A stretch of 64,000 bases of DNA from Pyrinomonadaceae bacterium (GCA_035248785.1 DATFHD010000100.1:328-64327); one strand, 5' to 3'. Positions 1 through 64,000 are shown, numbered from the stretch's first letter. Numbers and translations are program-made. The notes: generated by a model not told the origin, from the letters alone.

Positions 1-1460
1 GCCGCGAGTCCTTGCAGAGCGTGACGCTGAAGTCGCGCCGCCGCCGAAGCGTCGTGCATTTCGGCGTGTGGTGCGGGTGCGCGAAAGACATCTGCTTGGC
101 CGCGAGCAGGGCGCGCGCGCCGCGCTCCGTGTCCACCTCGGCGAAAAGGCGGTCATCGGCGAAAAGGGGGTCAATGGCCTCCTGCGGCATCTTCGTGCCC
201 GCGACCGCCTTGAACGTGACGGTCGGCAGCCCGTAGGACGCGGCGTAGAAGTTCTCCCAGAAGCGAGCCTCCTCTTCCGTCGCGCAGGCTTCGAGCAGCC
301 AGACGGCGTCGGCGCGCTCTTGGTTGGTGCGCTGGATGAAGCCGAGCGTCTTGTCGTGACGGAAGTGCGCGCGGTAGCGCCGCGTGACGCCGACGCGGAA
401 GCCCATCCCGCGTCTGTACATGAGGTAGGTGAAGAAGAGGTCGTCGCCGTCTCCGTCTTCGACCATGTATCTGGCGAAGTGTACGTGCTCGGGCGTGGTC
501 GTCAACTCGAAGCCGCGCTTCGTGCGGATCGTGACGACCGGCTTCCCGACCACTTGGCGGCGCGTGACGCGCAAGACCCTGCTCAACTGCGTCCGGCCGT
601 TGCCCTTCGCGGTGAGCACCATATCGCCCGCGCGAACCTCTTCGGCTTTGACGGCGCCGCGTGAGGTCTCTATCGGCGTCCCGGCGACGACGCACTGCGA
701 CTCGTCGCCGACGACGCAGATGTTCTGCTGCTTCTGGGTGAGGAAGTTGATGAGGGCGAATTGGAGGGCGTTGGTGTCTTGGTATTCGTCAACGAGGATG
801 TAGCGGAAGCGTTCGTTGTAGTGGGCGCGCACGTCTTCGCGTTTGCGGAGCAGGCGGACGGTCAAAATCAGCAGGTCGTCGAAGTCTACGGCGTTGTTGT
901 TGACGAGGCGCTCTTCGTAGAGGCGGAAGACGCGTGCGATGGCGGCGCGCTTCTCGTCGGTGTACTCGGCGCGGGCGGCGTAAGCTTCGGCGTCGAGGCC
1001 CTGATTCTTGGCGTGGCTGATGGCCGACTGTGTCTGGCGCGGGGCGAGGCGCTGGTCGTCGTAGCCGAGGTCTTTGATGCAGGCTTTGACGACGCGCAGA
1101 GAGTCGTCTTGGTCGTAGATGGTGAAGGAGCGCGTGTAGCCCTCTTCCAGCTTCTCTATGTCGCGGCGCAGCACCCGCACGCACAAGCTATGGAAGGTGG
1201 AGACGAGCGGCGCGCTCTCAAGCCTTTGGCCTTCGAGCAGACGCTTGACGCGCTCGCGCATCTCCTGCGCGGCTTTGTTGGTGAAGGTGACGGCGAGGAT
1301 GTTGTGCGGCGGCACTTGCCTCTCGGAAATCAGGTAAGCAATTCGTACCGTGATGACGCGCGTCTTGCCCGAGCCCGCGCCGGCGAGGATGAGCAGAGGC
1401 CCCTCTGTCGTCGTCACCGCCTCGCGCTGACGTTCGTTGAGTGTCGTTAGTAAGTCCATG
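1..1460 (-). CDS. UvrD/PcrA-family ATP-dependent DNA helicase, N-terminal ~486 codons (C-terminus lies beyond the left edge)
   Basis: Own translation of the minus strand from the ATG at 1460 gives MDLLTTLNERQREAVTTTEGPLLILAGAGSGKTRVITVRIAYLI... (Walker A GSGKT), then AVTFTNKAAQEM, and later FRYILVDEYQDTN. I checked the first ~135 codons and the DEYQDTN stretch near 770-830; the rest of the frame was not read codon by codon. There is no in-window stop, which is why the ORF track does not list it. Confidence 0.9.
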
Positions 1461-1483
1461 TCGAATGATTGTCGCGCTCGAAG

Positions 1484-1512
1484 TTGACAGATAAATACCA
1501 CATCGGTAAACT
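1484..1512 (+). promoter_or_regulatory. Candidate sigma70-type promoter (TTGACA, 17 nt, TAAACT) upstream of the collagen-like gene
   Basis: TTGACA at 1484-1489 and TAAACT at 1507-1512 with an exact 17-nt spacer, in the divergent intergenic region. Confidence 0.4.
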
Positions 1513-1702
1513 CCGCGCACCTTCCAAACGTCCCACGCGTCCACGCCGCAGGGGAAGTCAGAAGTTAACCGAATTTTCCGCGACAGACGCCCCGCAAAAC
1601 CTCGCGTCACGGCGGGCGTGTCTGCCGCACAATCCTAACTGCCGCGCGCCGCACGCCGCGCCGCCGCCGAACGCTCCCCACGCGGGAGGAAGGAAACCTC
1701 CG

Positions 1703-2992
1703 ATGAAGAGAATGAGACTGTACCTGTCGCTCGCCGCGCTCGTGCTGTGCGCGGCCGGAGCGTCCGCCCCCGAGGCGAGGGCGCAGACGGGCGGCACGAT
1801 CTACGGCTGCTACAACACGACGAACGGCCAACTGCGCTACGTCAGTTCGCCGGCCGACTGCAAGAGTGGCGAGACCGCGCTCATCTGGAACTCACAGGGG
1901 CCGAAGGGCGACAAGGGAGATAAAGGCGACCCCGGCCCCGCCGGCCCTCAAGGCCCAAAGGGCGACACAGGCGCGACCGGCCCGGCCGGCCCGCAGGGGC
2001 CGCAGGGAGAGAAGGGTGAGAAAGGCGACACCGGCGCGACAGGCGCTCAAGGCCCTCAAGGCGAGAAGGGCGACACGGGAGCCACCGGCGCCACCGGCGC
2101 ACAAGGCCCGCAGGGTGAAGTAGGCCCGCAAGGGCCGGCCGGCCCACAGGGGCCGCAAGGCGAGCCCGGAGCGCAGGGCCCGGCGGGGCCGCAAGGTGCC
2201 CAAGGCCCACAGGGCGCGACCGGCCTTCAAGGCCCGAAGGGTGACAAGGGCGATACCGGCGCGACCGGGCCGCAGGGGCCTCAAGGTGACGTAGGCCCGC
2301 AGGGGCCGCAAGGCGCGACAGGCCCGCAAGGCGCCACGGGGCCGCAAGGCCCGCAAGGAGCACAGGGGGCGCAAGGGCCGCAGGGAGCGACCGGGCCGCA
2401 GGGTGCTACGGGGCCTGCGGGTCAGTCGGTCACTTCGACGCCGGTGGCGCCCGGCGCCAACTGCCCCAACGGCGGGGTGATGTACACGTCCGCGAACGGC
2501 AACGACTTCGTCTGCAACGGAGCGCCCGGCGCACAAGGCCCGCAGGGCGCTACGGGGCCGCAAGGCCCGCAGGGGCCGACCGTCGCCGTCTTCCCCATCG
2601 GGCGCGCGCCGGAAGGGAACTTCGCGGCCGTCACCTTCAACGACGACACCTCCTCGTTCGTCTGCAACGGCCAGTATCTCGGACAGGCGACGATTGACCC
2701 GAGTTGGTTCGGCGGCTCGATAGACTACCGCGTCGTAGTCTTCGGGGCGCGCAGCTCGGGCGTCATCGGCCAGAACCTCTACTTCGACTTCTGCGCCGGC
2801 ACGAGCCTCGGCGACGGAGGCGGCACGAACCTCTTCACCAGCGTCCTCTTCAACAACCCGCACATGACCGACAGCGGCTGGCAGACCTACGGCGGCAACG
2901 CGCCCGTTCGCATCAACCTGCGCGCGCGCAAGAACAGCCCCGCCTCGGGCAGCTTCGGCCACGCATACATCCTCATCCGCCCACACCAATAG
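1703..2992 (+). CDS. Secreted collagen-like (Gly-X-Y) repeat protein with a globular C-terminal domain
   Basis: The ORF track gives 1469-2992. The likely start is the ATG at 1703 ([27 protein letters not shown] signal peptide) preceded by GGAGGAAGGA. About 170 residues of uninterrupted GXY ([44 protein letters not shown]...) are followed by a second short GXY block and a ~140-aa non-repeat C-terminus. Confidence 0.85.
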
Positions 2993-3005
2993 GACTAGGG
3001 AGTTT

Positions 3006-3074
3006 AACCGCGGAGACACGGAGACACGGCTTGAAGTCTTATGGCTTCAAGCCGTGTCTCCGTGTCTCCGCGGT
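3006..3074. terminator. Long perfect stem-loop between convergent genes; arms contain the tandem 8-mer GGAGACAC
   Basis: AACCGCGGAGACACGGAGACACGGCTTGAAG / loop / CTTCAAGCCGTGTCTCCGTGTCTCCGCGGTT. Confidence 0.8.
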
Positions 3075-3096
3075 TAATTTCGTCCCGGCAGGGCGG

Positions 3097-3654
3097 TCAC
3101 TTGATGAGTTTCTGAATCGCCTTGAACTGTTCGTGGCGCGCGTCGCGCATCAGCTCAAAGAGGGCGAGTTCGGTGGAGGAGGGGAGCGCGCCGGAGCGTT
3201 GCATCTTGTCGAGCCCGGCCTGTCGGTTCTCGGCGGTGCGCGATGAGATGCAGTCTGTGAGCAGGTGAACTTGATACCCGCGCGCGAGCAGGTCGTGCGC
3301 CGTCTGGTTGACGCAGACGTGCGCCTCTATGCCGCAGAGCAAGACCTGCCGCGCGCCCGCCTCTTCGAGCCGCGCGACGAACGTCTGCGCGCCGCAGGAG
3401 CTGAACGCAGTCTTCTCTATCGGCTCAAACTCTTCGGGCAGTGCGGCGCGGATTTCGTCAACCGTCCGCCCGAGCCCCTTCGGGTACTGCTCTGTGACGA
3501 CGACGGGGACGCCGAGCAGCCGCACGGCCCGCGTGACGAGCGCGACGCGCGCGGCCAGCCCGCCGAAGTCCGGGATGTGCGGGCGGAACGACTCCTGCAC
3601 GTCTATGACGGCCAGCGCCGCGCGCCCGAGTTCGAGTGTGTTCTCGTGAAGCAA
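3097..3654 (-). CDS. Isochorismatase-family cysteine hydrolase
   Basis: LAVIDVQESF...VVVTEQYPKGLG...VLLCGIEAHVCVNQTAHDLL is the typical isochorismatase-like D/K/C layout. Confidence 0.8.
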   Translation of the reverse strand: MLHENTLELGRAALAVIDVQESFRPHIPDFGGLAARVALVTRAVRLLGVPVVVTEQYPKGLGRTVDEIRAALPEEFEPIEKTAFSSCGAQTFVARLEEAGARQVLLCGIEAHVCVNQTAHDLLARGYQVHLLTDCISSRTAENRQAGLDKMQRSGALPSSTELALFELMRDARHEQFKAIQKLIK

Positions 3655-3670
3655 TTCAGAGCCCGCCCGT

Positions 3671-4525
3671 TTAAAGCTTGCCGGCCGCGCGCTTGGCCTC
3701 TTCGACGAGGCGCTTGAGGCGCGCGATCTTCTGCTCGTCCGTCTCGCCGGGCTGCGGCCTGAACTCGGGCCCGGACTTGAAACCGCCGCCGCCCTTCTTC
3801 GCCTTCGGCTTGGCTTCGGCCGCAGGTGCGGGCGTCGCGGTTGATGGAGTTGAAGAAGCGGCGGCGGCGGGGCGCTCGTCCTTCGGCGCGCCGGGCGTCA
3901 ACTCGGTCGAGGCTTCCGTCGCCAAGTCTGCGACGGTCTCCGCGCCCGCGGCGGGCGAGGCGGTAGCGGCGGTCGGGCTCATAGGCGCGGCCGAAGCCTG
4001 TCCGGTCGCGGCCTGCGCTTCGGCCGCGGGGCGGTGCGCGTCTGCCGAAGGGGAAGAGTCAACCGCGGCCGTCGCGGGTCTGGCCGGCGCAGGCTTCGGC
4101 GCGGCGGGTTTCGGAGTCGCGGCGGGCTTGACGGCTTTCGGCTTCGGCTCGCCGCGCCAAGCGGGCGTCGGGTATTCGTAAGCGGGCAGCGTCCCGCCCG
4201 CGGCGCTAAGTATCGCGGCGAGGTCGCGCTCGACGTAGCGCGTCTGCTTCGAAGTGTCGCGGACGTGCCCCATCGGCGGCCCCATGTAGAGCGCGCCGCA
4301 AGCCTGACAGCGGTAGAGCGTGTCGTCGCCGCGCAGGTAGACGCGCGAAGGGTGCTGCGTGTTGAGCTGCTTGAGGTGGCCGTTGCAGAGCTTGCCCTTC
4401 TCGTTCTTCTCGTTGCAAACGGTCTGCCCCGGCGCGAAACGCTTCGGCACGCCCGTACGAGACTCCTGCTGCTCGGTCGGCGCCTGCTTCGCGGTGCCGC
4501 TCGTCTGATTCGCTTCGCTCGACAT
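3671..4525 (-). CDS. Hypothetical protein with an N-terminal Cys4 zinc-ribbon-like segment and an Ala/Pro-rich low-complexity tail
   Basis: CNEKNEKGKLCNGH...YRCQACGALY, followed by PKPKAVKPAATPKPAAPKPAPARPATAA... No family recognised. Confidence 0.55.
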   Translation of the reverse strand: MSSEANQTSGTAKQAPTEQQESRTGVPKRFAPGQTVCNEKNEKGKLCNGHLKQLNTQHPSRVYLRGDDTLYRCQACGALYMGPPMGHVRDTSKQTRYVERDLAAILSAAGGTLPAYEYPTPAWRGEPKPKAVKPAATPKPAAPKPAPARPATAAVDSSPSADAHRPAAEAQAATGQASAAPMSPTAATASPAAGAETVADLATEASTELTPGAPKDERPAAAASSTPSTATPAPAAEAKPKAKKGGGGFKSGPEFRPQPGETDEQKIARLKRLVEEAKRAAGKL

Positions 4526-4645
4526 AAGGTTTAAGGGGTCGGCTTCCTTCTCTTTTTCAGTTTTAAGAAAGGCGTGGGACTCTCGGCCGCCGTGGCCCTG
4601 ACTTGCCCCGAATCTTACGCGCGCCGAGCGCCGAAAGCAAAGGAA

Positions 4646-4760
4646 GAGGTTGGAGGTTGGAGGTTAGAGGTTAGTGAAAGCCGCCGGCCATCGCCCGCGT
4701 TCAAAGCGGTCGGCGCGCTAACCGCGACTACTAACCTCTAACCTCCAACCTCTAACCTCT
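4646..4760. repeat. Heptad-repeat inverted repeat, GAGGTTR family, copy 1
   Basis: Left arm GAGGTTGGAGGTTGGAGGTTAGAGGTTAGTG (4646-4676), ~50-nt spacer, right arm CTACTAACCTCTAACCTCCAACCTCTAACCTCT (4728-4760). Lies in a divergent intergenic region. Confidence 0.9.
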
Positions 4761-4775
4761 GCTATCCTGCGGCGC

Positions 4776-5261
4776 ATGCTGAAGAGTCTGGCGGCGCGTC
4801 TGTGGCGGGGTGCGCCGCGGTTCGTGCGCAGGGCGGGCGTGCTTTTGACGCAGACGCGCTTCACCGTGACGGCGGGCGTCGTCGTGACGGACGAGCGCGG
4901 GCGCGTCCTTCTTCTGCGGCACGTGCTGCGCTCGGGCAGCGGGTGGGGCGTGCCCGGCGGCTTCGTCGCCGCGGGCGAGCAGCCCGAGGAGGCCGTCCGC
5001 CGAGAGGTGCAAGAGGAGACGGGGCTCGCGCTCGACGGCGTGGAACTGGCCTTCGTACGCACGCACGCGCACGTCCAACAGGTCGAGATCATCTTCCGCG
5101 GGAAGATGCGTTCGGACGCGGTCGTGAGCCTAGACAAGGGCTTCGAGATAGACCGCGCCGAGTGGTTCGCGCTCGACGCGCTGCCCGGAGGGATAGACCC
5201 CGACCAGCGACGCATCATCGCCCGCGCCCTCTCCGCCGCCCGGGCAAACGCGCCCGAGTAA
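4776..5261 (+). CDS. NUDIX hydrolase
   Basis: Nudix box GGFVAAGEQPEEAVRREVQEETGL (GX5EX7REUXEEXGU). Confidence 0.85.
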   Translation: MLKSLAARLWRGAPRFVRRAGVLLTQTRFTVTAGVVVTDERGRVLLLRHVLRSGSGWGVPGGFVAAGEQPEEAVRREVQEETGLALDGVELAFVRTHAHVQQVEIIFRGKMRSDAVVSLDKGFEIDRAEWFALDALPGGIDPDQRRIIARALSAARANAPE

Positions 5262-5281
5262 TGGTATGCTGTGCGGCAATC

Positions 5282-5416
5282 CAGAGGTTAGAGGCCAGAG
5301 GTTAGAGGTCAGTCGTCGCGCACCCGCGCGAGGCACGCGTCTCCGGCGCGGCTTAGCGCATGCTCCGAAGACGACATGCCACTACTAACCTCTAACCTCC
5401 AACCTCTAACCTCTAA
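5282..5416. repeat. Heptad-repeat inverted repeat, GAGGTTR family, copy 2
   Basis: CAGAGGTTAGAGGCCAGAGGTTAGAGGTCAG (5282-5312), ~70-nt spacer, CTAACCTCTAACCTCCAACCTCTAACCTCTAA (5384-5416). Confidence 0.9.
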
Positions 5417-5439
5417 ACCACAGGAGAGAAGGAACAGAC

Positions 5440-6072
5440 ATGGCTATCCCGCGACTGATTCCAGAGCAGGCCGAGGTGATGGAGATGTTGAAGCGGACGG
5501 GCGCGTACCGCGAGGGGCACTTCGTCTACCCTTCGGGGCAGCACACGCCGCACTACTTCCAGATGCCGCTCGCCTTCCGCTACTACGACACGGCGCGCGT
5601 GCTGGCCGTCGCGCTCTCGCGCAAGCTCCGGCTGGTGAAGGAGGTTTCGAGCGCGCTCCCCAAAGTCTCCATCATATCCCCGAGCCCCGGCGGCATCCCC
5701 GTCGCCTTCGCCGTGCGCGAGGCTCTGAACGCCGAGCAGATTTACTGGGCCGAGCGCGAGGACGGCAACCGCATGTTCCGCCAGTACGTCAACGCGGGCG
5801 AGGTGCACCCGTGCGTCATCGTGGACGACATCTCGCGCACGGGCACGGCGCTTCAGGAGACGGTCGCGCTCGTCCGCCAGCTCGGCGCGCAGGTCATCGG
5901 CGCCGGCGTCATCGTCCGCTTCCGCAGCTCGCCCGACCACCTCGAAGTCCCCGGCAGCGAAGACCCCGTCCCCGTCCTCTCCCTCGTGGACTTCGACGCC
6001 AAGTGGTACGACAACGCCTCCGACTGCGCCGAGTGCAAGCAGAGCGTCGCCGAAGAGCACGTACGCTTCTGA
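5440..6072 (+). CDS. Phosphoribosyltransferase-family protein (PyrE-like)
   Basis: GHFVYPSGQHTPHYFQ resembles the orotate PRTase N-terminal motif. The PRPP-binding loop is VIVDDISRTGTAL. Confidence 0.7.
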   Translation: MAIPRLIPEQAEVMEMLKRTGAYREGHFVYPSGQHTPHYFQMPLAFRYYDTARVLAVALSRKLRLVKEVSSALPKVSIISPSPGGIPVAFAVREALNAEQIYWAEREDGNRMFRQYVNAGEVHPCVIVDDISRTGTALQETVALVRQLGAQVIGAGVIVRFRSSPDHLEVPGSEDPVPVLSLVDFDAKWYDNASDCAECKQSVAEEHVRF

Positions 6073-6078
6073 GAAACA

Positions 6079-6407
6079 GAAGGCAGTAGGCAGACGGTGG
6101 TAGGCGGTACATCCCCGGAGGGGATGAAGTCAATAGCCGGGGGCAGAGCGAACGAGCGAGCCGCAGGCGAACGAGTGAGCGCCGCCCCCGGAAACATGAC
6201 GAATAAACGTCCCGACCCTGAAAGGGTCGCACCGTGTGACGAGGTGTGACCCCTTCAGGGTCGGAATTATTTTGTCGCCTGTTCCGGCGGTTGCGCTCCG
6301 CCGTCTCGCCTGCGGCTTGCGGCTCGGGCTTCAACCCCCGGCTATTATGTTTATCCCCTTCGGGGATTTCCGAACTACCTACCGCCATCTGCCTACTGCC
6401 TACTTTG
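6079..6407. mobile_element. MITE-like, transposase-less derivative of the RAYT element at 42704-43414, nested inside heptad-repeat arms
   Basis: The core 6111-6367 carries the same ordered modules as the RAYT flanks: a hairpin ATCCCCGGAGGGGAT, then CAATAGCCGGGGG, CCCCGGAAAC and CCGACCCTGAAAGGGTCG, followed by their reverse complements. Outer arms are GGCAGTA/GGCGGTA heptads (6079-6110 and 6368-6407). Confidence 0.8.
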
Positions 6408-6410
6408 TCT

Positions 6411-7265
6411 TTATGAGTTCCGCTTGAACGCGTCGGCGACGGCGGTCGAGAGCGGCGTCGTGGGCCGGCCGATGAGGGCGGAGAGTTGCCGCCCTTCGTC
6501 GTACAGCGCGCCGCGGGACGCGCCCGTGTCCCAGCCCGCGATCGCCCCCGCCCACGCCTCCGGCACGCCGAAGCCTTTCAGCGCGGCGGCGTAGTCCGAC
6601 TCGGGAAGGTTCTTGTAGGGAATCTCCCTGCCGGTCTGCTTCGAGATTTCGGCGGCGAGGTCTGAGAGCGTCCAAGCGTCGTCGCCCGCGAGTTCGTAGG
6701 TCTTGCCTTCGTGACCTTCGCCCACGAGCGCCGCGACCGCGGCCTCCGCGAAGTCCTCGCGCGTCGCAGAAGAGACACGGCCCTCGCCCGCGCTGCCGAT
6801 GAAGGCGCCGCCCGCCAGCGCGCCCGCAATCGAGCCGGTGTAGTTCTCCGTGTACCAGCCGTTGCGAAGTATCGTGAAGGCAAGTCCCGAAGCCTTCAGC
6901 GCTCCTTCAGTCGCGAGGTGCTCTTCGGCGAGGTCGAGCGGCGAAGTGTCCGCGTGAAGCAGGCTCGTGTAGACGACGCGACCGACGCCCGCCTTCTTCG
7001 CGGCCTCGATGACGTTGCGGTGCTGCGCGGCGCGCTTGCCGACTTCGTTTGAAGAGACGAGCAGCAGCGTGTCCACGCCCTTGAGCGCGCGTTCGAGCGT
7101 CTCGGGCCGTTCGTAGTCGGCCTCGCGCGCTTCGACGCCGAGACCCGAAGCCTTCTCCGGCGTGCGCGCGAGCGCGACGATCTCCGACGCAGGCACCTTC
7201 GCTTTGAGCTTTTCGACGACGAGGCGGCCGAGCTGCCCCGTGGCCCCAGTGATGGCGATGGTCAT
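6411..7265 (-). CDS. NmrA-like / atypical SDR NAD(P)H-binding oxidoreductase (YtfG-like quinone oxidoreductase type)
   Basis: MTIAITGATGQLGRLVV (Rossmann GxxGxxG), then ...VDTLLLVSS...AAKKAGVGRVVYTS. Confidence 0.8.
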   Translation of the reverse strand: MTIAITGATGQLGRLVVEKLKAKVPASEIVALARTPEKASGLGVEAREADYERPETLERALKGVDTLLLVSSNEVGKRAAQHRNVIEAAKKAGVGRVVYTSLLHADTSPLDLAEEHLATEGALKASGLAFTILRNGWYTENYTGSIAGALAGGAFIGSAGEGRVSSATREDFAEAAVAALVGEGHEGKTYELAGDDAWTLSDLAAEISKQTGREIPYKNLPESDYAAALKGFGVPEAWAGAIAGWDTGASRGALYDEGRQLSALIGRPTTPLSTAVADAFKRNS

Positions 7266-7326
7266 GTTCCTTTTCCTCTCAGTCTTTTTAAGTATTCAGT
7301 TCACGCCGCCAGATTTCAATTGACCT

Positions 7327-8007
7327 TCACTGGCCGGCGGGCTTCGGCGCGGGCTGCACGGCTTCGAGCCGCAGTTTGATGGTGACCTCGTTGCCCACGT
7401 CGAGGCCGCCGCCCGCGAAGGCGTTGCCGTAGTTAATCTGGAAGTCGCGCCGGTTAATCTTCGTCTGCGCCTCGACGCCGAAGCGCGTGTTGCCCCAAGG
7501 GTCTTTCACCGCGCCCGTCAGCGTGAAGGGGAGCGCGACGGGCTTGGTCACGCCCTTTATCGTCAGCTCGCCATGCAGCACGTAAGCGTCCTTGCCCTTG
7601 CGCTCGACGCCCGTGCTCTTGAAGCTCATCTCGGGGTACTTCTCCGCGTCGAAGAAGTCCGCGGTGCGCAGGTGCTTGTCGCGCGCCTCGACCTCGGTGT
7701 CCACGGATGCGACCTTCGCCGAGAACTCGACCGAGGACTTCGTCACGTCCTTGTCGTCAAAGTTGATGGTGCCGCTGAAGTCTTTGAAGCGGCCCTCGAC
7801 CCAGTTGATTTCGAGGTGGCGGACGGCGAAGCCGATGAGGCTGTGCGCCGGGTCAATCTTGTACTCGCCGCCGGGCACGGGCGCGTACGAGACCACGCCC
7901 GCGGGCGCCTGCGCGCTGACGCTCGTGCCGTCCAAGCCGCCGACGAAGGGAACTGCGAAGAGCGCCGCGAGCGCCGCGGCGACGATTGCGTTTCTGAATT
8001 TCTTCAT
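7327..8007 (-). CDS. YceI-family periplasmic protein
   Basis: YKIDPAHSLIGFAVRHLEINWVEGRFKDFSGTINFD is the YceI-like signature. The likely start is MKKFRNAIVAAALAALFA at 8007 with a GGAG upstream; the track ORF extends to 8034. Confidence 0.8.
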   Translation of the reverse strand: MKKFRNAIVAAALAALFAVPFVGGLDGTSVSAQAPAGVVSYAPVPGGEYKIDPAHSLIGFAVRHLEINWVEGRFKDFSGTINFDDKDVTKSSVEFSAKVASVDTEVEARDKHLRTADFFDAEKYPEMSFKSTGVERKGKDAYVLHGELTIKGVTKPVALPFTLTGAVKDPWGNTRFGVEAQTKINRRDFQINYGNAFAGGGLDVGNEVTIKLRLEAVQPAPKPAGQ

Positions 8008-8055
8008 CCTGTCTCTCCTGTGAATCCTCACCATTGATGTTTCCCTGCCTTAACT

Positions 8056-8898
8056 TTATTCACTCAAAGGCGCGCGCCCGAAGCGGTAGCTTGAGACCGT
8101 CAGGCCGCCCATGAAAGAGTCTTCGTGATAGACGCGCTCGCCCGCCTCCGCTTCGGCCGCGCCGACGGCGACCAGCAGCGGAATCAGGTGATCCTCGTCC
8201 GGGTGCGCCAGCCGCGCCGAAGGCGCCGACGCCCAGCCGCGCAGCTTCCGGTCGCGCTCTTCCGCAGTCGAGCCGCAGACCGTTTCCGTCAACCACGCGT
8301 CGAACTCACGCGAAGGGTGAACGCCCGCCGCGCCGAAACGACGCAGGTTGTGATAACTGAGCCCGCTCCCGACGACGAGCACACCCTCTTCGCGCAGCGG
8401 CGCGAGCGCGCGACCTGCGGCGAGGTGTGCGTCAACGTCGTAGTCGCTCCTGATTGAGAGTTGGAGCACGGGCACGTCGGCCTCTGGGTAGATGGCCGCA
8501 AGCGGCGCGAAGGTGCCGTGGTCGAAGCCGCGCCCTTCGTCCGTGCGTGCGTCGAAGCCCGCGCCGCCGAGCAACTCCTGCACGCGGCGCGCGACCTCGG
8601 GCGAGCCCGGCGCGGGGTATTGAATCTGGTACGTGAACGCGGGGAAGCCCGAGTAGTCGTAGACCATGGAGGGCCGCGGGCTCGACATCACGGTGAAGTC
8701 GCGCTCCTCCCAGTGGCCCGACACGACCAGCACGGCCTTCGGCGTCACGCCCAACTGGCGCGGCATGTCGCGCAGCGACGCCTCAAGGTTGTCGTAGACG
8801 CCCGGCATCTGCGCCTTCAGCCACGGCCAAGGGCCGCCGCCGTGCGAGATGAAGTAGGTCGGGAGTCGTCGTCCGGTAATCTTTTCCATAATTAACAC
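8056..8898 (-). CDS. Class III extradiol ring-cleavage dioxygenase (LigB / 4,5-DOPA dioxygenase-like)
   Basis: PTYFISHGGGPWPW...VLVVSGHWEE...VLVVGSGLSYHNL. The start may be MEKI at 8889. Confidence 0.75.
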   Translation of the reverse strand: MLIMEKITGRRLPTYFISHGGGPWPWLKAQMPGVYDNLEASLRDMPRQLGVTPKAVLVVSGHWEERDFTVMSSPRPSMVYDYSGFPAFTYQIQYPAPGSPEVARRVQELLGGAGFDARTDEGRGFDHGTFAPLAAIYPEADVPVLQLSIRSDYDVDAHLAAGRALAPLREEGVLVVGSGLSYHNLRRFGAAGVHPSREFDAWLTETVCGSTAEERDRKLRGWASAPSARLAHPDEDHLIPLLVAVGAAEAEAGERVYHEDSFMGGLTVSSYRFGRAPLSE

Positions 8899-8945
8899 CG
8901 CCGTTACAAGCTCAGTCGTTATAACGACCGTCTGGTCAAAAAAAT

Positions 8946-9452
8946 TTAGTCTTCCTTGCCGCGCACCGTCTCAAGCAGTTTGTTGAGCGCCCTGAGCTGC
9001 TTCTCGCCGAGGTGGCCGGCGAGCCTCCGGTGCCCTTCCAGCATCGGGCCGTCCAGCTCGGAGAGCAGCTTCAAGCCCCCGCCCGTGATGCGCGTGAGTA
9101 CAACGCGGCGGTTCGTCTCGGGCCGCTCCCGGCTGACGAGGCCGCGCTTTTCGAGCCTGTCGAGCAGGCGCGTGATGTCGGAGTCCTTCGTCACCATCCG
9201 CTCGCTGATCTCGCCGCAGGTGAGACCTTCTTCGCCAGCGCCGCGCAGGATGCGCAGGGCGTTGTACTGCGTCGGCGTCAGCTCGACGCCCTTCAGAACC
9301 TGCGCCACGCGCGCGCCGACGTACTCGGCCGTGCGCGCGAGGTTGAGGATGACCTCCTCTTCAAGGCTCTTGAAAGGCTTCGACTGCTTCAGTTCTTTTT
9401 GGAGCTTCGTAACCACGAATCGGAGTATAATCGTTATAACGACTGTTGTCAA
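8946..9452 (-). CDS. MarR-family transcriptional regulator
   Basis: LTPTQYNALRILRGAGEEGLTCGEISERMVTKDSDITRLLDRLEKRGLVSRERPETNRRVVLTRITGGG is a winged HTH of MarR type. The exact start is uncertain. Confidence 0.85.
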   Translation of the reverse strand: MTTVVITIILRFVVTKLQKELKQSKPFKSLEEEVILNLARTAEYVGARVAQVLKGVELTPTQYNALRILRGAGEEGLTCGEISERMVTKDSDITRLLDRLEKRGLVSRERPETNRRVVLTRITGGGLKLLSELDGPMLEGHRRLAGHLGEKQLRALNKLLETVRGKED

Positions 9453-9520
9453 GAGGAGCGTGCCGGTATTTTTACAGGGAAAGATTCCGCACGGGATTTA
9501 CGAGAAGGCCGGCAGCTTTT

Positions 9521-10135
9521 TTAGATTTCGTGGCGGTTGGCGAGCGCCTTGTCCATCGTGACCTCATCCACGTATTCGAGGTCTGAGCCGACGGGCATGC
9601 CCATCGCGATGCGTGTGACGCGGACGCCGAGCGGCTTGAGGAGCCGGCTGATGTAGCTGGCCGTGGCCTCGCCCTCGGTGTTGGGGTTGGTGGCGAGGAT
9701 GACTTCGCGCACCTCTACGCCGTCGTTGTTCTCGGGACGGAGGCGCGGCAATAGGTTCTGAAGTTTAAGGTCTTCGGGGCCGAGGCCGCGGATGGGTGAG
9801 AGGCTCCCGTGCAGGACGTGGTAGAGGCCGTTGTAGCTGCGCGTCTTCTCGACGGCGACGAGGTTGTAGGGCTCTTCGACGACGCAGATGAGCGAGCGGT
9901 CGCGGGTGGTCGAAGCGCAGAAGCGGCACGGGTCAACGTCGGTGAGGTTGTTGCAGACCGTGCAGGAGACGATCTTGCGCTTGACCTCTTCGAGCGCCGC
10001 GACGAAGCGATCCACGTCCGTCTGAGGCATCCGCAGGACGTGGAAGGCGAGCCGCTGCGCCGACTTGTGCCCGATGCCGGGCAGGCGCTTGAACTCGTCT
10101 ATGAGCTTCGTGACTGGCTCGGAGTATTCCAGCAT
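9521..10135 (-). CDS. recR: Recombination protein RecR
   Basis: LIDEFKRLPGIGHKSAQRLAFHVL (HhH), a C4 zinc finger CTVCNNLTDVDPCRFC, and a Toprim region LICVVEEPYNLVAVEKT. Confidence 0.95.
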   Translation of the reverse strand: MLEYSEPVTKLIDEFKRLPGIGHKSAQRLAFHVLRMPQTDVDRFVAALEEVKRKIVSCTVCNNLTDVDPCRFCASTTRDRSLICVVEEPYNLVAVEKTRSYNGLYHVLHGSLSPIRGLGPEDLKLQNLLPRLRPENNDGVEVREVILATNPNTEGEATASYISRLLKPLGVRVTRIAMGMPVGSDLEYVDEVTMDKALANRHEI

Positions 10136-10169
10136 AAGAACGGGAAGCGCTGCGGCCGGGCTATTCGGT

Positions 10170-10568
10170 TCAGTTTAAGAAGGTCGGCGACTCGGTCTCG
10201 TCTTCATCTGACGAGCGAACCGTGGCGGATGTGACGTCGGAAGGGACGCTCTCTCTGCCGAAGGCGTTCACCGAGGTGGCGTAGTAGTAATAAGTCATCC
10301 CCGGCTCCAAATGGCTTTGGGTGAATTTAGTGCCGGGGACGGGCTTGTCGTTCACCTTCTCCCACTGGTCTTTGGGTAGAGTAGGGTCTAGGCTCTGGTA
10401 GACGTTATAGCCGACCACGAACTGCGCCGGGTCTTCCCCCACACTCCGGAGAAACGGTATCAGACAGTCTTGACAGAGTAACTGCTTCTTACCCGTCCGC
10501 TTATGGCCTAAAGTGATGACCCATTCAGCCCGGCCGCTGGCCGCGTGCTTACACCTCTTCGCGCCCAT
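10170..10568 (-). CDS. Small hypothetical protein with a fibronectin type III-like C-terminal half; possibly a gene remnant
   Basis: VVGYNVYQSLDP...GTKFTQSHLEPGMTYYYYATSVNAFGRESVPS resembles an FN3 strand pattern. The DNA looks less GC-rich than its neighbours. Confidence 0.5.
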   Translation of the reverse strand: MGAKRCKHAASGRAEWVITLGHKRTGKKQLLCQDCLIPFLRSVGEDPAQFVVGYNVYQSLDPTLPKDQWEKVNDKPVPGTKFTQSHLEPGMTYYYYATSVNAFGRESVPSDVTSATVRSSDEDETESPTFLN

Positions 10569-10669
10569 GCCCGCCCCCTGTCTCGTGCCGATAACTTTCC
10601 GTCCCGTTCAGGCCGGATCACCTGCGCGGCCGAGCGAAGACGAGATGCCCTCGCCGCTCGCCGTCACTT

Positions 10670-10975
10670 TTACAACAGTCCCGGCGGGAGCATGCCGCCG
10701 AGCTTGGACTTCATGGCCTCGTCTATCTTGCGCCCGGCCTCGTTGACGGCGGCGACGATGAGGTCTTGGAGCATCTCGACGTCGCCGTCTTTGACCGCCT
10801 CGGGGTCTATCTTGATGGACTCGACCTCCTTGGTGCCGCGCATCTGGACGGTGACGACGCCGCCGCCGGCCGAGGCGTCCACCACCATCTCCTCCATCTC
10901 CTTCGCCATCTTCTCCTGCATCTGCTGGGCCTGCTTCATCATCTGCTGCATGTTCATCCCGCCGGGAAATTTCAT
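10670..10975 (-). CDS. ybaB: Nucleoid-associated protein YbaB/EbfC
   Basis: [24 protein letters not shown]...[25 protein letters not shown]...[16 protein letters not shown]. Confidence 0.9.
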
Positions 10976-11056
10976 CGCCTCACCTCGCTCGACTGTTAAG
11001 GATTTGTCCGTGCCAGCATCCTAACCGCCGCCCGCCGCAAATGCAAAGCCGACGCT

Positions 11057-11635
11057 TCAGCCGAGGACTTTCGAGACCGACACGCGCAGCGACGCGAGCG
11101 TGTGCGACTGCAACCTGCGGCCGCGTGCGTAAGACCGGGCGCTCCGGTACTCGCCGCCCGCGGGGTCGCCGTAAACCTCGATGCGCTCTTCGGGGAGGTT
11201 TACGAGCCACGCCTCTGGAATCCCCGCGGCCGCGTAGAGCGGCAGCTTGACCTTCCGGTCGTAGTCGAGCGTCGTGTCCGACACCTCGATGACGACCAGC
11301 ATGTCTTCCGGGTGGGGATGCGTGTGCCTGTAAAAGTCGGCGCGGGGCTTGAGGACGGTGATGTCCGGCTGCGGCTCAGAGTAGTCGTCGAGCTGGACGG
11401 GGTTTTGGACGCGGACGATGGCGCTGTGCCGAAGCCGCAATGTGATGAACTGCGTCAGAAAGTCAACGCAGGCCGCGTGTCGTTCTCCGATGGGTGACAT
11501 TAGGATTACCTCCCCGCAGACAAGCTCCACGCGTTTGTCTTCCGAGAAGATTCCGAACTGACCCATCCGCTCGTACTCGGCGACGGTGAAACGATGTCTG
11601 GTTACTTCAACTGATCTGGCTTCTTGAACAGACAT
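11057..11635 (-). CDS. Uma2-family (DUF820) putative endonuclease
   Basis: FTVAEYERMGQFGIF...VELVCGEVILMSPIGERHA...PDITVLKP...MLVVIEVSDTTLDYDRKVKLPLYAAAGIPEAWLVNL is the Uma2 PD-(D/E)XK-like layout. Confidence 0.8.
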   Translation of the reverse strand: MSVQEARSVEVTRHRFTVAEYERMGQFGIFSEDKRVELVCGEVILMSPIGERHAACVDFLTQFITLRLRHSAIVRVQNPVQLDDYSEPQPDITVLKPRADFYRHTHPHPEDMLVVIEVSDTTLDYDRKVKLPLYAAAGIPEAWLVNLPEERIEVYGDPAGGEYRSARSYARGRRLQSHTLASLRVSVSKVLG

Positions 11636-11752
11636 GGCTTTTCTCCCGTGCGTGAGTTGGCGGACTCCGCTGGCGTTAGCGGAATGATAGCACGGGCGGG
11701 CGCGCGAGACGATTTACGCGCCCCGCGCGCGCGTGCTATAAGCCGAAGGGTC

Positions 11753-13879
11753 ATGAAGCGCTACGTCATCAAGCGGCCCGCGGGCTCTCAACTCCCCGAC
11801 AGGCTGGCGCGCTACCGCGAGGAGTTGAACGAGGAGCAGTTCGCCGTGGCGACGGCGCCCGCGGGTGCCGCGCTCGTCATCGCGGGCGCGGGCAGCGGGA
11901 AGACGCGTGCCATCACGTACCGCGTCGCGTACCTCGTCGAGCACGGCGTCGCGCCCGCGCGCATCATGTTGGCGACGTTCACGAACCGCGCGGCGCGCGA
12001 GATGCTGCGCCGCGTCGAGCAGTTGACGGGCGGAGGCTCGGACGTGGCGCGGCGCGTCTGGGGCGGCACCTTCCACCGCATCGCGAACCTCGTCCTGCGG
12101 CGCCACGCCGAAAGTATCGGTTACACCTCGAACTTCTCCATCCTCGACTCTGAAGACGCCAAAGACTTCATCTCCACCTGCGTTGACGAGGCCGGCGTGG
12201 ACACCAAGGCGCGTCGCTTCCCGAAGGCGGAAGTCCTGCAAGACCTCATCAGCTTCGCCACCAACACCGACACGCCCATCTCGGACGTGGTGCCGCGCCG
12301 CTACCCTTACTTCGAGCCGCTGGCGCAGCAGATCACGCGCGTTGACCGCCTCTACATGGAGCGCAAGCGCGAGCGCAACGTGATGGACTACGACGACCTG
12401 CTTCTGAACTGGAAGCGACTGCTGGAAGAGCGCGAGGAGGTGGCGCGCATCTACCGCGAGCAGTTCGAGCACGTACTCGTTGACGAGTATCAGGACACGA
12501 ACAAGCTTCAGGCGGAGATCGTTGACCTGCTCGCGTTCAAGCACCGCAACGTGATGGTCGTCGGCGACGACGCGCAGAGCATCTTCGCCTTCCGCGGCGC
12601 ATCGGTCGAAGGCATATACGAGTTCCCGAAGCGCTACCCGGAGGCGCGCGTCTTCCGGCTCGAAACCAACTACCGCTCGACGCCCGAAATCCTCGCCGTC
12701 GCCAACGTCTCCATCGCCTCGAACCGTCGGCAGTTCGCCAAGACCCTGCGCGCAGCGCGGCCGTCGCAGGGGTTACAGCCCGCGCTCGTCCCCTGCCGCG
12801 ACGCAGACCAGCAGGCGGCCTTCGTCGCGTCGCGCCTGCTCGAACTGCGCGACGAAGGCGTGGCCCTGAGCGAGGCGGCCGTGCTCTACCGTTCGCACTA
12901 CCACTCGCTCGAACTACAGCTTGAGCTGACGCGGCGCGGCATCCCTTACCGCGTGCGCTCGGGCGTGCGCTTCTTCGAGCAGGCGCACATCAAGGACGTG
13001 GTTTCGTACCTGCGCTTGGTCGCCAACCCGCGCGACGAGTTGGCGTGGAAGCGTGTCTTGCGCCTCATCCCGAACGTCGGCGCCGCGACGACCAACCGCA
13101 TCTGGGAGCGCATCGGCGTGGCCGCAGACCCTCTGGCTCTGGTCTTAAGAGGCGAGGCCGACGCCGTCGCGACGAAGCGCGGCTCGGGCTGGGCCGACTT
13201 CCGCGCGCTTCTGGAAGAACTCGTGCGCGACGAGGTGCGCACGAGCCCCGCGAGGCAGATCGAGACGGTGCTCACGCGCGGCTACGAGGACTACCTCGAA
13301 AACTCCTACGAGAACGCCGACGCGCGCCTCGAAGACCTGCGACAGCTCGCGCACTACGCCACGCGCTACACTTCGGCCGAAGAGTTTCTGGCCGAACTCT
13401 CCCTGCTCTCGACCGAGCGCTACGGAGCCCCGCAGGGCCTCACCGCCGAGGACGTAATCGAAGGCGGCGACGAAGACGAACTCATCACGCTCACCTCCGT
13501 CCACCAAGCCAAAGGTCTCGAATGGCGCGCCGTCTTCATCCTCTGGGCGGCCGACGGCAAGTTCCCCTCGCCCCGCAGCCTCCGCGACGCCGAAGGCGAA
13601 GAGGAAGAACGCCGCCTCTGGTACGTCGCCCTCACACGCGCCCAAGACCAGCTCTACATCACCTACCCCCTCATGGTCACCGACTACTCCTCCCGCCAGA
13701 CCCTCCTCCAACGCCCCTCCCGCTTCGTCACCGAAGTCCCCCCAGATTTGTATGAGATTTGGAGCCTCGAAGAAGAGACCACCACGACGCCCGCGCTCGC
13801 CGCACCCACGGCGGACGAAGAAGATGAAGGCAGCGAACCCGAACGCGGAGGCGGCGAACCGGGCGGCTATGTCAATTAA
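11753..13879 (+). CDS. UvrD/Rep/PcrA-family helicase (second paralogue in the window) with an acidic C-terminal tail
   Basis: LNEEQFAVATAPAGAALVIAGAGSGKTRAITYRVAYLV, ATFTNRAAREM, VLVDEYQDTNKLQ, TNYRSTPEIL, LTSVHQAKGLEW, YVALTRAQDQLYI. The ATG at 11753 (MKRYVIK) is preferred over the track start at 11624, which would overlap the Uma2 gene. Confidence 0.9.
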   Translation: MKRYVIKRPAGSQLPDRLARYREELNEEQFAVATAPAGAALVIAGAGSGKTRAITYRVAYLVEHGVAPARIMLATFTNRAAREMLRRVEQLTGGGSDVARRVWGGTFHRIANLVLRRHAESIGYTSNFSILDSEDAKDFISTCVDEAGVDTKARRFPKAEVLQDLISFATNTDTPISDVVPRRYPYFEPLAQQITRVDRLYMERKRERNVMDYDDLLLNWKRLLEEREEVARIYREQFEHVLVDEYQDTNKLQAEIVDLLAFKHRNVMVVGDDAQSIFAFRGASVEGIYEFPKRYPEARVFRLETNYRSTPEILAVANVSIASNRRQFAKTLRAARPSQGLQPALVPCRDADQQAAFVASRLLELRDEGVALSEAAVLYRSHYHSLELQLELTRRGIPYRVRSGVRFFEQAHIKDVVSYLRLVANPRDELAWKRVLRLIPNVGAATTNRIWERIGVAADPLALVLRGEADAVATKRGSGWADFRALLEELVRDEVRTSPARQIETVLTRGYEDYLENSYENADARLEDLRQLAHYATRYTSAEEFLAELSLLSTERYGAPQGLTAEDVIEGGDEDELITLTSVHQAKGLEWRAVFILWAADGKFPSPRSLRDAEGEEEERRLWYVALTRAQDQLYITYPLMVTDYSSRQTLLQRPSRFVTEVPPDLYEIWSLEEETTTTPALAAPTADEEDEGSEPERGGGEPGGYVN

Positions 13880-13899
13880 GACTTTCGGAGCTAACCGCG

Positions 13900-14976
13900 A
13901 TGGCTAATCCCGAACATCTTGAGATTCTGAGCCAAGGGGTAGAGGCGTGGAACAAGTGGAGAGATGAGCACCAAGACGTTCGTCCAGACCTCAGCGGTGC
14001 AGACCTCGGCGACGCAGACCTAACATTCGCCAACCTCAGCCGCTCAAACCTGAGCGGCGCAGACCTCAGCGATGCAGACTTCAGCTACGCAAATCTCAAC
14101 TTCTCAAACCTAAGCGGTGCAAATCTTAGAGATGCAGACCTCAGCGACGCAGACCTCAGCGGCGCAGACCTCAGCGGCGCAGAGCTAGGTAATGCAAACC
14201 TCAGGGACGCAAACCTCGGCGACGCAAACCTTAGTGATGCGAATCTCTTCAACGTAAATCTCACTAGTGTAGAACTCGACGGCGCAGACTTCACGAATGT
14301 TAGGTTGAGTTGGAGTACGTTCGCAGACAACGACCTCAGTGAAGTTAAAGGACTAGAGACGGTACAACATAGTGGCCCGTCAAGCATCGGCGTTGACACG
14401 CTCTATATATCAGGCGGGAAGATACCCGAAGCGTTCCTGCGCGGGTGCGGCCTACCCGACGATTTCATAGCCTTTATCCCTTCGCACTTCGGCGTACAGC
14501 AGGCAATACAGTTTTATTCCTGCTTCATCAGCTACAGCACGCGGGACGAGGAGTTCGCGCGGCGTCTTTACTCGCGGATGAGGGACGAGAAACTGCGCGT
14601 GTGGTTCGCGCCCGAAGACGCGCAGGGCGGAAAGAAGCTTTACGAGCAGATAGAGCGCGCGATTCAGGTTCACGACAGGCTTTTGATCGTCCTCTCCGAG
14701 CGGAGCCTGCAAAGCAAGTGGGTCATGACAGAGATTCGCAGGGCGCGCAAAGTCGAGTTGAAGGAGAACCGCCGCAAGCTCTTTCCCATTCGCCTCGTTG
14801 ACTACGAAACGCTGCAAGCGTGGGAATGCTTCGACGCGGATACGGGCGAGGATTTGGCGTCTGAGGTGCGTCAGTATTTCATCCCCGACTTCTCCAACTG
14901 GAAAGACCACGACGCTTTCGAGAAGGCGTTCGAGAGATTGCTACGCGATTTGAGGGCGGAAGAGGCCAGAGCCTGA
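13900..14976 (+). CDS. Pentapeptide-repeat protein fused to a C-terminal TIR domain
   Basis: About 23 A(D/N)LXX repeats (ADLGDADLTFANLSRSNLSGADLSDADFSYANLNF...), then FISYSTRDEEFARRLYSRMRDEKLRVWFAPEDAQGGKKLYEQIERAIQVHDRLLIVLSERSLQSKWVMTEIRRA (TIR-type motifs including S..W...E). Starts 20 nt after the helicase stop. Confidence 0.85.
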   Translation: MANPEHLEILSQGVEAWNKWRDEHQDVRPDLSGADLGDADLTFANLSRSNLSGADLSDADFSYANLNFSNLSGANLRDADLSDADLSGADLSGAELGNANLRDANLGDANLSDANLFNVNLTSVELDGADFTNVRLSWSTFADNDLSEVKGLETVQHSGPSSIGVDTLYISGGKIPEAFLRGCGLPDDFIAFIPSHFGVQQAIQFYSCFISYSTRDEEFARRLYSRMRDEKLRVWFAPEDAQGGKKLYEQIERAIQVHDRLLIVLSERSLQSKWVMTEIRRARKVELKENRRKLFPIRLVDYETLQAWECFDADTGEDLASEVRQYFIPDFSNWKDHDAFEKAFERLLRDLRAEEARA

Positions 14977-15150
14977 CGCGCGCGTCCGCCGCCCCTAATC
15001 CGAAGGCGTTGACACGCGTTTTCGTTCGTGTTTCAATGCGCGCCGTCCCTGCCAGAATCCCGACGCATCGCCCGAAGACTGCAAGCCTCGCCCGTAGCAA
15101 ACCTTCGCCCGCGGCCGCACGCCGCGCGGCGCAGACGCCGGAGGTGAAAG

Positions 15151-15714
15151 TTGAAGAGGCGTCAAGCACTCCTGCCCCTCGCGCTCGTCGTCTGCGCGCT
15201 GGCTGCTGTTCCTGCGCGCGGGCAGGACGAGGGGCCGGCGAACGGCCCGTTCTGGGTCTACGCGCGCATCGAGGTCAACACCACGCGGAAGACGCCGGAC
15301 GGCGAGAAGCACGAGTCCCGCGTCTACGTCTCGAACCTCGTCTCGGTGTCGGCCGACGTGTGGGACAACCTGCTCAGGTACAAGGCGAAGGAGAACGTCT
15401 CGGCCTACTTCGACGCGACCGTGGGCAAGGCCGCCGAGGCGCGCGGCGAAGAACTCTCCTACTACGATCAGGACGTTGAATGGGACTGCACCTGCGTCGG
15501 CACTTCGAACGAGGTGCGCCCGAAGTCCGACGTTGAAGAGAAGCGAAACGAGGTGATCCAGACGGCGAAGGAGAACGAACACCCGGTCGTCTTCTTCAAC
15601 TGGGATCCCACGGGGAAGAACAAAGAGCGCGACGCGCAGGGCGAGCTGAAGAAGAACACGACGCCGCCCGCCAAGGCACCCACTTCGGGGAAGAAGCCGA
15701 GCGGCTCGAACTGA
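15151..15714 (+). CDS. Secreted hypothetical protein
   Basis: Signal peptide MKRRQALLPLALVVCALAAVPARGQ. No family recognised. Confidence 0.6.
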   Translation: MKRRQALLPLALVVCALAAVPARGQDEGPANGPFWVYARIEVNTTRKTPDGEKHESRVYVSNLVSVSADVWDNLLRYKAKENVSAYFDATVGKAAEARGEELSYYDQDVEWDCTCVGTSNEVRPKSDVEEKRNEVIQTAKENEHPVVFFNWDPTGKNKERDAQGELKKNTTPPAKAPTSGKKPSGSN

Positions 15715-15781
15715 AAGCGGCCCGAGTTCTGAAAGCGCCACGCGTCCTGAAAGAGCCCCTAGTTCTGAAAGCGCCGACGCG
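15711..15781. repeat. Four tandem ~18-nt repeats, each starting with CTGAAAG
   Basis: CTGAAAG occurs at 15711, 15729, 15746 and 15764 (CTGAAAGCGCCACGCGTC-type units) in the intergenic gap. Confidence 0.7.
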
Positions 15782-15811
15782 TCCCCCTTAAACCTTCCGA
15801 GGAGCGAAGCC

Positions 15812-16438
15812 GTGAACAACCTTGCCTACACGTCGCAGGACGCCGAGTACGTCGGGCCGAAGGTCGAGGAGAAGGTGCGCGAGGAGGTCGGCGCCGATGC
15901 GCCGATGCCCTACCGCGTCGAGACGGGCGAGGCGGCGACCGTCTCGGTCGGCTCGTTCGTCGGCGACGTGGCGCGCGGGCTCGTCGGCGGCAAGGACGAG
16001 ACTCTGTTCCGCCTACGCTTCGGACTGCCGCGCCTGCTCCCGGCCGAACTGTGGGTCTCGGTCAACCGGCAGGGCGTCGGCTCGCACGTCGGGCTGCTGC
16101 ACTACTCGGCGAAGCTTTCGACGCTTTGCGGCGGCGAGGTCGCGCTCGAAGACCCGAAGTTCTTCGGCAAGTCGAAGTTCGTCGGGATGGAGCCGACGGC
16201 CTCACGGCTTAACGCCAACGGCGAACTGATAAAGCGCGCCAACGGCCTCGCGCGCGTCGAGTCACAGTCGGGCGGCCTCACGCTCAAGATCAAACGCTGC
16301 TGCAAGGTCTTCCCGTTCGCGGGCGGCTCGATGCTCGTCGTCGCGACGCTGCCGCGCCCCGTCAAGATGGGCTTCGGCGCCGCCATAGACGCCAGAGACT
16401 TCTTCGACCTCGCCGACATGCTAGAGGCGGCGCTCTGA
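15812..16438 (+). CDS. Hypothetical protein
   Basis: GTG-start ORF of 208 aa with non-shadow composition. No family recognised. Confidence 0.5.
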   Translation: MNNLAYTSQDAEYVGPKVEEKVREEVGADAPMPYRVETGEAATVSVGSFVGDVARGLVGGKDETLFRLRFGLPRLLPAELWVSVNRQGVGSHVGLLHYSAKLSTLCGGEVALEDPKFFGKSKFVGMEPTASRLNANGELIKRANGLARVESQSGGLTLKIKRCCKVFPFAGGSMLVVATLPRPVKMGFGAAIDARDFFDLADMLEAAL

Positions 16439-16472
16439 GCCTGCGGTCTGTGCTACACTTCACCTTAAACCG

Positions 16473-18023
16473 GTGGCGGAGCACACATACAAGCGGGCCG
16501 AGCGTATCGGGCGGAGCGTGCGTTACGGGCAGAAGCGCCTGAAGCGTCTGTCACGCGGCGCGACCCTCGGGGGCATCTTCCTCTCCTTCCTCCAAATCGG
16601 GACGACGGGCTTCGGCGGCGGTCTGGCCGTCATCGCGCAACTGCGCGTGCTCGTCCTACAGAAGCGTCGCTGGTTCACAGACCACGAGTTCGCAGAAGGC
16701 CTTGCGCTCGCGCAGAGCCTCCCGGGCTCGATGGCGGGGAACGTCGCGGCCTACGTCGGGCTGCGCCTGCGCGGTTGGCGCGGGGCGGCCGTCGCGGTGG
16801 CCGGACTCGTCCTGCCTTCGACGGTGATGATGATCGTCCTCGCAATCCTCTACAGGCACCTGCGCAACCTGCCCGACACAGAAAAGCTCTTCCACGGGCT
16901 GAACGCGGCCGTCGTCGCGCTCATCGCGGTGACGGCGTGGCGCATCGGGCGCAGTACACTCTCGAAGTCTTGGCAGTGGTACATCGCAGTCTTCTCCGGC
17001 CTCGCCGTCATCCTCTTCAGCGCGACCGTCATCGAGGTCATACTCGTCGCGGGCCTCGCAGGCATCTACATAGACTCGTTCGCCGAGCGGCGCTGGCAGC
17101 GGTGGCGGCGCATACGCCGGCTGGCAGCGCTACGCCGCGCCGAACTCGACGAGGCAGAGTCGCGCGCCTTCGTCGGCGGCTACCTGACGCGCGCCGTCGC
17201 CGACGAGCAAGTGCGGCAGGCCGGCGGCTTTGTTGAGGTGGAAAAGGAAGTCGAGCGCAGGCCCGAGCGTCGCGTGAGGCGCGCCGAGAAGATACGCGAG
17301 CGCGTGCGCGTGTGGAGGAAGAAGGCCGGCGCGCAGAGAAATGAACAGGGCGCGCAGAGGAGTGAAGAGAAGGACGCGGCGGACGCGGACGCCGCGGCGA
17401 CGGACGCGCAGGCGGAAGGACGTGAGAAGGGCGCGGGAACAGTCCTGCGCTCGTTGGCGGCGTTGGGTGCGGCGATGCCGATTATGGCGAAGCTGGCGCT
17501 GCTGCTGACCATCGCGTCCATCTTCCTGCGCATCGGAGCCGTCACCTTCGGCGGCGGCTTCGTGATGGTGCCGCTCATCGAGGCCGAGGTCGTCAACGGT
17601 CACGGCTGGGTCTCACACCGCGAGTTCGTCGAGGCGTTCGCGCTCGGGCAGATTACGCCCGGCCCCGTCCTCGTCACCGCGACCTTCATCGGCTACCGCG
17701 TCGCGGGCACGCTCGGCGCGCTCGTCGCCACCGTCAGCATCTTCCTGCCGTCTCTGGTGCTGACCATCGTCGCGGGCTCTTCGCTCAGGCGCTTCCGCTC
17801 CAACCGGCAGGTGCAGGCGTTCCTGCGCGGCGTGACGCCCGCGGTCGTCGGCCTGCTCGTCGCCGCCGCCTATAGCACGGGGCGCGCAGGGATACACACT
17901 TGGGTCGGACTCGCCATCGCGCTCGCCGCGGCGGCCGTGCTCGTGCGCTTCCGCGCCAACGCGTTCCTCGTCATGCTCGGCGCGGCGGCGCTGCGCTTCG
18001 CCTTCAGCTTCTTCTGGTTCTGA
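16473..18023 (+). CDS. chrA: Chromate transporter (CHR family, two fused halves with a charged linker)
   Basis: FLQIGTTGFGGGLAVIAQL...DHEFAEGLALAQSLPGSMAGNVAAYVG, and a second half FLRIGAVTFGGGFVMVPLIEAEVV...HREFVEAFALGQITPGPVLVTATFIG. Confidence 0.85.
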   Translation: MAEHTYKRAERIGRSVRYGQKRLKRLSRGATLGGIFLSFLQIGTTGFGGGLAVIAQLRVLVLQKRRWFTDHEFAEGLALAQSLPGSMAGNVAAYVGLRLRGWRGAAVAVAGLVLPSTVMMIVLAILYRHLRNLPDTEKLFHGLNAAVVALIAVTAWRIGRSTLSKSWQWYIAVFSGLAVILFSATVIEVILVAGLAGIYIDSFAERRWQRWRRIRRLAALRRAELDEAESRAFVGGYLTRAVADEQVRQAGGFVEVEKEVERRPERRVRRAEKIRERVRVWRKKAGAQRNEQGAQRSEEKDAADADAAATDAQAEGREKGAGTVLRSLAALGAAMPIMAKLALLLTIASIFLRIGAVTFGGGFVMVPLIEAEVVNGHGWVSHREFVEAFALGQITPGPVLVTATFIGYRVAGTLGALVATVSIFLPSLVLTIVAGSSLRRFRSNRQVQAFLRGVTPAVVGLLVAAAYSTGRAGIHTWVGLAIALAAAAVLVRFRANAFLVMLGAAALRFAFSFFWF

Positions 18024-18051
18024 GCGCGAGAGCCCGAAGCTTTTTCTGGTT

Positions 18052-18681
18052 TTGAGAATGAGAGCCGGACGTGTCTTAGTTCTGCTTCTTCTGCTTGCGC
18101 AGCTCGCGGGCTGCGGGCGCGCGGGGCGCCGCACTATCTTGAGCGTGCCGCCCGCGGCCGCGTCCGACAACGACGTGTATCTGGCGGAAGAGGGCGGGCG
18201 CGTACGCGCGCTCAGGCCCGACGGCACGGAGCAGTGGTCTTACTCGCTGGCCGAAGACCTCGAACGCCTGACGCATGAGCCCTCGCACGACATACGCATC
18301 GAGTACCTCGCGCCGCGCTCGGGCGGCCGCCTCTTCGGGCTGGCGACGCGGCTCGCGGGGCGGCAGGCCGGGGCGTCCATCCTCTTCGCACTCGAAAGGG
18401 GGCGGCTGCTCTGGCAGAGGGAGGTGCCGTTCCCTGCGCAGGGCGTCGCGCCCGTCGCCGTCGGGCAGGAGGCCGTCTACGAGTCGGGCGAAGACGGCGT
18501 GCTCTACGCATACGCGCGCGACGACGGGCGCGAGCTCTGGCGCTACCGCGTGGGCGACGGCGCCATCGGCTCGCCCGCGGTCGGCGCCGACGGCACCATC
18601 TACGTCACCGGCCCGCGCCAGAACCTACACGCCGTCGGCACGGACGGCCGACAGCGCTGGGTCGCCGGCACGCAGAAGTGA
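18052..18681 (+). CDS. PQQ-like beta-propeller repeat lipoprotein (BamB-like fold)
   Basis: Lipobox LAQLAGC. Repeats of type GVLYAYARDDGRELWRY...GSPAVGADGTIYVTG. Confidence 0.65.
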   Translation: MRMRAGRVLVLLLLLAQLAGCGRAGRRTILSVPPAAASDNDVYLAEEGGRVRALRPDGTEQWSYSLAEDLERLTHEPSHDIRIEYLAPRSGGRLFGLATRLAGRQAGASILFALERGRLLWQREVPFPAQGVAPVAVGQEAVYESGEDGVLYAYARDDGRELWRYRVGDGAIGSPAVGADGTIYVTGPRQNLHAVGTDGRQRWVAGTQK

Positions 18682-18696
18682 GCGGCCGAAGAGCTT

Positions 18697-19407
18697 ATGG
18701 AAAAGACGGGCGAGACTGTTAACGCGGCCGAGTCGTTCGAGCAAGACCGCGCGCTCGCGGCGGAGGTGAAGCTCTACTACGACCTCTACGCGCCGGGCGC
18801 GCGGCCCGCGCCGCTGCTCCTTGCGCTGCACGGGTACGGGAGCAACAAGGCTTGGATGATGCGCGAGGCACGGCACCACGCGCCCGAAGGCTTCGCCGTC
18901 GCCGCCTTGCAGGGGCCGCACCAGCACTTGAAGGATGCGCGCGAGCCGGGCGGGCCGCTGCGCTACGGCTTCGGTTGGCTGACGAACTTCCGGCCCGAAG
19001 AGTCAATCGCGCTGCACCACGGCGCGCTGCTCGACTTAATCAACTCGCTCGTCGCGCGCGGGGTCGCGCGCCGCGAACAAATCTTCCTCATGGGCTTCTC
19101 GCAGTCGTGCGCGCTCAACTACCGCTTCGCCTTCACGCACGTGGAAGCACTGCGCGGCGTCGTAGGCATCTGCGGCGGGCTGCCCGGCGACTGGGAGACG
19201 AGCCCCGTTTACGGCCGCACGCGCGCCTCCGTCCTCCACCTCTCGGGCACGCGCGACGAGCACTACACGCCCGAGCGCGTCGCCGACTACGCCGAGCGCC
19301 TGCGCACGCGCGCCGCCGATGTCGAAACTCGCGCCTACGACGCGGGCCACGAGTTCGTCCCCGCCATGCGCGCCGACGTGCGCGCTTGGCTCGCGGCGCG
19401 GGTCTGA
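18697..19407 (+). CDS. Alpha/beta hydrolase (phospholipase/carboxylesterase family)
   Basis: LLALHGYGSN..., nucleophile elbow FLMGFSQSCA, and ...LHLSGTRDEHY...GHEF. Confidence 0.75.
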   Translation: MEKTGETVNAAESFEQDRALAAEVKLYYDLYAPGARPAPLLLALHGYGSNKAWMMREARHHAPEGFAVAALQGPHQHLKDAREPGGPLRYGFGWLTNFRPEESIALHHGALLDLINSLVARGVARREQIFLMGFSQSCALNYRFAFTHVEALRGVVGICGGLPGDWETSPVYGRTRASVLHLSGTRDEHYTPERVADYAERLRTRAADVETRAYDAGHEFVPAMRADVRAWLAARV

Positions 19408-19452
19408 TTCAGGATTCGAGATTTCAGATTTGAAATTTGAAATCCTTGAACT
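19405..19452. repeat. AT-rich heptad-repeat imperfect hairpin, GATTTSA family, copy 1
   Basis: GATTCAG GATTCGA GATTTCA GATTTGA AATTTGA AATCCTT immediately after the hydrolase stop. Confidence 0.75.
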
Positions 19453-19515
19453 CCGGCGACACTCCGCGTATCCTCCCGCACGCAACACGCCGCCGCAGGA
19501 AGGAGCAAGAGAACG

Positions 19516-19992
19516 TTGAGCAAAAAGTATCTCTTCACACTCGCGCCGCTGCTGGCCGTGGCGGCGGTCGTCGTCGGCTATCAGGGCGGCGGCCGCGCGC
19601 CGCGCTCGCAGGGCGAAGACAGGAACGTCGCGGCCGTGCGCGCCGTCATCGAGGGGCAGGCCGCGGCTTGGAACCGCGGCGACGTGGCCGGCTACATGGA
19701 GGGCTACGCGAAGGAGGACTCGACGACCTTCGTCTCCGGAGACGCCGTCACGCGCGGCTGGCAGACCGTGCTCGACCGCTACAAGGCGCACTACGACACG
19801 CGCGCCAAGATGGGCACGCTCGCCTTCTCGGAGCTTGAGTTCAAACCGCTCAGCGAGTTCTACATCATGGCCACAGGCCGCTGGCAGCTCACGCGCGAGA
19901 CGGACACCCCGCACGGCCGCTTCACCCTCATCTTCCGCCGCACCAACTCGGGCTGGCGCATCGTCCACGACCACACCTCTTCGGCCTCGTGA
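19516..19992 (+). CDS. DUF4440/SnoaL-like (NTF2 fold) protein with an N-terminal anchor
   Basis: AVRAVIEGQAAAWNRGDVAGYMEGY...GRFTLIFRRTNSGWRIVHDHTS. Confidence 0.7.
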   Translation: MSKKYLFTLAPLLAVAAVVVGYQGGGRAPRSQGEDRNVAAVRAVIEGQAAAWNRGDVAGYMEGYAKEDSTTFVSGDAVTRGWQTVLDRYKAHYDTRAKMGTLAFSELEFKPLSEFYIMATGRWQLTRETDTPHGRFTLIFRRTNSGWRIVHDHTSSAS

Positions 19993-20022
19993 ACCGGCGC
20001 CGCGGGCGCAAGGAGTCTGAAC

Positions 20023-21474
20023 GTGGAAGAAGTCAGAGCCGACATCGCCCCCGAGGAGTTCAGGCGCGAGGAGGAGAAGGTCGAGGGGCGGAGCGCCGTC
20101 TTCAGGAAGGAGCTGGGGCTCTGGGATTTGGTGCTGACGCAGATCGTCTTCGTCGTCGGCACCATCTGGGTCGGGACGGCGGCGAAGCTCGGCGACGAGC
20201 AGCTCTTCTTCTGGCTGCTCGCCATCGCCACCTTCTACCTGCCGCTGGCGGCCGTCGTCATCTACCTCAACCGCCTGATGCCGCTCGAAGGCGGGCTCTA
20301 CCAGTGGGCGAAGTTATCTCTGGGCGAGTTCGTCGGCTTCATGGTCGCGTGGAACCTCTGGGTCTTCGCCATCCTCGTCATGTCAGGTATAGGGCTGACG
20401 GTGGTGAGGAACCTCTCGTACGCGTTCGCGGGCATGCGCTGGACGGCCGACAGTCATTGGTTCGTCGGCCTCTTCAGTTGCGTGATGCTCGGCGTGATGG
20501 TCTACGTCTCGACTCGCGGGCTGTCGTTGGGCAAGTGGGTACACAACGCGGGCGGGGTCTTCCTCTTGCTAGTCTTTATGGCGCTCATTATTCTGCCCTT
20601 CGTCAGCCTCTGGCGCGGGACGATTACGGAGTACCACCCCTTCGTCTTCGCGGTGCCGGCCTTCTCACTGTCGGGCATCAACATCTACAGCAAGCTCGCG
20701 ACGGGCGCGCTCACCGGCTTCGAGTACGTGGCGATACTGGCGGGCGAGTGCAGGACGCCCGCGCGCAACATCGGCCGCTCGGTCGTCATCGCCTCGCCCG
20801 TCATCGCGCTGATGTTCATACTGGGGACGAGTTCCGTGCTCGCCTTCTTCCGCCCCGAAGAGGTAGACCTCATCAGCCCCATCGCGCAGGTCTTGACGCG
20901 CGGCTTCGGACTGCTGGGGACGGGCGTGGCGAACGTCGTCTCGCTCGTCATCCTCGCGGTCGTCGGCCGGCAGGTGGCTTTGATGAGCATCTACCTGACG
21001 GCGAACGCGCGCCTGCCGATGGTCGCCGGCTGGGACGACCTCCTGCCCGCTTGGTTCACGCGCCTGCACGCGCGCTACAAGACGCCGGTCAACTCCATCG
21101 TGCTGGTCGGCGCGCTCGCGCTCGGGCTCGGGCTGCTCGGGTTGCTCGGCGTGGGGATGCAGGAGGCGTATCAACTGCTTGAGAACGCGGCCACGATCTT
21201 CTACGCGACCTCCTACGTCATCCTGTTCGCCATCCCTCTCTTCGCCGCCGCGCGTGTGGGCCTGCGCGCGCCGCTGTGGCTGAAGGCCGCGTCAGCCTCG
21301 GGGCTGCTCGTCTCGCTGCTCGGCATCGCGCTTACGATTGTCCCCATCGTGGACGTGGTGAGCCCGCTCGCCTTCGCCGCCAAGCTCGTCGCCGTCACGC
21401 TCGCCTTCAACCTCGCGGGCGTGGTGCTTTACCGTCTGGGCCGGCGCAGACAACAGAAGGTCGGCAGCGCATGA
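20023..21474 (+). CDS. APC-superfamily amino acid permease
   Basis: About 12 hydrophobic segments. [16 protein letters not shown]...[24 protein letters not shown] is typical of APC transporters. The stop overlaps the hutI start. Confidence 0.8.
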
Positions 21475-22772
21475 GTTCTGCGGAATCAAACATGGAAGCG
21501 ACGCTGGCCGTCATCAACTGCTCGCAACTCGTCACGCTCGCGGGGCCGCGGCGGCCTCGTGTAGGCGCGGAGATGCGCGAGCTTTCCATCGTCGAAGACG
21601 GCGCGATGCTCGTCCGCGGCGGACGGATTGTGCGAACCGGCGCGAGCGCGGAGATTGAGCCGCTGATTGATGCCGACTGCGAAATGTTGGACGCGGGCGG
21701 GCGCGTCCTCTTGCCCGGCTTCGTGGACGCGCACGCGCACCCGGTCTTCGCGGGCGACCGCGCCGACGAGTTCGAGAAGCGCGCGGCGGGCGTCTCTTAT
21801 CAGGAGATCGCCGCGGCCGGCGGCGGCATCCGCTCGACCGTGCGGCGTACGCGCGCGGCGTCAGAGGAAGAGTTGTTACGGGCCGCGCGCGAGCGCGAGC
21901 GCTGGTTCCTGCGCACGGGCACGACGACCGTCGAGGCGAAGTCGGGCTACGGCCTCTCGGTCGAAGACGAGTTGAAGATGCTGCGCGTCGTGCGCCGCCT
22001 GAACGAGCGCGGCACGGACGATGAGAGCGGCGTCGGCGTCAACTACGTCCCGACCTTCCTCGGGGCGCACGAGGTGCCGGACGAGTACAGGGGACGGAGC
22101 GAGGAGTACGTGCGGCTCGTCGTCGGCGAGATGCTGCCGCGCGTGGCGGCCGAAAGGCTGGCGGAGTTCTGCGACGTGTTCTGCGAGGAGCGCGTCTTCA
22201 CAATCGAAGAGTCGCGGCGGGTGCTCAAGGCGGCACGCTCTCTCGGCTTGGGCCTACGCGTCCACGCGGATCAGCTCACGCGCGGCGGCGGCGCGCTGCT
22301 CGCGGCCGAGCTGAAGGCGAAGACGGCCGACCACCTCGAACACACCGACGCCGACGGCATCGCTGCGCTCAAACGCGCGGGCGTGCAGCCGGTTCTGCTG
22401 CCCGGCTCGGTCTACGCGCTCGGCTCGCGCCGCTACCCTTCGGCGCGCGAGATGATAGAGGCGGGCTTGGGCCTAGTCCTCGCCACCGACTTCAACCCCG
22501 GCTCGTCGCCCACGCCCTCGATGACGATGATCCTCTCGCTCGCCTCGACGCAGATGCGCATGACGCCGGCCGAAGCCCTGACGGCCGCGACCGTCAACGC
22601 CGCCTACAGCCTCGAACGCGGCGGCGAGGCGGGCACGCTCGAACCGGGCAAGCGCGCCGACTTCGTCGTACACGACTGCGCCGACTACCGCGAGCTGGCC
22701 TACTTCTTCGGCGTCGAGCACGCGCACATGACTTACGTCGGCGGGCGACCAGCCTTCGCGCGGGGCGCATGA
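21471..22772 (+). CDS. hutI: Imidazolonepropionase
   Basis: [45 protein letters not shown]...[13 protein letters not shown]...HADQL...[10 protein letters not shown]. The ATG at 21471 overlaps the permease stop (ATGA); the longer track ORF from 21276 is rejected. Confidence 0.9.
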
Positions 22773-22794
22773 AAGGAGCCTCCGAAAAAAATCG

Positions 22795-22823
22795 TTGACG
22801 AGTGCGGGGTCGTCCTCTATCAT
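22795..22823 (+). promoter_or_regulatory. Strong sigma70-type promoter candidate (TTGACG, 17 nt, TATCAT)
   Basis: TTGACG at 22795-22800 and TATCAT at 22818-22823 with an exact 17-nt spacer. Confidence 0.55.
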
Positions 22824-22829
22824 CGCCTC

Positions 22830-23073
22830 AACACTGGAAAGGAGGTGATCCGAAAACATATGAGTTCTAATCACAGTGAGGTGGCTGTAGTCTCCTGAAC
22901 AGGGATTAGCACCGCACAAGCAGTAGCGAAGCCTATGGCTGTAAATCCCTGAAGCGTAGTTTACGGAGTCAAACTCCGCAGGCAGACGAAGTTCAGAGAG
23001 GCTAATCCACACAGTCCACCGAGCCATAGGAGAAAACGGGAAGAGGCCGGCGAAAGTCGGCCTCTTTTCTTCT
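22830..23073 (+). ncRNA. Structured leader or non-coding RNA upstream of modA (riboswitch-like; class not identified)
   Basis: The region is bounded by the promoter above and an intrinsic terminator (AAGAGGCCG-GCGAAAGT-CGGCCTCTT-TTCTTCT, 23041-23073) ending 12 nt before the modA ATG. It is lower in GC. Hand-found helices: CAGGGATT/AATCCCTG (22900/22943), CGGAGT/ACTCCG hairpin (~22972), CTGAAC/GTTCAG (22895/22991), and CCTATGGCT/AGCCATAGG (22932/23022, pseudoknot-like). Confidence 0.55.
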
Positions 23074-23084
23074 AAGGGCCGAAC

Positions 23085-23894
23085 ATGATGACGCAGCGGG
23101 CACCCTTGAGAATCTTATGCGCGGCGGTAACGCTCGCCGCTTTGTGCTTTTTACCGGGCTGCGCACGTCAGCCCCCGGCGAACACACAGGACAACCAGTC
23201 GGAGATAAACGTCGCGGCGGCGGCGAACCTGACGGACGCCTTCGCCGAGGTCGCGAAGCAGTTCACGGCGGAGACGGGCGTGCGTGTGGTTTACAGTTTC
23301 GGGGCCACGGCGGACTTGACGAAGCAGATAGAGAACGGCGCACCGTTCGACGTGTTCGCGTCGGCGGACGTGTCTCACGTTGACCAACTGAACGACAAAG
23401 GATTGCTCACGCCCGGCACGCGCTCCCTCTACGCGCGCGGGCGTCTCGTAATGTGGACGCCGCCCGACGCCCGCATTCAAGTGTCGAGCATCTCGGAAGT
23501 CACGCGCCCGGAGGTCGGTCACATCGCCGTCGCCAAGCCGGACGTTGCGCCTTACGGGCAGGCGGCGGTCGAAGCCTTGCGGGCGCTGAACCTTTGGGAG
23601 CGGGTGGAGCCGAAGGTCGTGTACGCGCAGAACGTGGCACAGACCAAGCAGTTCGCCTCGTCGGGGAACGCGGAAGTCGCGTTCATTCCGCTGGCGCTGG
23701 TCAAACCGAACGAGGGGCGATTTGTCGAAGTTGACGAGCGGCTGCACAAGCCGATAGACCAAGCGCTGGGCGTCGTCAAGGCGTCTGGTAAACAGGAAGC
23801 GGCCCGCCGCTTTACGGCTTTCGTACTGAGCGACAAGGGGCAGGCTATCCTCGGGCGGTTCGGTTACAGCAAGCCGAGTTCTGCCGCCCCTTGA
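23085..23894 (+). CDS. modA: Molybdate ABC transporter substrate-binding protein
   Basis: Lipoprotein-like signal (CFLPGC), then INVAAAANLTDAFAEVAKQFTAETGVRVVYSFGATADLTKQIENGAPFDVFASAD...AVAKPDVAPYGQAA. Confidence 0.85.
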   Translation: MMTQRAPLRILCAAVTLAALCFLPGCARQPPANTQDNQSEINVAAAANLTDAFAEVAKQFTAETGVRVVYSFGATADLTKQIENGAPFDVFASADVSHVDQLNDKGLLTPGTRSLYARGRLVMWTPPDARIQVSSISEVTRPEVGHIAVAKPDVAPYGQAAVEALRALNLWERVEPKVVYAQNVAQTKQFASSGNAEVAFIPLALVKPNEGRFVEVDERLHKPIDQALGVVKASGKQEAARRFTAFVLSDKGQAILGRFGYSKPSSAAP

Positions 23895-23921
23895 TGCGGA
23901 TTTTCGTCGGCGTCTCTGTTA

Positions 23922-23957
23922 GAGGGGCGGCGCTTTCCGAGCGCCGCCTCTTTCGTC
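23922..23957 (+). terminator. Intrinsic terminator after modA
   Basis: GAGGGGCGGCGC-TTTCCGA-GCGCCGCCTC followed by TTTCGTCTTC. Confidence 0.6.
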
Positions 23958-24047
23958 TTCGCCGGGTTACATTTTTATTGCACGGCCGACCTCGGTCGCC
24001 CGCGGCACTCGCGTTGCACGCGTCCCGCGAGAAGGGGGAAGAGGCCG

Positions 24048-24677
24048 ATGAATTCGTTTCGGAAACATGCACCGGGCAATACACAACGCCCCAATTCGCT
24101 CCTGAAAACCCGCGCGCACGTAGCCGGCGCCGCCGCGCTGCTGCTGACGCTGCTCCTCGTCGCGCCCTGTGCGTCGGCCGCGCCGCGTCAGAGTCAGGCC
24201 GAGGGAGCCAAGTCGCGCGACGGGCAGGCGCAGACGGCCGCGCCCGAAAAGACTGAGAACGGCGCGCGTGGTGCTGCCGAAAAGACTGAGAACGGGGCGC
24301 GGGGCGGCGCCGAGGCGTCGGCCGCCGACCCGAAGATTCCTGTGCGCGTCACGCGCGTCAACACGCCGGACGGGCCGGCGGTCGTCGCGACCATCGGCGA
24401 GTTCCCCGAAGATTTGAACGAGGCCGGGCAGGACTTCCTCAAGCGCGAGTTCTTCGAGCACTTCGCCTCGGACGTGCTGGGCCTCGGCGACTCGGGCGAG
24501 GAGCGCGCGACGCTGAAGGTCGCGATGCTGCCGCAGGAGAAGGAGAATCAGCGCGAGGGCGACTTCCGTCTGGGTAAGGTCTCGGGCCACATGGTCGTGC
24601 TGGTCGAGAAGCGGCGCGTACTGATCGCCTGCACCTTCTCGGAGACCGAGGAGGCGCCGCGGCTCTTGGCCGAGTAG
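24048..24677 (+). CDS. Secreted hypothetical protein with a 33-nt internal duplication
   Basis: Signal-like AGAAALLLTLLLVAPCASA. Duplicated PEKTENGARGAAEKTENGARGG (nt ~24244-24310). Confidence 0.6.
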   Translation: MNSFRKHAPGNTQRPNSLLKTRAHVAGAAALLLTLLLVAPCASAAPRQSQAEGAKSRDGQAQTAAPEKTENGARGAAEKTENGARGGAEASAADPKIPVRVTRVNTPDGPAVVATIGEFPEDLNEAGQDFLKREFFEHFASDVLGLGDSGEERATLKVAMLPQEKENQREGDFRLGKVSGHMVVLVEKRRVLIACTFSETEEAPRLLAE

Positions 24678-24689
24678 GCAACAGAAAAG

Positions 24690-24890
24690 TGATAGTTCGG
24701 GGAAACGCCCGGCAAGGTTTCCCTCTAGACTCCTTCACATCCAAGGGGTTGTAAGGTGGGTTTCGGGGGAACGCCCACCTTACTACTAAAGCTAAGGGCC
24801 TTGTCCTAGTCGTTTGGGGGAGCGACGGGACGGGGCTCTTAGCTTTTGGACAAGATTTCGGGGGAAGTGTACGGCGGGCGGGCGCGGAAA
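24690..24890 (+). ncRNA. Possible small RNA or 3' UTR element displaying four UUYGGGGRA motifs
   Basis: TTCGGGGAA at 24695, TTTCGGGGGAA at 24760 (in the loop of AAGGTGGG/CCCACCTT, 24752-24780), TTTGGGGGAG at 24812 (in the loop of GTCG/CGAC within AAAGCTAAG/CTTAGCTTT, 24788-24845), and TTTCGGGGGAA at 24855. The strand is not established. Confidence 0.3.
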
Positions 24891-24894
24891 AAGC

Positions 24895-24924
24895 TGAGGG
24901 CGCGATGTCGCGACATCGCGCCCT
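24895..24924. terminator. Bidirectional intrinsic terminator between convergent genes
   Basis: Perfect 14-bp stem GAGGGCGCGATGTC-GC-GACATCGCGCCCTC, flanked by AAAAAGCT upstream and CTTTT downstream. Confidence 0.75.
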
Positions 24925-24951
24925 CGAACTTTTACACGAACTGGCGAAACC

Positions 24952-25275
24952 TTAGTTGTGGTTGTTCGTGTTGGCGCCGCGGTTGCTGTTGGCGCTGTTG
25001 GTGTTGGTGCCGGCGTTGGTGTTGCGGGTCATGTTGCCGTTCATGTTGCCCGCGTTGCTGTTGCCCGCGTTCATGTTACCGGCGTTGGTGTTGCCCGCGT
25101 TCGTGTTGCTGCCGGCATTCGAGTTGACGACGGTGATGTTGGCGTTGCCAACGGTCACATTGGCGTTGTTCGCGTTGGCGTTGCTGGCGTTCATGTTGTT
25201 GGTGTTGTCACCACCGCCACAGGCCGAAAGGCTCGCGACGCCGGCCAACGCCAGAAGTGCTAAAGTCTTGCGCAT
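24952..25275 (-). CDS. Asn-rich low-complexity lipoprotein
   Basis: MRKTLALLALAGVASLSAC (lipobox), followed by ~85 residues dominated by N, A, G and T (NAGSNTNAGNTNAGNMNAGNSNAGNMNGN...). A promoter-like TAGACA, 17 nt, TATAGT lies on the minus strand at 25353-25325. Confidence 0.7.
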   Translation of the reverse strand: MRKTLALLALAGVASLSACGGGDNTNNMNASNANANNANVTVGNANITVVNSNAGSNTNAGNTNAGNMNAGNSNAGNMNGNMTRNTNAGTNTNSANSNRGANTNNHN

Positions 25276-25506
25276 CGATCGTTCTCCTGAATTACTTAGA
25301 AATTGAGGTACCTCAAGCGTGGAAACTATACTTAAAACGGGCTTTGCTGTCTAGCCGTCATCGAAAATTTTTTCACCCAATTAATGTCGGCTTGTGTATA
25401 ATACCGCACGTTGTTGTGGCGCTGACGTTGGCCGCTCTCAGCACCGGCTGACTCTCCTCAGTCCGGTCACAGAGGCCCACGGACAATTTGCCGGAAGTGC
25501 TAAGTC

Positions 25507-25558
25507 GGAAAGGCGCGACCCGTTATGGCGAAACGGGTCGCGCCTTTCCCGCGTTTTA
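25507..25558. terminator. 18-bp perfect stem-loop, 27 nt downstream of the 25576-26295 gene; the T-run lies on the plus side
   Basis: GGAAAGGCGCGACCCGTT-ATGGCGA-AACGGGTCGCGCCTTTCC followed by CGCGTTTT. Confidence 0.7.
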
Positions 25559-25575
25559 CGGGAACTTTTCACGGT

Positions 25576-26295
25576 TCAGGGGCGCGCGGGCGGTTTCGCC
25601 GGCTGCGTGGTGTCGCCCGCGGGCGTGCGCTCCGAAGGCAGGATGTTCGCCGGGTTCGGCTTGTCAGGCGAGGTGTGGGTGTGAACGATCTTCCAAGCCG
25701 TGCCTATCTTCTGGTAGACGATTGTCAGGCGCCCCGTCGCATGCTCGGGCTGGCCGTCGGCGGTCTGCGACTGCTCCCAGAGGCACGTGACGAGCGCCGC
25801 CGTCGGCCCCAGAGTCTTCACGCGCACGTCGCGCACGTCGAGTTTGACGTCCGAGATTTTCGCGTACAGGCTCTCGCGGTTGCTGCGCGCCTGCTCCCAA
25901 CTCTTCGTCACCGTGCCGTTGTTGTTGAAGACTGAGAGCTGCGGCGAGTTCCAGTAGAGCGACATGACGGCGTTGGCGTCGGCGCGGCGTATGCCGTCCA
26001 CGAGCGAGTCGAAAGCCTCGCGGACGGCCGCTGACTCCGTGGCCGCGGGCGTAGTCCGCGTGGAGGCGGCGCGGCGTGTGCCCGCGCCGGTCGTCGTCCC
26101 TTCGGTCTGCGCGCCGGTCGTCTCCTGCGCGGGCTGCGTCGGTTTGGGCGTCGCGGAGGGCGTCGCGCGGGTATTCGCGCGGCGGCCGGTCGTCCCCATC
26201 CTGCCCGCGGACGCGTTCGTGTTCGTGTTCTGCGCGACGGCGGCCGGCGCGAGCGCGGCGGCGAGAGTCGCGGCGAAGAGAAGTCTTTTAATCAT
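25576..26295 (-). CDS. Secreted protein with a Thr/Ala-rich linker and a C-terminal DUF4440/SnoaL-like domain
   Basis: Signal MIKRLLFAATLAAALAPAAVAQ. C-terminus AVREAFDSLVDGIRRADANAVMSLYW...GRLTIVYQKIGTAWKIVHTHTS. Confidence 0.7.
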   Translation of the reverse strand: MIKRLLFAATLAAALAPAAVAQNTNTNASAGRMGTTGRRANTRATPSATPKPTQPAQETTGAQTEGTTTGAGTRRAASTRTTPAATESAAVREAFDSLVDGIRRADANAVMSLYWNSPQLSVFNNNGTVTKSWEQARSNRESLYAKISDVKLDVRDVRVKTLGPTAALVTCLWEQSQTADGQPEHATGRLTIVYQKIGTAWKIVHTHTSPDKPNPANILPSERTPAGDTTQPAKPPARP

Positions 26296-26319
26296 TCCTG
26301 AAACACCTCACTGAAAAAG

Positions 26320-26377
26320 CATGATGACAGACTGTCTGTCCGAACGTCACATGATGACAGACTGTCTGTCCGGACGT
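26320..26377. promoter_or_regulatory. Two tandem 30-bp units, each containing the perfect palindrome GACAGAC-T-GTCTGTC (candidate operator pair)
   Basis: Palindromes at 26326-26340 and 26356-26370. The units CATGATGACAGACTGTCTGTCCGRACGT repeat with an exact 30-bp period, 31 nt upstream of the start at 26295. Confidence 0.6.
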
Positions 26378-26393
26378 TCCAACTGTCCGAACG

Positions 26394-27953
26394 TCAGACG
26401 AGCGCGGCGGCCGCGCGCAGGCGTCTGGCCGAGCGCTCGCGCCCGACGACCTCGAACACGTCGAACATCGAAGGCCCGACCGCCTGACCCGTGAGCGCCG
26501 TGCGCGAGGCGTTGATGAGCAGTCCGGCCTTGACGCCGCGCTCGTCCGCGAAGTCGCGGAGCGCTTGCTCGACCGCCTCCAACGTCCAAGGCTCGACCGC
26601 TTCAAGACGCTCGGCCAGCGCGGGCAGAAGCTCGCGTAGTGACGCGTCCTTCTTCAGGTTCTTCCTGACGGCCGCCTCGTCGAACTCGAAGTCGTCGGCG
26701 AAGTACGCGCGGCCCTGCCCCGAGAAGTCTTTGAGCGTGTAGAAGCGCTCGCGTATGAGATTGATTGTACGCGCGAACCATTCGCGCCGCTCTGCGTCGT
26801 ACTCCGCGCGCCACAGCCCGGCCGACTCGAACTCGGCGCGCACGAGCGGCAGCAACTCTTCGAGCGGCATCGTGCGGATGTACTCGGCGTTCATCCAGAT
26901 GAGCTTGTCGTCCGTCCACCGCTTCGGGTTGTTGGCGTCGAAGTTGAAGATGGCCGGGCTGCGGTGTATGCGTTCGAGCGAGAAGTTCTCAATCAGATCG
27001 CTCAGGGGAATTATCTCGCTCCCGCGCGCGTCGGCCGCTGTCTGCTCGTTGCCGTGCGTCGCGTCTTCCGCGGACTGAAGGCCGGCGGGCGACCAGCCGA
27101 GCAGCGCGAGGAAGTTGCGGAAGGCTTCGGGCAGAAAGCCTCGGTCGCGGTAGGTCGTAAGCGAGACTATCTCTCCATGAATACGCTTCGACAACTTTTT
27201 CCCGCCGGGCGCGAGTATCAGAGGCAGGTGCGCGAAGCGCGGGACGGCCGCGCCCAGAGCCTCGTAGATGAGAACCTGCTTGTGCGTGTTCGTCAGGTGG
27301 TCTTGGCCGCGTATCACGTCGGTGATGCCCATCTCGATGTCGTCCACGACGACCGAGAGGTTGTAGAGCGGCGAGAGGTCGCCCGAGCGCAGCAGCACAA
27401 GGTCTTCTATCTCGGAGTGCGCGCGCTCCTGCTCGCCGTAGACGGCGTCGGTGAAGTGCGTCTGCCCTTCGGCCGGCACCTTCAGGCGGACGGCGAAGGG
27501 CTCTCCGTCGGCGGCCCTTCGGTCGGACTCTTCGAGCGGCAGGTCGCGGAAAGGGTTGGCGCGGTGGCTGGCGCCCTCGCCCGCGGCGGCCGTGCGTGCG
27601 CGCTCGGCGATCTCCTGCTTGACGTTGGCGTCCGAGCGCTCGCCCTTCGGCGTGAAGTCGCGGTAAGCCTTGCCCTCGCGCACGAGGCGCATCGCGGCCT
27701 CGCGGTGCTTGTCGGCGTTGCGCGACTGGAAGACTATCTCCTCGTCGTAGTCGCCGATGCCGAGCCACGCGAGCCCTTCGAGGATCGAGCGCGTTGACTC
27801 TTCGGTCGAGCGTTGGAGGTCTGTGTCCTCGACGCGCAGCAGGAACTTCCCGCCCTCCTTGCGCGCGTAGAGCCAGTTGAACAGCGCCGTGCGCGCGGCG
27901 CCGATGTGCAGGTAACCCGTGGGCGAAGGTGCGAAGCGGACGCGGACAGACAT
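26394..27953 (-). CDS. gltX: Glutamate--tRNA ligase
   Basis: VRVRFAPSPTGYLHIGAARTALFNWLYARKEGGKFLLRVEDTDLQRS (HIGH motif) and KLSKR (KMSKS-type motif). Confidence 0.95.
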   Translation of the reverse strand: MSVRVRFAPSPTGYLHIGAARTALFNWLYARKEGGKFLLRVEDTDLQRSTEESTRSILEGLAWLGIGDYDEEIVFQSRNADKHREAAMRLVREGKAYRDFTPKGERSDANVKQEIAERARTAAAGEGASHRANPFRDLPLEESDRRAADGEPFAVRLKVPAEGQTHFTDAVYGEQERAHSEIEDLVLLRSGDLSPLYNLSVVVDDIEMGITDVIRGQDHLTNTHKQVLIYEALGAAVPRFAHLPLILAPGGKKLSKRIHGEIVSLTTYRDRGFLPEAFRNFLALLGWSPAGLQSAEDATHGNEQTAADARGSEIIPLSDLIENFSLERIHRSPAIFNFDANNPKRWTDDKLIWMNAEYIRTMPLEELLPLVRAEFESAGLWRAEYDAERREWFARTINLIRERFYTLKDFSGQGRAYFADDFEFDEAAVRKNLKKDASLRELLPALAERLEAVEPWTLEAVEQALRDFADERGVKAGLLINASRTALTGQAVGPSMFDVFEVVGRERSARRLRAAAALV

Positions 27954-27961
27954 GATAGGGA

Positions 27962-28040
27962 GGGATGAGGGATGAGGGATGAGGGATGAGTTAAAAGCAA
28001 CTGGTCTTTAACTCACCCCTCATCCTTCATCCCTCATCCC
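27962..28040. repeat. Heptad-repeat hairpin (GGGATGA repeats)
   Basis: GGGATGAGGGATGAGGGATGAGGGATGAGTTAAA / loop AGCAACTGGTC / TTTAACTCACCCCTCATCCTTCATCCCTCATCCC. The right arm overlaps the last codons of the DUF421 gene. Confidence 0.9.
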
Positions 28041-28633
28041 TTCTTCAAACTCCTTTTCAGTTCTTCCATCTGGCGGCAGAGTTGGTCAATGCGCGCGAGC
28101 AGTTCCTCGTGGCGGCGCTCGTCGCGCGGGGGCGTGTGGCCCTCGATGTAGAAGCTGCCGCCGGGCTCCAACACGCAGGTCTTGATGTCGCCGAGGTGGC
28201 GGAAGCCCTGCCGGTGCGCGACCGTCAGCAGTTCGCTCTTCGTCAGCATCTCGCGCGCCAGCTCCGCCTCGCAGACGTGCCCGTTCTCGATGAGCTTGCT
28301 GGGCGTGCCCTCGATGAGCTGGTCGAGGCGCCGGTGCTTGAACATGAAGCGCACGACCGTGTAGTTCACCAGCAGCAGCGCGACGGCGCCGACGAGCCCC
28401 CCGGCGAGCGAGTTGTCTTCGCCGATGATCGCGTTCTGCACCGTGTTCGAGAGCGAGAGCAGGACGACGAGGTCGAAGGGGTTGAGCTGCGCCAGCTCGC
28501 GCTTGCCGAAGACGCGCAGCAGCACGACGAGCGCGGCGTAGACGACGACGGGGCGCAGAACCTTCTCGGCCAGCGGGAGCGCGGGCGCCGAGAGAAGGTT
28601 CTGAAGCGTCCCGTCCCAAAGGAGTCCGGACAT
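28034..28633 (-). CDS. DUF421 (YetF-like) membrane protein
   Basis: LRVFGKRELAQLNPFDLVVLLSLSNTVQNAIIGEDNSLAGGLVG...LIENGHV...ELAREMLTKSELLTVAHRQGF. Confidence 0.8.
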   Translation of the reverse strand: MSGLLWDGTLQNLLSAPALPLAEKVLRPVVVYAALVVLLRVFGKRELAQLNPFDLVVLLSLSNTVQNAIIGEDNSLAGGLVGAVALLLVNYTVVRFMFKHRRLDQLIEGTPSKLIENGHVCEAELAREMLTKSELLTVAHRQGFRHLGDIKTCVLEPGGSFYIEGHTPPRDERRHEELLARIDQLCRQMEELKRSLKKG

Positions 28634-28682
28634 CTTGCGCTTCTCCTCGCGGGCGGGTTTAGAAAGAGCAGGGCGGCCGCGT

Positions 28683-28723
28683 AAAACAAATGAAGGTTAC
28701 CTGAACTTTGCGACAGGTAACCT
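28683..28723 (-). terminator. Intrinsic terminator downstream of tRNA-Ser(GCU)
   Basis: On the minus strand AGGTTACCTG-TCGCAAAGTT-CAGGTAACCT is followed by TCATTTGTTTTA. Confidence 0.65.
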
Positions 28724-28739
28724 GCGTGGGCGATGTTGA

Positions 28740-28830
28740 TGGCGGAGATGGCAGGATTCGAACCTGCGATAGGCTTTTGACCTATAACGGTTTAGCAAAC
28801 CGCCGCCTTCAGCCACTCGGCCACATCTCC
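28740..28830 (-). tRNA. tRNA-Ser (anticodon GCU)
   Basis: Hand-folded: GGAGATG TG GCC GAGTGGCTGAA GGC G GCGGT TTGCTAA ACCGT, a long variable arm TATAGGTCAAAAGCCTATC, GCAGG TTCGAAT CCTGC CATCTCC G CCA. The CCA is encoded. Confidence 0.9.
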
Positions 28831-28988
28831 GCGAAGGCGAAGCCCTATTCTAGCCCGCGACCACCGATTGTCAAGCCGCGCCCCGGCCGTTTCCGCCCCG
28901 CGAAAACTTACGTATAACCCCGGCGCGGTTTGGTGATAAAGTTTGCGCGCACGGCCTCGGATTCCGCTTTGACAGGAGACGGCCTCAC

Positions 28989-31900
28989 ATGCCCGAAGCT
29001 TCCAGTAAACAGACCGTCGTCATGGTCAGCAGCACCGTGCTCGATCTGCCCGAGCACCGCAAAGAGGTGCGCGACGCCTGCCTGCGGATGGGGATGCTCC
29101 CCGTGATGATGGAGCACCTGACGGCCGGCGATACGGACGCGGCCGAGAAGTCGCTGGCGATGGTTGACGGCGCGGACATCTATCTGGGCGTCTTCGCCTA
29201 CCGCTACGGTTACGTGCCCGACGCGAACAACCCCGACCGAATCTCCATCACCGAGATGGAATACAACCGCGCCGTCGAGCGCGACATACCCCGCCTGATC
29301 TTCTTCATGGACAAGTCGCACACGCTCACTGCGGCCGACATGGAAGAGGACACGACCGACCCGGTCGAAATCGCGCGGCGTAAGGTGAAGCTGGCGGAGT
29401 TGAAAGAGCGCGCCGGCAAAAGGCGCGTCGTCGCCTCCTTCAGGTCGCCCGCCGACCTGCGCGCGCTCGTCATACAAGCCCTCGTCGAATTCCGCGTGCC
29501 AGACCTCACGACCTTCCACTACGTCAGCAACATCCCCGAGCCACCCGAGCCCTTCATCGCGCACCCCTACACGCTGCTGCAAACGCACCGCCTCGTCGGC
29601 CGTCAGCCAGAACTGAATCTGTTAACCGACTGGGTCGCCAAACCCGACTCTGGCGTTTACAAGGCGCGCATCCTCAACGTCGTCGCCATCGGCGGCATGG
29701 GCAAGAGCGCCCTGACGTGGAAGTGGTTCAACGACATCGCCCCGCAGGAGATGAAGCCGCTCGCCGGACGCATGTGGTGGAGCTTCTACGAGTCCGACGC
29801 CACCTTCGAGAACTTCGTCACCCGCGCCCTCGCCTACGTCACCCGCCGCCCTCTCGCCGAAGTCCAACAAATCCCCGCCCCCGACCGCGAGACGCAACTC
29901 CTCGCCGCCCTCGACCGCGAGCCCTTCCTCCTCGTCCTCGACGGCCTCGAACGCATCCTCATCGCCTACGCCCGCATGGACGCCGCGCATCTCAGCGACG
30001 ACGACTACGACAGGCAGACGGCGAACTTCGTCGCCAACGCCTACGGCCTGCCCGCGAGCGCCGCGCAGTCCTTCACCGGCGAGCACCGCCTACGCAAGAC
30101 CGCCGACCCGCGCGCCGGCTCCTTCCTCCGCAAACTCTCGAACGTCCGCGCCTCCCGCATCCTAGTCAGCACACGCCTCTACCCAGCCGACTTACAGACG
30201 GTGACGGGCGAATCGCTTGGCAATTGTGCCGCTGTCTTCCTGCCCGGGCTGTCCGATGACGACGCGCTCGAACTGTGGCGGGCGTTTGGTGTCACCGGCT
30301 CACGCGATACGTTGCTGCCGCTTTTCAATCTCGTCGGTAATCATCCTTTACTGGTCCAAGCGTTGGCGGGCGAGGTGGCGCGCTACCGGCCCGCGCCCGG
30401 CGACTTCGACGCGTGGCGGCGCGCTCATCCCGATTTTAACCCCTTCGGCCTGCCGCTCATTCAAGTAAGATCACACGTGCTGGCCTCTGCCCTGCACGGG
30501 CTCGGCGGCAAAGCGCACCAAGTGTTGCGCACCATCGCCGCCTTCAGGATGCCCGCACGCTACGACACGCTGGTCGCGTTGTTAATAGGTAACGGGAAGG
30601 CGTGCGCAGACGAGCGTGAGTTGGACGGGGTTCTAACCGAGTTGGAAGACCGGGGCTTGGTCGGCTGGGACAAGCGCGCCAACCGCTACGACCTGCACCC
30701 GCTCGTGCGCGGCGTGGTGTGGAGCGGCCTGAGCGACGACGCCCGGCGCGGCATCTATACGAGCCTGCACACACACTTTGAAGTGGTGCCGAAGATTGAC
30801 GATTTTCTCAAAGTCAATAACCTCGAAGACCTCACACCCGCTATCGAGCTATACAATACGCTGATTGGTTTGGGACGTTACTCCGACGCCGCGCTTCTTT
30901 TCCAAGGGAAATTAGACCAAGCCACGATTTGGCGCCTGAGCGCCAACCGCCAGCGGATAGAGTTGCTCGAAATGCTCTTCCCCGATGGATTAGAGCACCA
31001 GCCGCGGTTGAACCGCGGTGGGTTGCAAGCCTACGCGTACGGTGCGTTGGCAACCAGCTATACGTCGAGCGGACAACCTGGACGCGCCGCGGCCGTGCAC
31101 CGCCGCGCCAATGCTATTGACGCCGAGATCGGGCGGAGCATCAGCCTATGTACGGGACTGTATAACATGTCGTATGCCCTACGCTTGTCAGGCGCCCTGC
31201 GGGAGGCAGAATCTACTGCGCGGCAGGCGCTGATTATTTCGCGTGAGCAGGGTGATGTCGGTAGAGAAGCCAGCAGCCTCTACATGCTCGGGCTGGTGTT
31301 CGCCGCTCGCGGCATCTCTAAAGGGTCTGAGGCGGCGCTCAGTCGGGCGTTGAGGATATTCGTGACCTACTCCTTCAAACCAGGGATGGGATTTGTAAGC
31401 TCTTTCCTTTCACAAAGGGCATTATGGCTCGGAGCTTACATCGCTGCGATGACACTCGCCGACCGCGCTTGGGAACTGGCTCATGTCAGAGGCAATGAGC
31501 GTGATTTCATCTTCGCTTCACGGCGGCAGGGTGAGGCGGCGCTGGGCTTAAACGACTTAGTTAAAGCAGACGAGCGGCTGCATCATGCGCTCACCCGCGC
31601 GCGGATGGTGAATCTAGTTGAGGAAGAACTGCCCGCGCTGGTGGCGCTGGCGGAGTTGCGGCGGAGGCAGGGGGAGTTGGGGGCGGCGAGGGGGTTGTTA
31701 GAGGATGTGTGGGAGGCGGCGGAGCGGGGGCCGTATCCTTTGATTCATGCGGATGCGTGTTGTGTGTTGGCGGAGGTGGAGCGGGAGGAGGGCCGATACG
31801 ATAAAGCGGTTGAGCCGGCGGAGACGGCTTATAGGTTGGCGTGGTGTGATGGGCCGCCGTTTGCTTATCATTGGGGGTTGGAGAGGGCGCGGGCTCTGCT

Positions 31901-32033
31901 GAAAGAGTTGGGGGCGGGGGAGCCGGAGTTGCCGGCGTTTGATGCGTCGAAGTTTGAGCCGATGCCGGAGGTGGAGATTGACCCGGCGGACGAGTTCGGG
32001 GCGGGGAGTGTTGAAGGTGGTGGAGGAGGATAA
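28989..32033 (+). CDS. STAND NTPase: DUF4062-like N-terminal domain, NB-ARC ATPase, C-terminal TPR array
   Basis: N-terminus VVMVSSTVLDLPEHRKEVRDACLRMGMLPVMMEH...ADIYLGVFAYRYGYVP...ISITEMEYNRAVERDIPRLIFFM (DUF4062-type). P-loop VVAIGGMGKSALTWKW, Walker B FLLVLDGLERIL, RILVSTRLYP, LPGLSDDDALELW and GNHPLLVQALAG (NB-ARC order). About 400 aa of TPR-like helical repeats follow. Confidence 0.85.
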   Translation: MPEASSKQTVVMVSSTVLDLPEHRKEVRDACLRMGMLPVMMEHLTAGDTDAAEKSLAMVDGADIYLGVFAYRYGYVPDANNPDRISITEMEYNRAVERDIPRLIFFMDKSHTLTAADMEEDTTDPVEIARRKVKLAELKERAGKRRVVASFRSPADLRALVIQALVEFRVPDLTTFHYVSNIPEPPEPFIAHPYTLLQTHRLVGRQPELNLLTDWVAKPDSGVYKARILNVVAIGGMGKSALTWKWFNDIAPQEMKPLAGRMWWSFYESDATFENFVTRALAYVTRRPLAEVQQIPAPDRETQLLAALDREPFLLVLDGLERILIAYARMDAAHLSDDDYDRQTANFVANAYGLPASAAQSFTGEHRLRKTADPRAGSFLRKLSNVRASRILVSTRLYPADLQTVTGESLGNCAAVFLPGLSDDDALELWRAFGVTGSRDTLLPLFNLVGNHPLLVQALAGEVARYRPAPGDFDAWRRAHPDFNPFGLPLIQVRSHVLASALHGLGGKAHQVLRTIAAFRMPARYDTLVALLIGNGKACADERELDGVLTELEDRGLVGWDKRANRYDLHPLVRGVVWSGLSDDARRGIYTSLHTHFEVVPKIDDFLKVNNLEDLTPAIELYNTLIGLGRYSDAALLFQGKLDQATIWRLSANRQRIELLEMLFPDGLEHQPRLNRGGLQAYAYGALATSYTSSGQPGRAAAVHRRANAIDAEIGRSISLCTGLYNMSYALRLSGALREAESTARQALIISREQGDVGREASSLYMLGLVFAARGISKGSEAALSRALRIFVTYSFKPGMGFVSSFLSQRALWLGAYIAAMTLADRAWELAHVRGNERDFIFASRRQGEAALGLNDLVKADERLHHALTRARMVNLVEEELPALVALAELRRRQGELGAARGLLEDVWEAAERGPYPLIHADACCVLAEVEREEGRYDKAVEPAETAYRLAWCDGPPFAYHWGLERARALLKELGAGEPELPAFDASKFEPMPEVEIDPADEFGAGSVEGGGGG

Positions 32034-32076
32034 AGCTTAAGGGCTTCGTTAGAAGGCGGGAGCACTGTGTTGGGAA

Positions 32077-32928
32077 GTGGCGGAGGTTGAGTTGGGTCTG
32101 ACGAGGAGGGAGTTTTTGAGGGGGGCGGGGGCCGCGGCGTTGGTCGGGGCGGCGGGGGTGTCGGCGTATGGCGGGGTGGTGGAGGCTTGGGATTATGAGG
32201 TGACGGAGACGGCCGTGCCCGTGAAGGGTTTGCCGGAGAGGTTCGAGGGGTTTCGGATCGTGCAGGTGTCGGACGTGCATCACGGGCGGCTGGTGTCGCT
32301 TGATGAAGTCCGGCGGGTGGTGAGTTTGGCGAACGCGGCGCGTGCGGACATGGTGGCGCTGACGGGCGATTACACGACCTCTTACAGGGAGTACATAGAG
32401 CCCTGCGCGGAGGCGCTCGGCGAGTTGAATGCGCCGGAAGGCGTGTGGGCCGTGCTCGGGAATCACGACCACAACACGGACGCGGCTCTGACGCGGCAGG
32501 CTTTGAAGCGGCGCGGGGTAGAGGTGCTGACGAACGCGAACACGACCTTGAGGCGCGGGGCGGACGTGTTGCAGTTGGCGGGCGTGGACGATTGGGGCTG
32601 GGGCGTCGCCGACTACGAGAAGGCCCTGCGCGGGGTGGACGTGTCGCGGCCTTCGGTGCTGCTCGCGCACGAGCCGCGCGCGCTCGACGAGCCCGAGACG
32701 CGCGGCGTCTCGCTCATCCTCAGCGGGCACACGCACGGCGGGCAGGTCAGGCTGCCGTTTGTCGGCGCGCCCGCGGCCTACGTCTTCAAGCACCTGAACT
32801 ATCTGCGCGGGATGTATGAGAACAACGGCACGCGGCTCTACGTCTCGCGCGGGACGGGGATGATAGGCGTGCCCGTGCGCGTCGGCGCGCGGCCCGAGGT
32901 CGCGGTGCTTCGTCTGCAAAAGGCTTAA
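32077..32928 (+). CDS. Tat-signal metallophosphoesterase (YkuE-like)
   Basis: LTRREFLRGAGAAAL (twin-arginine), VQVSDVHHG, ALTGDY, LGNHDH, SGHTHGGQV. Confidence 0.85.
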   Translation: MAEVELGLTRREFLRGAGAAALVGAAGVSAYGGVVEAWDYEVTETAVPVKGLPERFEGFRIVQVSDVHHGRLVSLDEVRRVVSLANAARADMVALTGDYTTSYREYIEPCAEALGELNAPEGVWAVLGNHDHNTDAALTRQALKRRGVEVLTNANTTLRRGADVLQLAGVDDWGWGVADYEKALRGVDVSRPSVLLAHEPRALDEPETRGVSLILSGHTHGGQVRLPFVGAPAAYVFKHLNYLRGMYENNGTRLYVSRGTGMIGVPVRVGARPEVAVLRLQKA

Positions 32929-32930
32929 CA

Positions 32931-33001
32931 GAAACAATGAACGATGAACGATGAACGATGAACTGAAGGCATGAAGCTTTCAGTTCATCATTCATTGTTT
33001 C
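32931..33001. repeat. Heptad-repeat hairpin (GAACGAT repeats) between convergent genes
   Basis: GAAACAATGAACGATGAACGATGAACGATGAACTGAA / loop / TTCAGTTCATCATTCATTGTTTC. The left arm has two more heptads than the right. Confidence 0.9.
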
Positions 33002-33977
33002 AAACGCGGCGTAGTGTCATCACGGTCAGGTCGTCGTGGCGCGGGGCGCCGGCGCGGAAGTCTTTGAGGTCGCCGAGGCAGGCTTCGATCAGTTCCGCGG
33101 GCGCGAGCAGGTGACGTTGGCAGAGGAGGCGTCGGAGGCGTTCGGCGCCGTACTCCGTGCCCAGCGGGTCGCGCGATTCGGAGAGGCCGTCGGTGAAGAG
33201 GAAGAGCGTGTCGCCGGCTTCAGTCCGGAACTTCTCGGAGGTGAACTCTTCGTTGCAGAAGATGCCGACGGGCAGGCCCGTCGCCTCGATAAGACGCGCC
33301 TCGCCTCCCCGCAGGAGCAGCGGCGGCAGATGTCCCGCGTTGCAGATTTCGACGAAGCCCTCTGTGTCGGCGCGGCCGAGGACGAGCGTGGCGTAGTGTG
33401 TGGGGAGCGTGCTCCCGTTGAAGACGCGGCTGGCGCGCTCGACCAAGCGGTTGAGCGCGAGCCCCTCGGGGACGAGCGCGCGGAACATCGCGTGAAGCTG
33501 CGACATCAGCAGAGACGCCGCCACGCCCTTGCCCGCCACGTCGCCGAGCATGAAGTAGAGGCTTCCGTCCTCCGCCGTCAGGAAGTCGCAGTAGTCGCCC
33601 GAGACTACCGACGCCGCCTCGTAATGGTAAGAGACCTGCCAGCCGTCGTGCCGGAAGTCGCGGCGCGGCAGGAGCCCCGCCTGAATCCGCGCCGCCAGTT
33701 CTAAATCGTCTTCGAGCGCGCGCCGCTGTGCCGGCGAAAGGCAGCCCAGACAGACGCACGTCAGAGGGTCGGCCAGAAGCCTCTCGGCCTCGACCGGGTC
33801 TTCGCAAATCTGGCAGAGCCCGAACGTCTCTTCCTCCATGCGCGCGAGCGCGGCGTCCACCTCTTCGAGCAGGCGTTGGAACTGCGCCTCGTTGTCCGCG
33901 CGATGGTAAGCCTCTTCCAGCCTGTGCCTGCGCACGAGGAGTTGTTCGCGCATCGTCGCGTCTATCACCGTGGCCAT
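33000..33977 (-). CDS. PP2C/SpoIIE-family serine phosphatase with an N-terminal DksA/TraR-type coiled-coil and C4 zinc finger
   Basis: CQIC-x17-CLGC (DksA/TraR spacing) after a helical N-terminus. Then VSGDYCDF...FMLGDVAGKGVAASLLMSQL...FLFTDGLSE...DDLTVMTL (SpoIIE/PP2C). Confidence 0.8.
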   Translation of the reverse strand: MATVIDATMREQLLVRRHRLEEAYHRADNEAQFQRLLEEVDAALARMEEETFGLCQICEDPVEAERLLADPLTCVCLGCLSPAQRRALEDDLELAARIQAGLLPRRDFRHDGWQVSYHYEAASVVSGDYCDFLTAEDGSLYFMLGDVAGKGVAASLLMSQLHAMFRALVPEGLALNRLVERASRVFNGSTLPTHYATLVLGRADTEGFVEICNAGHLPPLLLRGGEARLIEATGLPVGIFCNEEFTSEKFRTEAGDTLFLFTDGLSESRDPLGTEYGAERLRRLLCQRHLLAPAELIEACLGDLKDFRAGAPRHDDLTVMTLRRV

Positions 33978-34046
33978 CTCTGTCTCCCTCTGAAAAGTCG
34001 GAACCTGTAGCGCGAGGTCGTAAGGGCGCGTCGGGAGGGCGCGATT

Positions 34047-34445
34047 CTAAGTCGGGACTGCGCCGGGGCGCGGCGCCCCTTGCAGACGCACGGGCAGCGA
34101 CGGCGCGCAGCAGATGTTATTCATGCGCGCGCGATCCTTCTGCATCGCACGGTCTTCGCCGAGCCACGTCAACACTTCCGCCAGCACGCGCGCGGCGTGC
34201 GGGTCGGCGGGAGTCGAGATGCGGTAGTGCATCCACTTGCCCTCGCGCCGCGCCGAGACGACGCCAGCGCGGCGCAGGTACGCGAGGTGGCGCGAAATCT
34301 TCGGCTGGCCCTCGCCGAGCACCTCGACGAAGAAGCAGACGCAGACCTCGCCGGCCGCCATCAGGTTCAAAAGGCGCAGGCGCGTACGGTCGGCCAAGGC
34401 CCGAAAGAGTAGTTCGGCCTGCGCTTCGTCCTTCGCCATCTTCAA
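34047..34445 (-). CDS. arsR: ArsR/SmtB-family metalloregulator
   Basis: LADRTRLRLLNLMAAGEVCVCFFVEVLGEGQPKISRHLAYLRRAGVVSARREGKWMHYRI. It has the CVC metalloid-binding motif. Confidence 0.85.
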   Translation of the reverse strand: MKMAKDEAQAELLFRALADRTRLRLLNLMAAGEVCVCFFVEVLGEGQPKISRHLAYLRRAGVVSARREGKWMHYRISTPADPHAARVLAEVLTWLGEDRAMQKDRARMNNICCAPSLPVRLQGAPRPGAVPT

Positions 34446-34930
34446 TCAACCCCCGTGATTCTGCTGCGGCGTTCGAGCAGGACTGTGTCGCGCCAGCGCC
34501 CGCCGAGTTTGCCGACGCGCTCGCGCCGCCCGACCTCTCGAAAGCCGCACGCGCGGTGCAGACTGATGCTCGCCACGTTCTCAGGAAAGATGCTCGCCTG
34601 CAAAGTCCAGAGCCCCGCTGATTCAGACTCGCGCACCAGCGCTTCGAGCAGAGCGCGCCCCAGCCCCGCGCCCCTGAACCTCTCGCCGACGTAGACGCTC
34701 ACCTCCGCCACCCCCGCGTAAACCTTCCGCGCCGACACGGGCGAGAGCGCCGCCCACCCCGCCACGCGCCCGCCTTCCAAGGCCACGAGCCGGCAGCACG
34801 TCAGGTGCGACGCGTCCCAACGCTCCCACTCCGGAGCCTCGGTCTCGAACGTCGCGTCGCCCGTCGCGAGCCCCTCAAGGTAGACGGCGCGCACCTGCTC
34901 CCAGTGCCCTCGCGACATCTTTTCGATCAT
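34442..34930 (-). CDS. GNAT acetyltransferase of the phosphinothricin-acetyltransferase type (ArsN1-like)
   Basis: VRAVYLEGLATGDATFETEAP...VAGWAALSPVSARKVYAGVAEVSVYVGERFRGAGLGRALLEALV...LQASIFPENVASISLHRACGF. The stop overlaps the arsR start by 4 nt. The likely start is MIEKM at 34930. Confidence 0.75.
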   Translation of the reverse strand: MIEKMSRGHWEQVRAVYLEGLATGDATFETEAPEWERWDASHLTCCRLVALEGGRVAGWAALSPVSARKVYAGVAEVSVYVGERFRGAGLGRALLEALVRESESAGLWTLQASIFPENVASISLHRACGFREVGRRERVGKLGGRWRDTVLLERRSRITGVD

Positions 34931-35020
34931 GAAAATTATACGAATTTCGCCCCGCCTCCGGCACGACTTTGTGCGTCTGCAACGCCGCACGGGCGTGCAA
35001 AAATAAACTTCATATATGTC

Positions 35021-35064
35021 TTGACGAATGTGTAATCCGGGTGTAGTATCCGCTCACACATTCG
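35021..35064 (+). promoter_or_regulatory. arsM promoter candidate (TTGACG, 17 nt, TAGTAT) bracketed by the 9-bp inverted repeat CGAATGTGT / ACACATTCG
   Basis: -35 at 35021-35026 and -10 at 35044-35049. Inverted-repeat arms at 35024-35032 and 35056-35064. This would be a plausible ArsR operator. Confidence 0.45.
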
Positions 35065-35147
35065 CTTTCGCGTATATGATAAGCGAGGGCGGCGGACGAA
35101 GGCAAGGCCGTGGGGCGTCGAAATTAGAGACGGAAAGGAAGGCTTTT

Positions 35148-36083
35148 ATGTCGAGTTCAATCGAGCAGTTGGTGAAGGAGCGTTACGGGTTGGTCGCGCG
35201 GGGAGGGCTTTCGAGCGAGCAGGGCGGCGTGCGCGCAGTGGCCGAGGCGTTCGGGTACACGGCGGAGGAACTGGCCTCGATACCGGCGGAGGCGAACATG
35301 GGGCTCTCTTGCGGAAACCCCGTCGCGACGGCCTCGTTGCGGGAGGGCGAGACGGTCGTTGACCTCGGCTCGGGCGGCGGCCTCGACATCTTTCTGGCCG
35401 CGGAGAAAGTCGGCCCCGCGGGCCGCGCCGTCGGCATAGACATGACGCCCGAGATGATCGAGCTCGCGCGGCGCAACGCTGCGAAGCGTCTGGAAGCGGG
35501 AGCATCCGACAACGTCGAATTTCATCTGGCGACGATAGACCGCCTGCCGCTCGCCGACGCGTCCGCCGACTGCGTAATCAGCAACTGCGTCATCAACCTC
35601 GCGCCGGACAAGCGCGCAGTCTTCCGCGAAATCGCGCGCGTCCTCAAGCCGGGCGGGCGTCTGGCCGTGAGCGACATCGCGCTGAAGAAGGAGCTGCCGC
35701 CGGAGGTGAGCGGCGACGTGCTGGCTTACGTCGGCTGCGTCGCGGGCGCGATTACGTTCGAGGAGTATCGGCGCGGACTTATCGAGGCGGGCTTCGGCGA
35801 AGTCGCCGTCATAGACTCCGGCGCAGACCTGAACGCCTACTCGAAGGTCGAGAACCAGTCCGGCTGCTGCTCGCCTTCGATGAAGGAGGAGGCGCCGCAG
35901 AGTCTACCCGTTGCCGCGGCTGCCTGCTGCGCGCCGGCCGAAGCGTCGAGTGCGGAGCAGGCGGCGGGCTGGTGCTGCGGCCCGCCGCCGACGGCGGAGA
36001 ACGGGGCGCGCGACGTTCTCTCGCGCTACGACATCAACGACTACGCGGCGAGCGTGAAGGTCTTCGCCGTCAAGCCGCGTTGA
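35148..36083 (+). CDS. arsM: Arsenite S-adenosylmethionine methyltransferase
   Basis: SAM motif [16 protein letters not shown], conserved Cys contexts GLSCGNP, SNCVINL and YVGCVAGA, and a Cys-rich tail. The ATG at 35148 ([14 protein letters not shown]) is preferred over the track start at 35028. Confidence 0.85.
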
Positions 36084-36096
36084 AGTCGGCAGGTAG

Positions 36097-37992
36097 TCAG
36101 TTGCTCTGCGGCTCGCCCTCGTCCGAGTCCGACTCGTCGTCGCCGTCGTCGGGCGGGCGGTTGTCGGGCGGGGGCGGGCCCTTCTCGGCGCGCAGGCGGA
36201 GGATGGAGCAGTCGCCGTCCGTGTAGACCTCGTCGAACCAGCCGCTGTCGAGCGCGTCGTTGTAGAAGTCTTCGTGCTCGTGGTCTGTGAAGACGTAGCG
36301 CGCGCAGCGGCGCTTGTCACCTTCGCCGACGCAGAAGTTGTCGCGGATGATCTGGCCGAGGTCTGCGACCTCTTTATCCGAGAGGTCTTTGGCGATGGTT
36401 ATCTTGCCGTGCAGCTCGGCGAGGTTCTTGTCCTTGTCGAGCAGGTAGGTCGGGTCGAGGCCCGAGACGTATGCGAGCTGCGGGTTGTAGAAGAAGAGCT
36501 TAGGGAAGTCGTCCCAGTCGGTGTTGAAGATCAGCTCGCCGGGCTCGGCGTTCTTCGCCAGCCACTCGGCGCCGCCCCTGTACATCTGCGGGCCGGCCAT
36601 GCCGGCGATGTCCTGCGCGGTGACGCGCGCGTACCAGACCGTCGAGGCCGAGAGCAGCACGAAGGCCGTCGAGACCAGAACGATCTCCCACGCGCGGGCG
36701 CGTTCGACGCGCGCGGGCTCGGGCGGCGCCTCCGTCTCAAGGACTTCGCCCGCCGTCTCTTCGGGCGCGCGCGAGTTGAAGCGCTGGCGGAGCAGACGCA
36801 GGTGCGGCTCGACGGCGAAGGCCGCGAAGAGCACCGCGAAGGGCGGGAAGTATTCCGCGAAGCGGCGCCAGCGCATGTTGACGATCATGAGGAACGTCGA
36901 GAAGAGCAATAGCAAAAAGGTGCGCCGACGCTCCGCGCTGGCCGAGTCCTTGAAGGCGATGTAGCCGACGAACATCGCGGCCACCGCCACGCCGCAATTG
37001 CCCAAGAACTCCCAAGTCGTGTACGGGTACCACTCCGAGCCGACGGTCGTCGTGAAGTCCTTCGTCGTGACCTTGATGACGAGGTGCTCGTAGAGCAGTT
37101 GGAGGTTGTGCGGGAAGTAAGGGTTGATGACGAAGCCGAGCACAGTCCCCGCGAACACGAAGACGCAGGCGAGGAAGGCGAGTTTGACTTCGCGGTTGAC
37201 CGAGCGCTCCTGCCAGACGGTCACCAGCAGCCAGAAGAAGGTGACCCCCCAGAGCAGGAAGACCATGTCATACGTGAGCGCGAAGACGAACGCGAGCGGC
37301 AGAAGCCAGCGGTACCTGCGCTCGAACAGCAGGTGGATGCCGACGACGAGCAGGACGATGGAGACGCTCATCGCCTTGCCCATGTTCATCCGGTAGAGGA
37401 ACGGCGCCGAGCTTCCGATGACGGCGACGAGCCACACGAGCGGGTAGCTTACGCGGTTGCGTATGAGCAGCCAGTAGCAGGAGAAGACCGCGAGGCACGC
37501 GAAGAGCCACGTCCCTATCTTCGCCCCGACCTCGAAGTCCGAGAAGAAGGTGAACGGAATCTGTAGGACGTGGAAGAGGAAGTGGTGGTCAACGTAGTCG
37601 CGCGGGTTGAGCGTCGTGAGCGGCAGCGCGTCGAAGGAGGGCGGGAAGTGGCCCGTCCTCATCCCCTCCCAGAGCATACGGCTCCAGCGGAAGTGGTAGT
37701 AGGCGTCGAAGTCGCCGCAGCAGAGCGAGCCCGTCGAGAACTGCAAGTACCAGAAGACCGCGCCGATGAGTATCGCGCCGACGACGAGCAAAGCCGCGCG
37801 GCCGCCCAGCACGGCCGCGATGCTCCGGCGCCTCGAAGGCGCGGCGGCCGCGGCCGACTCCGCCCCATTCAACGCTTCGGCGTTATCCGCGGGAAGGCTC
37901 CCGCCCTGTATGTTCTCCATCGCACTTCGCCTCTCTGCACGGGTACGGCGCGCAAGGATTCGCGCCCGGAATCGAGTCAACGAAAATAACAC
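36097..37992 (-). CDS. Polytopic membrane protein, GT-C-like glycosyltransferase fold suspected
   Basis: About 12 hydrophobic segments, then a soluble C-terminal domain and an acidic tail. The likely start is the ATG at 37920 (MENIQ). No family confidently recognised. Confidence 0.5.
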   Translation of the reverse strand: MLFSLTRFRARILARRTRAERRSAMENIQGGSLPADNAEALNGAESAAAAAPSRRRSIAAVLGGRAALLVVGAILIGAVFWYLQFSTGSLCCGDFDAYYHFRWSRMLWEGMRTGHFPPSFDALPLTTLNPRDYVDHHFLFHVLQIPFTFFSDFEVGAKIGTWLFACLAVFSCYWLLIRNRVSYPLVWLVAVIGSSAPFLYRMNMGKAMSVSIVLLVVGIHLLFERRYRWLLPLAFVFALTYDMVFLLWGVTFFWLLVTVWQERSVNREVKLAFLACVFVFAGTVLGFVINPYFPHNLQLLYEHLVIKVTTKDFTTTVGSEWYPYTTWEFLGNCGVAVAAMFVGYIAFKDSASAERRRTFLLLLFSTFLMIVNMRWRRFAEYFPPFAVLFAAFAVEPHLRLLRQRFNSRAPEETAGEVLETEAPPEPARVERARAWEIVLVSTAFVLLSASTVWYARVTAQDIAGMAGPQMYRGGAEWLAKNAEPGELIFNTDWDDFPKLFFYNPQLAYVSGLDPTYLLDKDKNLAELHGKITIAKDLSDKEVADLGQIIRDNFCVGEGDKRRCARYVFTDHEHEDFYNDALDSGWFDEVYTDGDCSILRLRAEKGPPPPDNRPPDDGDDESDSDEGEPQSN

Positions 37993-38012
37993 GAACCGGC
38001 GCGTGCTTGAAG

Positions 38013-38504
38013 TTACCCGCAGAGCTTTCGGACGGCGTCGAGGAGGTCGGAGGGGTTGATGGGTTTGGTGAGGAAGTCGTTGAAGCCTGCGCGGCGTGCG
38101 CGCTCGCGGTCGTCGAACATGGTGAAGCCGGTGACGGCGATGAGGGGCGTCCGCTCGTAGGCGGGCAGGGCGCGCAGCGCCTCTGCCAGTTGGTAGCCGT
38201 TCATGCCGGGCATGCCGATGTCGGAGATGACGGCGTCGAAGTGGTCGCCGCGCGCGGCGTCGAAAGCCTCGGGCGCCGAGAAGGCCATCTTCACCTGATA
38301 GCCTGCGAAGCTCATCATCGTCGCGATCATCTCGGTCACGTCGGGCGCGTCGTCCACGACGAGCAGTCGCAGGCAGCGCGCGCCGTCGCCAGCGTCGCCC
38401 GCCTTGTCCTCGGGCGCGTCGCCGGGTAGAGGCGGAGTGTGCGGGGAGTTCGGGGAGCCGTTGATGTCGTGTTCGGCGCGGCCGCCGGTCGGGTCGGTTT
38501 GCAT
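38013..38504 (-). CDS. Single-domain response regulator (CheY-like receiver)
   Basis: LLVVDDAPDVTEMI...DAVISDIGMPGMNGYQLAEALR...PLIAVTGF...FNDFLTKP. Confidence 0.9.
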   Translation of the reverse strand: MQTDPTGGRAEHDINGSPNSPHTPPLPGDAPEDKAGDAGDGARCLRLLVVDDAPDVTEMIATMMSFAGYQVKMAFSAPEAFDAARGDHFDAVISDIGMPGMNGYQLAEALRALPAYERTPLIAVTGFTMFDDRERARRAGFNDFLTKPINPSDLLDAVRKLCG

Positions 38505-38512
38505 AACTCTAC

Positions 38513-41500
38513 TTAAACGCCGGGCTCGCCTTCGTCCTTGCGCCGCACGAGTTGTTCCATCCGCGCGGCGAGCGCCGAAGGGTCTACGGGCTTCGGGACG
38601 TGCGCGTCGAAGCCCGCGGCGAGCGCGGCCTCGGCGTCGCGCGGGGCGGCGTAGCCCGTCAGCGCCAGCGCCGGCACCTCCCTGAGGTGCGGCAACTCGC
38701 GCAGCCGCCTGATCAACTCGTATCCGTCAATTCGTGGGAGCCCGATGTCGGAGACGATTATATCAAACCGCCCCGACTCGGCAACGCGCAGCGCCTCCTC
38801 GGGGGTGGCGCAGGCCGCGGCCGTGTAGCCGCGCGCCTCGAAGACGACGCGCAGCATCTCCAAAGTGTCGGGCGCGTCCTCGATGAGCAGGACGTGGCAA
38901 GCCTCTTCCGCGCAGGGCACGGCCGCCGCGGGGTCGAGGTCGCCCGAGGGGCGGGGCCGCTCGGCGGAGGCCAGCGTCGGCAGTCGGACGGTGAAGCGGC
39001 TGCCGCGCCCCTCGCCCGCGCTCTCGGCCGCGACACTGCCGCCGTGCGCCTCGACGAAGCTCTTGACGAGCGCGAGCCCGAGCCCCAGCCCGCCGTGCGT
39101 GCGCGTCGTCGAGCCGTCGGCCTGACGGAAGCGCTCGAAGACGTGCGGCAGAAACTCGGGCGCTATCCCGTCGCCGTCGTCTTCGACCTCCACGCGCGCC
39201 GCGCCGTCCCTGCCTCCGACGCGCACGCGCACCAGCCCGCCCTCGGGAGAGAACTTGACGGCGTTGTTCAGAAGGTTCCAGAAGACCTGCACGAGGCGCG
39301 TGCGGTCGCCGTCCAGAGAGACGGGGGCGAGCCCGCCCGACTCGACCTCAATCTGGACGCGCCGCGCGGCGGCCTGCGGCCGGACGGTCTCGACCGCCTC
39401 GCGCACGACCGCCTGAAGCTCGACGGGCGCGCGCTCGATTCTCATCTTGCCCGACAGAATCGAGGACATGTCGAGCAGGTCATTGATGAGGCGCGAGAGC
39501 GACTGCGAGTTCTTCTCGATGACGCGCACGCCCTGCGCGACCTCCGCCTCGCCGAGCCGGCCCGAGCGGATCATGTGCGTCCAGCCGAGGATGGGCGTCA
39601 GGGGCGTGCGCAGCTCGTGCGAGAGCGTGGCGAGGAACTCGTCCTTGGCGCGGTTGACTTCCTGCGCGCGTCCGTAGAGGCGCGCGTTCTCGATGGCGAG
39701 CGCGGCGCGCGCGGCGATCTCCTGCGCGTAGGCCACATCCTCCTCGTCGTACTCGCGCCGCTGCCGCGTAGAGGAGAAGGTGAGCGCGCCGATGGTGCGG
39801 CCTCGGGCGACGAGCGGGACGGTGATGAAGGACTTCAAGCCCAACTCGCCGAGGACGCGCGCGTGCTCTTCGTCGCGCGCGAGCCGGACGATAGTCTCGT
39901 CGTCAACGTGTGAAATCCACTCGGGCGTGCCGGTGCGCAGGACTGCGGGCACGCCCGCCGGCTGCTGCCCGGGCGGGTACTCGCGCAGGCGCTCGGCGAG
40001 CGGCTGAAGCGCGGGGTCGCGGTGCGTGGCCGCGACGCGACGGACGCGCCCGTCGTCGTCCACGAGGTCAACGAGGCAGTAGTCTGCGAGCGCCGAGACG
40101 GCGAGCCGCGCGAGCCCCGCGAGCGTCGTCTCGTAGTCGAGAGAGGAGCCGAGCACGCGGCTCGCCTCGGCGAGGAAGCGCAGGCGCTCTTCGCCGCGCT
40201 GGCGTGCGCTGATGTCAATCGTCACGCCGCGCATCCCCATGGGGCGCCCGCGCTCGTCGAGGATGATTCTCGACTGCGCCTCGACGTGTACGGCGCGGCC
40301 GTCCTTGCGCACCCATCGGAACCGGCTCGTGCCGCCCGTCCGGCTCTCGAAAATCTGGTGCGCCTCGCGCGCGGCGCGCTCGCGGTCTTCGGGGTGGACG
40401 ATTGAGAGCCAGAAGTTCGGGGTTGAGAGCCACTCCTCGACCGTGTAGCCGAGCATCTTCTCGACGTGGTCGCTGACGAAGTTGATGCGCTGCGTCGCGT
40501 CGTCCGGCTCGCCCCAAGCCTCCCAGACGACGCCGGGCACGTCGGCGACGAGGTTGCGCAGACGCTCGCGCTCGCGCTCGACCATCAGAGAGAGGCGTGT
40601 GCGCTCCCCGGCGGCGCGCTTCTGCTCGCCGATGTCGCGCGCGATGGTCGAGGCGCCGACGAGGCGCCCCGAAGGGTCGCGTATGGGCGAGATGATGAGC
40701 GACACGTCTATGCGCGTCCCGTCCTTGCGCACGCGTACGGTCTCCTCGCGCTCGACGCGCTCGCCGCGCGCGAGCTGTTCCATTATCTCTTTGAGGTCGT
40801 CGCGCAGCTCTTCGGGGATGATGAAGGAGATGTGACGGCCGACCGCCTCCTCGGCCGTGTAGCCGTACATGCGCTCGGCCGCGGCGTTCCAGCTCGTGAT
40901 GGTGCCGTCGAGCGTCTTGCCGATGACGGCCTCGCTCGAAGACTCGACAATGGCTGCCAGAAGCGCGCGCTCGGCCTCGGCGCGGCGCCGCTCGCCCACG
41001 TCGTGGAAGACGAGGACGACACCCGAAATCCTCCCGCGCGCGTCGCGGATGGGGGCGCCGCTGTCGTCAATGGGCATCTCTGTGCCGTCGCGCGCGACGA
41101 GGATGGTGTGGTTGGCGAGTCCGACGATGCCGCCCTCGCGCAAGACCTTCTCGACGGGGCTCTCGACCGCGGCGCGCGTGTACTCGTTGACGATGCGGAA
41201 GACTTCAGTGAGCGGCCGCCCGTTCGCCTCCTTCAGCGTCCAGCCGGTCAGGCGCTCGGCGACGGGGTTCATGAAGTTGACGCGGCCCGAGGCGTCGGTC
41301 GAGATCACGGCGTCGCCGATGCTGCGCAGAGTCGTCTCCAAAGACTCGCGGCTGCGCACGGCCTCCGATTCGGCGCGCGCGCTGCGCTCGGCCAGCGCCG
41401 TGATGAAGAGCGAGACGAGGGCGAAGACTCCGGTCTGAAGCAGCGCCGGGAGGTCGAAGCCGAGCGCGTCGAAGGGCGGGATGAAGAAGAAGCGCGCGGC

Positions 41501-41881
41501 GAGCGCCGAGAGCAGTATCGAGAAGAGGCCGGGGCCGCGCCCGCCGTAGACGGCCGCGAAGACGACGGCGCAGAAGTAGAAGATGAAGGGGACTGAGCCG
41601 CGCGACAGGCCCGAGACGGCGTAGAGCGCGAACATCAGCAGCGTCGCCGCCGCGACCGACAGAACCGCCAGCCCGTAGCGCGCGGCCGCGGACTCTCTCC
41701 AAGGATGACTTGACCTTTGCGCGCCGTGGGGATGGGGGTCAGGCATCGCTCTTCCTTGCTCGCTCTTGCAGGGCCGCAGGGCTTCCGGCGAGGGATGCGC
41801 GGCCGCCCCGCCCGAACGAGGCCCGCCGCCGGAACTGCTTAAAGATTCGGACTCGCTGCGCTGTCTTCGCTTCGGCGACAA
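38513..41881 (-). CDS. Hybrid sensor histidine kinase (membrane N-terminus, three PAS, GAF, HisKA, HATPase_c, receiver)
   Basis: H-box FLATLSHELRTPLTPILGW, N/G boxes NLLNNAVKF...DDGDGI...GGLGLGLALV, and a C-terminal receiver VLLIEDAPDTLEM...DIIVSDIGLPRIDGYELIRRLR. Confidence 0.9.
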   Translation of the reverse strand: MSPKRRQRSESESLSSSGGGPRSGGAAAHPSPEALRPCKSEQGRAMPDPHPHGAQRSSHPWRESAAARYGLAVLSVAAATLLMFALYAVSGLSRGSVPFIFYFCAVVFAAVYGGRGPGLFSILLSALAARFFFIPPFDALGFDLPALLQTGVFALVSLFITALAERSARAESEAVRSRESLETTLRSIGDAVISTDASGRVNFMNPVAERLTGWTLKEANGRPLTEVFRIVNEYTRAAVESPVEKVLREGGIVGLANHTILVARDGTEMPIDDSGAPIRDARGRISGVVLVFHDVGERRRAEAERALLAAIVESSSEAVIGKTLDGTITSWNAAAERMYGYTAEEAVGRHISFIIPEELRDDLKEIMEQLARGERVEREETVRVRKDGTRIDVSLIISPIRDPSGRLVGASTIARDIGEQKRAAGERTRLSLMVERERERLRNLVADVPGVVWEAWGEPDDATQRINFVSDHVEKMLGYTVEEWLSTPNFWLSIVHPEDRERAAREAHQIFESRTGGTSRFRWVRKDGRAVHVEAQSRIILDERGRPMGMRGVTIDISARQRGEERLRFLAEASRVLGSSLDYETTLAGLARLAVSALADYCLVDLVDDDGRVRRVAATHRDPALQPLAERLREYPPGQQPAGVPAVLRTGTPEWISHVDDETIVRLARDEEHARVLGELGLKSFITVPLVARGRTIGALTFSSTRQRREYDEEDVAYAQEIAARAALAIENARLYGRAQEVNRAKDEFLATLSHELRTPLTPILGWTHMIRSGRLGEAEVAQGVRVIEKNSQSLSRLINDLLDMSSILSGKMRIERAPVELQAVVREAVETVRPQAAARRVQIEVESGGLAPVSLDGDRTRLVQVFWNLLNNAVKFSPEGGLVRVRVGGRDGAARVEVEDDGDGIAPEFLPHVFERFRQADGSTTRTHGGLGLGLALVKSFVEAHGGSVAAESAGEGRGSRFTVRLPTLASAERPRPSGDLDPAAAVPCAEEACHVLLIEDAPDTLEMLRVVFEARGYTAAACATPEEALRVAESGRFDIIVSDIGLPRIDGYELIRRLRELPHLREVPALALTGYAAPRDAEAALAAGFDAHVPKPVDPSALAARMEQLVRRKDEGEPGV

Positions 41882-41913
41882 CCTACTGCTTTTCCCCGCG
41901 GCAAGTCAAGATT

Positions 41914-42023
41914 TAGAGGTTAGAGGTTGGAGGTTAGAGGTTAGTGGTCGCCGGGTGCGGAGGTCTAAACCTGCCGCCGCCGGTTGCCTTTACCAACCTC
42001 CAACCTCTAACCTCTAACCTCTA
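41914..42023. repeat. Heptad-repeat inverted repeat, GAGGTTR family, copy 3
   Basis: TAGAGGTTAGAGGTTGGAGGTTAGAGGTTAGTGG / ~45-nt spacer / CCAACCTCCAACCTCTAACCTCTAACCTCTA. The right arm ends at the ATG of the next gene. Confidence 0.9.
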
Positions 42024-42691
42024 TGTACCCCGCAGGGAATCTCTTCATCCCGGCGCCGCACGGGCGCCTTGAGGCCATCTGGAAGGAGCCGCGCGGGCAG
42101 GCGCGCGGCGCGGCGCTCGTCCTGCACCCGCACCCTCTGCACGGCGGGACGATGCACAACAAGGTCGTCTTCCGCACCGCGCGGGGCTTGGAGGACGCAG
42201 GGCTCGTGACGCTCCGCATCAACTTCCGCGGCGTCGGCCACTCGACCGGCACACACACGGGTGCGCGCGGCGGCGAGCAGGAGGACGCGCGCGTGGCCTT
42301 AGACTATCTGGTCGAGAAGTGCCCGGGGCTCCCCGTCTTCCTCGCGGGCTTCTCCTTCGGCGCGCGCGTCGGGCTCGAAGTCGGCACGCACGACCCGCGC
42401 GTCAACTTCCTCATCGGCGTCGGCACGCCCGTCAGCATCCCCGAGCGCGAGTACGACTTCTCTTTTATCGAGGACTGCCGCAAGCCGCTCCTCCTCGTCC
42501 ACGGCGAGCGCGACGAGTTCGGCTCCGTCCAAGACCTACGCGCCCTCGCCGCGCGCCTCCCCGAACACTCAAACGTTAAAATCGCCATCATCCCCGGCGC
42601 CGGCCACTTCTTCGACCAGCAACTCGAAGACCTCCGCCGCGCCGTCGCCGCTTGGGCGTCGGAGATGCTTGGCGGAGAGGCCGGCCGGTAA
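42023..42691 (+). CDS. Alpha/beta-fold hydrolase (COG2945-like)
   Basis: LVLHPHPLHGGTMHNKVV...FLAGFSFGARV...LLVHGERDEF. Confidence 0.7.
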   Translation: MYPAGNLFIPAPHGRLEAIWKEPRGQARGAALVLHPHPLHGGTMHNKVVFRTARGLEDAGLVTLRINFRGVGHSTGTHTGARGGEQEDARVALDYLVEKCPGLPVFLAGFSFGARVGLEVGTHDPRVNFLIGVGTPVSIPEREYDFSFIEDCRKPLLLVHGERDEFGSVQDLRALAARLPEHSNVKIAIIPGAGHFFDQQLEDLRRAVAAWASEMLGGEAGR

Positions 42692-42703
42692 AGGCATGGC
42701 GCT

Positions 42704-43414
42704 TGTCCCCGAAGGGGACACAGACAATAGCCGGGGGTAGAGCGAAGACGCGAAGCGTCTGAGCGCCACCCCCGGAAACGTCGCAACATACATCCGACCC
42801 TGAAAGGGTCGAACCGTCAGCGCCACAAGTATTCCTCTTCGTATTTAACCCCGTACCTCTTCAACAGCGACAGCATCTCCGACTCGAACGTGCGCCGGCG
42901 GTGGTGCTCCCCCTGCCGCGCGATGTAACCCTTCAATGCCTCAACGTTCGACTCCCCGATAGAGAAAGCGCCGTAGCCGTCCTGCCAGCCGAAATCTCTG
43001 AAACGCGCGCCATTCGTCTTAACCCACCTCGACGAACTCCGCTTCAAATCGCCGACGACTTCGCTGAGTGCGAAGTTCTTCGACAGCGAGACGAGCAGAT
43101 GTACGTGGTTGGCAGTGCCGCCGACGGCGAGGCAGCGTGATTCGTGATTGTTGAGGATGCCCGAGAGGTATGCGAAAAGGTCGGGTTCCAACTCGGGCGT
43201 GATGAGGTCGGCGCGATCCTTCGTCGAGAAGACGACGTGAACGAGGAGGCTGACGAGCGTCTGTGACACGTTGGGCTCCTTCCGTCACGACGGTGCGACC
43301 CTTTCAGGGTCGGGACATTTTACCGTCTTAACCCGGGGGCGGCGCTCGCCGTTCGCCTTCGGCTCACGGTTCGCTCTGCCCCCGGCTATTGTCTGCGTCC
43401 CCTTCAGGGACGGG
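42704..43414. mobile_element. RAYT unit: Y1 transposase gene framed by inverted, hairpin-rich REP-like modules
   Basis: The left flank runs TGTCCCCGAAGGGGACA, CAATAGCCGGGGG, CCCCGGAAAC, CCGACCCTGAAAGGGTCG. The right flank is the reverse-complement order: CGACCCTTTCAGGGTCGG, CCCGGGGG, CCCCCGGCTATT, CGTCCCCTTCAGGGACG. Confidence 0.8.
42817..43269 (-). CDS. IS200-like Y1 (HUH) transposase, REP-associated tyrosine transposase type
   Basis: LLVHVVFSTKDR, HUH motif ANHVHLLVS, GWQDGYGAFS and the catalytic-Tyr helix KGYIARQGEHH. Confidence 0.85.
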   Translation of the reverse strand: MSQTLVSLLVHVVFSTKDRADLITPELEPDLFAYLSGILNNHESRCLAVGGTANHVHLLVSLSKNFALSEVVGDLKRSSSRWVKTNGARFRDFGWQDGYGAFSIGESNVEALKGYIARQGEHHRRRTFESEMLSLLKRYGVKYEEEYLWR

Positions 43415-43453
43415 GAGCAGACTTTCGCCCGGCCTTCAGGATGTTGGCTGACG

Positions 43454-45349
43454 TTAGCCTTCGCGGCCGGAGCCCGCCGAATCGGCCTCTTCGTAAATAC
43501 GGTCAATCACGTCCCTGTACTTGTCGTCTATGACGCGGCGCTTGATTTTGAGGGTGGGGGTGAGCTCGCCGCCCGTGACGGTGAGTTCTTGTTCGAGCAG
43601 GGCGACGCGCTTGACGCGCTCGAAGCGGGAGAGGTCTTGGGTGAGCGAGTCAACCTGCCGCTGTAGGAGGTCGAGGATGCGCGGGTGGCGGCAGAAGTCG
43701 GCGGGCTCGCGGATGTCGAGCCCCTTGTGCTGCGCGTAGGAGCGCAGCATCTCCCAGTCGGGGACGATGAGCGCGGAGGGGAACTTGCGCCCGGCGCCGA
43801 CGAGGACGACCTGATTGACGAAGCGCGACTGCTTGATGCGCTCCTCAAGGACTTGCGGCGCGATGTACTTGCCGCCGGAGGTCTTGAACAGCTCCTTCTT
43901 GCGGTCGGTGATGCGCAGGTAGCCCTCTTCGTCGAGCGCGCCCACGTCGCCGGTCTTGAACCAGCCGTCTTCGGTGAAGACCTCGCGCGTCGCGTCGGGC
44001 TTGTTGTAGTAGCCGCGCATGATGTTGGGGCCGCGCGTCTCGATCTCGCCGTCCGGGGCGATGCGGACTTCGACGTGGCGTATGGGGCGGCCGACGGTGC
44101 CGATGCGGTTGTCGTCCGCCGCGTTGACGCAGATGACGGGCGAGGTTTCGGTCAGCCCGTACCCTTGCACGATGGGCAGCCCCGCGCCGTAGAAGACGAG
44201 CCCGAGTTCTTCGGGCAGCGCCGCGCCGCCCGAGCAGAAGAGTCGTATGCGCCCGCCCGTCGCCTCTCGCCACTTCGAGAAGACGAGCTTCGACGCGAGT
44301 GCGTGCTGCAACTTGAGGAGGGGGCCGACGGGCTCCTTCCAGACGGTCGCGTGCGCCCAGCGCTTCGCAACGCCGACCGACCACATGAGCAGCGCCGTCT
44401 TCACGCGCCCGCCCTCGGCGGCCTTCTCCTTTATGCGCGCGTAAATCTTCTCGAACAGGCGCGGGACGGCGATGAGGAGCGTCGGGCGCACCTCGCGCAT
44501 GTTGTCGCCGACGCGCTCGATGGCCTCTGCGAAGAAGACGCGCGCGCCGTGGTGCAGGTACATGTACATCGCGCCGCGCTCGAAGACGTGCGAGAGCGGG
44601 AGGACGGAGAGCACCACGTCTTCGGGCGTGAAGGCCAGACGCTCGGACGTGTCTATCAGGTTCGAGACGACGTTCGAGTGCGTGAGCATGACGCCCTTGG
44701 GCTCGCCCGTCGTCCCCGAGGTGTAGATGATCGTCGCGAGGTCTTCTGGCTCGGCCGCGCCCGCGAGTTCTTCGACGAGGCCGGGGCGCTCGCGCTCAAG
44801 CTCCGCGCCGCGCGCTTCGAGTCCGGCGAGCGTGAGCACGCCGTCTGACGGCTCGCCCGTCATCAGGACGACGGTCGAGACCGCGGCGCACGCCGAGAGC
44901 GCTTCGCGCACGCGCTCGTAAGCCTCTCGGTTCTGGACGAAGAGCAGGCGAGCGCCCGAGTCCGAAAGGATGTAGCAGACCTGCTGCGGCGCGAGCGTCG
45001 GGTAGAGAGGGACGTTGACTATCCCTGCGAACTGGCAGCCCAAGTCCGTGACGACCCACTCGGGCGAGCTTTCGGAAAGAACACCTGCGCGCTCGCCGCG
45101 CCTGAGCCCCAGCGCGTGGAGCCCGAGCGCGACGTGACGTACGCGCCGCGTGAACTCTTCGGAAGAGATCGGACGCCACTCGCCCGCGGACTTGTAGTTG
45201 AGCGTGTCGGGTCGCGCGTGGCGTCGCATCGCGCGCACGAAGATTTCGATGAGGGTCGTCGGCGCTTCCGCGTCGCGCGCTTCTGCGTGCCGGGCGTCGC
45301 GCACGGCGCCGGGCTCGGGCGCGACCTCGCGTGTCGTCTCCGTCGTCAA
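43454..45349 (-). CDS. Long-chain fatty acid--CoA ligase (AMP-dependent synthetase)
   Basis: IIYTSGTTGEPKGVMLTH (AMP-binding motif), GYGLTET, GWFKTGD, KKELFKTSGGKYIAP. Confidence 0.9.
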   Translation of the reverse strand: MTTETTREVAPEPGAVRDARHAEARDAEAPTTLIEIFVRAMRRHARPDTLNYKSAGEWRPISSEEFTRRVRHVALGLHALGLRRGERAGVLSESSPEWVVTDLGCQFAGIVNVPLYPTLAPQQVCYILSDSGARLLFVQNREAYERVREALSACAAVSTVVLMTGEPSDGVLTLAGLEARGAELERERPGLVEELAGAAEPEDLATIIYTSGTTGEPKGVMLTHSNVVSNLIDTSERLAFTPEDVVLSVLPLSHVFERGAMYMYLHHGARVFFAEAIERVGDNMREVRPTLLIAVPRLFEKIYARIKEKAAEGGRVKTALLMWSVGVAKRWAHATVWKEPVGPLLKLQHALASKLVFSKWREATGGRIRLFCSGGAALPEELGLVFYGAGLPIVQGYGLTETSPVICVNAADDNRIGTVGRPIRHVEVRIAPDGEIETRGPNIMRGYYNKPDATREVFTEDGWFKTGDVGALDEEGYLRITDRKKELFKTSGGKYIAPQVLEERIKQSRFVNQVVLVGAGRKFPSALIVPDWEMLRSYAQHKGLDIREPADFCRHPRILDLLQRQVDSLTQDLSRFERVKRVALLEQELTVTGGELTPTLKIKRRVIDDKYRDVIDRIYEEADSAGSGREG

Positions 45350-45963
45350 GCGCTCACACCCCCGAGGAAGATGTCGAGTACTTCGTCGGCCATCGGCGCG
45401 AGCTTGTAGCGGCGGCGCGAGAGAATCCAGTTGGTCGCCATCTCGTCCAGAGCGCCGAAGAGAATCTTCGCGACGAGCTTCGGCTTGAGCTCTTCGCGGA
45501 AGACGCCCGCCTGCTGTCCCTCCTCGAAGACTTCGCGTATGAGGCCGAGGTATTCGGCCAAGCCCGCCGCGGAAAACTCCTCCATGAACTTGGTCGTGCC
45601 GCGCAGCTCGACCTGAAAGACGACGGCGAGGTCTCGGTCGGCGCCGAGCCGTTCGAGGTGGTGGCGCGCGATGCGGCGGAGCTTCTCGCGCGGGTCTTCG
45701 ATCTTCGCCAACTCCTCTCGGCCCGCGCGCACGGCCTCAGAGGTGTTGCGCTCGAAGATGGAGCGCAGAATCTCTTCCTTGCTCTTGAAGTAGAGGTAGA
45801 CGGTGCCGTCGGCGACGCCCGCCTCGCGCGCCACGTCCGCGACCTTCGAGTTGAAGTAGCCGCTGCGCGCGAAGACTTTGGTCGCGGCGCGCATGATGGC
45901 CTCGCGCTTGTCGCCCACGGGGGCGGCCGCGCGCGCGGGCTGGAGGGAACGTGCGGTGCGCAT
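45346..45963 (-). CDS. TetR/AcrR-family transcriptional regulator
   Basis: IMRAATKVFARSGYFNSKVADVAREAGVADGTVYLYFKSKEEIL. The stop overlaps the acyl-CoA ligase start by 4 nt. Confidence 0.9.
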   Translation of the reverse strand: MRTARSLQPARAAAPVGDKREAIMRAATKVFARSGYFNSKVADVAREAGVADGTVYLYFKSKEEILRSIFERNTSEAVRAGREELAKIEDPREKLRRIARHHLERLGADRDLAVVFQVELRGTTKFMEEFSAAGLAEYLGLIREVFEEGQQAGVFREELKPKLVAKILFGALDEMATNWILSRRRYKLAPMADEVLDIFLGGVSA

Positions 45964-46002
45964 CCGGAATGCTTCTCCGTGCTGGTCTCGCCGAGCTTAG
46001 GT

Positions 46003-46020
46003 TGAATGAATGGTCATTCA
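46003..46020. promoter_or_regulatory. 18-bp palindrome TGAATGA-ATGG-TCATTCA, 40 nt upstream of the TetR start (candidate operator)
   Basis: Perfect 7-bp arms with a 4-nt centre, in the TetR upstream region. Confidence 0.5.
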
Positions 46021-46099
46021 GTCAGTGCAGACCATAGCCTAACCTCCGCGCGCGTTTTCTGCAACAGAAGCCCGCCGGAGTCCGGCGCCGCGCGGCAAG

Positions 46100-47113
46100 T
46101 CAACGGCGGCTGTACTCGGGCTCGTCCTCTTCGTCGCCGGCGGTGAGGCGGCCGTTGCGGGAGTCGAGGCGGAGGGTGCCGCCGCGCAGCGTGATGTCGC
46201 GCTGCGGGTTGGGGATTTCGATGCCGGCCTCTTTGAAGAGGCGGAAGATGTTGTAGTTGATCTGGCTCTTGATGACGACGTGGCGGCGCGGCTTGTCCGT
46301 CCAGACGAGGAGGCGGAACTTGAGGTCGAAGTCGCCGAACTCCATGAACTGCACGGAGGGCTTCGGCTCGTCGAGGATGAACTGCACGCCCTCGGCCGCG
46401 CGCAGCAGGGTCTCTGTGACGAGGTCAACGTCCGAGTCGGTGGCGACGCCGATGGGGACGGAGACGCGCGTGCGGCGCTCGCGGAAAGTCCAGTTGAGGA
46501 AGTTCTGGTTGACGATCTTCGAGTTGGGGACGACCGAGGCGACGTTGTCGTTGGTCATGACGACCGTGGTGCGGAGGTTGATGCTGCGGACTCGGCCCTC
46601 GGTGAGCTTGCCGTCGGGGCCGGGGATGGTGATGTAGTCGCCGACGCGTACGGGGCGCTCGAAGAGGATGATGAAGCCGGAGGCGATGTCGCCCGCGATG
46701 AACTGAAGGCCGAAGCCGATGCCGATGGAGAGCGCGGTGAAGACGACGGCGAGCGAGGTGAAGTCGGCCTGCACGGCGATGCGCAGCGCGACGATCAGCC
46801 CGACCGTCATGATGAAGTAGTGGACGAGCCGGAGGATGGTGAACTGCACGCCGGGGTCGAGGTGCTTGTGCCGCGACAGGCGCGCTTCGAGGAACCGCCG
46901 CAGGTAGCGCGAGACGACGACCGACGCGACGACGACGAGCAGGCCGAGCGTCAGCGTCGCGATGGAGAAGGGGAAGTTGCCGACCGTCCAAGTGTAGTTG
47001 GCGTAGTAGCGCAGCGGCTCGCTCATCTTCCAGAGCCTCGTCAAAACGTTATCGCCCGCCTGCCACAACGCCGCCAACGCCGCCGCGCACACACTCGCCG
47101 CAAACATTCCCAC
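46100..47113 (-). CDS. Small-conductance mechanosensitive channel (MscS family)
   Basis: GFGLQFIAGDIASGFIILFERPVRVGDYITI...GRVRSINLRTTVVMTNDNVASVVPNSKIVNQNFLNWT. Confidence 0.9.
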   Translation of the reverse strand: MGMFAASVCAAALAALWQAGDNVLTRLWKMSEPLRYYANYTWTVGNFPFSIATLTLGLLVVVASVVVSRYLRRFLEARLSRHKHLDPGVQFTILRLVHYFIMTVGLIVALRIAVQADFTSLAVVFTALSIGIGFGLQFIAGDIASGFIILFERPVRVGDYITIPGPDGKLTEGRVRSINLRTTVVMTNDNVASVVPNSKIVNQNFLNWTFRERRTRVSVPIGVATDSDVDLVTETLLRAAEGVQFILDEPKPSVQFMEFGDFDLKFRLLVWTDKPRRHVVIKSQINYNIFRLFKEAGIEIPNPQRDITLRGGTLRLDSRNGRLTAGDEEDEPEYSRR

Positions 47114-47149
47114 TTCAAACCCCCTTGATTCCTAAACGCCCCGAAAGCC

Positions 47150-47188
47150 GAAGCCGCCCGCGCCTCGTTGCAGGGGGCGGGCGGCTTC
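47150..47188 (-). terminator. GC-rich stem-loop downstream of tRNA-Ser(UGA)
   Basis: GAAGCCGCCCGC / 15-nt loop / GCGGGCGGCTTC. Confidence 0.5.
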
Positions 47189-47207
47189 AGGGAGAAAACT
47201 TTGTCTG

Positions 47208-47293
47208 TGGCGGAGGGGACAGGACTCGAACCTGCAAGCGCGTTAGCGCGGTAGTTTTCAAGACTACTGCCTTACCAATTAGGCTACCCCTCC
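47208..47293 (-). tRNA. tRNA-Ser (anticodon UGA)
   Basis: Hand-folded: GGAGGGG TA GCC TAATTGGTAA GGC A GTAGT CTTGAAA ACTAC, a long variable arm CGCGCTAACGCGCTT, GCAGG TTCGAGT CCTGT CCCCTCC G CCA. Confidence 0.9.
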
Positions 47294-47491
47294 GCGTTGA
47301 ATCCTTAAAGAATATAACCCGCGCTGAAACGGATGGCAAAACGCGTGGCCCGCGAAAAAACTGGCGCGGCGTTGACACTTCGCGCGCGATTTCTCGCGTT
47401 AGTAGGCAGACAGGTGGAAGTCCGCGGGGCGCGTCTTGCACGTCCCTGAAGGGAAGCGGACTCGAATTCTTGCCCCGGAGGTTTCAGAGAG

Positions 47492-48520
47492 ATGGCCGGA
47501 AAGTGGAGGAGGCGTTTGTTGAAGGCCGCGGGGTACGGGCTGGCGGCTCTGGTCGCCCTGCTGGCGGTCGGGATTTCGGCGACGGTCGGGTGGCGGCCTC
47601 TGCTCGGGCCGAAGGTGCGCGCGCTCACCGCGCGGCGCTTCGAGGCCAGCCCGCAGCGAGCGGCGCGCGGGAAGTACCTGACCGAGAACGTCATGGGCTG
47701 CTTCGCCTGCCACTCGAAACTAGACCAGAACGACCCGGCCGGCTCGTACGCGGCTTTGAAGACGAAGGGCGCGGGGGCGCCGATGGACGGCGACCCTTGG
47801 CTCGTCGCGCCGAACATCACGCCCGACGGCGAGACCGGCGTCGGCGGTTGGACGGACGACCAGCTCGCGCGCGCCATACGCGAGGGCGTCAGCCGCGACG
47901 GCCGCGCGCTCTTCCCCGCGATGCCCTACGGCGGCTACCGAAACCTTTCGGACGAAGACCTCGCGTCAATCATCGTCTACCTGCGCGCGTTGGAGCCCGT
48001 GCGCAACGGGCTTCCGAAGACGGACGTGCCGTTCCCGCTCTCGCGGCTCATCAACATCGCGCCCGAGCCGGTCGAAGCGGCGGTGCCAGAGCCCGACAGG
48101 TCGAGCCCGGTGAAGTACGGCGAGTACCTCGTGCGCGTCGCTGACTGTGCCGGCTGCCACACGCCGCGCGGCGGGATGGGCAAGCCCGTCGAGGGCTTGG
48201 AGTACGGCGGCGGCAACGTCTTCGACGACGGCAAGGGGCACGCGGTCGCGACCGCCAACATCACGCCCGACCCGACCGGCATCTCTTATTACGACGAAGC
48301 GCTCTTCGTCGAGGCCATGCGCACCGGCCACGTCAAGGCGCGCGCCTTAAGCCCCGCGATGCCGTGGTGGGCCTTCAAAGGGATGACCGACGAAGACCTC
48401 AAGGCGATGTTCGCGTACCTGCGCACGCTCAGGCCCGCGCGCCACGCCGTGGACAACACCGAGCCGCCGACCTACTGCAAAGTCTGCAAGCAGAAGCACG
48501 GGTTGGGAGAGAGGAATTGA
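47492..48520 (+). CDS. Membrane-anchored di-haem c-type cytochrome
   Basis: An N-terminal transmembrane segment and two CXXCH motifs (CFACH, CAGCH). Confidence 0.8.
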   Translation: MAGKWRRRLLKAAGYGLAALVALLAVGISATVGWRPLLGPKVRALTARRFEASPQRAARGKYLTENVMGCFACHSKLDQNDPAGSYAALKTKGAGAPMDGDPWLVAPNITPDGETGVGGWTDDQLARAIREGVSRDGRALFPAMPYGGYRNLSDEDLASIIVYLRALEPVRNGLPKTDVPFPLSRLINIAPEPVEAAVPEPDRSSPVKYGEYLVRVADCAGCHTPRGGMGKPVEGLEYGGGNVFDDGKGHAVATANITPDPTGISYYDEALFVEAMRTGHVKARALSPAMPWWAFKGMTDEDLKAMFAYLRTLRPARHAVDNTEPPTYCKVCKQKHGLGERN

Positions 48521-48529
48521 GGGGAAGAA

Positions 48530-48664
48530 GTAGACAGTAGTCAGTAGTCAGTAGACAGTAGAAAGACAGGCGGCGCGGCCTTCATTATCGGTTGATGATG
48601 AAGGCCGCGCCGCCCTTCTTCTTCGCTTCTTCCTACTGACTACTGACTACTGACTACTGTCTAC
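48530..48664. repeat. Nested heptad-repeat hairpin (CAGTAGT/CAGTAGA repeats) enclosing a second GC-rich hairpin
   Basis: The outer 25-bp perfect stem is GTAGACAGTAGTCAGTAGTCAGTAG / CTACTGACTACTGACTACTGTCTAC. The inner 17-bp stem is GGCGGCGCGGCCTTCAT / ATGAAGGCCGCGCCGCC. Lies between convergent genes. Confidence 0.9.
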
Positions 48665-48668
48665 TCCC

Positions 48669-50411
48669 TCACGGCGGCGGGGCCGGGAGGCCACGGCGGC
48701 GCTGCTCTTCGAACCTCTGGCGGCGCTCCTCTTCGATGATTCTGTCGCGCTCCATCCTCGCGCGGCGGCGCTCCTGCGCGGCGCGGCGGAGGACGGCGCG
48801 CAGCTCCTCGCGCGTGAGCGGGTTGGTTCTGAGGTCTCGGCCGCGAAGCATGGGGTCGCCGTAGGCTTCGGGCGGGAGACCGGGCGGCGGCCCCGCTTGG
48901 CCGGGCGGTGGCGGCTCGGGCGTTTCGGGGCGCGGCGCCTCCGACGCTCTCTCACGCGCGGGCGTGGCGGCGGGCGCTGCGCGGCGTTGGGCGTTGGAGG
49001 GTGTCGCCGTGGACGCCGGTGCAGGCGTCTGCTGCGCGGGCGTGGCTGGGAGTTCCGTCGGCGCCGGCTGCGCTGTCGCTTGTGTCGGTTGTGCCGTCGC
49101 TTGTGTGGGCTGCGCGGTGGCTTGAGGCGTCGGCTGCGCGGCGGGCAGGCCCGGCGGTGTGCTCTGCACGAACGAGTAGAGGCCCGCGCCGACGAGCGCG
49201 AGCGCGGCGACGCCCGCCGCCGGGCCTAACCAACGACGCGAGCCGCCGCCCGCGGCCGCGCCCGCGGCCCTCATGCGCGTCACGTCCGAGTCGCCGCCCG
49301 ACTCTTTGATTGAAGACTTCCCGTCCGGGCTTTCGACCGAAGTCGCCTCCGCGCCGCGCGCGGTCGTCTGAGCCAACACCGCGCCGTCGTCGGCGACGGC
49401 CGTTGCGCCTTCGTTGACGACGGTCGCGGTCTCCTGCGTGCCCGCGGGGCGCGTCGCTCCGGGTTCGTGCGCGTTGGTGCGCGCGGCGCCGGACGAGTCG
49501 AGCAGGCGCGTCTTCTGTTCAGACTCCACCAGCGTGGAGACGGCAGCGGCGCCGGGCGTCACGGGCTTCGCCTCCGCGGCGTGGCGCGCGGCCTCGCGCA
49601 AGGCGGCGCGCATCTCCGCGGCCGAGGCGAAACGTTTGGCGGCGCTCAGCGCCATCGCGCGCGAGAGGACTTCGGAGACTTCCGCGGGGACGTGCGCGGC
49701 CCCGTCGCTCGCGGGGCGCAGGGGGTCGGGCTCGTTGTTAAGGACGGCCGTCGCGCGCGAGAGCGCGTCGGGCGGCGTCTGGCCCGTGAGCAGGTGGTAG
49801 AGGGTCGCGCCCAGAGAGTAGAGGTCGCTGCGCGGGTCTGTGCCGGTGCCCTGCATCTGCTCGATGGGGGCGTAGTTGAAGGAGTAGCCGAAGAGGCTCG
49901 CGGTGTTGGTGACGCGCGTCTGCAAGGGCGTACCCTTGGCGAGCCCGAAGTCGAGGAGCACGATCTGATCGCGGCTGGTGAGCTTGAGGTTCTGCGGCTT
50001 GATGTCGCGGTGTACTACGGGCGGCTCCTGCGTGTGAAGGTAGTCGAGCGCGTCGAGCAGTTGGTCTGCCCAAGCTGTGACCTGCGCGGCGGGGAAGCCC
50101 TGCCCGGCTCGCGCCTTCAACATCTGCGAGAGGTCTTCGCCCGCGATGTACTCCATCACGAGGAACTGGCCGTCCGCCTCCTCGAAGTGGTCGCTGACGC
50201 GGGGCAGCGCGTGGTGGCGCAGGTGGTTGAGCAGCCGCGCCTCGCGCTCGAAGGCTTTGCGCAAGTTGGGGTCGTCGAAGAAGGTCTCTTTGAGCGCGAC
50301 CGTCGAGCCGAAGCGCCGGTCTGTCGCGACGTAGACGGCGCCCATACCGCCCACGCCGATCTGCCGCTCGACGACGTAGCGGTTCTGCAAGACTGTGCCG
50401 GGGGCAATCAT
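48669..50411 (-). CDS. Ser/Thr protein kinase with a transmembrane segment and repetitive Pro/Thr/Ala-rich C-terminal region
   Basis: GVGGMGAVYVA...VALK, HRDIKPQNLKL, DFGLAK, and later the QPTQATA triple repeat plus one hydrophobic segment. Confidence 0.9.
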   Translation of the reverse strand: MIAPGTVLQNRYVVERQIGVGGMGAVYVATDRRFGSTVALKETFFDDPNLRKAFEREARLLNHLRHHALPRVSDHFEEADGQFLVMEYIAGEDLSQMLKARAGQGFPAAQVTAWADQLLDALDYLHTQEPPVVHRDIKPQNLKLTSRDQIVLLDFGLAKGTPLQTRVTNTASLFGYSFNYAPIEQMQGTGTDPRSDLYSLGATLYHLLTGQTPPDALSRATAVLNNEPDPLRPASDGAAHVPAEVSEVLSRAMALSAAKRFASAAEMRAALREAARHAAEAKPVTPGAAAVSTLVESEQKTRLLDSSGAARTNAHEPGATRPAGTQETATVVNEGATAVADDGAVLAQTTARGAEATSVESPDGKSSIKESGGDSDVTRMRAAGAAAGGGSRRWLGPAAGVAALALVGAGLYSFVQSTPPGLPAAQPTPQATAQPTQATAQPTQATAQPAPTELPATPAQQTPAPASTATPSNAQRRAAPAATPARERASEAPRPETPEPPPPGQAGPPPGLPPEAYGDPMLRGRDLRTNPLTREELRAVLRRAAQERRRARMERDRIIEEERRQRFEEQRRRGLPAPPP

Positions 50412-50810
50412 CCGCGCAATCGTAAACCGGAAGAGCGTGGGCCGTAAACAGTAAACCGTAAGAAGAGGAAGCCGCTGCTTTATCTTGTCAGGTTTTACAG
50501 TGGGGCCGGCCGGGGCGCCGCGTTTGAAGCAGCGGCGCGTAAGTCTAATGACTCGGCGTGAGTGAGGGCGAGAATTTCATTGACAATTAATTGGCCGGGG
50601 AGTAGAAGTACTGCGTCCCAAGAAAACGGCTGCGCCTTCTCAACCGGCGTAGCTTCACGGCAACCCTTTAACCTCGCGTTCAGTTAACGTTTTAGGCACG
50701 CAACCCGGATAGAGGTTACGTTGTCCGCAATCTTCACCGGCTTCCTTCAACGTCACGCTCCGCAGACTGAGTTGAGAGCTTCACGCAATCCACCGTAGGG
50801 GGTAACTGTC

Positions 50811-51335
50811 ATGAAAGCACCTATCGGAAAGGTTTATTACATCGCCGGCCTCTGTCTTATTACGCTGCTGATTATCGGCGGAGTCGTGGCCGTCGCGAGA
50901 CGCCAGCGAAGGCCGTTGCCGCCGGTCATCTCCAAGGTTAAGCAGCTCGAAGTGGCTAGCGTTATAGTCGAGGGGGCGGACGAAGAGACGGCGGTGGCCG
51001 TGATTGAAATAAGGAACACTTCCGATAAGGCTGTCATCGCCGTCGCGGTAGAGGTCGGCGATGGTAAAGACGCTTCGGGCACCAACCTTAACGGCATACG
51101 TGAAGGTGATTTGCCCCCTCTGGTCGTCATCGAACCCTACGGTTCGACAAAAGTCAGGTTCTCGCTCAGCAACCTGAAATTTTACAAGCCCGGTACGCCG
51201 ATTAAAATCGGCGGAGCTATGTTCGCCGACGGCGACGAGGAGGGCGATGAGGACACGCTGGGGACGATGCGCCGGCAGAAGGAGCATCAAAAAGCCAAGA
51301 AGCAAAAAAAGGAAGGAGCGACCTCACAGCAATGA
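50811..51335 (+). CDS. Membrane-anchored hypothetical protein
   Basis: N-terminal transmembrane segment [20 protein letters not shown] and a Lys-rich tail. Lower-GC DNA. The stop overlaps the next start (ATGA). Confidence 0.55.
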
Positions 51336-52492
51336 AACGGAGTCTAGTCATCGTAGCCTTGAGTGCGGCGTTACTGAGCGCGGTAGGCGGTATATACGTG
51401 TGGGCTCAGTGCGGCGACAGAGAGCAAGTGTACTCGGATGACACTAATGACATGAACTGTGATTATCATGTGCATACAACCTTTACAGTAACCAAACATT
51501 GGAGAATTTTCTGGACCGACGGCTATGAACGTGTCGACGCACATGCTACCGGTGTGGGAGGATGCTACGGGGGATTAATTACTAGCACAGTCTGCGACCC
51601 GATATTTGAACGGCCATACTGGAGTGTAAATACCAGCGGCTGGGGAGAGTGGAATCAAGTATCTAGAACAAGGGCCGTAGACAGCGATGGTACGAGTTGT
51701 ACGGAAAATACGTTTGCTAATAACTACCATCGCCATGCGTGCCCGACTCCGACACCTCCCCCCCCGGACTGCCTCAAGGGCAACTGTTCCTCTTCAGCCA
51801 AGGCGGAGTATCAATTCAGCGAGTCTCAACCAATCTGCAACGGCAGCGTAGACTATTGCACGTACCCCTACACGGGGGGCTGCCCCTCCGGCACCTACGC
51901 GTACAACTGGGAGGACACCTGCTGCTGCAACCACGCCCAGACCCCCGTCTTCATAGACGTGGCCGGCGATGGCATCGAGTTGACGAGCAGCGCCGACGGC
52001 GTCAACTTCAACCTCAACCGGGTCGGCATCAAGGAGCGGCTGGCGTGGACGGCGGCCGGGTCGGACGACGCACTATTGGTGCTCGACCGCGACGGCAACG
52101 GCACGATTGACGACGGCGGCGAGGTGTTCGGGAACTTCACCGAGCAGCCGGTGTCCGAGGAGCCGAACGGCTTCCTCGCGCTCGCCGAGTTCGACAAGCC
52201 GCAGAAGGGCGGAAACTCCGACGGCGTGATTGATTTCCGCGACCCGGTCTTCTTCTCCCTGCGCCTCTGGCAGGACACTAATCACAACGGCGTCTCCGAG
52301 CCGGGCGAGTTGCACCCGCTCGCGGAATTAGGGGTGGCGACGCTTGAGCTGGATTACAAGCTGTCGAAGCGGACTGACCGGTACGGCAACCAGTTCCGCT
52401 ACCGCGCGAAGTTGAAGGACGCGCACGGCGCGCAGGTCGGGCGGTGGGCGTGGGACGTGCTCCTCATGTCCGGCGGCGGCGGCGGGGGATAA
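51332..52492 (+). CDS. Secreted Cys-rich protein with C-terminal EF-hand-like Asp/Gly calcium-binding motifs
   Basis: Signal [20 protein letters not shown], about 18 Cys in the N-terminal half, [17 protein letters not shown] and [12 protein letters not shown] motifs, and [15 protein letters not shown]. Confidence 0.6.
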
Positions 52493-52581
52493 CAACTAAT
52501 TGGAGCTTGGCACGCCGGGCCGCCACGTGGCTGACGGGGCCGCCGCGATACCCTGAAGGGGCCGCGGCGGCCCTTTACCGT

Positions 52582-53016
52582 TTACGGCTCGCGCCGCTCG
52601 GCTATCGCGTCGGCGAGCGACTGCAAGCCGTCGCGTATGCTCTGCTCGAACATGGGGCCAAGTAGCGGCGCGGCCGCCGCGGCGTGCGGCCCCGTGAGCG
52701 TGACGCGCTGTCGCAGGCGCGTGCGGCTCTCGGAGACGGGCTCGAAGCTCATCTCGAAGCGGAAGGTCACGCCGGGCATCTCGGCTTCGAGGACGGCGCG
52801 CTCGGCCGCGCGCGACTCCGCGACGCGGCTGCGCACGAACGGCAGGTCGAGGTGCTCAGCGTCGCCCACGGCGCCCGACGCCAGAACGTCGTCGGTCGTC
52901 ACCCAATCGGTGGACTGGTCTGCGTGCCAGTTCCCGCCCTTCGTCCAGAACTCCCAAGCCGTCTCGGCCGACGCGTTGACCTCGACGCTGTGCTCGAACT
53001 CGAAGGGCGGCTGCAT
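52582..53016 (-). CDS. SRPBCC (START/polyketide cyclase-like) family protein
   Basis: FEHSVEVNASAETAWEFWTKGGNW is a typical SRPBCC N-terminus. Confidence 0.65.
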   Translation of the reverse strand: MQPPFEFEHSVEVNASAETAWEFWTKGGNWHADQSTDWVTTDDVLASGAVGDAEHLDLPFVRSRVAESRAAERAVLEAEMPGVTFRFEMSFEPVSESRTRLRQRVTLTGPHAAAAAPLLGPMFEQSIRDGLQSLADAIAERREP

Positions 53017-53037
53017 GGTCGGAAAAACTCCCCGGCT

Positions 53038-53808
53038 TCAGTCCTGTAGCACGCGCAGCATCGCTTCGTGGACGAGGCCGTTGCTGGCGGCGATGTGCGA
53101 GGCGTAGATATGGAAGGGCGAGCCGTCGTAGTGCGTGACGCGGCCGCCGGCCTCCTCGACGAGCAGCACGCCCGCGGCCACGTCCCAAGGGCGCAGGCCC
53201 TCCTCGTAAAAGCCCTCGAAGCGGCCCGCGGCGACGTAGGCGAGGTCGAGCGCGGCGGCGCCGTCGCGGCGGACTGACTGCGCCTGCATGATGAAGGCTC
53301 GGAAGTGGCGCGCGAAGTCGCCGCGCTCGCGCACGTCGTAGGGGAAGCCGGTGCAGACGAGCGCGCGGTTCAGGTCGTCTGTGTCGGAGGCGCGCAGCGG
53401 GCGGCCGTTGAGGGTCGCGCCCGAGCCGCGTTCGGCTGCGAACAACTCGTCGCGCGTCGGGTCGTAGACGACGCCGACGACGATGCGGCCCTCGTGTTCG
53501 AGCGCGACCGAGACGCAGAAGGTCGGGTAGCCGTGCGCGTAGTTGGTCGTGCCGTCGAGCGGGTCAATGATCCACTTGTACTCGGCGCCGGGCGCGCCCG
53601 CCTCCTTCACGTCGCCCGACTCTTCGGTGAGTATCGCGTGGCGCGGGTGGTAGCTGCGTATGCGCTCGACGATGAGCCGCTCGGCCGCGAGGTCGGCCTC
53701 GGTCACGAGGTCTATGTCGCCCTTGTTCGAGACCTGTAGCGCGCGCCCGAACTTGTCGGCGAGCACCTGCCCGGCCTCTCTCGCAATCTGGACGGCGAAG
53801 TCGAGCAC
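53038..53808 (-). CDS. Inositol monophosphatase family protein (SuhB-like)
   Basis: AILTEESGD, WIIDPLDGTTNYAHG, and a WDVAAG-type C-terminal motif. Confidence 0.9.
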   Translation of the reverse strand: MLDFAVQIAREAGQVLADKFGRALQVSNKGDIDLVTEADLAAERLIVERIRSYHPRHAILTEESGDVKEAGAPGAEYKWIIDPLDGTTNYAHGYPTFCVSVALEHEGRIVVGVVYDPTRDELFAAERGSGATLNGRPLRASDTDDLNRALVCTGFPYDVRERGDFARHFRAFIMQAQSVRRDGAAALDLAYVAAGRFEGFYEEGLRPWDVAAGVLLVEEAGGRVTHYDGSPFHIYASHIAASNGLVHEAMLRVLQD

Positions 53809-53809
53809 G

Positions 53810-55135
53810 TCACTTCTCCTTCAATACGGGGACGATCTCGGTCTGGATGGGCTGGCCCGTGACTTCGACATCCTTGTCCGAGACGTAGACGTTGATTTCG
53901 GAGCGGACGCCGAAGCGGCCTTCGAGGTAGATGCCGGGCTCGATGGAGAAGCACGTGCGCGCGATGACGCGGCGCGAATCTCTGGTCTCGAAGTCGTCTA
54001 TGTTGGCGCCGTTGCCGTGGCCCTCTTCGCCGATGGAGTGGCCGGTGCGGTGCGTGAACTGCGGGCCGTAGCCGGCGCGCTTGATGACTCCGCGCGAAAC
54101 GTCGTCAACCTCCGCGGCGCGTATGCTCCGGCCTTCGCGCACGGCCCTGCGGACGAAGTCTGTGGCGGAGTCGCGCGCCTCCTTCACGATGTTGAAGACC
54201 TTGACGTACTCGTCGGGCACCGTGTCGCCGACGTAGCCGACCCACGTCTGGTCGGCGACGATGGAGCCGGGCTTGTCCAGCTTCTCGGAGATGTCGAAGA
54301 GGACGAAGTCGCCGCGGCGGATGGGGGCGCTGCGTTCGGCGGTGGGGGAGTAGTGCGGGTTGGCCGTGTTCGCGCCGACCGACACGTCGCCGCCGCCCGC
54401 CGTCATCCCCTCTTCACTGAGGCGGCGTGCGATGAACTGCTGGATTTCGTACTCGGTCGGCGTCTCGTTGTTTCTGATTCTGCGCGCGATCTCTGCGAAG
54501 CCCTCCATGATGACCTTGTGGAGCTTGTCGGCGGCCTCGCGGTGCGTTTCGAGTTGCTCGGGCGTGAGCACGGCCTCGAACTGCTGGACGAGGTCTGCGC
54601 TGGTGACGACCGAGACGCCGCTCATCGAGCGGACTAGCTCCAAGGTGCCCGCGTCCACGCGCGCGACGTAGGGGATGTCGCCCATGGGTGAATACTGCAT
54701 GGCGATCTTCTTGAGTACGACGCGCTTGTTCTGAAGTCCGCCCGAGGCGAGCGCGTCGCGCAGTCCGGCGTGCAACTCTTGCCAGCTCGCGTAGATGATC
54801 TTGCGGCCGGGCAGCGCGTCGAGTCGGTAGCGCTCGATTGAATGTACGAGGCGCACGGGCTCGCCGACGACGGGGACGTAGTAGAACCAGCGGCGCGTGG
54901 TGACGCCGGTCGTCGGCAGTTTAAGTATCCTGTAGGCGAGCGGGTCGCTGCGGCGGAAGTCGTAGAAGAGCCAGCCGTCGAGCCCCGCCTCGCGCAGCGC
55001 CGCCTGAATCTCTCGGACGCGCGCCGACTGCTCCTCGCCCGGCCGCGCCTCCTGCGCGCGCGCTGCGCCCGCCGAAAGGACGAGTGTGAGCGCCGCGAGT
55101 GCGAACGCGGCGAGTCTGTCGTGTCTCGTTCTCAT
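53810..55135 (-). CDS. M24-family metallopeptidase (Xaa-Pro aminopeptidase-like) with a signal peptide
   Basis: HRTGHSIGEEGHGNGANID, FSIEPGIY, and an N-terminal signal AALTLVLSAGAARA. Confidence 0.8.
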   Translation of the reverse strand: MRTRHDRLAAFALAALTLVLSAGAARAQEARPGEEQSARVREIQAALREAGLDGWLFYDFRRSDPLAYRILKLPTTGVTTRRWFYYVPVVGEPVRLVHSIERYRLDALPGRKIIYASWQELHAGLRDALASGGLQNKRVVLKKIAMQYSPMGDIPYVARVDAGTLELVRSMSGVSVVTSADLVQQFEAVLTPEQLETHREAADKLHKVIMEGFAEIARRIRNNETPTEYEIQQFIARRLSEEGMTAGGGDVSVGANTANPHYSPTAERSAPIRRGDFVLFDISEKLDKPGSIVADQTWVGYVGDTVPDEYVKVFNIVKEARDSATDFVRRAVREGRSIRAAEVDDVSRGVIKRAGYGPQFTHRTGHSIGEEGHGNGANIDDFETRDSRRVIARTCFSIEPGIYLEGRFGVRSEINVYVSDKDVEVTGQPIQTEIVPVLKEK

Positions 55136-55156
55136 ATTGTCCTTATACCACTTTCA

Positions 55157-56254
55157 CTACTCGTAAAGCTTACGCAGCGTCGCGCGCCAAGACGAGTGTT
55201 GGAGGAGGTCTGTGCTGTCGCTGAACTGGTCAACGCTTCCGATGGGGCGGCGCGAGGCGATGCGGCGCACGCGCTCGTCCGAGATGAGCGCGAAGAGCGA
55301 GCCGGGGAAGCCGTGGAGCGCGATGACCTTGAAGGGGCGGCCGAAGAAGTCGCGCGGCTCCGTGGGCAGAGGCTCTGTGAGGCCGAGCGTGTTGTGCATC
55401 CCGGCCACGACGCGGTAGGCGTCCGCGAGGTGCCGCTCGCGCTCCTGCCACGTCTCGGCGGAGAGCGCCGCGCGCAGGTGCGGCGAGAGTCGCACGGCAC
55501 AGCCCAACTGCATGAAGGCCGTGCCGAACCACTTCGCGTAGGGCGCGTAAGTCCGCTCCATCAGGAAGCAGAGCCGCATCAGGTCGCGCACGAGCCGCGC
55601 GCCGATGAGGGCCGAGCCTATCTCGTCGCCGACCATCCCCGCGCGCCCCATCAAGTGCTCCTCCTGCCCGACGCGCACCCACGCGGCGGCGAGCAGATAG
55701 AGCCAGAGGTCGTGCGGGTAGTAGGCGAAGCGGCGGCGCACGTCTTCGAGTCCGATACGGTCGTGGAAGACCGCGCCCGACGTGATGGTGCGGAGCTTCT
55801 GCTCGGGGAAGGTGAGCCAGTCGGCAGGCTCAAGCTCCTGTCTGATGTCGAAGGCGAGGTAGCTCTCGAAGAAGCCGCGCGGCGTCATCAGATCAACCCT
55901 GTGGTTGACCGGCCCCGCATCCTTCTCGACCAAGTGCTTCACGCCGCCGCCGGCCGCGTCCGGCTCGGTGAAATTCGTCGGGTAGCCGCGGAAGCGGCGC
56001 GGGAGTTTGTGGCCGAGCGTCACGCGGACGGCCTCGCGCGCGGCTTCGTAGTCGTCCTCTCCGACAAACAGATCAACGCGCGGCCCCCACTCGTGATCCG
56101 CGCTCATCTCCGTGTCGAAGCCGAGCACTTCGGAGCCCGTGCCGAGCCGCGCCGCCGCGTAGCGGAGGGCGGGGAACTCCGCTTCGAGGACGGGCCTCAC
56201 GGCCTCCTCGAAGAAGAGGCGGCTCAACTCAAGTCCCTTGACGAACTCCGTCAT
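55157..56254 (-). CDS. Hypothetical protein, DUF4037/nucleotidyltransferase-like
   Basis: GTGSEVLGFDTEMSADHEWGPRVDLFV resembles DUF4037-family N-termini. The assignment is from memory only. Confidence 0.5.
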   Translation of the reverse strand: MTEFVKGLELSRLFFEEAVRPVLEAEFPALRYAAARLGTGSEVLGFDTEMSADHEWGPRVDLFVGEDDYEAAREAVRVTLGHKLPRRFRGYPTNFTEPDAAGGGVKHLVEKDAGPVNHRVDLMTPRGFFESYLAFDIRQELEPADWLTFPEQKLRTITSGAVFHDRIGLEDVRRRFAYYPHDLWLYLLAAAWVRVGQEEHLMGRAGMVGDEIGSALIGARLVRDLMRLCFLMERTYAPYAKWFGTAFMQLGCAVRLSPHLRAALSAETWQERERHLADAYRVVAGMHNTLGLTEPLPTEPRDFFGRPFKVIALHGFPGSLFALISDERVRRIASRRPIGSVDQFSDSTDLLQHSSWRATLRKLYE

Positions 56255-56260
56255 CTCCGT

Positions 56261-57616
56261 TCAGTAGAGCGAGCCGGGGCGGCGCGTGCCTAAGAGCGCC
56301 GGGTTCTTCTCCGCAATCGCCGACGCTGGCGTGCGCCTGTCCGTGTAGAGCGAGACGCGCGCGAAGTTGTGCGCGGCCAAGCCGGCGTGAAAGACGATGC
56401 CGCAGGCGAGGAAGACGGCAGCGAAGACGCGCCAGCCGCGCCTTCGCAGAAGCGCGTCCCAGGAGTAGAAGCCGTAGAGGGCCGCGACGGGGAAGGTAAC
56501 ATAAAACGTGTGCGAGGCGGGCAGCTTCGCCGTGAAGGTGAAGAGCGCGCAGAGCAGCACGACTGTCAACAGCGTCAGCCTCTTCACCTGCGGCCAGTCT
56601 TCGCGCGCGGTCTTCCTACGGAACCAGAGGACGACCATCGCCGCGGGCTGCAAGAGCCCCACGACGCCTAGAAAAACCGCGAGCGGCGCGAGCCAGAGGT
56701 TCTCGCGCAGGAAGGCCACGCGCTCGGCCGTGTTGCGTCCGACGAAGCGCGCCAGCTCCATGCTCGCCAGAGAGAGGAAGCGCGCCGGCACGCCCTCGAC
56801 CGGGTTCAGCACGCGCGCGAAGTTCTTGAAGTTCGCCGCGAACATCTCGCCCGTCCCGCCCGAGCCGGTCGTCACACCGTACTTCAGAAAAGTCGGCGCG
56901 AGCGTCCACGCCGTCAGCAGCGCCCCGCACGCGGCGAGGCCGAGCGACGGCAGCGCTTCCGTCCCCCCTTCACTTAACTGGAAGTAGACCGACGCCAGCA
57001 GGAACGGCACCAGCACGACCCACGAGAGATGTAGCTGCATCACCCAGAAGAGCGCGGCGCCCATCATCAAATTGCAGAGCCACGCGGGGACGAGCCCCTT
57101 TCGCGTCGCGGGGATGGTTTCGAGCGCGCCGACGAAGAAGAGGACTGCGCCGGGCAGCACGTAAGAGGGGTTGACGACGTGCGTCGAGAAGTTGAGCGTC
57201 CAAGGCGCCGTCAGCAGCCAGCCCCAGACGAACCAGCGCGGCGTCCCCGGCAGGCGCCGCGCGCAGTACCACGCGAACAGGCAGAGCGCCGCGAACGACA
57301 TCAAGTTGAGCGGGACGTACGGCGCCTCGGGCACGGGCGCGGCGTAGAACGGGAGCCCGACGAGCAGACCTTGCAGCGCGCCCGGCACCTGCACGCCCGC
57401 CGCCACGTCCGGGCCGAAGTAGGGCCACGCGCCCGTCGAGTAGAACTTCAAACCGATGAGGTAGACCTGCCGCTCGTCGTCGGCCCAGAACTGCGAGCAG
57501 AGCCCGTAGCCCAGACGGAAGAGGAACGCGGCGGCGAGCAGCGCGACGAGCAGACGCCTCCGCGCCGCCCGCCCCGCCCCGTCACTCTTCCGAACGTCGG
57601 CGTCGCTCCGGCTCAC
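56261..57616 (-). CDS. Polytopic membrane protein (GT-C/ArnT-like glycosyltransferase suspected)
   Basis: About 11 hydrophobic segments. No soluble domain recognised. Confidence 0.5.
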   Translation of the reverse strand: MSRSDADVRKSDGAGRAARRRLLVALLAAAFLFRLGYGLCSQFWADDERQVYLIGLKFYSTGAWPYFGPDVAAGVQVPGALQGLLVGLPFYAAPVPEAPYVPLNLMSFAALCLFAWYCARRLPGTPRWFVWGWLLTAPWTLNFSTHVVNPSYVLPGAVLFFVGALETIPATRKGLVPAWLCNLMMGAALFWVMQLHLSWVVLVPFLLASVYFQLSEGGTEALPSLGLAACGALLTAWTLAPTFLKYGVTTGSGGTGEMFAANFKNFARVLNPVEGVPARFLSLASMELARFVGRNTAERVAFLRENLWLAPLAVFLGVVGLLQPAAMVVLWFRRKTAREDWPQVKRLTLLTVVLLCALFTFTAKLPASHTFYVTFPVAALYGFYSWDALLRRRGWRVFAAVFLACGIVFHAGLAAHNFARVSLYTDRRTPASAIAEKNPALLGTRRPGSLY

Positions 57617-57660
57617 GTGGATTCAGAAGCTCAAATCTGAAATTTCAAATCTTCAATTCT
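57617..57660. repeat. AT-rich heptad-repeat imperfect hairpin, GATTTSA family, copy 2 (opposite orientation to copy 1)
   Basis: GATTCAG AAGCTCA AATCTGA AATTTCA AATCTTC AATTCTT. Its reverse complement contains GATTTGAAATTTCAGATTTGA, compared with GATTTCAGATTTGAAATTTGA at 19405-19452. Confidence 0.7.
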
Positions 57661-58594
57661 TAGCGGGCGCGAGGCGTTCGGCGGCGAGGCGCAGAACCTC
57701 CCGCACCTGCCTGTCCCAGTAGGGCCAACTGTGCGTGCCGGGAAGCTCGCGGAACTCGTGCGGCACCTTCTTCTCGATGAGCAGGGCGGAGAAGTCGCGG
57801 CTGTTCGTGATGAGGAAGTCTTCGGTGCCGCAGTCGAGGTAGAGGAAGGGCAGCGCCTTCACTTGCTCGGGCGTCAGCTCCTTCGCGATGCGGTAGATGT
57901 CGTTGTCGCGGCGCACGGCGCTGCCCGCGTCGCCGTAGACCCTGACGACGGACGGACGTACGAAGTCGGGTATGCGCTGGTCTGGCGTCCAAGAGGCGAC
58001 GGCCAGCGCGCCGCTCATCGAGCCGGCGAAGGCGAAAAGCTCCGGGTGCTTCAGCGCGAACTTCAACGAGCCGTAGCCGCCCATCGAGAGCCCCGCCACC
58101 GCGCGCCCCTCGCGCGTGGATAGGGTGCGGAAGCGGCGGTCAACGTCCGGTATCAACTCCTGCACGAAATAACTCTCGAACTTCGCGTTCGGCTCGGGGC
58201 CGTCCGTGTACCAAGCGTCCTTACCCTCGGGCACGACGATGATGAAGGGGTAGCTTGCGGCGTAGTCGGCGAGGTGCGCGCGCTCCGAGACCCAGTCGCC
58301 CGCGCTCCCGCCGAGCCCGTGCAGGAGGTAGAGGACAGGGTAGCGCTTCGACTTCGACGAGCCGCGTTTGTAGTCGGCCGGCAGGATGACGTTGTAGGGG
58401 AGCGGCGCGCCGACGAGTCGGCTGTCGAACTGCACAGTCTCGTAGCGGCGCGGCCCTTCCTTCTTCTTCTCGTCCTTCTTCTTCTCGGTCTGAGCCTGCG
58501 GCGCGTTCTGCGCGGGAGTCGCCTGCGCGTGCGCGTGCGTCGAAGACAGGAGCAGTGCGAAGACGAGGAAGAGAGTTCTCGTTATTTTATCCAT
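57653..58594 (-). CDS. Secreted esterase-family alpha/beta hydrolase (esterase D / putative esterase type)
   Basis: PVLYLLHGLGGSAGDW and GLSMGGYGSLKFAL (nucleophile elbow), with an N-terminal signal peptide. Confidence 0.8.
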   Translation of the reverse strand: MDKITRTLFLVFALLLSSTHAHAQATPAQNAPQAQTEKKKDEKKKEGPRRYETVQFDSRLVGAPLPYNVILPADYKRGSSKSKRYPVLYLLHGLGGSAGDWVSERAHLADYAASYPFIIVVPEGKDAWYTDGPEPNAKFESYFVQELIPDVDRRFRTLSTREGRAVAGLSMGGYGSLKFALKHPELFAFAGSMSGALAVASWTPDQRIPDFVRPSVVRVYGDAGSAVRRDNDIYRIAKELTPEQVKALPFLYLDCGTEDFLITNSRDFSALLIEKKVPHEFRELPGTHSWPYWDRQVREVLRLAAERLAPAKN

Positions 58595-58654
58595 CGCGTT
58601 TGCGCGTGTGTGCCTGTAGGTTTTGCCCGGCCCGAGTCTTTGAGGCGGAAGGCT

Positions 58655-59239
58655 TCAGCGGGCGTCGGCCTTCGCCTTCTTCCGCGCGGCCTTCTCTGTC
58701 TTCCGCTCCGCCTCCGTGCGGTGTATCGCGTCCTCCGCGGCGCGGCCCGTGCGCGAGAGCCGCACGTAGAGCAGGTAGGCGACGATGACCGCGTTGAAGA
58801 AGAGGACGAGGCCGCGCAGGTGCGTCGGCTGCTCGAACAACTCGTACAACTCCACGGGCAGGTAGAGGCAGCCCGACAGTATGGCGAACCACTCGGCCCA
58901 CGCGCGCATGTGCCAGAGCCCGTAAGCCTCGACGAAGCGCACGACCGAGTAGGCGAAGGCGAGCGCCGCCAGCGTCCGCAAACGCGTGTCGTTCATACGC
59001 GACGCGGCCTCGACGAAGACGCGCGGGTAGTGGCTCGCCGGGTCTAGATGAGAATGGCGCACCAGACGCTCGGCCAAGTCTTCCAAGTCGCGGTGTACAA
59101 GCGACAGCAGCCCGAAGCCCGCGACCAGCACGAGCGTCCCCTTCAACGCCTCGAACAGCGCCACGGCGCGCACGCCCGCGGCGATCTCCGTCACCGTCCG
59201 CGGCTTCGGCATGTAAGGTTCAGTCGCAGACATCTTCAA
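58655..59239 (-). CDS. DUF2127 membrane protein
   Basis: ALFEALKGTLVLVAGFGLLSLVH...AFAYSVVRFVEAYGLWHMRAWAEWFAILSGCLYLPVELYEL. Confidence 0.7.
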   Translation of the reverse strand: MKMSATEPYMPKPRTVTEIAAGVRAVALFEALKGTLVLVAGFGLLSLVHRDLEDLAERLVRHSHLDPASHYPRVFVEAASRMNDTRLRTLAALAFAYSVVRFVEAYGLWHMRAWAEWFAILSGCLYLPVELYELFEQPTHLRGLVLFFNAVIVAYLLYVRLSRTGRAAEDAIHRTEAERKTEKAARKKAKADAR

Positions 59240-59328
59240 GGATTCCGTTAATCGTTCAAATGACCGGTGTTATCACACCAATATTGAGCGAAGCACAATA
59301 CGTTAATTTTGCATAACCTTCTGCCCAA

Positions 59329-59679
59329 TTGTATAAGATGCGTATGTGTGCGGCATCCTCAGACCGAAATCTACTTGCGGACGATGAGACGTGGGCGGCC
59401 ATCCTTGAGCCGTCTTTGTGCGAGGACGACGCCGCTGTGGAAATTTTGGCGCGTCTTCTCTTAACCATTAGGAAGGCGATTGAAAGTGGGCCAGATGGGG
59501 CCGGTCGCGCGAGCCTTACACTTCTGCGTGGAGTCGAGTTAATGTACCTTTACACCGACGCGCACAGGGCAGCCCTCAAATTGTACATCCTCTCGCTGGA
59601 AGGGATACTTAAGCCCAAGGATGAACCACTCAACCTCATCAACGCGGCGATTGAAAGGGGATTAAGCGAGTCACGCTAG
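59329..59679 (+). CDS. Hypothetical helical protein (weak call)
   Basis: 116-aa ORF in a lower-GC patch with non-shadow composition. It overlaps the 3' end of the HicB-like gene by ~40 nt. Confidence 0.3.
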   Translation: MYKMRMCAASSDRNLLADDETWAAILEPSLCEDDAAVEILARLLLTIRKAIESGPDGAGRASLTLLRGVELMYLYTDAHRAALKLYILSLEGILKPKDEPLNLINAAIERGLSESR

Positions 59680-59848
59680 TCAAGACCTCTGACCCGAAGG
59701 TCTCGACGTGAAAGCGTATCGCCGACTCCACGTCGGCCAGCGCCTCTTCGCGACTTTGACCCTCGCCCACGACGACGCCCTTCAGGCCGAGCGGGTAAGC
59801 GACGTAGCCGTCCGGATGTTTCTCGACGATGATTTTTACTTTCCTCAT
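59639..59848 (-). CDS. HicB-like (UPF0150) antitoxin-fold protein
   Basis: MRKVKIIVEKHPDGYVAYPLGLKGVVVGEGQSREEALADVESAIRFHVE matches the HicB N-terminal-domain pattern. Starts 16 nt after the hutU stop. Confidence 0.7.
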   Translation of the reverse strand: MRKVKIIVEKHPDGYVAYPLGLKGVVVGEGQSREEALADVESAIRFHVETFGSEVLTSVTRLIPFQSPR

Positions 59849-59863
59849 TTCTTCAATCCTATC

Positions 59864-61531
59864 TCACTCAACTTCGCCACGCAGCATGGGAATCTTCAAG
59901 CCCTTCTCGCGCGCGGTCTGCTCGGCCTCTTCGTAGCCGGCGTCCACGTGGCGCGCGACGCCGAGGCCGGGGTCGTTGGTGAGGACGCGGTTGAGGCGGC
60001 GTGCGGCTTCCGGCGTGCCGTCGGCGACCGAGACCTGTCCGGCGTGGAGCGAGTAGCCGATGCCGACTCCGCCGCCGTGGTGGAAGGAGACCCAAGAGGC
60101 GCCGCTCGCGGTATTGAGGAGCGCGTTCAAGATAGGCCAGTCGGCGACGGCGTCCGTGCCGTCGCGCATCGCTTCGGTCTCGCGGAAGGGCGAGGCGACC
60201 GAGCCGGTGTCGAGGTGGTCGCGGCCGATGGCGACGGGCGCTTGCAACTCGCCGCGCCGGACGAGGTCGTTCATCGCCTCGCCCATCTCTGCACGCTCGC
60301 CGTAGCCGAGCCAGCAGATGCGCGCGGGCAAGCCTTGGAACTGCACGCGCTCGCGGGCGAGCCGCATCCATCGTTCGAGCGTTCGGTCTTCGGGGAAGAG
60401 TTCGAGCGCGAGATCGTCGGTGCGCCGTATGTCGCTGGCCTCGCCCGAGAGCGCGACCCAGCGGAAGGGGCCTTTGCCTTCGCAGAAGAGCGGGCGGATG
60501 TATTCGGGGACGAAGCCGGGAATCTCGAAGGCGTCCGAGACGCCCGCGTCGAAAGCCTGCTTGCGTATGTTGTTGCCGTAGTCGAAGGCGACGGCGCCCG
60601 CGCGCTGCAAAGCGAGCATCGCCTCGACGTGCCGCGCCATAGACTGCATGGAACGCTCGACGTACCCTCGCGGGTCGTTACGTCTCAGCTCGTCGGCTTC
60701 TTCGAGAGAGAGCCCGGCGGGCACGTAGCCGTTCAGTGGGTCGTGCGCGCTCGTCTGGTCTGTCACTGCGTCAACCTTTACGCCGCGCTTCACAATCTCA
60801 GGCAGAACCTCCGCGCAGTTGCCGACCAGCCCGACCGAGACGGCGCGCTTCTGCTCGACGGCGTCCTCGCAGATGCGCAGCGCCTCGTCTAAATCCAGAG
60901 CGAGCCGGTCGCAGTAGCCCGTGCGGATTCGCTTCTCGATGCGCTCGCGCTCGACCTCGACGCCGAGGAAGACCGCGCCGTTCAGAGTCGCCGCCAAGGG
61001 CTGCGCGCCGCCCATGCCGCCCATGCCGCCCGAGAGGACGAGGCGCCCCGCGAGGTCTCCATCAAAATGCCTGTCGGCCATCGCGGCGAAGGTCTCGAAC
61101 GTGCCCTGCACGATGCCCTGCGAGCCGATGTATATCCAAGAGCCGGCCGTCATCTGCCCGTACATCATCAGGCCGCGCCGTTCGAGCTCGTGGAAGTGCT
61201 CCCAGTTGGCCCACGCGCCGACGAGGTTCGAGTTGGCGATGAGCACGCGCGGCGCCGCGTCGTGCGTGCGGAAGACGGCGACGGGCTTCCCCGACTGCAC
61301 GAGCAGCGTCTCGTCGTTCTCAAGCCGCGTCAGCTCGCGCACGATGGCGTCGAACGAGCGCCAGTCGCGCGCGGCCTTGCCCGTTCCGCCGTAGACGACC
61401 AACTCGTCGGGGCGCTCGGCCACTTCGGGGTCGAGGTTGTTCATCAGGCAACGCAGCGCCGCCTCCTGATGCCAGCCCTTGCAGTTCAACTTCGGCCCGC
61501 GCGGCGCGCGGATTATTCTTTGCGTGTGCAT
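59864..61531 (-). CDS. hutU: Urocanate hydratase
   Basis: [51 protein letters not shown]...[14 protein letters not shown]...[18 protein letters not shown]. Confidence 0.95.
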
Positions 61532-61600
61532 AAGACAGCCGTTGAATGTCGGTAAAGACCGATGAGAAGTTTTACGCCCGCCACGCCGCGAATTTAAGTC

Positions 61601-62680
61601 CTAGCGCACGAGCCGCAAAGCCGGCGCCGCCGCCATGAATAAAAGAAACAGCACTAATAGTATCAGGGCGGCTCTCCTCAGAGTCAGGAAGCCCATGAAG
61701 GCAAGTATCGCCGTATTGAATCTACCGACCTTGACGCCTTGTCCGGCGATTAAGGAACGTAGTGCTATCTGCATCTCCTGAATGGAGTCCTTCCTGAATA
61801 CGTTTGCCGCCCACGCGCTGGTACCGGCGAATCTGGGCGTTCCGTCCGTTTCAAAACGCAGGAAGTATGCGTCACCGCCGTACCCCAGTACAGGCCGTTT
61901 TAATAAACTCTCCAAAAGCGCCTGCACTTCAAGGCGACCATCAACCCGTATGTGCGCTGCCGGAGTGAAAATAGTCTGCGGCCGGTCTTCCGGTAAGTAG
62001 CGGTAGTTAATGAAGTGAAAAATCACCTTTTCGTGGTCTACGAGTTCCAGAGCGCGCTTGATTTCCCAGACTAAGCCGTCACTCAAGAACTCGCCGTTTA
62101 TAATAATCAGCCGAGCTTCAGCCATCAGACCTTCCACGAAAGTCTGCCAGTCCACGTCCTCTCGCAGGTAAAAACGGGCCGCCCCCAAGACCGCGGTTCG
62201 ATCCGCCGGGTTCCCGACGGCTATCAGCGGCCCGACGTCCCTGACGCCGGAGCTTATCAACTCCTCTACCGTCTTCCGGCTATCGCCTAACTCCCCTTCG
62301 GCCGCCTCCCTGAAAGAGCGCAGATAAAGGACAGGTGGGAGGTGGGTAGAAGAAAGCACCTCCCGGGCGTCGGCCACCGTGGAATAGCTCCTGCCCTGCC
62401 TCCTCAGGCTCCCTGACAGATTCTTCACGACCGCGGCGCCGAAGGGGATGGCCACCATCAGAAACAATGACAGGAGGACGCGGACGACCCGGGGCAGTCC
62501 CGCTTCCCCTACAATGCTCGGCAGTATTTGAGAGAGTACGCAGGAGAAGGGGATTAGTAACAACCCGAATAAGCTTAACAGCAAGCCCACGACGGGGCGG
62601 CGCGCGAACCTCCGCTCGCTGACATTACCTTGTTGTGAAGCCGGGGCAGGCATTCTGGCGTGCGCTTTCACCAACGGCAA
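61601..62680 (-). CDS. Membrane protein with two N-terminal and one or two C-terminal transmembrane segments around a Rossmann/TIR-like soluble core (function unknown)
   Basis: Transmembrane segments VVGLLLSLFGLLLIPFSCVL, VVRVLLSLFLMVAIPFGAAVV and ILAFMGFLTL..ILLVLFLLFMAAAPAL. The core contains PPVLYLRSFREA, PLIAVGNPADR and ARLIIINGEFLSDGLVWEIKRAL. Lower-GC DNA. Confidence 0.6.
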   Translation of the reverse strand: MPLVKAHARMPAPASQQGNVSERRFARRPVVGLLLSLFGLLLIPFSCVLSQILPSIVGEAGLPRVVRVLLSLFLMVAIPFGAAVVKNLSGSLRRQGRSYSTVADAREVLSSTHLPPVLYLRSFREAAEGELGDSRKTVEELISSGVRDVGPLIAVGNPADRTAVLGAARFYLREDVDWQTFVEGLMAEARLIIINGEFLSDGLVWEIKRALELVDHEKVIFHFINYRYLPEDRPQTIFTPAAHIRVDGRLEVQALLESLLKRPVLGYGGDAYFLRFETDGTPRFAGTSAWAANVFRKDSIQEMQIALRSLIAGQGVKVGRFNTAILAFMGFLTLRRAALILLVLFLLFMAAAPALRLVR

Positions 62681-62697
62681 CGTCCTCGCCCTGACGC

Positions 62698-63483
62698 TTA
62701 GCTACCCCTCTTCTCCTGTATGCCGCGGACGACCTTCGTCACCACCCCGCGCGGCATCATGCCGACGGCGCGCGCGACGAGGGCGTTGCGGAAGCCGGGG
62801 ATGACGAGGGTCTTGCCCGCGAGCATTCCACGGTAGCCGGCCTCGGCGACTTCGCGCGCGGTCATCGCGCCGCGGTCGAAGAGCTTCGACTGCTCCATCC
62901 CCGCGGCGGCGACGAAGCCCGTCTCGGTCGGGCCGGGGCAGAGCGCAGAGATACGGACGCCCGTGCCCTCGCACTCGTTCGCCAGCGCCTCGGAGAGCGA
63001 GAGGACGTAAGCCTTCGACGCGTAGTAGACGGCCATCAGGGGCCCCGGCTGGAAGGCGGCGGTCGAGGCGACGTTCATCACGAAGCCGCGCCGACGCGCG
63101 AGCATGCCGGGCAGGAAGAGTTTCGAGAGGTGCGTGAGCGCGACGACGTTGACTTGCAGCAGTTCCAACTCGGACTTCAAATCGGTCTCGGCGAAGAGGC
63201 CGTAGCTGCCGAAGCCCGCGTTGTTGACGAGCGCGTCAACGACTACGCCCGCGCCGTTTAACTCTTCAAAAATTTCCCGCGGCGCCTCGGGGCGCGCGAG
63301 GTCTGAAGCGAGGACGCGCGCCGCGACTTTGTGCTTCCCCTCCAACTCTTCGGCGAGTCGCGCGAGCTTGTCGCGGCTGCGCGCGACGAGGACGAGGTCG
63401 TGCCCGTCGGCCGCGAACAGCCGCGCCAACTCCTCGCCGATGCCGCCCGACGCGCCCGTGACGAGCGCCGTCATCTTCTTCAT
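62698..63483 (-). CDS. Short-chain dehydrogenase/reductase
   Basis: ALVTGASGGIGEELARLFA (TGxxxGxG), NNAG, and YYASKAYV (YxxxK). Confidence 0.9.
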   Translation of the reverse strand: MKKMTALVTGASGGIGEELARLFAADGHDLVLVARSRDKLARLAEELEGKHKVAARVLASDLARPEAPREIFEELNGAGVVVDALVNNAGFGSYGLFAETDLKSELELLQVNVVALTHLSKLFLPGMLARRRGFVMNVASTAAFQPGPLMAVYYASKAYVLSLSEALANECEGTGVRISALCPGPTETGFVAAAGMEQSKLFDRGAMTAREVAEAGYRGMLAGKTLVIPGFRNALVARAVGMMPRGVVTKVVRGIQEKRGS

Positions 63484-63571
63484 AGCTGTTGGCTGTTAGC
63501 TGTTGGCTGTTGGCTGTTGGCTGTTGGCCGTGAGCTGAAAGCCAACAGCCAACAGCCAACAGCTAACAGCT
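63484..63571. repeat. Heptad-repeat hairpin (GGCTGTT repeats)
   Basis: AGCTGTTGGCTGTTAGCTGTTGGCTGTTGGCTGTTGGCTGTTGGC / loop CGTGAGCTGAAA / GCCAACAGCCAACAGCCAACAGCTAACAGCT. The left arm is two heptads longer. Confidence 0.9.
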
Positions 63572-63887
63572 ACTCATTCGTCCTGCCCGGCCAGAAGGCG
63601 TGGAGCCAGCGGCTGGCCGAACTCTCCTGACTGATGATGTGTTCGAGCTCGCCCGCGTCGAGCCAGATGCCGCCGCAGGTGTCGCAGCGGTTGATGCTCA
63701 CCTCGTCGTAAGAGTCCTCGTGGAGCTTGCCCGTGCAGCGCGGGCAGGGCATCGTGACGGGGCCGAGGTCGCGCGTGCGCGCGTCCTCGCGTATGGCCTC
63801 GCGCAGGCGTTCCAGCGACTCCTTGTCGCGGCGGCGGAAGTACTCCTCTTCGAGCCCGCGGCGGCGTTCGTCGAAAATGTCTGACAC
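63570..63887 (-). CDS. Zinc-ribbon (zf-TFIIB-like) domain protein
   Basis: CPRCTGKL...INRCDTCGGIWLDAGELEHI. Confidence 0.75.
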   Translation of the reverse strand: MSDIFDERRRGLEEEYFRRRDKESLERLREAIREDARTRDLGPVTMPCPRCTGKLHEDSYDEVSINRCDTCGGIWLDAGELEHIISQESSASRWLHAFWPGRTNE

Positions 63888-64000
63888 AGTGCTTGTTCCT
63901 CCTGATGCGTTCGCCCGAGACGCCGCGGGGGAACCGGGCGACAGTCTGCGGCGTTGTGATGGCTGGTGACGGCGTATGTAATAGCAGAAAAGGCGGCGCG

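Follow-up and report, generated by a model that had tools for sequence, protein, structure and literature searches.

A NIR (DUF4062)-STAND-TPR gene beside tRNA-Ser in a Pyrinomonadaceae bacterium probably encodes a stand-alone NLR-like immune sensor

What does a single large protein of NLR-like build do in a Pyrinomonadaceae (Acidobacteriota) bacterium, and does its place beside a tRNA gene bear on that function? We analysed computationally a stretch of 64,000 nucleotides (GCA_035248785.1 DATFHD010000100.1:328-64327; hereafter the window). The initial annotation had described the gene as a single-gene immune sensor, and the ORF and all of the sequence features that it listed are present, including the 158-nt gap to tRNA-Ser(GCU) (the tRNA ends at 28830 and the ORF begins at 28989). 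The ORF starts with ATG, with AGGAGA ~12 nt upstream, and its 1014-aa product is identical to P0001, an NCBI "DUF4062 domain-containing protein" from a Pyrinomonadaceae bacterium MAG. Since it has >1700 database relatives at E <= 0.001 (8000 candidates scored), the ORF is not a chance one; the best 120 relatives show 68-100% identity at a query coverage of 89-100%. Pfam and the AlphaFold models agree on the three-part effector-STAND-repeat build that had been proposed (Table 1).

Table 1. Features of the gene and of its surroundings, in window positions.
Feature	Residues	Position	Strand	Basis
tRNA-Ser(GCU), resident neighbour at one edge of the variable site, outside the system		28740..28830	-	ARAGORN
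Conserved intergenic motif GTTTGGTGATAAAGTT, possible promoter element		28928..28943	+	Read by eye
Whole gene, NIR(DUF4062)-STAND-TPR protein	1-1014	28989..32033	+	ORF list, translation
NIR / DUF4062 TIR-like domain, predicted NADase effector	~9-170	29013..29498	+	PF13271, PDB match, AF2
Codon of predicted catalytic glutamate, motif SITEMEY	89	29253..29255	+	Alignment to KpSwz SFTE Glu
Conserved linker FHYVSxIPxPPEPFIAHPYTLLQT	171-200	29499..29588	+	Conservation in 83 homologues
NB-ARC-like STAND NTPase (nucleotide-binding, helical and winged-helix parts)	~201-600	29589..30788	+	AF2, Foldseek
P-loop / Walker A GGMGKSA	235-241	29691..29711	+	Homologue conservation
Walker B / kinase-2 LLVLDGLE	314-321	29928..29951	+	Homologue conservation
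Family-specific conserved insert after Walker B	326-371	29964..30101	+	AF2, conservation
GLPL-like motif GNHPLLVQALAG	450-461	30336..30371	+	Read in sequence
MHD-like motif RYDLHP, winged-helix part	566-571	30684..30701	+	Conservation and motif order
TPR superhelix, 18 helices (about 9 hairpins), predicted sensor	612-973	30822..31907	+	AF2, TPR_12
Hypervariable TPR helices 4-11, candidate specificity region	677-834	31017..31490	+	Column entropy
Conserved acidic C-terminal tail (...ELPAFDASKFEPMPEVEIDPADEF)	974-1003	31908..31997	+	Alignments across phyla
Calcineurin-like phosphoesterase, 43 nt downstream of the gene		32077-32928	+	

The N-terminal head had been proposed to be DUF4062-like, and Pfam DUF4062 (PF13271) indeed matches residues 11-95 significantly (E 4.4e-20, 72.1 bits against a cutoff of 24.7). 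The best solved-structure match of this domain is the DUF4062 structure of the NADase KpSwz (PDB 10wc_A), reached at E 1.2e-7 by the single sequence and at E 2.2e-20 by the family profile. In the AF2 model, residues 10-168 form five strand-helix units (strands at 10-13, 37-39, 64-69, 102-107 and 148-151), mostly at pLDDT >85, and the modelled domain has the five-stranded parallel beta/alpha fold of TIR-like proteins. [quoted passage not shown] In PsAvs2, Swarozyc, Vulcan, Vesta and Evangelion, they report, NIR acts as a NADase and defence depends on the Glu, and NIR-family domains destroy NAD+ during phage infection. Because these preprints show NAD+ hydrolysis by NIR, the earlier statement that the effector chemistry is not established is out of date. 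The catalytic residue here would be E89, which pairs with the Glu of the KpSwz SFTE motif (chain index 82, that is E97 provided the construct begins at residue 16). Of 83 homologues, 96% have E at position 89, and two (L017 and L071) have Q. We predict that the head is a NADase acting through E89. The linker behind it is also constrained, with H177, I182, P183, P186, A191, H192, P193, Y194, L196 and L197 at least 97% identical in the 83 homologues.

The proposed NB-ARC identity of the central NTPase stands on motifs, relatives and fold, and it fails on the Pfam NB-ARC model, which stays below its cutoff in the 1014-aa protein (PF00931; E 0.31, 10.7 bits against 23.5). AAA_16 is likewise below its Pfam cutoff (24.4 against 32.6). 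Among the relatives, P0310 passes the NB-ARC cutoff with 25.9 bits and several Bacteroidota homologues have precomputed PF00931 matches. We take GGMGKSA, LLVLDGLE, ILVSTR (391; VSTR at 393), GNHPLL (450, the start of the GLPL-like motif) and RYDLHP to be the P-loop, kinase-2, RNBS-B, GLPL and MHD motifs of NB-ARC proteins, with RYDLHP presumably at the position of the MHD histidine; LPGLS lies at 418. Read in this way, the motifs stand in NB-ARC order with key residues invariant or nearly so. In the 83 homologues, G235, G236, G238, K239, S240, A241, D318 and G319 are invariant, and identity reaches at least 97% at E321 (invariant in the 125-row alignment A1), at P453, L454, L459 and A460, and throughout N565, R566, Y567, D568, L569, H570 and P571 (T.aln).

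The AF2 model of residues 1-640 (pLDDT 84.6, pTM 0.82) finds as its top Foldseek matches the PH0952 STAND protein (5e-12), NRC2/NRC4, RPP1, Apaf-1, CED-4 and ZAR1, all at probability 1.00. Resting forms superpose with TMq 0.40-0.42 and an rmsd of 6-7 Å (6.5 Å for resting Apaf-1, 3sfz and 1z6t, over 465 columns in the Apaf-1 superposition; 6.1 Å for resting NRC2, 8rfh), and resistosome forms with about 20 Å. The model shows a closed NB-ARC-like fold. Its sole internal low-confidence stretch (pLDDT 31-34) is the insert after Walker B, in which A326, Y327, R329, D331, A332, D337 and R369 are nearly invariant. Placing the protein with Avs and bNACHT systems fares less well: Avs4 and Avs3 structures appear only at Foldseek ranks 28 and 34, and the 1014-aa protein has zero matches at E <= 1 in PADLOC-DB 2.0 (2023). 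We rejected membership in Avs1-5 or bNACHT, as PADLOC models them, on this last result, which also counts against a defence reading.

The roughly 400 residues of TPR-like repeats noted previously are borne out by Pfam TPR_12, which passes its cutoff (36 against 30.1), and by the 18 helices of a confident AF2 model (residues 612-973; pLDDT 95.6, pTM 0.93). Foldseek relates this part to the LGN/Pins TPR (5e-10), APC5, MalT domain III (TMq 0.56) and Rap; Avs structures are absent from its top 50 matches. MalT and Rap sense endogenous ligands and are as near in TPR fold as any phage sensor, which counts against a defence reading. Variation is concentrated in helices 4-11, with a mean column entropy of 1.7-2.1 bits per helix against 0.7-1.2 bits in helices 12-18. 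Residues 601-850 of relatives are only 33-61% identical to the window protein where the NTPase is 82-91% identical. The C-terminal tail is nearly invariant across phyla. It forms no helix, yet AF2 models it at a pLDDT of about 97, which suggests packing against the TPR domain. The middle of the gene (30200-31600) is less GC-rich, as the initial annotation had noticed; its GC of 0.606 lies below the 0.657 averaged over the window and at the 6.6th percentile of segments of that length. The dip is real but modest and arises because GC3 steps down from 0.85-0.92 over most of codons 1-600 (0.70 in codons 401-500) to 0.64-0.73 in the TPR half.

Full-length relatives with 45-82% identity are scattered patchily over many phyla, those at 45-65% including Chloroflexota, Bacteroidota, Verrucomicrobiota, Planctomycetota, Gemmatimonadota, Ignavibacteriota, Calditrichia and Proteobacteria, and in some genomes the gene is present at least twice or as a tandem pair. 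A query with the NIR and NTPase parts retrieves 992 clusters (50% identity) at E <= 1e-30 and >150 at E <= 1e-100. The NTPase-TPR chassis (48-58% identity) elsewhere bears CHAT, PNP_UDP_1, Trypsin_2 or extra AAA heads, and other relatives have added HEAT, AAA_35 or HATPase_c_4 modules. In addition, the NTPase is uniform, and the NIR domain occurs as two allele types that are shuffled against it. Across about 80 homologous loci, no neighbour of the gene is conserved, so the gene acts as a single-gene unit, in agreement with the first description. The neighbourhoods of homologues contain only a few defence-type matches, counted without a control set, and this counts against a defence reading. 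The window neighbours are housekeeping genes (gltX, YetF, phosphoesterase, PP2C, GNAT, methyltransferase), and no full-length homologue was found on sequenced plasmids or phages, where only the NIR part finds matches (Staphylococcus and Legionella records); both observations count against it too.

The position beside tRNA-Ser, which the initial annotation had noted, carries no integration signal. The tRNA gene has its 5' end on the side of the NIR-STAND-TPR gene, and this divergent arrangement occurs at 14 genome loci, 13 of them in a gltX synteny group and the other a short contig (L020), and is absent from all other genomic contexts of the gene. There is no repeat of tRNA-Ser in positions 20000-42000, and no integrase, defence or mobile gene among the window neighbours scanned. 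A tRNA-targeted integrative island was rejected on the lack of an integrase in those neighbours, the lack of a tRNA repeat and the position of the gene at the 5' side of the tRNA. The adjacency is lineage synteny and not an integration scar. At least 14 genomes of this one lineage share the synteny of the gene, and its overall identity of 57-78% roughly tracks that of gltX (70-79%); such divergence looks more like stable vertical inheritance than rapid turnover. The locus itself is nonetheless variable. In an unbiased sample of 38 metagenome contigs, the NIR-STAND-TPR gene is present in nine, the tRNA directly adjoins the phosphoesterase gene in eight, and three carry AAA_15/21 ATPase cargo, one of them a complete HEC-01 candidate defence pair (HEC-01A E 5e-62, HEC-01B E 4e-12). 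The remaining contigs either are uninformative or have other genes there, such as Zn-ADH or ECF sigma/anti-sigma. Motifs like GTTTGGTGATAAAGTT also occur in the empty sites L088, L089, L092 and L102, there before the phosphoesterase gene. Effector swapping, patchy cross-phylum spread and presence or absence at the tRNA-Ser locus together make the gene look like an accessory one of conflict type.

We consider it probable that the gene encodes a stand-alone NLR-like abortive-infection sensor. We infer its immune function from homology and genomics, and likewise its trigger and its oligomerisation. At rest, the closed, ADP-like NTPase would hold the N-terminal NIR domains apart. A foreign protein, most likely a phage protein, would bind the TPR superhelix, with specificity probably located in helices 4-11. 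Binding would release the switch, and nucleotide exchange at the P-loop and Walker B would lead to oligomerisation. The ensuing loss of NAD+ might then halt the infected cell, and the phage along with it.

The same protein could instead be a non-immune switch of NAD+ or physiology, whose TPR part senses an endogenous peptide or metabolite and whose head lowers NAD+ for dormancy or stress; it would then be a domesticated NLR in the manner of eukaryotic TEP1 or NWD1. The long-lived synteny with gltX-like overall divergence in one lineage, the housekeeping neighbours, and the strong conservation of the NTPase, the C-terminal TPR part and the tail across phyla would fit such a role, as would the TPR fold near MalT domain III and Rap and the eukaryotic NIR-NLR proteins without a proven immune role (2026 preprints). 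We nevertheless hold it to be improbable: the gene comes and goes at one site in close relatives, where the alternative cargo includes a candidate defence pair, its heads are exchanged for CHAT, PNP and trypsin-like domains on the same chassis, and its spread across phyla is patchy. The shuffled NIR alleles and hypervariable TPR repeats point the same way, and every bacterial NIR protein tested so far acts in defence (2026 preprints).

Three further readings are far less probable. A two-gene system with the downstream phosphoesterase, like Vesta (NIR and alkaline phosphatase) or Metis, is very unlikely even though the two genes lie close together on the same strand, a search past the stop codon revealed no terminator-like site, 10 genome loci besides the window have the same pair, and a NIR-phosphatase pairing is known for Vesta (2026 preprint). 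Strict co-occurrence is contradicted by the loci, since the phosphoesterase adjoins the tRNA without the sensor gene in at least eight related contigs and the sensor occurs in at least six other contexts without the phosphoesterase. In addition, the phosphoesterase starts with a twin-arginine-like signal (LTRREFLK), suggesting export. We think it just as unlikely that the gene is a decayed or catalytically dead relic with the NIR domain merely scaffolding; the window copy retains E89, E91, Y92 and all NTPase motifs in an intact ORF, and these glutamates are kept in 96-98% of homologues, against which stand the natural variants E89Q (L017, L071) and E91Q (L028). Regulation of transcription by an AfsR/SARP- or MalT-type STAND protein is effectively refuted because a DNA-binding domain (BTAD/Trans_reg_C or LuxR HTH) is absent in the Pfam and NCBIfam searches. 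The weak matches to AfsR (NCBIfam E 8e-7, PDB profile 4e-9) and the sub-cutoff TPR_MalT match that speak for a regulator are limited to the TPR repeats, and an enzyme domain forms the N-terminus. Nor do the loci share a target operon, and the AfsR-like regulatory operon that the initial annotation had set against its own proposal thus finds no counterpart here.

Going beyond the abortive-infection sensor, we put forward tentatively, and as rather unlikely, that this is a long-lived chromosomal NLR locus of soil bacteria evolving like a plant NLR allelic series. Such a locus may combine a near-constant NB-ARC-type switch with two recombining NIR allele types, four hypervariable TPR repeats, and a sensor half that may be separately low in GC3 in most homologues. 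The invariant acidic tail may dock on the TPR domain as an intramolecular pseudo-ligand that the trigger displaces. If true, bacteria would have an equivalent of plant TIR-NB-ARC logic that differs from Avs proteins and is restrained by an autoinhibition mechanism of its own.

The gene is an uncharacterised member of the recently described NIR class and not a new kind of system, and it opens no new category. It was only in 2026 that NIR/DUF4062 came to be known as an immune effector that degrades NAD+, with one NIR-STAND-TPR protein (PsAvs2) tested, and the NIR-NLR family of the present gene is large, abundant in uncultured soil phyla and missed by PADLOC-DB 2.0 (2023). What is new here is the cross-phylum spread, the lack of a conserved neighbour, the swapped heads, the shuffled NIR alleles, the hypervariable helices and the site polymorphism. 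The family provides a natural series of swapped effector heads that share one chassis, a hypervariable patch of defined extent in the sensor, and a chromosomal site that is either occupied or empty, and it could be a convenient model for target choice and NADase restraint in bacterial NB-ARC-type NLRs. The main value lies in extending defence annotation into Acidobacteriota, with E89, K239, H570 and the tail as testable residues.

Among known systems, the Pyrococcus STAND-TPR protein PH0952 (PDB 6mfv) is the best Foldseek match for residues 1-640. PH0952 and MalT have no enzymatic effector head, unlike the window protein. The window protein lacks the LuxR-type DNA-binding domain of the transcription factor MalT. 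With plant TIR-NLRs such as RPP1 and with Apaf-1/CED-4, the window protein shares the motif order from P-loop to MHD, and RPP1, NRC2/4, ZAR1 and Apaf-1 match its fold at Foldseek E-values of 1e-10 to 1e-8 with only 12-16% identity. A TIR-like NADase head, an NB-ARC switch and a repeat sensor would parallel the logic of plant TNLs; however, the head is NIR and not a canonical TIR, the sensor is TPR and not LRR or WD40, and a conserved insert of 46 residues follows Walker B. In the eukaryotic proteins TEP1, NWD1/2, NPHP3 and TTC41, a STAND NTPase with repeats likewise follows the NIR domain; to judge by their names, NPHP3 and TTC41 would have repeats of the TPR kind. According to the preprints, these eukaryotic NIR-NLRs have NACHT-type NTPases, whereas the window protein is closer to NB-ARC structures, with NLRP2 only at Foldseek rank 29.

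The bacterial NIR systems Swarozyc (KpSwz), Evangelion, Vulcan and Vesta have a homologous NIR domain and Glu-dependent NADase chemistry in common with the window protein as predicted here. Unlike it, they lack a STAND NTPase and use a helical stalk (AUX), HEAT repeats, small ligand-binding domains or a phosphatase partner. PsAvs2 of Pseudomonas chlororaphis (bioRxiv 10.64898/2026.09.04.749371), which we compared by its published description, is likewise a single gene with an N-terminal NIR, a STAND NTPase and a C-terminal TPR part; it senses terminase, and its catalytic E108 is the counterpart of E89. The window protein differs in that it matches no PADLOC Avs model, Avs3 and Avs4 are further from its NTPase fold than Apaf-1 and plant NLRs are, and its TPR part resembles LGN and MalT rather than Avs sensors among solved structures. 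By analogy, we would still expect both proteins to follow the same logic, in which sensing leads to oligomerisation and oligomerisation to NAD+ depletion.

The sensor gene is best read, from its sequence and models, as a predicted member of the NIR-armed class of NLR-like proteins. The initial annotation had described an NLR-like STAND protein with a DUF4062-like head, and this was right in outline. The ORF is intact and every motif quoted for it is found in the protein; an identical protein is on record from a Pyrinomonadaceae MAG. A Shine-Dalgarno-like AGGAGA is located ~12 nt 5′ of the start.

Features of the window discussed in the text
Feature	Window position	Strand	Remarks
15-nt periodic repeats	24999-25112
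28-nt element, two adjoining copies	26320-26377
tRNA-Ser(GCU)	158 nt upstream of sensor gene	opposite to sensor gene
Conserved motif preceding the sensor gene	28928-28943
Sensor gene ORF	28989-32033	+	1014 aa
Insert after Walker B	29964-30101	+	residues 326-371, 46 residues; conserved in sequence, no confident structure
Acidic tail FDxSKFEPMPEVEIDPxDEF	31908-31997	+	residues 974-1003; nearly invariant; coil at pLDDT ~97
Strong GC skew	31500-32500
Phosphoesterase gene	32077-32928	+
Zinc finger-phosphatase ORF	33000-33977	-

At the N-terminus, Pfam DUF4062 matches residues 11-95 (E 4.4e-20, 72 bits against a cutoff of 24.7). The best relative of solved structure is the DUF4062 domain of the Swarozyc protein KpSwz; the single sequence finds it at E 1.2e-7, a 125-sequence profile at 2.2e-20. 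The AlphaFold model of the domain contains the five strand-helix units of a TIR-like fold. E89, in the motif SITEMEY, aligns with the KpSwz glutamate designated as catalytic E97 in the preprint, and is retained in 96% of 83 homologues. The initial annotation held that the effector chemistry was not established, a statement that is now out of date. Three preprints of 2026 establish that DUF4062, since given the name NIR, is a TIR-like NADase that relies on a catalytic glutamate and has an antiphage role, and report as NIR defence systems Swarozyc, which is triggered by the phage portal (10.64898/2026.05.01.722283), Evangelion (10.64898/2026.06.25.731849), and PsAvs2, Vulcan and Vesta (10.64898/2026.09.04.749371). 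Variants of the predicted active site also occur among the homologous loci, namely E89Q in L017 (gene from 1813) and L071 (from 9938) and E91Q in L028 (from 9998); judging by these substitutions, the three copies may be inactive or decoys.

The AlphaFold model of residues 1-640 (pLDDT 84.6, pTM 0.82) matches STAND proteins in fold search, with PH0952, tomato NRC2/NRC4, RPP1, Apaf-1, CED-4 and ZAR1 at the top and Avs4, NLRP2 and Avs3 reaching only ranks 28-34. Low rmsd is obtained with resting forms (6.5 Å for Apaf-1, 6.1 Å for resting NRC2) and resistosomes align at ~20 Å, so the model shows a closed state. Among the 83 homologues, the P-loop and the Walker B residues D318/G319 are invariant, and E321 and the MHD-like H570 (RYDLHP) are at least 97% identical. 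We call the NTPase module NB-ARC-like on the strength of its motifs, relatives and modeled fold. The initial annotation used the term NB-ARC loosely: certain relatives exceed the Pfam NB-ARC threshold, but the window protein itself stays below the cutoff (10.7 bits, E 0.31), as does its AAA_16 match. A sequence-profile search of the PDB gave no match to the NTPase part, which is structurally classified by fold search only. A kinship with NPHP3/TTC41 is unsupported because the NTPase lies nearer to NB-ARC than to NACHT structures. The insert that follows Walker B shows almost no sequence variation between phyla and is the sole internal stretch that AlphaFold leaves unplaced (pLDDT ~33).

The C-terminal half is identified as TPR by Pfam TPR_12 (36 bits against a cutoff of 30.1); TPR_MalT is below cutoff, and NCBIfam gives weak TPR matches only. 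According to the model, residues 612-973 form 18 helices (pLDDT 95.6). Helices 4-11 (residues 677-834) are hypervariable, and helices 12-18, together with the acidic tail, are strongly conserved between phyla. The tail is modeled as non-helical and yet with high pLDDT, which suggests that it packs on the TPR domain, where it may be an intramolecular ligand docked on the superhelix.

To sample the tRNA-Ser site independently of the sensor gene, metagenome contigs were searched with the tRNA sequence and flanking genes were then sought. The sensor gene stands beside the tRNA in 9 of the 38 contigs, and in 8 the site is empty, with the phosphoesterase gene 200-400 nt from the tRNA. Other contigs carry an ECF sigma/anti-sigma pair (4), a Zn-dependent dehydrogenase (3), an AAA_15/AAA_21 ATPase cargo (3), ArsR-like or GNAT genes directly at the tRNA (3), or ORFs without assignment (2), and 6 are uninformative. 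One of these occupants, in contig L090 (3933-5719), is an AAA_21/AAA_15 ATPase with a DUF4276 protein, a complete HEC-01 candidate defence pair (PADLOC HEC-01A, E 5e-62; HEC-01B, E 4e-12), adjoined by a DUF446 ORF. Contigs L104 and L121 have another AAA_15 ATPase at the same place. Therefore, the sensor gene is accessory, and its variable site also hosts defence-type cargo. By eye, a motif similar to the one preceding the sensor gene is seen at four empty sites (L088, L089, L092 and L102), there ahead of the phosphoesterase gene.

The empty sites also rule out the phosphoesterase as a partner, since it follows the tRNA in them without the sensor gene; it is an independent resident with a predicted twin-arginine-like signal. 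Clustering of 1250 neighbour ORFs from 84 loci ruled out a conserved operon partner, giving only lineage-level synteny groups, of which there are at least seven. In the window, where the neighbourhood is housekeeping, the order is gltX - (YetF) - tRNA-Ser - sensor gene - phosphoesterase. This order recurs in ~14 genomes, and the same divergent tRNA is present in 13 of them and in the short contig L020. In the other synteny contexts tRNA adjacency is absent, with L031 (tRNA-Leu) as the sole exception. The initial annotation's emphasis on a position beside tRNA-Ser thus made loose use of adjacency: integration at the tRNA is ruled out by the lack of att-like repeats within 20000-42000, the wrong orientation and the confinement to one synteny group. 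Within the window's group, sensor genes are 57-78% identical overall to the one in the window, broadly in step with gltX (70-79%), which indicates long vertical persistence. PADLOC, run on one of three batches of neighbour ORFs (137 ORFs), picked out a few matches of defence type (TIR/ThsB-like, mad2/3, DrmC, TnpB/Cas12f-like), which, without a control set, carry no claim of enrichment.

Among the 120 clusters listed, close relatives are 68-82% identical at 89-100% query coverage, and all organism names given are Pyrinomonadaceae or Acidobacteriota. Among species-representative genomes, 135 relatives turned up, of which 80 were kept at 45-78% identity, 76 nearly full-length and 4 truncated by contig ends. 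These include MAGs of Chloroflexota, Bacteroidota, Verrucomicrobiota, Planctomycetota, Gemmatimonadota, Ignavibacteriota, Calditrichia and Proteobacteria, a cross-phylum pattern best explained by horizontal transfer. Plasmid and phage collections held no full-length homologue, and PADLOC-DB 2.0 gave no match for the window protein. The gene is present twice, or as a tandem pair, in certain genomes; in L001 (8001-14308, the same place as L038), a complete Pyrinomonadaceae chromosome of 5.7 Mb, members of 999 and 992 aa flank a 46-aa ORF.

Residues 1-600 match 992 clusters of a 50%-identity library at E <= 1e-30. In other proteins the NTPase-TPR chassis, 48-58% identical across residues ~180-599, bears CHAT, PNP_UDP_1, Trypsin_2 or extra AAA heads, and further relatives have added HEAT repeats, AAA_35 or HATPase_c_4. 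Four database relatives (P0122, P0276, P0099 and P0202) have long extensions before the NIR (HATPase_c_4, AAA_35 or ~600 residues without a Pfam match), and P0122 apparently has two DUF4062 stretches. Identity to the window protein differs by module. It is 82-91% in the NTPase throughout the family members compared, 33-61% in TPR residues 601-850, and bimodal in the NIR, with a 78-82% type carrying an 8-residue insert and another type at 52-64%, independent of synteny group. The closest relative shares 90% over residues 1-640 and just 68% over 600-1014. Such a mosaic, read from sequence, fits the expectation for conflict-system NLRs. Because of this mosaicism, the neighbour-joining tree of the 83 homologues is star-like with context groups intermixed, and orthologues and paralogues are inseparable in it. 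Protein identity of ~75% leaves synonymous sites saturated, too far for dN/dS.

Base composition also changes within the gene. The GC dip reported at 30200-31600 is real (0.606) but modest, at the 6.6th percentile of same-length windows. GC3 is 0.85-0.92 in most of codons 1-600 (0.70 at 401-500) and 0.64-0.73 in the TPR half. The same drop is present in 66 of the 83 homologues (for example L005, L007, L014 and L060; mean 0.095, maximum 0.27), with the N-terminal part matching neighbouring genes. Since it spans both variable and conserved TPR parts, fast evolution alone is an insufficient explanation. A very strong GC skew (+0.40) runs from the end of the sensor gene into the beginning of the phosphoesterase gene.

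Elsewhere in the window, the 28-nt element CATGATGACAGACTGTCTGTCCGAACGT, in copies 96% identical between gltX and a SnoaL-like gene, holds the palindrome GACAGACTGTCTGTC, an arrangement operator-like in appearance. The periodic repeats (GTTGxTGTTGCCxGC-like) fall within the region's lowest-GC stretch (0.554). Further downstream, an ORF encodes a SpoIIE/PP2C phosphatase domain together with a zinc finger of DksA/TraR type, the latter scoring below the Pfam cutoff.

In fold search, the TPR superhelix resembles LGN/Pins, APC5, MalT domain III and Rap, and the ligand of the sensor may instead be endogenous, as in a MalT- or Rap-like protein. In PsAvs2 (WP_273864396.1), co-expression toxicity suggests that the phage terminase activates the protein (10.64898/2026.09.04.749371). 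PsAvs2 is also NIR-STAND-TPR, so the architecture of the predicted NIR-armed NLR-like protein is already known as a class. Our modeling suggests that the switch of the window protein resembles those of Apaf-1 and plant NLRs, rather than those of Avs proteins.
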